Positions 1 through 64,000 of a stretch of 64,000 nucleotides of DNA are shown here, one piece after another (position 1 is the stretch's first letter; every line of letters starts with the position of its first letter). The position numbers and the translations under genes were made by a program. The notes beneath the pieces were generated by a model. The model was not told the origin of the DNA. It did no database searches and saw nothing but the letters and a program-made list of their open reading frames with translations. The stretch lies in IMG/VR virus record IMGVR_UViG_2875713109_000001. One strand, given 5' to 3'. Source of the stretch: a virus (taxonomy: Duplodnaviria; Heunggongvirae; Uroviricota; Caudoviricetes).

Positions 1-3000
1 TCCCTGTGGTGGCGGCCTCCCTGATTGCTGTTACCCACGATTGAGTCAGCGCGGCGAATGCATGATTCAGATTGGCTTCCCGTTCTGCTGCGATGCGCGC
101 GCTTGCTGCGTCCATTGCCTGCTTGATCTCGGCTTTATTGCTGTAAATGCCAATGGTGCCAAACTGTGCTGTGGTGATCTCATAATCTGACGCCCGGAAC
201 TCATTGGTACCGAAAATGGCATTGGTGACTTCAAGTTCAGAATCCCCGTTACGAGTAGCCCCCTGGCTTGTTTTTTCCGGCATTCTGGCGATCGCATCCG
301 CTATTTTCTCCTGAATTGCTTCAGGGGATAGCGTATCTCCGTATGACGCGATTACATCGCCATAATTGGAGCCAAACAGTTCAACCAGGAATGTTTCTGC
401 CGAACGGATCTGGCGGTTATTCCCTTCCGACATCATACCAAGCACCCATTTTGCAATTGACGACTTCAGCGCGCCGTCACGGCGATCCGGGTAAACCGCA
501 TGCTTCAGTGGGTCCGTATAGGTACCAACAAAATCAATGCTATAGCCTGACTCTGTAGTCTGAACGCCGTACGAGTCAGTGATTTTGATCATGCCGCGCT
601 GCTGGAAACGGTAGAAATCGTCACAGGAAATGATGTCGTTAATCCCGGCGATGGAGACGCCACCACTGATTTTCTGCATAACAGCATCTTCATCGGGAGT
701 TACATCCACCTGTTTATCCAGCGTCTTCACATCCCAGTTACCCGATTTGGTGCCTCTTAAGGTAAAGATGCTCTCCACGTCTGCGCGCTGGCTGTCGAAG
801 TCCAGCGACTTAATGCGAACGATATCACCGGCACAATCGTAGTATTGGCCTACACGCCATGAGCGATCGCCGATAACAAGGAACTCATTCGCATGGTTAA
901 CCAGATCAGGATCAACATCCAGAATGCCTTTATTTATTGCATCCTCCACCAGCGGGCGCAGGCGTTTGATATCCGTCGCGGCCTTCTGAGTACGGTTCAA
1001 TAATTTCTCATAGCGGGAGATGGCCTGAGAGATATTAGCCTTGCGCTGAATGGCGCTTTTCAACGACGCGCGATACTGTGCTAACAACATACGGTCTGTG
1101 TGATGGACACTCCCCCAGCGGGCCTTCCAGTCTGCGTTATCCGCTGCCTTGGCCATTGCCGCCTGTTTGAATTTAGCTACCTCGGCGGTGGTCTTTTCAA
1201 GTTCCGCTTTGCTTCGCTCTAATTCAGCGGTAAGTACCTCCACATCCTCGCCAGCTGCGTGCTGCGCCTTGATGTAGTTCTGAAGGTCGATAGTAGCCTG
1301 TTCTTTCTGGCGAGCGCGTTTCGCAGCTTTCGCCTTATCCATTTGAACCTGCATCATTGCCAGACGTTCGCCGTCATCCTTCGCGGTATACATCTGCATT
1401 TCGATCATGTCATTGGCGTCGGCGTTCTCCATTTCTGACTTATCTGAACGGAGGATATCGGAGATCCAGCCTGCTTTACGCTTCAGCGTCTTCAGTCGGT
1501 ATTCATCGAAAGACCCCTTGCCGCAGTAGTAGTGAACGCGAACGCTTGCACGGTTGGAACCAACTCGGGCACCGCGACCGTTACGCTGTGCGATACTGGC
1601 TGGTGTCCACGGCAACGTCAGGTGGTGGATATCCGTCGTTCCTCGATGCAGGTTGATACCCACCTCTGCCTTTTTGTTGCAGATGATGATCGGAGTCCGG
1701 CCCTCCTGGAAGTCGGCTGCAATCTTTTCCAGACCGCCCAACGACATTTCATTTTGCTGCGCGATATAGGCGTCATACAGAGCCATTTGCTCGTTGTATT
1801 TCGCTATCTGTGCATCTGTTGGTTCATCCGGTAGCTCTTTCGGCGGTTTAACCGCTTTCAGTTTCTTACCGGTTTTACCTGCCTCGGCAACCGTCTGAGC
1901 ATTCAGGATCCCCACCTTTGAAGGTTCAAGGTTTAGAGCATTGCAGATAATGCGCTTGAGCTTCTGGTGCTGCGTTTTTTCATCGGTGAAGATGATTTGC
2001 TTACCTTCCGGGAAAAACTCCTTCAGCGTGGCGATCAGCTTCGCGTATTTGGGCGTAACGGGGTGAGTTACGGTCTGTTCGTCAATGCCAAACCTGGCCA
2101 GGCGCTTATTCACTTCCTGCTCGAACGCTTCCGGAACCTGCAACTGAATAAACTCGCCCTTATCTATCAGGGAGTATTGCGATTGCTGCGTGATTGAATC
2201 ATCACTGTCGTCGTCTTCGCTGGTGGCTTGTTTAGGCAAACTGTCCGCCAGCTGCTGCACCGCATCGGCGTACTCCGGCAGGAAACGATAGGTGATCCGG
2301 CGATAGTACAGGTCCATGTCAGTACATACGCGGTCCATATCCCTGATTATTGAGAAGATCGGACGGGCTTTCTCGTGCTCAATCACGCCGTCTTCATTGA
2401 CCGAGGTCGTTACGCCATTGTTGGCTTTGGCCGCCGCTTCCGCCTGCTGACGCAATTCTTCATACGCCGCCAGTTGTTCTTCAGTAAGTGGTGCATCCTG
2501 CTGGTGTTCGTCCAGCTCCGGGATCTCCACGGTATCCTTAACGTCTTCCGCCGTTTTAAGCGTTACCCAGCGATGGAATATACCGCGCAGCGCATCAAGG
2601 TTTTCAAAGCCCACCAGCGCCATTTTTTCTTCAACTTCACCGCTAATTTTCTGTACCGTTTCCAGCCTGGTCTTGCCGAAGAATTTAACGAAGTCATCAG
2701 GACCGTAGATCCCCATGTTCTGCCAGTATTCCTTCGGCAGAACATGAGAAAGCATGTTGTATGCATCGATCGGGGTGTTAACGACTGGCGTTGCAGTCAG
2801 GAGAACCGGCCCGCGCCCGCCATTCTTTTTCATCAGGTACGCGTTTTTAATTGCCATATCTCGCGCCGATTGCGCCACCGCGCTGGTGGGCAGATAGGCC
2901 AGCTGTGACGCTTCGCGACCATTTTTATAGCTATTGCGGTAGTTGTGGCCTTCGTCAGCAATCACGCTGTCGAAGCCCATATCCTCAAAGTACGGATACT

Positions 3001-6000
3001 TCTCTGCTTTTTCGGTACCGGTATCTGAATACTCCGACAATACCCGGCGACGCGCGGCCTCTTTGCGGTGGGAGTCGGAATCCATTGCGCTGGCTACGCG
3101 CCCGGCGGCAACGAAGTCATAAAGCATATCCTGTGCATGCTCATCTACGGTGTCATCACGTAGCGGAATGCGGGCGTATTGTTCTTTGGTAAACACGACT
3201 GCACGGTAATTTGAGTGCGGGATCGCGTTCATCCGCGCCGTGATAGTGGCTTCATCTGCCAGCTTAAGAGCATCGCGCATAACTGGAGTGCCATCAGTAC
3301 CAAGAACAGGTTTACCGTTCTCATCGAGCACCGGCACCTGGCGAATCTGATCGCCATCCATCAGCACATCAAGACCGACGAACAGGTAGTTACTGAATGC
3401 CTCTTCACTCAGGAATTCTTTTGCTTCGTAATACCAGTTTTCCAGCACTGATTTAGGCACTACATACGCAGTACGGGTGGAGCGACCGTTCTCATAGTTG
3501 AACGCCTCAAGCGCCAGCGCGGTCGTGGTTTTACCCAGCCCGGTGCCGAAGCCCAGGATGCCGCGCCCATCTTCGGACAGTCGGCGCACCTCGCTATTCT
3601 GGTAATCAAATGGCTGGCGCTTACCGCTTAATCCCTTCAACCCAAGCGGATCGCCAGAGTGTTCATACGGGATATTGCTATTGAACACATCGTTATATTT
3701 GGCAACCAGCTCATCGTAGCGATCGTGCGTCTTGATCCACTTATTGAACTGGTCCTCAAGCAGTGCCATCTGCTCGCGGTAGCCGTTCGCCGTCGCGCTA
3801 TCTTTGCCACCGATACGCGCACCATTGAGATACTTTTCCAGCTGTGCCGGGAACCCGGTCGCGTTTTCACCTGATTTACGGTCCCACTCGTAGCGGATCT
3901 CGCCTGTTTCTTTATCCTTGCGCTGGACGACACCGTATCGGTGCCCGACGAACAGACCATCACCACCGTGATAGGTGTCAGAAACCATTTCGTCGCCTTC
4001 CAGCTGCACTGACTGCACATAGCGCAGATCCGGATAGCCGTTTTCCTGCAAAAACTCCAGAATGACGGAGCGGTCGAACCAACGGCTATTGAGCTTAAAG
4101 CGGATATTCTCTGCTGGCGTCTTGATGCGCTTCTCTTCAATCGCTGCCAGCTGATTAAGGACGTTGTTTTTTACTGGACCGTCGGGGAGTGTGGCAAGGA
4201 ATTCCTGTTTTGGAGCCACTATCTCGTTAATGTCGCCGCTGGTGGCGCGGGCAAACGGAACAATCCCGCCATACGGTGAAACCGCAATGCCAGGGGTGCT
4301 GGCCAATAAATTAAGCAACTCGTCATCACTGGCTGGCAGTTCGCCGGTAAACGCAAGGCGGAAATCATCGAGCTGGATTGGATCGCGAGTGAGATCACTG
4401 TAGAGATAACGCAGGGTGTCCTGATAGCTGGTGGAGTCATAACTGGCGCTGGAATCATGCGTAACCAGTTTTCCTGTCAGCTCGTCAGAAATAGTGCCAT
4501 CCAGCTTAATTGCACCACGGAAAGCAAACCAGGCGCGCGCACCGCTCCCCGATAATTTCGCTATCGGACCGCGGCCGGGGTTACCAAAACGGTCAATCTC
4601 TGCCTGCAAACGGGATACCAGAGAAAGGCGCTGCTGTTCGATTTGTTCAGCACTATGCCCGGCGGCCTTCATGTCCTGATATTCAATTAACATCCGGCCA
4701 ATCATCGCCCCGCGATACAAGCGTTCACGGTATTTTTCAGGCTGGCTGTTAATCCAGTCCACCAGCTGCACCATATCGTCGCTGATTGATGTGGTGTACT
4801 TATCGCGGACATTTGCCATCTGGGTAAATGTCATACCGAGACGGCCTTCTGTTGTAGTCAGGTTACGCTGAAGAGCCTCCCAGCTATCCGCGCCATAACT
4901 GGCAACATCAATCTTCAGCTCCTTCCCGGCATCAGCTTCAATCCAGCGACCACCAGCATATTTTTGCCATACGCCATTAATCAGGCGCATTTCCCCTTCA
5001 TCAACAACATCTGCGGTCGGTGACGGTTCAGCCATATCGAGCAAAGACCAGTCGATACGACTTTCGAAACGATGAATCAGCTTCGCTTTAAGAGCCTGGT
5101 TATCAATCTGCCCGTCGGCACGAACCTCAATACGCCCCTGGAATCCCTTCTCCTGAGTGCCATGAACAAACCGGCGGCCGTCCTTTTCAAACCACTTGCC
5201 AGAAATAAACGTTGGCCAAAGCACATTTGCCGATTCAAGAGTGCCTTCATCCACCAGGGGGATTTTCTCAGCCATCTCCGCCGGATGTTTGCGCATCAGC
5301 ACCACGTCAACGACCGTACTGGTCCCGTTTGCGTCAAAAGTACCGGTAGGCAAGCGGTGGGCACCAAGAAATTCAGCTTTCCGTGATAGGCGCAGGCGTA
5401 ACCGCTTCATGTTTGAACCTGAAACAATGGACGGCGGCACAATCACGCACATGAATCCGCCTGGCTTTATCTTGTCCAGCATGCGGAGCATGAAGTAAGA
5501 ACCCATGTCCGTTTCTTCTGCGTAAGGCTTATCGATGTTGCGTGTGTTATCACGACCACCGAACGGAACGTTACCCACAACATGGTCGAATGAATCGTTA
5601 GGCGTGCTTACAGCCAGTTGTTCGAACGGGGAAATCTGTACGCTGTCTTCCGGATGTAACAGCTGGTTTATACGACCGGAAACACTGCTGATCTCAGTCG
5701 CGGTCATCACCGTGCCAACCGGTTTTGTCTCATTAAAAACGCCGGTGCCCGCCGATGGTTCCAGAGTGTTACCTACGTCCGCGCCGTAGAGCTTCATGAT
5801 CTCCCAGACACCTTCAGCTATCGGCTTTGGTGTGTAATATTCGGAGACGGACCCGCCAATGCCGCCTTCACCGGTGTACCCAGCCAGGATCTGGCGCTGT
5901 TCATCTGTCAGTGTCGCGCCGTCCACCAGCGAATTAAGCAAATCTATCGCCTTCTGATTCGCCTCACGGCGCAGTCGGTCATAGCTTTTGCCTTCCACCT

Positions 6001-6109
6001 TTTCCACGCCGTATTTAATCGGCGCTCGGTGAGATGTTATTGCCCTAATGTATTTCAATATTTCGCTGACACTTGAACAGCGAAACACCCCCATAGATAG
6101 CTTGTTCAT
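1..6109 (-). CDS. darB: DarB-like capsid-delivered anti-restriction protein, N6-adenine methyltransferase + SF2 helicase fusion; partial, 3' end beyond left edge
   Basis: ATG at 6109 (rc ATGAACAAG). Three motifs are in one frame with it: DHVVGNVPFGG (MTase motif IV-like, rc ~5571-5603), GFGTGLGKT Walker A (rc ~3527-3553), IADEGHNY DEGH box (rc ~2945-2968). Absent from ORF track because no stop lies inside the window; frame continuity below 2945 not checked codon by codon. Confidence 0.8.
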   Translation of the reverse strand, partial: MNKLSMGVFRCSSVSEILKYIRAITSHRAPIKYGVEKVEGKSYDRLRREANQKAIDLLNSLVDGATLTDEQRQILAGYTGEGGIGGSVSEYYTPKPIAEGVWEIMKLYGADVGNTLEPSAGTGVFNETKPVGTVMTATEISSVSGRINQLLHPEDSVQISPFEQLAVSTPNDSFDHVVGNVPFGGRDNTRNIDKPYAEETDMGSYFMLRMLDKIKPGGFMCVIVPPSIVSGSNMKRLRLRLSRKAEFLGAHRLPTGTFDANGTSTVVDVVLMRKHPAEMAEKIPLVDEGTLESANVLWPTFISGKWFEKDGRRFVHGTQEKGFQGRIEVRADGQIDNQALKAKLIHRFESRIDWSLLDMAEPSPTADVVDEGEMRLINGVWQKYAGGRWIEADAGKELKIDVASYGADSWEALQRNLTTTEGRLGMTFTQMANVRDKYTTSISDDMVQLVDWINSQPEKYRERLYRGAMIGRMLIEYQDMKAAGHSAEQIEQQRLSLVSRLQAEIDRFGNPGRGPIAKLSGSGARAWFAFRGAIKLDGTISDELTGKLVTHDSSASYDSTSYQDTLRYLYSDLTRDPIQLDDFRLAFTGELPASDDELLNLLASTPGIAVSPYGGIVPFARATSGDINEIVAPKQEFLATLPDGPVKNNVLNQLAAIEEKRIKTPAENIRFKLNSRWFDRSVILEFLQENGYPDLRYVQSVQLEGDEMVSDTYHGGDGLFVGHRYGVVQRKDKETGEIRYEWDRKSGENATGFPAQLEKYLNGARIGGKDSATANGYREQMALLEDQFNKWIKTHDRYDELVAKYNDVFNSNIPYEHSGDPLGLKGLSGKRQPFDYQNSEVRRLSEDGRGILGFGTGLGKTTTALALEAFNYENGRSTRTAYVVPKSVLENWYYEAKEFLSEEAFSNYLFVGLDVLMDGDQIRQVPVLDENGKPVLGTDGTPVMRDALKLADEATITARMNAIPHSNYRAVVFTKEQYARIPLRDDTVDEHAQDMLYDFVAAGRVASAMDSDSHRKEAARRRVLSEYSDTGTEKAEKYPYFEDMGFDSVIADEGHNYRNSYKNGREASQLAYLPTSAVAQSARDMAIKNAYLMKKNGGRGPVLLTATPVVNTPIDAYNMLSHVLPKEYWQNMGIYGPDDFVKFFGKTRLETVQKISGEVEEKMALVGFENLDALRGIFHRWVTLKTAEDVKDTVEIPELDEHQQDAPLTEEQLAAYEELRQQAEAAAKANNGVTTSVNEDGVIEHEKARPIFSIIRDMDRVCTDMDLYYRRITYRFLPEYADAVQQLADSLPKQATSEDDDSDDSITQQSQYSLIDKGEFIQLQVPEAFEQEVNKRLARFGIDEQTVTHPVTPKYAKLIATLKEFFPEGKQIIFTDEKTQHQKLKRIICNALNLEPSKVGILNAQTVAEAGKTGKKLKAVKPPKELPDEPTDAQIAKYNEQMALYDAYIAQQNEMSLGGLEKIAADFQEGRTPIIICNKKAEVGINLHRGTTDIHHLTLPWTPASIAQRNGRGARVGSNRASVRVHYYCGKGSFDEYRLKTLKRKAGWISDILRSDKSEMENADANDMIEMQMYTAKDDGERLAMMQVQMDKAKAAKRARQKEQATIDLQNYIKAQHAAGEDVEVLTAELERSKAELEKTTAEVAKFKQAAMAKAADNADWKARWGSVHHTDRMLLAQYRASLKSAIQRKANISQAISRYEKLLNRTQKAATDIKRLRPLVEDAINKGILDVDPDLVNHANEFLVIGDRSWRVGQYYDCAGDIVRIKSLDFDSQRADVESIFTLRGTKSGNWDVKTLDKQVDVTPDEDAVMQKISGGVSIAGINDIISCDDFYRFQQRGMIKITDSYGVQTTESGYSIDFVGTYTDPLKHAVYPDRRDGALKSSIAKWVLGMMSEGNNRQIRSAETFLVELFGSNYGDVIASYGDTLSPEAIQEKIADAIARMPEKTSQGATRNGDSELEVTNAIFGTNEFRASDYEITTAQFGTIGIYSNKAEIKQAMDAASARIAAEREANLNHAFAALTQSWVTAIREAATTG

Positions 6110-6120
6110 TGGTAATCCTT

Positions 6121-6142
6121 AACAAGTGACTAGTGTTAAATT
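6121..6142 (+). promoter_or_regulatory. late-promoter-like motif AACAAGTGACT-N5-TAAATT upstream of prt
   Basis: Motif recurs upstream of lyz, gene 23-like, R and lydA (see findings). Confidence 0.3.
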
Positions 6143-6176
6143 TCCGTTCAAACACGATGCGAATTATTCTAATTAA

Positions 6177-8907
<2,731 letters not shown>

Positions 8908-8918
8908 CCACCAAAAAT

Positions 8919-8940
8919 AACCCCGGCGGCTGCCGGGGTT
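8919..8940. terminator. GC hairpin AACCCCGGC-ggc-TGCCGGGGTT between convergent pro and lyz units
   Basis: Perfect 9-bp stem; A-run before and T after. Confidence 0.5.
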
Positions 8941-8951
8941 ATCGTTAACTA

Positions 8952-9206
8952 TTATCGCTTTCGCCTGCGTGCCATATATTTGCGCACCGCGCGGCGTGGA
9001 CAATCTGAAGCGGTTTCTTTCTGCTGCATCAATCTCGCAGCCATGCTCAAAAATGTCAGGCACAGCCGAAGCCCGGCATACAATAGCGGTTCCAGTGGCC
9101 ACGTTTCATTAAGCACATATACCGCCATGAAAATCGAGTCGAAAACTATCGCTGCCAGCGATAACTTCATTGTCGAAAGTCTGCGGAGCTGCCGGAGTTT
9201 ATTCAT
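8952..9206 (-). CDS. hypothetical small membrane protein coupled to lyz
   Basis: ATG overlaps last codons of lyz (ATGAATAA); two hydrophobic segments; basic C-terminus. Confidence 0.25.
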   Translation of the reverse strand: MNKLRQLRRLSTMKLSLAAIVFDSIFMAVYVLNETWPLEPLLYAGLRLCLTFLSMAARLMQQKETASDCPRRAVRKYMARRRKR

Positions 9207-9756
9207 TGACCAGTCCCGTCAGGCAAAGCTGGCGTTCTTTTTCACGGCGAATCTTTAAACCTCGCAGGGGCACGCCGTTACTGTTCACAAAATCAGGGAG
9301 ATGGTTACACATATTCACCCATTCCCCTTTCTGCGCCCACTTGTGGATGGACGTTTCGACTCGCATGCCTCGCGCTTTGCTGTAGTAGGTCCGTAAGCTA
9401 TTGCATCCCATATTGAATGCCGCGCTTGTCATTGCACTAAAGGCATTATCGGGCATGTCTTTGCCCCGGAAGTGCTGATTAATACAGCGTTCAGCGATCA
9501 GGATATTCTTTTCCCAATCAGCGGCGATTTGCTGGTCGGTTTTTCGCACACCCGGCGTTACCCCGTGTGTATTACCGATCCCGTCAGTCCATACCCCCGC
9601 CGGGCACATGTATGGATCACGTCGGCAACCTTCAGCGTTACCAATCAGCTCAAGCCCCGCCTGGTTGGTTCGCACATTGCCATTACCCATTACGATGGTA
9701 ATCATCACCGCGATAGCGCAAATTGCACCGCCTCCTGCGGCTGTTTTTCCCTTCAT
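9199..9756 (-). CDS. lyz: SAR endolysin (T4-lysozyme-like muramidase with N-terminal signal-anchor-release domain)
   Basis: Gly/Ala-rich weakly hydrophobic N-terminal segment; catalytic E-x8-D-x5-T pattern (NAEGCRRDPYMCPAGVWTDGIGNTHG); ATG with SD GAGG. Confidence 0.9.
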   Translation of the reverse strand: MKGKTAAGGGAICAIAVMITIVMGNGNVRTNQAGLELIGNAEGCRRDPYMCPAGVWTDGIGNTHGVTPGVRKTDQQIAADWEKNILIAERCINQHFRGKDMPDNAFSAMTSAAFNMGCNSLRTYYSKARGMRVETSIHKWAQKGEWVNMCNHLPDFVNSNGVPLRGLKIRREKERQLCLTGLVNE

Positions 9757-9844
9757 AAAGACCTCATAAGCGAATTTTTACGCTCCAGGACAAACACCCA
9801 TTCACAGCCAATACCGACTGACTCGATCCCTTTAGAAGGCACAG

Positions 9845-9868
9845 GATAATGCAAATCACTTGTTAGCT
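9845..9868 (-). promoter_or_regulatory. late-promoter-like motif (rc GCTAACAAGTGATTTGCATTATCC) upstream of lyz
   Basis: Shares the AACAAGTGAYT core with the prt and gene-23 upstream regions. Confidence 0.3.
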
Positions 9869-9888
9869 ACGTTTCAAAGATATACATT

Positions 9889-9905
9889 ATTGCTCTAATC
9901 ATTTT
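9889..9905 (+). promoter_or_regulatory. C1 repressor operator-like site ATTGCTCTAATCATTTT
   Basis: 15/17 match to the remembered P1 C1 operator consensus ATTGCTCTAATAAATTT; 20 bp upstream of ssb. Confidence 0.5.
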
Positions 9906-9924
9906 ATTTTATTAGGTAAGATAA

Positions 9925-10413
9925 GTGGCACAACGCGGTGTAAACAAAGTCATCCTGATTGGTACCCTGGGGCAAGACCCGGAGATCAGGTATATACCAA
10001 ATGGCGGAGCGGTCGGAAGACTAAGCATCGCAACAAATGAATCATGGCGCGACAAGCAAACGGGCCAACAGAAAGAGCAAACAGAATGGCATAGAGTCGT
10101 TTTGTTCGGGAAACTTGCTGAAATTGCGAGTGAGTATTTACGAAAAGGTTCTCAGGTCTACATCGAAGGGAAACTTAAAACCCGTAAGTGGACAGATGAC
10201 GCCGGTGTAGAACGTTACACGACGGAAATTATCGTCAGCCAGGGCGGCACCATGCAAATGATCGGCGCTCGCCGTGACGATTCACAGTCCTCAAATGGCT
10301 GGGGGCAATCGAACCAACCTCAAAACCACCAGCAATACAGTGGTGGCGGTAAACCTCAGAGCAACGCCAATAACGAACCTCCAATGGACTTTGACGACGA
10401 TATTCCGTTTTAG
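9925..10413 (+). CDS. ssb: single-stranded DNA-binding protein
   Basis: N-terminus (M)[24 protein letters not shown]-fold, Gly/Gln-rich linker, acidic tip DFDDDIPF; GTG start with SD AGGTAAG. Confidence 0.95.
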
Positions 10414-10615
10414 AGTTTATGAGTAAAAAACGACTGAAAGAAAAGCGGTGGTCAAGACGCCGACAAAAGCACGAACTCGCAAAAAAACGCCAAAGTTGGC
10501 AATGGCACGCGCTTTTCACGAAAAGAACACCCCGAGATATTGCTTTCGCTGGTGGGAAAACATTCCTGACCCACCTGAAGGCGCAATACATCAGTTTTTA
10601 AGCAGAGAAAAGACT

Positions 10616-11410
10616 ATGACAGCACAAAATACTAAAACAATTCAATACCGCCTGCGTAATGGCCAGAGTGTCGAAGTGACCATCAATAATGATGGTGTAC
10701 CTGGCGAAAAGGTTTCGATCTCTGATCTGGCTATCGAAAAAACCATCATGTGCCACCTTGGCTTTACTGAAGAAGTGAGCAAAAAGCATGGTGTAGCTAT
10801 CTGGCGCACAATGGATACTGGCATGCGCAGATTCATTACTGCTCGTACCCCTGGTATGACCATGATGGACCTCATACAGATTGCGCCGCTGTTTGAGTGT
10901 GAACCTTTGGATGTATTCAGCAATCCAGCTATCTGCCAGCAGTTATATGGTGAGATGAAACTCGCGGTTACCCCCATTGTGCTGCATGAAGGATCGCTTG
11001 CTGGCGTATGGAAAGTAGAGCGAATTTCAAGCTACATGCCATTCCACATCCATGTCAACGGCGTAATCGCAGGTGAAAATCAACCTGTTTCAGTTACAAA
11101 GTCAGACCTCAATCGCGCAATTCTTGAAGCAAGTTGTCGAGTTATCGGCCTGGGCAAACAGTCTTATGTTTCCTTCCCGGCTGGTCCTGAAGGCCCGGCA
11201 GAAATTCTGATTATGGATGCTGATCTGCTCTGGCAAATACAGTTTCTGATTGGCAAAAGCATCATCCGCGCTGAAGAACTCGATCAGTACATTACCTGCA
11301 CGATGACGGATGAAGTCAAAAGTGTGGCTATAGCCAATGCCCGGAACCTGTGTCGTGCTGCATTAACAGAACCGCAAGAAAACATTCCAGAAGAAACAGA
11401 AAGTGACTAA
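10616..11410 (+). CDS. hypothetical protein (264 aa from ATG 10616; frame opens at 10448)
   Basis: Long ORF between ssb and the kinase cassette; no motif recognised; start uncertain. Confidence 0.45.
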   Translation: MTAQNTKTIQYRLRNGQSVEVTINNDGVPGEKVSISDLAIEKTIMCHLGFTEEVSKKHGVAIWRTMDTGMRRFITARTPGMTMMDLIQIAPLFECEPLDVFSNPAICQQLYGEMKLAVTPIVLHEGSLAGVWKVERISSYMPFHIHVNGVIAGENQPVSVTKSDLNRAILEASCRVIGLGKQSYVSFPAGPEGPAEILIMDADLLWQIQFLIGKSIIRAEELDQYITCTMTDEVKSVAIANARNLCRAALTEPQENIPEETESD

Positions 11411-11416
11411 TAAAAA

Positions 11417-11434
11417 CCCCGTCAGTTGGCGGGG
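11417..11434. terminator. hairpin CCCCG-n8-CGGGG downstream of the 10616-11410 ORF
   Basis: 5-bp GC stem flanked by an A-run; terminator function uncertain. Confidence 0.3.
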
Positions 11435-11607
11435 AACTCCACGTCAAATGGCCAATTGTTATGTCAGCTAGCAGTTAAAGCGCCTAGTCATCATCTTTTA
11501 AAGAAGTCTTTTTAACTTACCTAAATTAGTGACACCTCCCGTTTTGCTTGCTATTGTACGCATTCATGAATCTATTCATTAATCTATTCACAATAGTAAT
11601 TAAAACT

Positions 11608-12912
11608 ATGGCTATACATGCAACAACAATCCGTAATTTGCTCAATCAAGGTCCTATGACACCAAGACAATTGGTTGAAAGACTAAGTGTTAGCCAACCA
11701 ACGATATCTAGAGCATTAAGAGATCTTGGTGATGAAATCGTTAGGATCGGAAATGGAAGATCTATTCAATATGCTTTACGAGACTCTTTTAGAGGATTCG
11801 AATCAGTCCCCATTTATCGTATAACTGAAGAGGGGTGTATTTGCGTTCTTGGTACTCTCATTCCGGTGAGGCCAGAAGGCTATGTTATGGTTGAGGAAGG
11901 GAAAAATAACAGGCATAGCGATGGGTTACCTTGGTGGTTATTTGATATGCGTCCACAAGGCTTCCTTGGAAGAGCATATGCATCAGCATATGCTCTTGAA
12001 CTTAACCTTCCCTCAAATCCAGAGCAATGGTCAGATACTGACGTGATCAAAGCCTTACTTAAGCATGGGCATGATGTTGTTGGTAATTTGTTAATTGGAG
12101 AGCAAGCACGCACGCATTTTTTAGAGATGCAGCCTCCTGTTCCTGTTAATCGTGAAAGTGAATATCCTGTATTAGCTTTAGCTGCTGGTGAAGGTGATGT
12201 GCCCGGTTCATCTGCTGGAGGTGAACAACCCAAATTTTGTACTTTCACAGAGCGTGGACATGTATTAGTGAAATTCTCTGCGCCTAACGACACCCCTATA
12301 AGTGAGCGTTGGAGAGATCTCTTGTTTGCTGAACATCTCGCATTAAAAGTTCTGGGGGTAGAAACAGAAGTTTTTGATTATAACGGTCAGAGATTCTTGG
12401 AAATTCCCCGATTTGATCGTGTTGGTCAACTAGGTCGGGTAGGTGTATTCTCACTTCGTGCACTTGATGCAGAATTTGTTGGGAATGCAAGAGCAACATG
12501 GCCCTTGCTGGTTAAAGAGTTGGTAAAAAATAAGTGCGTCCATCCTGATGCGATTATTATAGCAACAAGGCTATGGTCTTTTGGTTTGCTAATAGGCAAT
12601 ACCGATATGCATAATGGTAACCTATCGTTTATTAGTAGCCACGGACGCCCATATCATATTGCTCCAGCCTATGACATGTTACCTATGGGTTTTGCTCCAC
12701 GCTCTGGGGGAGCAATATCTAATGAGCTTAGAAAAACAGCACTACCAGACTTTGTAAGTCGAAAAATATGGGATGAATCTCTTGAATTGGCTGAAAAATT
12801 TTATGCATTGGCCTGTGAGTCCGACAAATTCTCAGCTAACTTTACTCCATGTTTAGAAGCGCTACGCATCCACCTAGATGATTGTAAGATACGCATAGCC
12901 CGCCTGGCATAA
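11608..12912 (+). CDS. HipA-like Ser/Thr kinase with N-terminal HTH domain (E. coli YjjJ-like)
   Basis: HTH TPRQLVERLSVSQPTISRALRDLGD; HipA P-loop-like SSAGGEQPKF; catalytic-loop-like IGNTDMHNGNLSF (D-x-H-x-x-N). AT-rich with frequent AGA/ATA/CTA/TTA codons. Start taken at ATG 11608; track frame opens at TTG 11548. Confidence 0.7.
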   Translation: MAIHATTIRNLLNQGPMTPRQLVERLSVSQPTISRALRDLGDEIVRIGNGRSIQYALRDSFRGFESVPIYRITEEGCICVLGTLIPVRPEGYVMVEEGKNNRHSDGLPWWLFDMRPQGFLGRAYASAYALELNLPSNPEQWSDTDVIKALLKHGHDVVGNLLIGEQARTHFLEMQPPVPVNRESEYPVLALAAGEGDVPGSSAGGEQPKFCTFTERGHVLVKFSAPNDTPISERWRDLLFAEHLALKVLGVETEVFDYNGQRFLEIPRFDRVGQLGRVGVFSLRALDAEFVGNARATWPLLVKELVKNKCVHPDAIIIATRLWSFGLLIGNTDMHNGNLSFISSHGRPYHIAPAYDMLPMGFAPRSGGAISNELRKTALPDFVSRKIWDESLELAEKFYALACESDKFSANFTPCLEALRIHLDDCKIRIARLA

Positions 12913-12917
12913 ACAAC

Positions 12918-31600: not shown

Positions 31601-32440
31601 ATCCTCTTTACGCCTGGCCTTTTCAGCACGTTCAGCACGGGCATCTTCCGCTGCGGCCTTACTCCCTGACTTTCCAATAAAACGACCACGCGCATCGCGT
31701 TGGTTTTGGCTTTTTTGCGCACCGCCTTTTTGATCGAACATTTCGCGAGCGTGTTCGGCTGCTTCGGTCCGTTGTGCCTTTATATCCTCTGGTATAGCCT
31801 TCCTGCGTCGTTTTTTACCCTTTGGTGTAGTTGATTTGGCCTGCTGTTCCTGTTGAGCAATGCCCTCCTGAACTACACGAGAAACGTCCCCTAAATTAAG
31901 CCGTTTCATTGCGTCAACAATAGGGTCTACTGATGGCGCATTGGCCACAAAGTCTGGCCGGGAATTTTCGATTGTTCGATTTAATGCCGACACACTGCGA
32001 GATACTGGGTCAACCGTTGCAACGCGTTCCCCTTTCAAATCACGAGCGAGTTTAACCGTTTCTAACCGCTGTGCTTTAACATCCTCTGTTATTGCCTCTC
32101 TTCGTCTATTTGGGGGATTGTGCGCTGTTGGTGCAGCCTGCTGTGCACGGTTAGTGACTTTGTCCTCCCGTATACGAGAAACGTCCCCTAAATTAAGCCG
32201 TTTTATTGCGTCAACAATAGGGTCCACTGATGGCGCATTGGTCACAAAGTCAGGACGTGAATTTTCGATTGTGCGATTTAATGCCGACACACTGCGAGAG
32301 ACAGGATCAACAGTTGCAACTCGTTCCCCTTTCAAATCTTCAACAGCTTCCCGAATACCTGCAAGCTCTTCCAGCTCTTTCGCGCTGGCGGTTTCAACTG
32401 TCCTTATAACATCGTCAATATTGGCGTTTTTTCTTTCCAT
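28649..32440 (-). CDS. sit: tail tape measure protein with C-terminal lytic transglycosylase domain
   Basis: 1263 aa; SLT motifs AIAATESGG, GALGMFQF, AYNAG; internal tandem duplications. Confidence 0.8.
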   Translation of the reverse strand: MERKNANIDDVIRTVETASAKELEELAGIREAVEDLKGERVATVDPVSRSVSALNRTIENSRPDFVTNAPSVDPIVDAIKRLNLGDVSRIREDKVTNRAQQAAPTAHNPPNRRREAITEDVKAQRLETVKLARDLKGERVATVDPVSRSVSALNRTIENSRPDFVANAPSVDPIVDAMKRLNLGDVSRVVQEGIAQQEQQAKSTTPKGKKRRRKAIPEDIKAQRTEAAEHAREMFDQKGGAQKSQNQRDARGRFIGKSGSKAAAEDARAERAEKARRKEDDERLNAESGLLKKLSKVAEGIGNPSETRAVDALGYAVAGPLWAAGKELGGISKEVGGSLNGARKSIADVIRGNDDNSRRKGFFRRKSQNSADVVQVNTQKRTVQELQEQTSEIKEGNDKILSALDQIAKNTGKKKGGLLSKLFSLLGKGAGGVASLLMGRGMLKKAGALAFGALGAKKLVGMLRGGGKKTIAHEGGDLAARAAGKLGLKAVGKGALRAIPLVGTVAGGIYDAVTGWNDTEAQRRAFGLKSGQDPSFQQKAAYTLANVLDMGGLVSGISSAIGEVLKSLGFEDIGNMLQSFSTESIAQAIDSGITNLETYISNLGDTISTKFEDYTAKIGDAVSAWFSDTSNKLLEKLDAIKDFFTVDNLKQVFSDAIDSAIDFIKNPGKHIKEAAGNIWDGVKNLPGKALDAAVDAVKNTPAAMIVSKIPNPIGEANAKEITPELKAPVNSEANAKEIAPQLKAPVNSEANAKEITPELKAPVNSHQETSDSKTESDAKQTNIVTRVINAALDTAKDSNKTVKETANQIINANAVETGNSALQKIDKAIGQNSSSSSSLNTTGTRSDIQKAADTYNNGRLDVKVGSLGSEGKANLDKLAPYFAELENKYGLPEGTLYAIAATESGGNPYAKSQTGALGMFQFTGIAREETGLAEGESFDPVKSAEAAALLMSKYLKQANGDLNEAITAYNAGFGTINKWKKGTGDLSKENREYAIKVNTHRARYLGGEIYTPGAGAQGGAQYGVRGPLPDNAVIDQSTGLAFTPGDSPFEKGGLVDKIGNAVGVNDLVNKFMNGRGMRREVVQGTLEERARGKGTATAAGNVYVDIPMPVEEARPVASNSSYFDQLGAQMGIDGLFDKLRNSPGMRKNNAPEPASTSKVTTAANDLQQPTGRMQIDGQVISDLGGSGAKPTMQLADNTVSLDGETKRLFAQMTSLLARIEEHTKDSAKGQGTVVKVSTPQPGVMRTVPLSIDDPLMNDYARVD

Positions 32441-32521
32441 GATCTTATCGCCTACCGTTTCGGTTTAAGTTTTTCTTCCAGTTTCTCCAACAGGAAAAAC
32501 GCATAGGATTCAGTAAGCCTT

Positions 32522-33403
32522 TCAGCGTCCTGAATCGGTATACCCCCATACAAAACCAGGTTGGACACTAAGGTCTGATAGCTTTTCAATCCCCACCTGT
32601 GGAATGAAGTCGGTAGCCCGAAAGGGCACCCACAGACGGGTATATGCACCCTCTGTGGACTCCTTTTTATCCTGATTTGGGCATTTATGCGGCGGGAGAC
32701 GAAGACGCATTTCACCTTTATCGATGTAGCACGGTAAACCATGTTCGAGCTTTTCATGAGCCAGTCGGATGTGTGCCGCCAGCTTCATAAATTCAGTATC
32801 AATGGCCATCCGTTTAATCGTTTCATAACGACGCTCAGCCTGATCTTCACGAGTACCGCTAACATCGTTATAAAGCTCACACTGATAAGCGAATTCCCAA
32901 AAACGCAAATCAACGATCGCTTCTTTGAATTCCGCGTCGTCTTCAGGTGGCAATGCTGCACGGCGCATCTCCAGCATTTCCATTGCCCAACCATCAAGCG
33001 GCACGATACGCCATTGATAAGGTACTCCCTCTACAGACACCTCAATATCGTCAATGAAAGGTTCCACTTCCAGGACCTGGATATCTTCAGCCAGAGCATT
33101 CATATCGCAATCGTAATAATGCTCTTTACCGCAATGTTTACAGGTGTAGGTGAATGTCTCGACCGGTGTTTCACGGGAGCCGGTAAATATCCACCATAAC
33201 GCGGTAATCCGGTCCTGCGCCGTCCATGTCAGGGGATCATGTTTCGCGGGTTCAGCCAGCAAGGCTTTTAAATACGCCGTTGTCTGTTGTTCTTGTTCCT
33301 CCGGTGTTATCGAGTTGAAACGCATCGCATCAGCAATATTTGGCTGACGGAACTGGATCAATTCAGTTGGCCGCGATGGTAGCGGGAAAAGGGGTAAAAG
33401 CAT
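32522..33403 (-). CDS. tail/baseplate protein (P1 PmgB-like by synteny)
   Basis: 293 aa, ATG start. Confidence 0.4.
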   Translation of the reverse strand: MLLPLFPLPSRPTELIQFRQPNIADAMRFNSITPEEQEQQTTAYLKALLAEPAKHDPLTWTAQDRITALWWIFTGSRETPVETFTYTCKHCGKEHYYDCDMNALAEDIQVLEVEPFIDDIEVSVEGVPYQWRIVPLDGWAMEMLEMRRAALPPEDDAEFKEAIVDLRFWEFAYQCELYNDVSGTREDQAERRYETIKRMAIDTEFMKLAAHIRLAHEKLEHGLPCYIDKGEMRLRLPPHKCPNQDKKESTEGAYTRLWVPFRATDFIPQVGIEKLSDLSVQPGFVWGYTDSGR

Positions 33404-33417
33404 CCTTGCTCCTTAAT

Positions 33418-34029
33418 TCAAAGAGAAAAACTAAAGCCCAGAAGGGAAGCCAAAGAACTTGAGGATTGGTTAAACGTGCTGTGCAATGCGAAGGTCATTG
33501 GGAATGACTTAAATTCCGTAACCTGATCCCGCGCATAGGTGACATCGCCGGTAGTGACCGGGAATACCGTCATCTCATTTTCCAGTTTGGTTAAGCCGGA
33601 AGACAGCAACCGATAAATACGCACATTGAGCAAATATTTAGACGGTATATTCCCGGTACCGTCCGGATTGATCACCCGACTTTTTGCCGTCTTAAACCAG
33701 TCTAAAACGAGGCCATCAACGGTATCCCTGACCATCATTGTTATCTGCCCAGGCGAACGCTCCGTTGGTTGAAGGATATTCCCTCCGCCGATTTTAATCG
33801 TTTCATATTCGATGCTGTAATCGTGGTAGGTAATGTCTTTGGCAAAGAAGTCTGCCCCCTCCAGTCCATCAACTTCGACAGAGAACTGCCATCCTTGCGC
33901 GAACAGCATTTTGTTCATGATGATTGACGTCAGCTTACCAACTTCCCGCTCACCAACGCCGGAGCCAAATAATGTCGTCGTTAATGCCGAAGATACATAA
34001 GACTTTACTGAAGCAACATTAAGCCCCAT
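33418..34029 (-). CDS. tail structural protein
   Basis: 203 aa, ATG start, in tail gene array. Confidence 0.4.
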   Translation of the reverse strand: MGLNVASVKSYVSSALTTTLFGSGVGEREVGKLTSIIMNKMLFAQGWQFSVEVDGLEGADFFAKDITYHDYSIEYETIKIGGGNILQPTERSPGQITMMVRDTVDGLVLDWFKTAKSRVINPDGTGNIPSKYLLNVRIYRLLSSGLTKLENEMTVFPVTTGDVTYARDQVTEFKSFPMTFALHSTFNQSSSSLASLLGFSFSL

Positions 34030-34039
34030 ATCAGCCCCC

Positions 34040-34630
<591 letters not shown>

Positions 34631-34686
34631 TTAACAGATTCTACGAGTTGTCATTTGTGACAGTATGCTCGCAATCGTAGTGATTA

Positions 34687-35226
34687 CTACCACCAACTGC
34701 TAGCTTTCTTCTCTCTAGCTTTTCCTTCGCTTTGCAGTAAATCTTTACTTCCTGTAGAAATATTTCTATTTGCATCAGCCTCAGACTGAATTACATCTGT
34801 CTTAGCTGCTCTCTCCTTCAACTCCTGCTCTATAAAATCGTTTTCTCGCTGGACACGAGCCGCTTTTGCTTGCAGTTCGAGTTTCATGCTTTCGAGTTGC
34901 AGCTTGCGAAGCTCATCCTCATAAGCTTGATCTCGCTTCTTGTCATTTGCTAGCTCGGCTTCTCGTTTCGCTCTACGTTCATTTTCTGCAGCAACACGCT
35001 GTTTTTCGCGTGCAGCAGCGGCAGATGCTGCTTTTTCTCTTCTAATACGTTCAGCTTGTGCTTGTTGGCGAATAAGTTCTTTTCTGGCATCCTCAGCTTG
35101 CTGCTCTTTAGCTCGCCCTTCATTTTCCGCTTGAGCAATAGCAGCAATTTGACTTTGCAACGAGTTAGCCAAGGCAGTGCCTACACTAAACGTAGAAAAG
35201 ATTAGAAATAAAATAATTTTATTCAT
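34687..35226 (-). CDS. secreted charged coiled-coil protein (signal peptide MNKIILFLIFSTFSVGTALA)
   Basis: Cleavable-type signal peptide then E/R/K/Q/A-rich repeats; AT-rich DNA. Confidence 0.55.
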   Translation of the reverse strand: MNKIILFLIFSTFSVGTALANSLQSQIAAIAQAENEGRAKEQQAEDARKELIRQQAQAERIRREKAASAAAAREKQRVAAENERRAKREAELANDKKRDQAYEDELRKLQLESMKLELQAKAARVQRENDFIEQELKERAAKTDVIQSEADANRNISTGSKDLLQSEGKAREKKASSWW

Positions 35227-35229
35227 AAA

Positions 35230-35751
35230 TTATTTCTTTTCTGGACAAGTAGCATTTGGCTGAATTCGAGTTTCATTATCTTTAGTTGAAATAAGCACAG
35301 CAAGCCCCGTTGTAAACTGGCATGCTTTACCAACTTGAGTTGAAGTGAACACCTTAGTTCCTTCTTTATAAGTCAGTGAAACACCTTCAACAATTGTTTT
35401 ATCACTAACCAAAGAACCAGCCGCTGCACCAAGAGCCGCACCACCAGTACCGCCAGCTACAGCACCCAGTGTCGATGTGCCTTTAACATTATAACCGGCA
35501 ACGCCCCCAGCAACAGCTCCCAGTACCGCACCAAATGTCTGTGCCGCTTCTTTATTAGCTTTATTATCAACTTTCACTTTAGCTGGAAGCACAGAGATAA
35601 TATTGACTGTCTTTGTTTCCTGCTTCGAATTCAATTGAGCGGTATCATAAACATCGGCAGCATAATCAGCACCGCTAGATTGACACCCAGAAAGAAGAAT
35701 TGCAGATACAACAAGAGCGCATAAAGTATACTTTTTAGACATAAGAATCAT
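35230..35751 (-). CDS. lipoprotein with glycine-zipper segment (SlyB-like)
   Basis: Lipobox LLSGC; GAVLGAVAGGVAGY...GAVAGGTGGAALGAAAGS; AT-rich. Confidence 0.6.
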   Translation of the reverse strand: MILMSKKYTLCALVVSAILLSGCQSSGADYAADVYDTAQLNSKQETKTVNIISVLPAKVKVDNKANKEAAQTFGAVLGAVAGGVAGYNVKGTSTLGAVAGGTGGAALGAAAGSLVSDKTIVEGVSLTYKEGTKVFTSTQVGKACQFTTGLAVLISTKDNETRIQPNATCPEKK

Positions 35752-36032
35752 CCCAGAAAAACAAAAACCGGCGAGAAGTTACCACGAGAACGGAAAGTAA
35801 ACAAGAATACTCCCATTGACTTATATCAAATAATCAACTTTTTATAAGCTATCCCTAACTTATTGTGTATAGCTGAAAAGTCAGAGATAAGTTCACCATC
35901 TGCATTATTTCTTAAGTTAATAGTTTATTGCTAACTTAATTTATGTATCGACTATTGATATCCATCTTAAAGTAACAATATCCCTCTGCATTATTTTTCA
36001 TCACAAATAATACATCTATTGCACTACGCTCA

Positions 36033-36049
36033 CCTGCTCTAATAAATTT
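36033..36049 (+). promoter_or_regulatory. C1 operator-like site (Op51-like) CCTGCTCTAATAAATTT
   Basis: 15/17 match to remembered C1 consensus; just upstream of the immI promoter. Confidence 0.5.
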
Positions 36050-36087
36050 GTATTTTTAAGTCGCGAATGCTATCTTTTCGCATCATA

Positions 36088-36116
36088 TTGACCTTTTAAT
36101 CGTTCAGGCTTATAGT
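36088..36116 (+). promoter_or_regulatory. sigma70 promoter TTGACC-17 bp-TATAGT for the c4-icd-ant operon
   Basis: Near-consensus -35 and -10 with 17-bp spacer. Confidence 0.5.
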
Positions 36117-36229
36117 TTCGCCGTCGTAGCAAATTCTGCGACCAGGTTTGACAGCCTGAATGATTGTGCGGACAACCGCAGATTTCCGATATTGCGGTAT
36201 TTTTGTGTCCGTTAAACCGCGTTACGCCC

Positions 36230-36340
36230 AAATTATGGTGGGGCGTGATGGGGAGGCTTCGGCCTGCTGGTTTCACAATCGCCAGTCTGTCAACCCTGTC
36301 ACGTCCTGCCACCTGTTTGACAGCGGGTAGCAGGTTGTTA
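36230..36340 (+). ncRNA. c4: c4-like antisense repressor RNA region (approximate)
   Basis: Leader between promoter and icd holds hairpin-prone GC segments and TTTGACAGC boxes (~36148, ~36315) with a partial complement CTGTCAAC (~36288). Confidence 0.35.
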
Positions 36341-36363
36341 AACCTGATTGTGAGGCCGTAACT

Positions 36364-36585
36364 ATGGTTAATGCCAATCCTTGCGCACGCCCAGAATTCA
36401 TCTGGCGTTTCTATTCCTGTAAAAAACACCACTATCACTTCGTTATCGCAGCAACTGAAGACGAAGCACGCTCTCAATTGCCTGATGGCCCCTGCATTTT
36501 TACTGCCCGTTTTTCAACTAACTCGCGCAATTCACTTAGTTACTGGAGCCTCCCCTTCTCTGCCGACGTTCAGGGGGGTTTATGA
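36364..36585 (+). CDS. icd: Icd-like small protein
   Basis: 73 aa, ATG with SD GAGG; stop overlaps ant start (ATGA). Confidence 0.6.
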   Translation: MVNANPCARPEFIWRFYSCKKHHYHFVIAATEDEARSQLPDGPCIFTARFSTNSRNSLSYWSLPFSADVQGGL

Positions 36586-37616
36586 AAACACCTCTCGTCA
36601 CCCGTAATGAAATAGCCGAAGCGATCGCCTTGCATACTGCCTGTATGCCGACACGGGAGATCCCCGGCGCAATTGCTAACTATTTCATGATAACCAGACG
36701 TTTTTATACCCGAACAGATAAGGCTGTGATCAACAGGCTACTGATAGCCGAGATCAGGGATTATTTGATTGAACAAGGACGTCTACGTTACGCAACAGTG
36801 GCAGCAGAAATGAGAAAGGAGGCACATAGAATGACCGGTAATAATTTAAATGTTGAAAAACCAGCACCTGTTGCTTCAGCTACGCCAGCACCAGCCCTGA
36901 ATGTCATCCCCAACACCGGAGACACAATCGACAGCCAAACATTGTTGAAGATGGTCAATGAGGCACGGAAATTATGTAGCGAAAAACCAGTTCGCAACAA
37001 TGATTTCATTGCCAGAGTTAAGGATGAGCTTGAAGGAGAAACCTACGAAATTTTCGTAGGTCAAAAAAACGGCGCAGAAATAGATATTATAACCATGACC
37101 TACAAACAAGCCCTGCGAGTTGCCGCGCGCGAGTCAAAAGCGGTCCGCCGTTCGCTGATCGACAAACTGGAAGAATTGCAGCAGGCAAACTCCCCTACCC
37201 CATCGATCCCCCAAACATTACCAGAAGCTCTACGCCTGGCTGCCGAGTTGGCAGAACAGAAAATGCAGTTGGAACAACAGCTGGTGGCCGCAGCCCCTAA
37301 AGTCGATTTTGCCGACCGGGTATCAGTGGCCAATGGAATCCTGATCGGGAACTTTGCAAAGGTCGTTGGACTTAAGCAAAACGCCCTTTTCTCATGGTTG
37401 CGCCAGAACGGCATTCTCATGGCTTTTGGTGCGCGCAAAAACGTACCGCGCCAACAGTACATCAACGCCGGGTATTTCACAGTGAAAGAAGTGGTGCTGG
37501 ATGATGAAAATGGCTACCAGATACGGCTGACGCCCCAATTAACGGGTAAAGGCCAGCAGTGGTTAACTCGCAAGCTACTTGATGCTGGTTTGTTAAAACC
37601 AGTAGCAATAGGTTAA
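36582..37616 (+). CDS. ant1: antirepressor Ant
   Basis: 344 aa; C-terminal antirepressor-type region shared with KilA (IPQTLPEALRLAAELAEQK...GKGQQWL). Confidence 0.7.
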   Translation: MKTPLVTRNEIAEAIALHTACMPTREIPGAIANYFMITRRFYTRTDKAVINRLLIAEIRDYLIEQGRLRYATVAAEMRKEAHRMTGNNLNVEKPAPVASATPAPALNVIPNTGDTIDSQTLLKMVNEARKLCSEKPVRNNDFIARVKDELEGETYEIFVGQKNGAEIDIITMTYKQALRVAARESKAVRRSLIDKLEELQQANSPTPSIPQTLPEALRLAAELAEQKMQLEQQLVAAAPKVDFADRVSVANGILIGNFAKVVGLKQNALFSWLRQNGILMAFGARKNVPRQQYINAGYFTVKEVVLDDENGYQIRLTPQLTGKGQQWLTRKLLDAGLLKPVAIG

Positions 37617-37694
37617 CAAAAGAAAAAAACCTGCCAGCAAACTGGCAGGTTTCTGAGCAGATCGTCCAACCCGATCTGGATCGAGTCAGAAAAA

Positions 37695-37711
37695 TTTGCT
37701 CTAATAAATTT
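37695..37711 (+). promoter_or_regulatory. C1 operator-like site (Op53-like) TTTGCTCTAATAAATTT
   Basis: 16/17 match; 70 bp upstream of kilA. Confidence 0.55.
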
Positions 37712-37780
37712 CGTTTTCTAAGTGCAAAGAATCACCATTTCGAGCTGGTGATTGAAGGTTGATGCAAATTTGGAGAAAAA

Positions 37781-38581
37781 ATGCAACAAACATTCAATGC
37801 GGATATGAATATATCAAACCTTCATCAAAATGTCGATCCTTCAACCACTCTGCCTGTTATTTGTGGTGTTGAAATTACGACCGACCGCGCTGGCCGTTAC
37901 AACCTTAATGCTCTACACAGAGCGAGCGGACTCGGTGCCCATAAAGCGCCAGCTCAATGGCTAAGAACGCTGTCAGCCAAACAGCTCATTGAAGAGCTTG
38001 AAAAAGAAACTATGCAGAATTGCATAGTTTCGTTCGAAGGCCGTGGCGGCGGCACTTTTGCACATGAATTGCTCGCAGTGGAGTACGCAGGTTGGATTTC
38101 TCCCGCGTTTCGGCTGAAGGTAAACCAGACATTTATCGACTATCGAGCTGGAAGATTACAACCTGCTATTCCGCAGAGCCTCCCAGAAGCTCTCCGTTTG
38201 GCTGCTGACCTGGCAGAGCAAAAGCAACGGCTGGAGCAAAAAATGCTGATGGATGCACCTAAAGTCGAATTCGCCGAACGCGTTGCTACCGCCAGCGGGG
38301 TTCTAATCGGCAACTATGCCAAAGTGCTCGGCCTGGGCCAAAACTATCTCTTCACCTGGTTGCGTGATAACGGAATTCTGATCGCAACCGGTGAACGCAG
38401 GAACGTCCCCAAACAAGAATACATATCCCGTGGGTATTTCACCCTTAAAGAAACCGTGATCGATACAAGCAATGGAAGCAGGATTTCTTTCACGACTCGT
38501 ATAACCGGCAAAGGTCAGCAGTGGCTGATGAAGCGATTGCTTGATGCTGGTGTGCTGGTACCTGTCGCGGCAACGCGCTAA
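37781..38581 (+). CDS. kilA: KilA (KilA-N domain plus antirepressor-type C-terminal domain)
   Basis: 266 aa; N-terminal NLNALHRASGLGAHKAPAQWLRT; C-terminus paralogous to Ant. Confidence 0.75.
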   Translation: MQQTFNADMNISNLHQNVDPSTTLPVICGVEITTDRAGRYNLNALHRASGLGAHKAPAQWLRTLSAKQLIEELEKETMQNCIVSFEGRGGGTFAHELLAVEYAGWISPAFRLKVNQTFIDYRAGRLQPAIPQSLPEALRLAADLAEQKQRLEQKMLMDAPKVEFAERVATASGVLIGNYAKVLGLGQNYLFTWLRDNGILIATGERRNVPKQEYISRGYFTLKETVIDTSNGSRISFTTRITGKGQQWLMKRLLDAGVLVPVAATR

Positions 38582-38610
38582 CAGACGTAGTAAGAACCAC
38601 CAGCATTGTA

Positions 38611-39456
38611 ATGCTGGCTAAAGTCACTTTCCTGAGCTGTATAACGATGAGCGATTTTACTTTTTCTGGCTATGAATTGGCTTGCTTTGTAACACACTCC
38701 GGTCTATCCCGTAGCGCCGGGCATATCCTGTCGCAATGTGCAAATCTCGCGGCAACAACCAGTGAATACTTCATTCACAAGCCTCACCGCTTGATCGCGG
38801 CAGAAACTGGTTATAGCCAATCAACCGTCGTTCGTGCATTCCGTGAAGCTGTAAACAAAGGAATCCTGTCTGTAGAGATTGTTATCGGCGATCACCGTGA
38901 ACGTCGCGCTAACCTGTACCGGTTTACACCATCCTTTTTGGCCTACGCACAACAAGCCAAAAATGCGCTGATTGAAAGCAAATTAAAGATCTCTTCAGCC
39001 GCAACCAAGGTTAAAGCTGTTCTCGCTAAGACATTGGCTTTATTTAATTTTTTATCCACACCCCCATGTCAAAATGATACCCCCTCCCCCTGTCAGGATG
39101 ACGTGGCAATAAAGAATAAGAAGTCACAAGTTAAAAAAACAAAAAGATCAGTTTCCGGCGGTGCCGGAACGACCAGACTCAAAAAATTGACTTCATGGAT
39201 CGCTGAGGCAAAAGCAAAGGCTGACAATCTGCGGTTATCCAAAAAACGCGCTCAAAAACATGAGTTCAAGCAGAAAGTAGAGGCGGCAGCGCGGAAATAT
39301 GCTTACCTGAAGAACAAGCGTTCTCCTGATATTGACGGGGTATCAAACTTCGATAATTTGCCGCATTGCATGACGGTAAACGAAGCTCTTAATGCGGTTT
39401 TAGCCAAAAATAAAGATAACGAACAATGGGGTATACCGGCAGGATTCAGAGGGTAA
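38611..39456 (+). CDS. repL: lytic replication protein RepL-like
   Basis: 281 aa directly after kilA; alternative ATG at 38647. Confidence 0.6.
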   Translation: MLAKVTFLSCITMSDFTFSGYELACFVTHSGLSRSAGHILSQCANLAATTSEYFIHKPHRLIAAETGYSQSTVVRAFREAVNKGILSVEIVIGDHRERRANLYRFTPSFLAYAQQAKNALIESKLKISSAATKVKAVLAKTLALFNFLSTPPCQNDTPSPCQDDVAIKNKKSQVKKTKRSVSGGAGTTRLKKLTSWIAEAKAKADNLRLSKKRAQKHEFKQKVEAAARKYAYLKNKRSPDIDGVSNFDNLPHCMTVNEALNAVLAKNKDNEQWGIPAGFRG

Positions 39457-39490
39457 TGAATTGTTCTAATTATAACCATGCATACTTTCA

Positions 39491-39527
39491 ACGCCTCTAG
39501 TTTGCCATGAGGCAAACTCATAGGCGT
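39491..39527. terminator. nested hairpin ACGCCT..AGTTTGCC-atga-GGCAAACT..AGGCGT after repL
   Basis: 8-bp inner plus 6-bp outer stem; no clear T-run. Confidence 0.4.
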
Positions 39528-39624
39528 CCTGGTAAGAGGGCACTGTTGCCAAAACTGGACGTCCCATTATTGCAATTAATAAACAACTAACGGACAATTC
39601 TACCTAACAATAAGTGGAGTTAAC

Positions 39625-40329
39625 ATGTTGAACCGAAGAACATTTAATGTATTCTGCGATGAATCCTGTCACCTACTAAATGATCATAATAAAGTCATGG
39701 TATTGGGTGCGCTTTGGTGCCCTGGCACTATCACAAAAAAAATTGCTAGAGACATCAAGGAATTAAAATTAAAACACAATCTAAAACCTGATTTCGAAAT
39801 CAAGTGGACTAAAGTATCTGCGTCCAAGGTTGAATTTTACTTAGATGTCGTAGATTACTTCTTCAGCAACCCAGCATTGCGCTTTAGAGGTGTTGTTGTT
39901 CCTGATAAAGAGCAACTGGACCATGCTCGATTCCATCAAGATCATAATACTTTCTATTATAAGATGTTTTTTTATGTCTTAAAAAACATAATAGAAAGTA
40001 ACAACACATACAATATCTACCTAGATATAAAAGATACTTTAGGTATTGAAAAAATTGAGAAATTAAGAGGAGTTCTTCACAATGATCGCTATGATTACAA
40101 TCATGAGTCGATAAACAGAATTCAACATATACGATCTCATGAAGTGCAACAATTGCAGCTAACGGATCTTTTCATTGGTGCGTTAGGCTACGTTCATCGA
40201 GGAATGAATAGCAACGCGGGAAAAATCCAAGTCATAAACAGGATAAAATCACATACAAACAGGGATTTACTAAAAAGCACTCTTCCAACAGAAAGTAAAT
40301 TTAATATTTTCGTGTGGGAGGCTCGCTGA
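39625..40329 (+). CDS. cassette gene A: unknown protein with N-terminal FCDES motif, possibly DUF3800-like nuclease fold
   Basis: 234 aa; ATG with SD GGAG; motifs NVFCDESCH and QLQLTDLFIGALG; ~35% GC with rare codons. Confidence 0.65.
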   Translation: MLNRRTFNVFCDESCHLLNDHNKVMVLGALWCPGTITKKIARDIKELKLKHNLKPDFEIKWTKVSASKVEFYLDVVDYFFSNPALRFRGVVVPDKEQLDHARFHQDHNTFYYKMFFYVLKNIIESNNTYNIYLDIKDTLGIEKIEKLRGVLHNDRYDYNHESINRIQHIRSHEVQQLQLTDLFIGALGYVHRGMNSNAGKIQVINRIKSHTNRDLLKSTLPTESKFNIFVWEAR

Positions 40330-40793
40330 TGCTTCAAATGCCAGATTTATTGTACTTCAATGGAAGTTGGCAAGAGTATATAGACGATGTATATTATGTT
40401 GTCAGAGAAGACATTTTAATCTCTAATATAACGTTTAAGGGTCTCCCTGTTCGGTTACGTTATTCACCGGAATATGATGGGAAAGAGTTCGGATTTTGGC
40501 ATTTAGTATCAGAGGGAAAAATAGAAGAAGAACGAATACCTGATCTTGAACGGTGTAAGCGGATCCGCTGGATCGCGCATATGATAAGGAATTATAACCA
40601 TTCCGATATATCATGTTGGTCTGAAAGACGAGGACCAACTGAAGAATGGGTAATCTGGAACGAGTGTGAAAACTACGTTGTTGTGCTATCCGCACGTAGA
40701 GACTATTGGCTTCTTAAAACAGCCTATGTTGTAACCTATAACAGTAAAATCAGAACACTCAAACAAAGCAGAAAAAGAGCGCTTGGGACATAA
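40329..40793 (+). CDS. cassette gene B: unknown Trp/Tyr-rich 154-aa protein, translationally coupled to gene A
   Basis: ATG overlaps gene A stop (TGATG) with strong SD GGGAGG 8 nt upstream; track frame opens at GTG 40314. Confidence 0.6.
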   Translation: MLQMPDLLYFNGSWQEYIDDVYYVVREDILISNITFKGLPVRLRYSPEYDGKEFGFWHLVSEGKIEEERIPDLERCKRIRWIAHMIRNYNHSDISCWSERRGPTEEWVIWNECENYVVVLSARRDYWLLKTAYVVTYNSKIRTLKQSRKRALGT

Positions 40794-40801
40794 AAAAGCT
40801 G

Positions 40802-40835
40802 AACCCGACACATATTGCTATGTATCGGGTTCGAT
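40802..40835 (+). terminator. hairpin AACCCGACACATA-ttgc-TATGTATCGGGTT after cassette
   Basis: 13-bp stem with one mismatch. Confidence 0.4.
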
Positions 40836-50670: not shown

Positions 50671-51063
50671 TTATTCTACGCTTTCGATAAGAAGACCATG
50701 TTCATAACATTTAAGCTCATCGCCTTCGTACAGGAATTGGTATCCAATACCACCATTTTCATGGACATTAGGGAATAACTCATAACTCACTGAAGAGCAA
50801 ATCACACCAATGCAGCGATCAACGCCTTCTCGTCCTTCAGTGCTGAAAAAATCCTCTTCGGTAAGAACATGAGTACATTGCTCATCAGCATAGGTCGGAA
50901 ATACATGCTCGATGCAATCCGGGTGTTTTAAACCAAGCTGATCGGCAAGCTCGAAAGCATGACGGTATTGTTCAGATCCTGGCTTGCCAACAGTGATGTG
51001 CTCAATTTTGTAGATTGAAGTCGCTTTGTTGATAGTTTTCTTTACTGTTACTTTATCAGACAT
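50671..51063 (-). CDS. hypothetical protein
   Basis: 130 aa, ATG start. Confidence 0.4.
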   Translation of the reverse strand: MSDKVTVKKTINKATSIYKIEHITVGKPGSEQYRHAFELADQLGLKHPDCIEHVFPTYADEQCTHVLTEEDFFSTEGREGVDRCIGVICSSVSYELFPNVHENGGIGYQFLYEGDELKCYEHGLLIESVE

Positions 51064-51074
51064 AAAAATCCCTT

Positions 51075-51407
51075 TTAGTTACCTCTGATAGCGCGGTTGT
51101 AATCATTAACGTTGCGATTCTTCCTGTTAATCCCCATCAGCATCGTTTCTGTATCGAGGATATACGCTGGCAGATCATCAAAATATTCACTGCTAAACTC
51201 TGGCATCCTGCACATAAATGCACTTTTGGGGGCAGGGTGGTTAACCTTTGTCGGCGTCGGCGTTAAATTCGGTGATCGACTGCCGGAGCAACCGCTGAGT
51301 GTCAGCAGGAATGCGCTGGCGAACATTACCCGCCGCAACCAGTTGTTTCTGAACTTCAGCTTTTCGTTCCATTTGCCTGTCAGCATATTTGGCTTGTTCT
51401 GATTCAT
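51075..51407 (-). CDS. Pro-rich lipoprotein, candidate o-spanin (Rz1-like) overlapping the 3' end of the upstream gene
   Basis: Lipobox LTLSGC then SGSRSPNLTPTPTKVNHPAP; candidate ATGs at 51407 (SD AGGAAG), 51386, 51326. Confidence 0.45.
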   Translation of the reverse strand: MNQNKPNMLTGKWNEKLKFRNNWLRRVMFASAFLLTLSGCSGSRSPNLTPTPTKVNHPAPKSAFMCRMPEFSSEYFDDLPAYILDTETMLMGINRKNRNVNDYNRAIRGN

Positions 51408-51663
51408 TTTTCACTTCCTGGCTGTGAAAATGTTGCTCTGCTTTGTTCATCGTCTCAATGGTCTGGTTAAGATCCATTATTGACTTATCACGTTCCTTAA
51501 CAGCCTGATCAAGACTGCCAATTTTCTCCATGGCTTGCTTTAGCTGATGACGTTCCCATGCAAACCCAGCACCAACAAGTGTGCAAATCAGAACAAGAAC
51601 ACCAGTAGCAGCAAGTTTCTCCTTCAAAGACAAAGCTGTTTTTAACGTAGAAAAGAATGACAT
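51241..51663 (-). CDS. membrane-anchored coiled-coil protein, candidate i-spanin (Rz-like)
   Basis: ATG at 51663 with SD AGGAGGAAG; TM AATGVLVLICTLVGAGFAW then Q/E/K-rich coiled coil. Confidence 0.5.
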   Translation of the reverse strand: MSFFSTLKTALSLKEKLAATGVLVLICTLVGAGFAWERHQLKQAMEKIGSLDQAVKERDKSIMDLNQTIETMNKAEQHFHSQEVKNESEQAKYADRQMERKAEVQKQLVAAGNVRQRIPADTQRLLRQSITEFNADADKG

Positions 51664-51702
51664 GTCTTCCTCCTGAAGAAAAATTATCAATGAAGTCCTT
51701 TG

Positions 51703-52491
51703 TTACTGTGCCGCTTTGTTTAATTCATCAAGAACAGAATCAGGAACCAAAGCGGCAACTGCGCTGGCTGTGCTGACCTTATTTGCTGATGCTTCCGCAA
51801 GCGCGGTACCGATAGCATGGTTATAAGCAGTTATGGCTACGTTGGCGCTTTCATTCGCTCGTTCATACTGCTGTTGTAACGCAGTTGTGGGCGCTGTTGT
51901 CTGGTTGAAAACAACCCCAAACTGTTCAGTTGCTACTTTCAGAGATTCAATTTGCTCTTCTGTTAGTGCTGGTGGGGGAGTGGCAGTGCCGCCGCCTGAA
52001 CCAGAGCCTGACGAGCTTCCTGAGCCAGTGTTAAGGGTCTGGTTAATCTCCCCCATAGCAGCGACTAAACTTGATGTATTAAGCGCGTTAACAGCGTCCT
52101 CAAGCGATTTAGTAATATTCACATCACCAATGGCAATAGAGATCGGCAGTTCTGAAACTTCTCGCTCATTAGCACGGCAGTAAACATCCCAACCAATATC
52201 GAGTTGAAGCAGCATTGACAGATCTGCATAACCAGCCAACAGGTCCGCGTGCTTAGTTGCCAGTTCTCCAATGTTCGTTAAGCCAGTTGTGGTTGTTCTG
52301 ATCGTTGAAACATAGCTGGTAATAGTGTCGGGATAGACAATTGTATCCAGAATTAATCCGGTCAATTCTTCTGCAAGCAGTTTTGCTGTGTTAGCACTGT
52401 TTCGTGCCGATGTTATGGCACCAGGTGTTTTCATCCCACCGGCGGCGGCCAATTTTTTATATGCGGATAACTGGTAGTCTTTTTCCAGCAT
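51703..52491 (-). CDS. hypothetical protein with Ser/Gly linker
   Basis: ATG at 52491 with SD AGGAGAT; track frame opens at 52548. Confidence 0.45.
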   Translation of the reverse strand: MLEKDYQLSAYKKLAAAGGMKTPGAITSARNSANTAKLLAEELTGLILDTIVYPDTITSYVSTIRTTTTGLTNIGELATKHADLLAGYADLSMLLQLDIGWDVYCRANEREVSELPISIAIGDVNITKSLEDAVNALNTSSLVAAMGEINQTLNTGSGSSSGSGSGGGTATPPPALTEEQIESLKVATEQFGVVFNQTTAPTTALQQQYERANESANVAITAYNHAIGTALAEASANKVSTASAVAALVPDSVLDELNKAAQ

Positions 52492-52499
52492 GATATCTC

Positions 52500-52784
52500 C
52501 TAACTTACCTGAACCAGGCCGTCTCCGGACGCTACGGTAGATCCGCATGAAACAGGGTCACCAACGCATACGATCCCTTTACCATTGACGGTAAACCATG
52601 CCCTGGTTGATATAGCTTGCCCACCGTGCGTACTGTTTCCATCGGTATGCTGTGCATATTGCTTACCATCAACTAACACTTCGACTCCGTTGACTTTAAG
52701 TAGTGGTTCACTCTCTACAGGAGGCCTGGATGGGAATCCTCCGTGCCCCGAACAAATGCTGTCTTTTGTTGCAATACTTGCCAC
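52500..52784 (-). CDS. small Gly/Cys/His-containing protein, possibly PAAR-like
   Basis: GTG start with SD GGTGA; no internal Met; TVNGKGIVCVGDPVSCG segment. Confidence 0.3.
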   Translation of the reverse strand: MASIATKDSICSGHGGFPSRPPVESEPLLKVNGVEVLVDGKQYAQHTDGNSTHGGQAISTRAWFTVNGKGIVCVGDPVSCGSTVASGDGLVQVS

Positions 52785-52864
52785 GTCATCACCAATTATT
52801 TGCTCTGGTTTTCGTTATTTTAACTTAGGTTACTTGTGGTCTACATGGTGTTAACTATTAAATA

Positions 52865-52881
52865 ATTGCTCTAATAAATAT
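52865..52881 (+). promoter_or_regulatory. C1 operator-like site ATTGCTCTAATAAATAT
   Basis: 16/17 match; upstream of the rdgC-dmt operon. Confidence 0.5.
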
Positions 52882-52952
52882 TGTTTTTTATGTCGTGTTT
52901 TCGGTACCATTCAGCCATCGCCCTTCAATGGGTATTTGTTTGGAGTCGTCAG

Positions 52953-53237
52953 ATGCAGATGGAGCTAATAAGCCGCAAAGAGTTCGATAGCCGTGTAACC
53001 AGCGGTGAACTCGACAACTTGCAGGCTATCAAGGTGAAAGAAGGCTTTTGCCTCATTGGGAATCAGAGCGGAACAAATCGCGTTTTTATGCTTCGCCGTA
53101 CGGATTTGAAGCCATTTGTCTGGAAGAACGAAATTGGTCCCAGCTCATACGCTCAAACTAGGGGGTGCCTCAACCTGGCCTTTTTCTACAAAAACGAGCT
53201 TTCTGTGGTTGATATTCAAGGGTTACAACATGTTTAA
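52953..53237 (+). CDS. small hypothetical protein upstream of rdgC-like gene
   Basis: ATG 52953 with SD GGAG; track frame opens at 52881. Confidence 0.35.
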
Positions 53238-54135
53238 GCACTGGAAAAACATTACTATTTTTAAACTTTCTCGTGAGGCGGATCTGACCGACTTGGAAGA
53301 TAAAAAGAAAATGATCCTTTTCACGCCATGCGGTAGTCAGGATATGGCCAAGTTCGGTTTTGTATCTCCATTTGGTGATAATTCCGAAGTTATCGCTATG
53401 CATGGAAATGGTTTTATCCTTGTTGAAGCAAAGCGCGAAACAAAAATTCTTCCCCCGCCGGTTATCCAGCGAGCTATTCAAGAAAAAATTGAAAAACTCG
53501 AGCAAGAACAAGCGCGTAAACTGAAGAAAACAGAGAAGGACTCCCTGAAAGACGAAGTTCTGCATTCTCTTCTGCCACGGGCTTTTTCAAAGTTCTCTGT
53601 TATCCAGGCGATCTACGACGGTTCAACTAAACGTATCTATATCAATGCCAGCGCGCGGCAGGCAGAGGATATGCTCGCGCTTATGCGTAAATCTCTGGGT
53701 TCTCTTCCTGTTGTTCCCCTAAGTGTTGAAAATCCCATTGAATTAACGCTGACCGACTGGGTACGTGATGGTAGTGCTCCACAGGGATTTCAAATGGGGG
53801 ATGCGGCAGAACTTAAGGCAGTGCTTGAGGATGGCGGTATTGCCCGAGTGAAAAAGCAGGACTTGGGAAGTGATGAAATATCCACACACCTGGAAGCTGG
53901 CAAGCTCGTCACTAAGTTGGCACTCGACTGGCAGAACCGCATTAAATTTACACTGGACCATAACTTCAGCCTTACCAGCGTCAAATTTGCGGATGAATTG
54001 CTTGAGCAGAACGCTGATATTGATAGTGAAGATGTTGCGCAGCGACTGGACGCAGATTTCTTCCTGTTGACCAGTGAAATTTCGTGCCTGGTTGATGCTC
54101 TGGTAAATGCCCTTGGTGGAGAGGCTAAGCAGTGA
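53230..54135 (+). CDS. RdgC-like recombination-associated protein
   Basis: N-terminus [20 protein letters not shown]...[19 protein letters not shown] resembles E. coli RdgC; ATG overlaps upstream stop. Confidence 0.75.
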
Positions 54136-56396
54136 AAGAGCTGTGCTATGGATCTGTTTGCAGTGGAATTGAAGCCGCGAGTATTGCCTGGGAACCGTTG
54201 GGTATGCGTCCGGCGTGGTTTGCTGAAATCGAGCCTTTTCCATCTGCCGTTCTTGCGCACCGCTGGCCCCATGTCGCCAACCTTGGCGACATGACAAAAC
54301 TTGCCAAAAAAGTCCTGGCTGGGGAAATCGAATCCCCTGATGTGCTCGTCGGGGGAACACCTTGTCAGGCATTCAGTATCGCTGGATTACGTGGTGGGCT
54401 TGATGATGAGCGTGGCGCGCTAACTTTAAAGTATGTGGAGCTTGCAAATGCAATTGACGACAAACGGGCTGAGTCATTTCTCAAACCAGCCGTTATCGTC
54501 TGGGAAAATGTCCCAGGAGTCTTGTCATCGGCAGATAACGCCTTCGGATGTTTCCTTGCCGGATTGGCTGGAGAAGATGCGCCATTTGAACCAGGTGATC
54601 GACCTGAATCAGGAAAAAGTAACGCGTTCTGGCGGTGGGATGGCAAAACCGGTTGCCATGCTCCAAAGTGGCCGCAGTGTGGTTGTATTTATGGACCGCA
54701 GCGAAAGGTGGCCTGGAGAATCCTTGATGCCCAATACTTCGGAGTGGCACAACGACGCCGACGCGTGTTTGTTGTCGCAAGTGCTCGAACAGACCTCGAT
54801 CCCGCAACGGTACTTTTTGAGTTCGAAGGCGTGCGCCGGGATATTGCGCCGAGCCGAAAAAAGAAGGAAATCGCTTCCGCCATTATTGCAAATGGCGCTG
54901 CAATCAGTGGCGAAAGCCTAAATCCATGCCTACATGCTGACATGCCACCCGGTATGAAATCGACGAAAGCCGTAAACGCTTTCAGGATGGCAGCATTTGG
55001 GGAATATATTGACGATGAAACCGCATCGACAGTAAAGGCAAGAGATTTTAAAGATGCCACTGACCTTGCCGTTTTTAGCAGCACAGGAGCAGCTTTTTGG
55101 TCAGAAGGGCATGGTACATTGCGGGCACGTGAGCAAGAAAGCCATGAGCATCTTGTTACATTGGCTTTTCCTGAGCGTATGAGCGGTACACAACATGCTG
55201 CAACTAAGAATACTTCACCATCTCTAATGGCTAAAAATCCAACAGCTGTTTGCTATGAAGTAAGAAACGCAGAAGTAGCTGTCCGCCGTCTTACCCCTGT
55301 CGAATGTGAAAGGCTGCAAGGTTTTCCTGATGGGCATACGTTGATCCCGACGGAAAAGCGTAAAAAAGTTAGTTCAGATGAACTGGCATATCTTCGCAAT
55401 CACTATCCAGATTTAAGCGAAGAAGAGGCCGTGATGCTTGCAGCTGACGGACCGCGTTACAAAGCGATCGGCAATAGTATGGCAATACCAGTAATGCGCT
55501 GGATTGGCGATCGGATTACTAAGGCCGTATGTCGGCAGAAAGAAGGAAGTGAAACAAAAGAGCGAAAAGTTAAACCAGCGGCAGAATTCGAACGGTCCAT
55601 ATTCAAATGGGCTGGTGGAAAATTTGGTGTTCTGGAACAAATCTTTCGCTATTTGCCAGAAGGGAAGCGCCTGATTGAACCTTTCGTTGGTGGCGGAGCT
55701 GTCTTCATGAATGCCGGATACCAGGAAAATCTGCTAAATGATGTGAATGCTGACCTGATTAACTTTTACAAGACTCTGCAACGCGAGGCGCATTCACTTA
55801 TCACTCTGGCACATCGTTTTTTCCTGGACTACAACACCCAGGAGGGATACTTGGCAGTACGGAATGCGTTTAACAAACAAGTCTATGATGATTTACATCG
55901 CGCAGCGGCGTTTTTGTTCCTGAACCGACATTGTTTTAACGGATTGACGCGTTACAACCAGGCCGGTGAGTTCAATGTCGGTTATGGGAAGTATAAAACT
56001 CCGTATTTCCCATTACAGGAGATGGAAGCCTTCCTCGGTGCGGAAGGGCGGTCTGAGTTTGTATGCGGTGATTTTGCAGCGGTGATTGAAGCTGCCGGAG
56101 AAGGAGATGTCATCTTTTGCGATCCGCCGTATGAACCGCTCCCCAATACAGAGGGGTTCACGAACTATTCCGGTCATGACTTTAAGTTTGAAGAGCAAAA
56201 ACGCCTGGTGTCTCTGTTGACGGATGCTCATCGTCGAGGTGCAAAGGTTCTCATTACTAACAGTGGCGCGCCAAACATCAGAGAGCTTTATCATGACAGT
56301 GGCTTCAGAGTGGAACCTCTTTTTGCCAGACGTTCTGTGTCTTGTAAGGGGGACACTCGAGGTGTAGCTCATGACGTTTTGGGTATATTGCTCTAA
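54132..56396 (+). CDS. dmt: bifunctional DNA methyltransferase: N-terminal C5-cytosine (Dcm-like) + C-terminal N6-adenine (Dam-like)
   Basis: 754 aa; [11 protein letters not shown] and VIVWENVPG (C5 MTase); [13 protein letters not shown]...[12 protein letters not shown] and FCDPPYEP (Dam-like); GTG start with SD GGAGG. Confidence 0.9.
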
Positions 56397-56403
56397 TAAA
56401 TTA
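56387..56403 (+). promoter_or_regulatory. C1 operator-like site ATTGCTCTAATAAATTA overlapping the dmt stop codon
   Basis: 16/17 match; encodes the last codons of dmt. Confidence 0.5.
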
Positions 56404-56577
56404 ATTAGTGTAATATCGCCTCAATGAATCGTGATTTATAGAGCGATTTAGCTGTTAGCCGCGACAGGCGCGGCGGTAAGCATGGCTGGGCCTAGTCCTC
56501 CCAGACAAACCACCGAGTTGCCAGGTTGACCATGCGCCTAAGTGGCAACGCCGAAGTGCGTTACGAGCTTCCAGTTT

Positions 56578-56603
56578 GCCCATCTTCGGGTGGGCGTTTT
56601 TTT
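56578..56603 (+). terminator. intrinsic terminator GCCCA-tcttcggg-TGGGC-GTTTTTTT
   Basis: GC stem followed by T7 run. Confidence 0.6.
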
Positions 56604-57069
56604 CAGGGTTTTCGTCATGGTTAGCGACTTTGCGGCGGTTTAGAAACTGACCATTAAAGTAAATGCAAACGATGATCTGATGATGGTAGCGGCCTAAGAA
56701 ACCAGATGCCACGGGGTATGAGTCGTCCCCCGTCAAAAAAATCGACCGCAGAGTGTCCCCGTCTGTGTATTAGGGAACGGGGAGGCACAACAGGTAAGGG
56801 CGCTGGTGTGATTAACCAGATGAACGAGAAGGGGCCATCTGTTGGTCAGCGTCCTTTCCTGTTGCGTTTTCTTTTCAGCGTAACAGCGGTGCTTAACAGC
56901 ACTTTGGGTACAGTTCCACGAATTTACGGGTATATCCCGTCATGCTGAAGGCGCTAATCACGCTGGAAGCCAGGGTTGTGCATCCCCTGTTACCGAATTG
57001 CAGCCAGGGCGCGGTGCGCCGAAAAGCATACGGAGGTGGAAGCCCTCGCCGGAGACGTACCCGGCAAGT

Positions 57070-57145
57070 GATGGTGTAGCTCAGCGGTTAGAGCGGTTGA
57101 CTGTTAATCAACGGGTCGATGGTTCAAATCCATCCACCATCGCCA
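57070..57145 (+). tRNA. tRNA-Asn (anticodon GTT)
   Basis: Full cloverleaf read by hand: acceptor GATGGTG/CACCATC, anticodon loop CTGTTAA, T-arm GATGG-TTCAAAT-CCATC, encoded CCA. Confidence 0.9.
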
Positions 57146-57147
57146 AT

Positions 57148-57223
57148 GCCGGTTTAGCTCAGTTGGTAGAGCGCCTGCCTTGTAAGCAGGATGTCAGCGG
57201 TTCGAGTCCGTTAATCGGCACCA
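57148..57223 (+). tRNA. tRNA-Thr (anticodon TGT)
   Basis: Acceptor GCCGGTT/AATCGGC, D-arm GCTCAGTTGGTAGAGC, anticodon loop CTTGTAA, T-loop TTCGAGT, encoded CCA. Confidence 0.9.
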
Positions 57224-57227
57224 GCAC

Positions 57228-57318
57228 AACAGGTAAGGGTATTTTGCGACGCCGGAGATCGCCGAGCTTGGCAGAGGGTTCGAATCCCTACGAAGTACCC
57301 TTACCGTTGTGATGAAGT
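57228..57318 (+). ncRNA. tRNA-like hairpin element A
   Basis: 17-bp inverted repeat CACAACAGGTAAGGGTA / TACCCTTACCGTTGTG enclosing AGGGTTCGAATCCCT (canonical T-arm). Confidence 0.35.
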
Positions 57319-57444
57319 GCAGCTCTTTGAAGCAACCAGAAGATAAGCATCTGGCTTCACAACATAAACCGCAGGAACGACCAATAAACGGTAGTCCGTA
57401 TGGAGAACACCCCGTTGAGGAAGAGGCCTGGCCGGAACCGTAAC

Positions 57445-57557
57445 CGGCACTACAACGTTGAGAACACTGGCGTAACGGGGTCATATCCCAATCTACGAAT
57501 AAATGTTGCGTTGCAGCGTGACAACCAGTGTTCTCAACATTGTGGTGAATGCACAGG
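57445..57557 (+). ncRNA. tRNA-like hairpin element B
   Basis: 18-bp inverted repeat CAACGTTGAGAACACTGG / CCAGTGTTCTCAACATTG enclosing ACGGGGTCATATCCCAATCTAC. Confidence 0.35.
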
Positions 57558-57722
57558 CTGATGTGCCGCAACTACAGTAGTGCGCGCTTTGCGGGGCTTG
57601 CTACAACCCTGTGTCGGAGTTCAGCACCGACCATCACAGTTTGATTCTCTGGCATGAGCATAACGCTGAAATAAGTCCAGTCTGGTGCGGCCCGATCACC
57701 CGCCGTTAGCTCCACGAAACGG

Positions 57723-57815
57723 AGCACGTAACAGGTAAGAGCATTCTCCTGTAACGGGTTCATATCCCAATCTACAGGTCCACCAAGAATGCTCTTTCCG
57801 TTGCGGTGAATGCGG
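57723..57815 (+). ncRNA. tRNA-like hairpin element C
   Basis: Inverted repeat AAGAGCATTCT / AGAATGCTCTT enclosing ACGGGTTCATATCCCAATCTAC; 5' ACAGGTAAG and 3' CCGTTGCGGTGAATGC shared with A/B. Confidence 0.35.
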
Positions 57816-57955
57816 CTAAGCGCACGCGGGGAAATGGTTATATCAGTCCATTCATTTCTCCTTGTTTCCCCGTCCACGGTGGATAACCAGCCAAAGGACA
57901 CCGGGAGGCACCCGGCACCGCAGCTTTTTTATTCGTTAAATAATGGAGTGAGAGG

Positions 57956-58192
57956 ATGCAGAACAATCCGAACAAATGTCGAACGCTATGGGTGCGGTTA
58001 TATATTTATGCCGTCCTCTGTTTGATTGTGTCACTGGTTCTGTATGTTTGGCTTTTGCCAAATATGATCTCATCTAACAGCACAATACTTGTATTGTTGG
58101 GAGTCCTTCTCGCGCTCATTTACCCGGCTTTCGCAGTAGTCTTTTTTCGTGAAAAAACCAGGAAATTAATTAATGAAAAAAACGTTGATTAG
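57956..58192 (+). CDS. small two-helix membrane protein coupled to SPFH lipoprotein
   Basis: 78 aa; ATG with SD GGAGTGAGAGG; overlaps downstream start. Confidence 0.45.
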   Translation: MQNNPNKCRTLWVRLYIYAVLCLIVSLVLYVWLLPNMISSNSTILVLLGVLLALIYPAFAVVFFREKTRKLINEKNVD

Positions 58193-59000
58193 TGCAGCGA
58201 TTATTTTGGGTTCTTTATGTCTGACCGGATGCGATCGGGTAGAGCCAGGTAACGTAGGGATCAAAGTAAATAAGCTGGGGGATGATAAAGGTATCGGTGA
58301 AGTAGTTGGCGTTGGTCGCTACTGGACAGGCTTGAATACTGAAGTTTATATCTTCCCGACCTTTAAGCAAATGAAGACATACGATGAGCCGTTCAGCTTC
58401 CAGATGAGCGACGGAACAACCATTGGTTACCACATCGGCGTAGCCTACAAGGTTGATCCAGCAAAAGTCACAACGGTATTTCAGACCTATCGCAAAGGTG
58501 TAGATGATATTACTGATACCGATCTACGCCAGAAGGTTGCAGATGCTCTGAACCGGTTAGCCAGCAAAATGACCACCGACAAATTTATCGACGGTGGCAA
58601 ATCTGAATTGCTTGATGCAGCCCTTAAAGACATTCAGGAAGAAATGACGCCAATCGGCATTCAGGTGATGAGCCTCTCTTATGTAGGTAAGCCAGAATAC
58701 CCGCCAACAGTTATTGACAGTATTAACGCCAAAGTCACGGCAAACCAAAAAACCCTGCAACGCGAGCAAGAGGTCAAACAACGTGAAGCAGAGGCCAACA
58801 TGCTGCGCGCGGAAGCTGCCGGACAGGCTGATGCTATTCGCACAAAAGCCCAGGCCGAAGCTGATGCCATTCGTTTACGTGGTGAAGCTCTGCGCCAGAA
58901 CCCCGGTGTTATGGAGTTGGAAGCGATCAACAAATGGAACGGTACATTACCGCAGTATATGACCAGTAATACCGCTGTTCCGTTTGTTCCGGTGAAATAA
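58173..59000 (+). CDS. SPFH/band-7 (prohibitin-like) lipoprotein
   Basis: Lipobox LCLTGC; SPFH-like core; C-terminal coiled coil QREQEVKQREAEANMLRAEAAGQADAIR. Confidence 0.7.
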   Translation: MKKTLISAAIILGSLCLTGCDRVEPGNVGIKVNKLGDDKGIGEVVGVGRYWTGLNTEVYIFPTFKQMKTYDEPFSFQMSDGTTIGYHIGVAYKVDPAKVTTVFQTYRKGVDDITDTDLRQKVADALNRLASKMTTDKFIDGGKSELLDAALKDIQEEMTPIGIQVMSLSYVGKPEYPPTVIDSINAKVTANQKTLQREQEVKQREAEANMLRAEAAGQADAIRTKAQAEADAIRLRGEALRQNPGVMELEAINKWNGTLPQYMTSNTAVPFVPVK

Positions 59001-59027
59001 AAGCGTAAGCAAAATTGGCAGTAATCC

Positions 59028-59103
59028 GGCCCTTTAGCTCAGTGGTTAGAGCTGGCGACTCATAATCGCACGGTCACCGGTTCAAGTCCGGTAGGGGCCA
59101 CCA
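59028..59103 (+). tRNA. tRNA-Ile2-like (anticodon CAT, lysidine-type)
   Basis: Near-identical in layout to remembered E. coli ileX: GGCCCTTTAGCTCAGTGGTTAGAGC...CTCATAA...GGTTCAAGTCC...AGGGGCCACCA. Confidence 0.85.
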
Positions 59104-59389
59104 TATTTGGTTGTAACACGGCGTCTGGCACATGCGTCGTTAGCGGTCTGGTGACGTTAAAAGGGGGGAACCTTGCCCCTAGCTCAGGCAACGAACCAGG
59201 TAGCCGGAATGTGCAAGCCACCGTTTGTTGTTTCTCGGGTAAAGGGATTCACCATCCTGGCGATTCGGTGTGACAGCCGGGAAGAGTCCGGCGCATTAAT
59301 CCTGATTTTCTGGTGATGACTCATATCGTTAGGAGTGATTTGAGTATGCCGATTATATCTGACATTCAGCACGCCTGGGTGGAGTGCTA

Positions 59390-64000: not shown

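Follow-up and report, generated by a model that had tools for sequence, protein, structure and literature searches.

An SPFH lipoprotein gene and its overlapping, predicted hairpin partner in the ban operon of a P1-like phage-plasmid

SPFH cages are structurally understood, and their functions in bacteria are poorly defined. Phage genome papers repeatedly report SPFH genes as unexplained, and the role of the phage proteins has been called unclear (PMC8540360, PMC13239085). A literature search on SPFH proteins in prophage, anti-phage, exclusion, phage-plasmid and defence settings found no functional study. What could such a protein do for a phage, and what is the small membrane protein encoded beside it? 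We addressed this question at one locus of a 64,000-nucleotide window (the whole stretch of viral DNA analysed here), in which the frame of an SPFH lipoprotein overlaps that of a 78-aa protein, called hereafter the hairpin protein.

The gene pair and its place in the ban operon

The source of the gene pair at 57956-59000 is a P1-like phage-plasmid. The first-pass annotation had placed the pair in a prophage; the element is a P1-type phage-plasmid and not an integrated prophage. Its description of the layout holds, i.e., a gene for a two-helix membrane protein overlapping that of the lipoprotein (both open reading frames lie exactly as proposed) and a position between tRNA loci of a phage genome, with tRNA-Asn and tRNA-Thr on the 5' side and a CAT tRNA on the 3' side. 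The features of the locus are the following:

56387..56414, no strand assigned: C1 operator pair Oban a/b, from operator matches, overlapping the ban promoters (99% identity to the annotated P1 region)
57070-57145, plus strand: tRNA-Asn(GTT), upstream of the pair in the same transcription unit
57148-57223, plus strand: tRNA-Thr(TGT), upstream of the pair in the same transcription unit
57194-57571, minus strand: plp, between the tRNAs and the cassette, conserved with P1
57572-57901, minus strand: upl (maximal ORF), between the tRNAs and the cassette, conserved with P1
57931..59018, plus strand: exchangeable cassette of 1088 bp
57956..58192, plus strand: hairpin gene from the ORF list, 78 aa, ATG start, GGAG/GAGAGG ahead of the ATG
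58173..59000, plus strand: SPFH/band-7 lipoprotein gene, 275 aa, ATG start, AGGA ahead of the ATG
58173..58192, plus strand: overlap of the two frames, 20 nt
59028..59103, plus strand: tRNA with anticodon CAT (Met according to ARAGORN), right border of the cassette
59384..60754, plus strand: ban, DnaB-type replicative helicase, next gene of the operon (P1-annotated start, 59390)

The 20-nt overlap of the hairpin and SPFH frames implies translational coupling; in relatives of the pair, the overlap is of 1 or 4 nt (ATGA). The CAT tRNA, 28 nt downstream of the SPFH gene, corresponds to P1 trnI (tRNA-Ile2, ileX-like), and plp and upl are outside the hairpin-SPFH module.

The limits of the cassette were set by blastn against P1 (AF234172), where shared sequence ends at 57930 and resumes at 59019. 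The corresponding slot of P1 measures 716 bp and carries tciA-tciB-tciC; P1-like elements are known to carry variable, accessory content there (PMC9603915). Among PLSDB plasmids the two contents are about equally common, 189 with the SPFH cassette and 191 with tciABC, and recombination occurs within the cassette (pS of 0.10 versus 0.34 in one plasmid pair). The two modules occupy an identical slot of the ban operon with similar frequency, and both are envelope-associated accessory modules with small membrane partners. Nevertheless, tciABC, which encodes a TerB-like protein and two small membrane proteins, has no sequence or fold relationship with the SPFH pair. Judging from position only, they may be functionally equivalent; their equal frequency says nothing directly about a common function. 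Of relevance to the P1 allele, ter operons have been linked to phage inhibition (PMC9603915).

As for transcription, the ban promoters are the only annotated upstream promoter region of the operon that holds the cassette. Between Pban and the cassette there is a strong intrinsic terminator (56574-56606, dicF-like region), and transcription through it is assumed from the P1 literature. A sigma-70 scan of 56300-59500 returned no site, with 3.1 expected by chance, the dmt-ban interval being devoid of any sigma-70-like promoter, and therefore a cassette-internal promoter cannot be claimed.

An SPFH lipoprotein and a small membrane partner

The product of the second gene matches the Pfam Band_7/SPFH profile (PF01145) with E=9.7e-31 and 107.6 bits, for a cut-off of 23.6, and carries a classical lipoprotein signal peptide. 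An SPFH lipoprotein had been proposed before, with a domain search as the check and the lack of any SPFH hit as the result that would speak against it; the search found the domain. In PHROG, the protein falls in phrog_200, 'lipoprotein' (E=2e-113). It can be divided as follows:

58173..58235, plus strand: lipoprotein signal peptide, with MKK, a hydrophobic core, the lipobox L-T-G-C (Cys20 at 58230-58232) and Asp at +2
58236..58796, plus strand: SPFH alpha/beta domain, residues 22-208 (Pfam envelope; AF2 strands and helices E20-E175)
58704..58934, plus strand: long helix 178-242 and short helix 244-254 of the AF2 model, the 'wall and roof' element of SPFH cages

The AF2 monomer model (pLDDT 85) shows the SPFH domain followed by a helix of ~65 residues, and its C-terminal tail is of low confidence. 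Foldseek matched this model, over full-length alignments and with a probability of 1.00, to HflK, prohibitin, erlin, stomatin, flotillin and QmcA. The E-values are about 1e-13 for HflK, prohibitin, erlin and stomatin (5e-14 for HflK, 7vhq) and 3.8e-8 for QmcA of the QmcA-YbbJ complex (8z5g). The phage protein thus has an SPFH fold, and it may assemble into a ring or cage.

Its anchor is of another kind. The N-terminus is MKKTLISAAIILGSLCLTG followed by C, and the succession MKK-TLISAAIILGSLC-LTG-C20 fits an n-region, an h-region and a lipobox of the form [LVI][ASTVI][GAS]C. The lipobox Cys is invariant in the two alignments (A1 and A2); some SPFH homologues have a Tyr in place of this Cys and would be TM-anchored instead. 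More generally, relatives can have a TM helix or a fused hairpin as N-terminal anchor in place of the lipid. From the Cys onwards, the residues are C-D-R. Asp at +2 is the Lol-avoidance, inner-membrane retention signal of Enterobacterales, and C-D at +1/+2 is found in about 99 of 120 close (enterobacterial) homologues, the +2 residue of distant relatives being mostly Ser or Thr; Arg at +3 could weaken the retention by Asp+2. Because of Asp+2, of the in-frame fusions described below and of the Cys-less variants, we infer that the protein is held in the inner membrane with its SPFH domain on the periplasmic face.

The hairpin protein possesses two hydrophobic segments (about 13-34 and 43-64), positively charged N- and C-termini and an uncharged inter-segment loop. 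The topology predicted from this is N-in/C-in, with a periplasmic loop PNMISSNS. A word-index protein search recovered close relatives only (at least about 69% identity), and the distant ones were found via gene fusions and an HMM that we trained only on the N-terminal regions of 16 distant fusion homologues. Since this HMM matches the 78-aa frame at E=1.1e-12, while the next best among the 727 ORFs of the window scores E=0.3, the hairpin ORF is not a chance one. Comparison with a 93%-identical plasmid gave a pN/pS of ~0.19, from only 8 substitutions. In PHROG, the protein matches phrog_1130, 'membrane protein' (E=6e-16), and it has the traits of this family, including adjacency, upstream, or fusion to an SPFH lipoprotein. 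Members have 55-82 aa and two TMs, with a loop P-x-[LM]-[IVL]-S and a Gly about 10 residues later; P35, S39 and G49 are invariant in the family alignment, and the constraint is limited to the loop motif and does not extend to the helices. This partner of phage SPFH proteins was previously unrecognised and is often left unannotated by genome pipelines. Indeed, PGAP leaves the gene unannotated in RefSeq P1-like plasmids, and NZ_CP033848.1 has no CDS annotated at the hairpin position.

Conservation, genomic position and proposed role

Almost all relatives, even those of only about 40% identity, have a hairpin gene adjoining that of the SPFH protein. In 83 of 85 close loci, a two-TM ORF lies upstream and overlaps the SPFH gene (of the other two loci, one starts only 210 nt upstream of the match). 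Of 17 species-level genome loci, which extend as far as Dyella, Luteibacter and Sutterella, 15 have a hairpin upstream. The hairpin gene directly precedes the SPFH gene in the N4-like lytic phages Pylas and phiEaP8; in Bruynoghevirus DL54, it is found two genes upstream. In Pylas, the homologues are annotated as '2 TMDs N in C in' and 'Prohibitin family'. The hairpin HMM matches 86 of 110 further viral contigs, and such an ORF is still carried by all 10 of the non-matches inspected. The two genes can also be one: among the best 150 cluster representatives, 19 have a long N-terminal extension (about 13% fused in frame), and in all of these but P0247 a hairpin, a cytoplasmic linker and a lipobox helix come ahead of the SPFH domain in one continuous frame.

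This one phage SPFH family is very common. It occurs in 392 phage records, with strictly lytic families among them (the N4-like and Bruynoghevirus carriers are strictly lytic), in roughly half of the P1-like plasmids and in about 8.5% of complete E. coli genomes, where the pair is carried by P1-like plasmids and chromosomal prophages. Among P1-, P2- and lambdoid-type copies, the mature SPFH domain is 94-98% identical, for a dS of 0.4-1.0 and a dN/dS of 0.008-0.057. It is under extreme purifying selection, of a housekeeping grade. Recent horizontal transfer as the cause of this identity was considered and ruled out, as dS reaches about 1 and synonymous sites are near saturation. On the contrary, the hairpin and the signal peptide diverge far faster (25-46% identity), and a tight, specific interface between hairpin and SPFH protein is therefore not demonstrated.

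The position of the pair in other genomes bears on its role. In P2-like P88/UTI89, an early gene precedes the hairpin gene and overlaps it; in Stx phages, the pair is on the cI-to-int leftward side; it lies downstream of exonuclease and recombinase genes in SSU5-like contigs and upstream of primase or helicase genes elsewhere. In the phages examined it is never found with lysis genes, and it occupies early or middle regions by replication genes. The pair is probably expressed early.

The hairpin resembles class II holins and pinholins in its size, its topology and its charged C-terminus (55-82 aa, two TMs, N-in/C-in, basic C-terminal tail), so that it might permeabilise the membrane, with the SPFH cage restraining or timing it. 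A 1:1 coupling or fusion would fit such an effector and its restrainer, and there is a PHROG holin match, weak and not significant (phrog_565, E=0.099). In P1 and in N4-like phages, the lysis genes form cassettes of their own. We down-weight a role in the lysis cassette from the genomic position, since no phage examined has the pair beside its lysis genes, and the restriction of the hairpin constraint to the loop also speaks against a membrane-permeabilising effector; we regard it as very improbable.

Another possibility is a lysogenic-conversion or defence gene, producing phage exclusion in the lysogen or a lipoprotein exposed at the surface or in OMVs as a virulence factor. The latter has a precedent by description, PM0222 of Pasteurella multocida, an HflK/C-like SPFH protein of a prophage island that is reported as an OMV-associated TLR1/2 agonist and a virulence factor (PMC9872710). 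The variable accessory slot (PMC9603915) and the frequency in E. coli genomes would also suit it. However, no promoter of its own was detected, three phage types have the pair in early operons under repressor control, and it is common in phages that are strictly lytic and form no lysogen. Surface exposure fits poorly with Asp+2 and an inner-membrane hairpin partner. PADLOC-DB v2, run on the three local proteins, gave no defence-system match, the hairpin reaching only a non-significant E=0.023. Such a gene is, in our view, distinctly improbable. Because of the repressor-controlled early operons and the presence in strictly lytic phages, a lytic-cycle role is preferred over a lysogen-expressed one; a membrane role in the lytic cycle is the likeliest, and exclusion during lytic growth is possible.

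Hence, the reading that we favour, with a probability of about 0.55, is that the two genes are one module that builds a phage SPFH scaffold on the periplasmic face of the inner membrane, made with the early genes. The 78-aa protein would insert as a helical hairpin with both ends cytoplasmic and its short conserved loop (P-x-[LM]-[IV]-S-[SA]) in the periplasm. The SPFH protein would be exported, acquire its lipid at Cys20 and stay in the inner membrane owing to Asp+2, and its SPFH domain and ~65-residue helix would oligomerise to a ring or cage like those of HflK/C, prohibitin and erlin. The hairpin would provide the membrane-spanning part that the lipoprotein lacks, the pair being a split version of the three-TM fused proteins of its relatives. 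Transcription would take place with the early genes, here in the C1-repressed ban operon, and the module would therefore be made after infection or induction and not in the quiescent lysogen. Its physiological role is a matter of speculation: the likeliest job may be to divide the infected cell's inner membrane into compartments or to strengthen it, with the possible outcome that superinfecting phage DNA is excluded or that pore-forming and other envelope insults are resisted.

More tentatively, this two-gene, sometimes fused, module of temperate and strictly lytic phages might be an early, virus-encoded cage or microdomain, at the outer face of the inner membrane, that represents a new class of phage membrane-fortifying or exclusion systems, kept in P1-like elements as a balanced polymorphism with the TerB-type tciABC. 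It would then shield the infected cell against the entry of superinfecting DNA, pore-forming toxins or membrane-targeting abortive-infection effectors of the host. If it is an exclusion or membrane-protection device, it is relevant to phage-phage competition and to phage-therapy cocktails; among the carriers of the SPFH pair are several phages of therapeutic use against Pseudomonas, Klebsiella and Erwinia. The frequency of the family, the selection on it, its hairpin partner and its placement in early lytic operons together make a compact, genetically tractable system for a periplasmic-side SPFH scaffold, with two natural alleles at one locus of P1.

Comparison with NfeD-SPFH, HflK/C and other systems

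In NfeD-SPFH operons (E. coli YbbJ-QmcA, B. subtilis YuaF-FloT, S. aureus NfeD-FloA), as in the phage pair, a coupled small membrane gene lies directly upstream, co-directional and overlapping, and its product is probably located in the membrane together with the cage. The first-pass annotation had noted this resemblance, which is one of gene arrangement only. The pair could be a phage copy of such an operon, with the hairpin as a minimal NfeD that nucleates or stabilises a stomatin-type cage; the shared gene order, strand and overlapping frames, together with QmcA among the structural matches, would suit that origin. On the contrary, the hairpin protein has no Pfam match at E<=0.1, and the C-terminal OB-fold of NfeD (PF01957) was found neither in it (E<=0.1) nor in any of 18 family members. 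Only about 12+14 of its residues are outside the membrane, which leaves no room for an OB fold. The family profile found no relative in Pfam or PDB (E<=10), although PDB includes QmcA-YbbJ (8z5g), and NfeD homology was ruled out on this ground. The family signature P...S.........G, in the predicted periplasmic turn, is distinct from NfeD as well; as judged from these sequences, the hairpin protein is a member of a family of its own, separate from NfeD. Moreover, NfeD partners occur with SPFH1/2/5 proteins, which face the cytoplasm, and no such partner is known for SPFH proteins that face the periplasm (PMC2636767). The phage SPFH protein does not belong with the cytoplasm-facing type: it carries an export signal and a lipobox, and is predicted to be lipidated and periplasmic. 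As a statement of homology, the copy is refuted at the level of sequence comparison, and we find it scarcely credible as an explanation of the pair.

HflK/HflC are closer in several respects. In them as in the phage protein, a long helix comes after the SPFH domain, and the structures align over their full length; neither has an NfeD partner, and the orientation predicted for the phage protein, from an inner-membrane anchor, is that of HflK/C, which face the periplasm (PMC2636767). The phage assembly might thus mimic HflK/C, binding or enclosing host FtsH or intercalating into HflKC, a reading that we consider unlikely. An altered FtsH proteolysis (lambda-type CII/CIII, membrane proteins, LpxC) that tunes the lysis-lysogeny decision or stabilises phage proteins is, as its outcome, no less doubtful. 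The idea has been raised in phage genome papers (PMC4936722, PMC8540360). HflK is among the best matches (phmmer, E=2e-4, in addition to Foldseek), and the pair of Stx lambdoid phages is in the leftward early region, the site of cIII-type functions. However, the phage protein is only about 18% identical to HflK/HflC and far below the NCBIfam equivalog cut-offs (HflC, 24.7 bits versus 134.4; HflK, 23.3 versus 159.4). HflK and HflC are two adjacent, paralogous, chromosomal genes whose products have an N-terminal TM helix and form a hetero-oligomer, whereas the phage loci examined have a single SPFH gene, for a protein with a predicted lipid anchor and a separate two-TM hairpin. P1-like, P2-like, N4-like and Bruynoghevirus phages, which have no known CII-type switch, also conserve the module equally. 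Finally, because prohibitin and erlin score equally well, the HflK match reflects the general architecture of the cages.

Prohibitin and erlin cages are indeed among the best structural matches of the SPFH protein (8rrh, 9o9z, 9vvg). They face away from the cytosol, i.e., toward the intermembrane space and the ER lumen, respectively. For the prohibitin-like bacterial SPFH4 proteins, a periplasm-facing orientation has been proposed (PMC2636767). Neither a lipoprotein anchor nor a hairpin partner is described for SPFH4 or for eukaryotic prohibitin and erlin, which sets the phage pair apart from them.

The scaffold that we favour can also be compared with Imm and Sp of T4. The analogy is functional only: these proteins have no homology to the pair, and imm and sp are neither adjacent nor coupled. 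Imm and Sp are early membrane proteins devoted to superinfection exclusion, and in T4, as would be the case for the phage pair, a small two-TM inner-membrane protein goes with a membrane-anchored periplasmic protein that protects the envelope of the infected cell.

The gene pair and its slot in the ban operon

The first-pass annotation had placed an SPFH lipoprotein and a coupled small membrane protein between two tRNA loci. Both genes are indeed present at the coordinates stated, with tRNAs on either side, and the two frames share 20 nt.

Features of the pair and its surroundings
56387-56414: bivalent C1 operator Oban (operator match)
57070-57145: tRNA-Asn, upstream of the pair
57148-57223: tRNA-Thr, upstream of the pair
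57956..58192, + strand: small ORF (hairpin), 78 aa, ATG start, GGAG/GAGAGG ahead of the start
58173..59000, + strand: large ORF (SPFH lipoprotein), 275 aa, ATG start, AGGA ahead of the start
59028-59103: tRNA with anticodon CAT, 28 nt downstream of the pair

The large protein begins with MKKTLISAAIILGSLCLTG followed directly by CDRVE, i.e., a lipoprotein-type signal peptide with the lipobox L-T-G-C and Asp at +2. The Band_7/SPFH model of Pfam covers residues 22-208 (E=9.7e-31, 107.6 bits for a cut-off of 23.6), and PHROG 200 ('lipoprotein') matches as well (E=2e-113). In the small protein, two hydrophobic helices flank the uncharged loop PNMISSNS and both termini are basic; its PHROG match is 1130 ('membrane protein', E=6e-16). 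The downstream tRNA is called Met by ARAGORN from its CAT anticodon and tRNA-Ile by PGAP. P1 has the identical gene, listed there as trnI (tRNA-Ile2, ileX-like), a type presumably read after lysidine modification.

The region shares 99.9% identity with Punavirus P1 isolates and P1-like phage-plasmids. Against canonical P1 (AF234172), identity stays at ~99% up to 57930 and picks up again at 59019; the intervening 1088 bp stand in place of 716 bp holding tciA (TerB-like), tciB and tciC. This slot lies inside the ban operon, whose order is Oban, dicF-like region, two tRNAs, cassette, trnI and ban. A published survey counts tciABC among the eight regions that vary between P1-like elements and describes nearly half of these elements as having 'lost' it (PMC9603915). 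Among PLSDB plasmids, 189 carry the hairpin-SPFH cassette and 191 carry tciABC (each at at least 80% coverage). With such near-equal counts, the two cassettes look like alternative alleles rather than a presence/absence polymorphism.

A promoter scan found no sigma-70-type promoter between dmt and ban. The P1 'dicF-like region' ends in a hairpin with a T-run (56574-56606) that resembles a strong intrinsic terminator and separates the C1-controlled ban promoters from the tRNAs, the cassette and ban. Expression of the pair requires that transcription read through this element or be processed there. Further C1-operator-like sites lie on the + strand at 6039, 9889, 36033, 37695 and 52865 (1-3 mismatches to ATTGCTCTAATAAATTT); with the two Oban sites the window holds 7, versus 0.33 expected by chance, which fits a dispersed P1 immunity regulon. 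A stretch that stops just short of the cassette, 57802-57922 (+), aligns to the Rfam model of STnc100, a Salmonella sRNA family, over positions 31-147 of 206 (E=6e-6). The match is sub-threshold, its 37.8 bits falling below the gathering score (47), and the stretch lies opposite the 5' portion of upl, in antisense orientation. The upl frame (57572-57901, -) is open for 109 aa from a GTG start and matches phrog_7444 end to end (109 positions, E=9e-76), P1 annotation giving only its last 63 aa. plp (57194-57571, -) and tRNA-Thr overlap on opposite strands. RefSeq P1-like plasmids have neither upl nor plp annotated.

A dedicated hairpin partner, and selection on the SPFH protein

The small ORF recurs beside nearly all close relatives of the SPFH gene. 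P2-like phages carry the pair with a 4-nt overlap (P88 gp11/gp12 and a UTI89 prophage), and lambdoid Stx2 phages have the same arrangement, with the small ORF unannotated. An overlapping upstream two-TM ORF is found at 83 of the 85 close loci; of the remaining two loci, one starts just 210 nt before the match. The typical relative is a lipoprotein of ~280-290 aa. Among the top 150 cluster representatives, 19 have a long N-terminal extension (total length 322-392 aa). In all of these except P0247, the extension forms a two-TM hairpin that shares the loop motif; hairpin, basic linker, lipobox helix and SPFH domain then follow in one frame. Many of these proteins have no internal Met, and they are therefore true fusions.

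An HMM built from only 16 fused N-termini retrieved the small ORF among 727 ORFs of the window (E=1.1e-12; next best E=0.3). Across 17 species-level genome loci (Salmonella, Yersinia, Kluyvera, Pantoea, Dyella, Luteibacter, Sutterella; down to ~44% identity), it recognised an ORF immediately preceding the SPFH gene in 13 and a hairpin ~770 bp upstream in two more. It also picked out homologues in two lytic N4-like phages, Pylas and phiEaP8, and in Bruynoghevirus DL54, and matched 86 of 110 further viral contigs; all ten 'misses' inspected have a 55-82 aa two-TM ORF with a similar loop abutting the SPFH start. P35, S39 and G49 are invariant in the family alignment. Such conservation marks the small ORF as a genuine partner dedicated to the SPFH gene.

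The pair had been likened to cellular NfeD-SPFH pairs. The likeness holds for gene arrangement only, and literal NfeD homology of the partner is rejected: neither Pfam nor the PDB yields a relative of the hairpin family, although the latter includes the QmcA-YbbJ NfeD complex. NfeD accompanies only cytoplasm-facing SPFH1/2/5 proteins (PMC2636767).

The mature SPFH protein is 94.5-98% identical between P1-type, P2-type and Stx-type copies, while signal peptides are 32-42% and hairpins 25-46% identical. In two of the three comparisons the mature region is close to synonymous saturation, so this identity reflects purifying selection rather than recent transfer. Judged from substitution rates, selection on this region is very strong (dS=1.0, dN=0.008, dN/dS=0.008 for P1-type versus P88; dN/dS 0.03 and 0.06 for the other pairs). 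Recombination within the cassette seems to occur as well: between NZ_CP027309.1 (326-1370) and the window (57956-59000), pS is ~0.10 in the hairpin and 0.34 in the SPFH gene, which points to a breakpoint inside the cassette.

The SPFH gene is present in 460 of 5426 complete E. coli genomes, 192 of them with the full P1-type cassette on ~90-100 kb plasmids and the remainder with chromosomal prophage versions (~87% DNA identity). RefSeq (PGAP) annotates the SPFH gene of P1-like plasmids and omits the small ORF. We found 2875 relatives among 1.84 billion cluster representatives (222 at E<1e-30) and, by tblastn, 392 phage records, including strictly lytic Schitoviridae and Bruynoghevirus, ~145-kb myoviruses, phiCbK-like phages, Lak megaphages and a crAss-like phage.

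Several loci depart from the simple pair. In the Shigella flexneri (L087) and E. coli (L088) chromosomes, the hairpin ORF (~4990-5230) is separated from the SPFH gene (at 6001) by ~770 bp with minus-strand ORFs; a transposase gene just upstream suggests that an insertion may have split the pair. Some lytic phages have one or two further tiny membrane-protein genes between or beside hairpin and SPFH, e.g., gp56 and gp55 in Pseudomonas phage DL54 (L107, 2783-4274), and locus L110 (669-1068) has an extra 51-aa one-TM ORF; some versions of the module may thus contain a third small component. A contig labelled 'MAG: archaeon isolate PL23a_bin.95' (L102) carries a hairpin ORF and the N-terminal 81 residues of an SPFH lipoprotein (62% identical) and is probably mis-binned bacterial or phage sequence.

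Membrane location and timing

Four features suggest that the SPFH protein sits in the inner membrane and faces the periplasm. Asp at +2 is the enterobacterial Lol-avoidance signal, and it is kept in ~99 of 120 close homologues. In homologues P0113 and P0116-P0120 (~74% identical, on ~110 kb contigs) Tyr stands in for the lipobox Cys (…IIGYDRVEPG…); lipidation would be impossible in these widespread variants, whose anchor would be an uncleaved N-terminal helix. The natural fusions run from an N-in hairpin through a cytoplasmic linker to an outward helix, an order that predicts an SPFH domain outside. Finally, hairpin charges follow the positive-inside pattern, and the annotators of Pylas independently predicted 'N in, C in' for their homologue. 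A few near-identical singletons have Trp, Tyr or Phe for Cys.

Wherever its context was examined, the pair points the same way as early or middle genes and adjoins replication or recombination genes.

Position of the pair across phages
P1: ban operon
P2-like phages: Pe (early) operon, between cox and replication gene A
Lambdoid Stx2 phages: leftward early region, cI-to-xis/int side
SSU5-like contigs: after exonuclease and UvsX-like recombinase genes
Sutterella and Dyella elements: ahead of primase or helicase genes
N4-like Pylas: after RNAP II subunits, ahead of dUTPase and replication genes
Bruynoghevirus: early region

This placement, together with presence in strictly lytic phages, makes a lytic-cycle role more likely than lysogenic conversion. 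It weighs against the rival proposal of a defence or virulence lipoprotein made in the lysogen, for which PM0222 (PMC9872710), a possible relative, offers a comparison; no PADLOC model matches. The hairpin could alternatively be the active part, a holin-like effector caged by its SPFH partner; none of these contexts associates the pair with lysis genes.

A cage-type fold and a candidate function

In the AF2 model (pLDDT 85, from an alignment of 43 sequences), the SPFH alpha/beta domain is followed by a 65-residue helix (178-242) and then a shorter one (244-254), and the tail is flexible. Foldseek aligns the protein over its full length to solved SPFH cage subunits, i.e., HflK (7vhq_E, 5e-14), prohibitin, erlin, stomatin, flotillin and QmcA. 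Numerous unnamed band-7 proteins of phages and giant viruses are aligned as well. We demonstrated a coupled or fused hairpin and SPFH lipoprotein with the full cage-type architecture, strong selection and early-operon placement. We propose that the lipoprotein is kept in the inner membrane and oligomerises on its periplasmic face in the manner of HflK/C or prohibitin, with the hairpin supplying the transmembrane component. More speculatively, the assembly might partition or fortify the inner membrane of the infected cell, so that superinfecting DNA would be excluded or pore-forming and envelope insults resisted. Such membrane protection would fit the alternation with a TerB-type cassette, ter operons having been linked to phage inhibition (PMC9603915), and the two natural P1 alleles make the function of the module directly testable.

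Phage SPFH genes recur in genome papers, where their role is stated to be unclear (PMC8540360, PMC13239085, PMC4936722, PMC1524935); our literature search on phage SPFH found neither a functional study nor a description of a conserved hairpin partner. This partner family is previously unrecognised. As a rival to membrane protection, the SPFH protein could modulate FtsH/HflKC: HflK is its best PDB match by sequence (E=2e-4), yet it scores far below the HflK/HflC equivalog cut-offs. The pair is a common, strongly conserved phage module, in which the known SPFH fold is combined with an unusual anchor.
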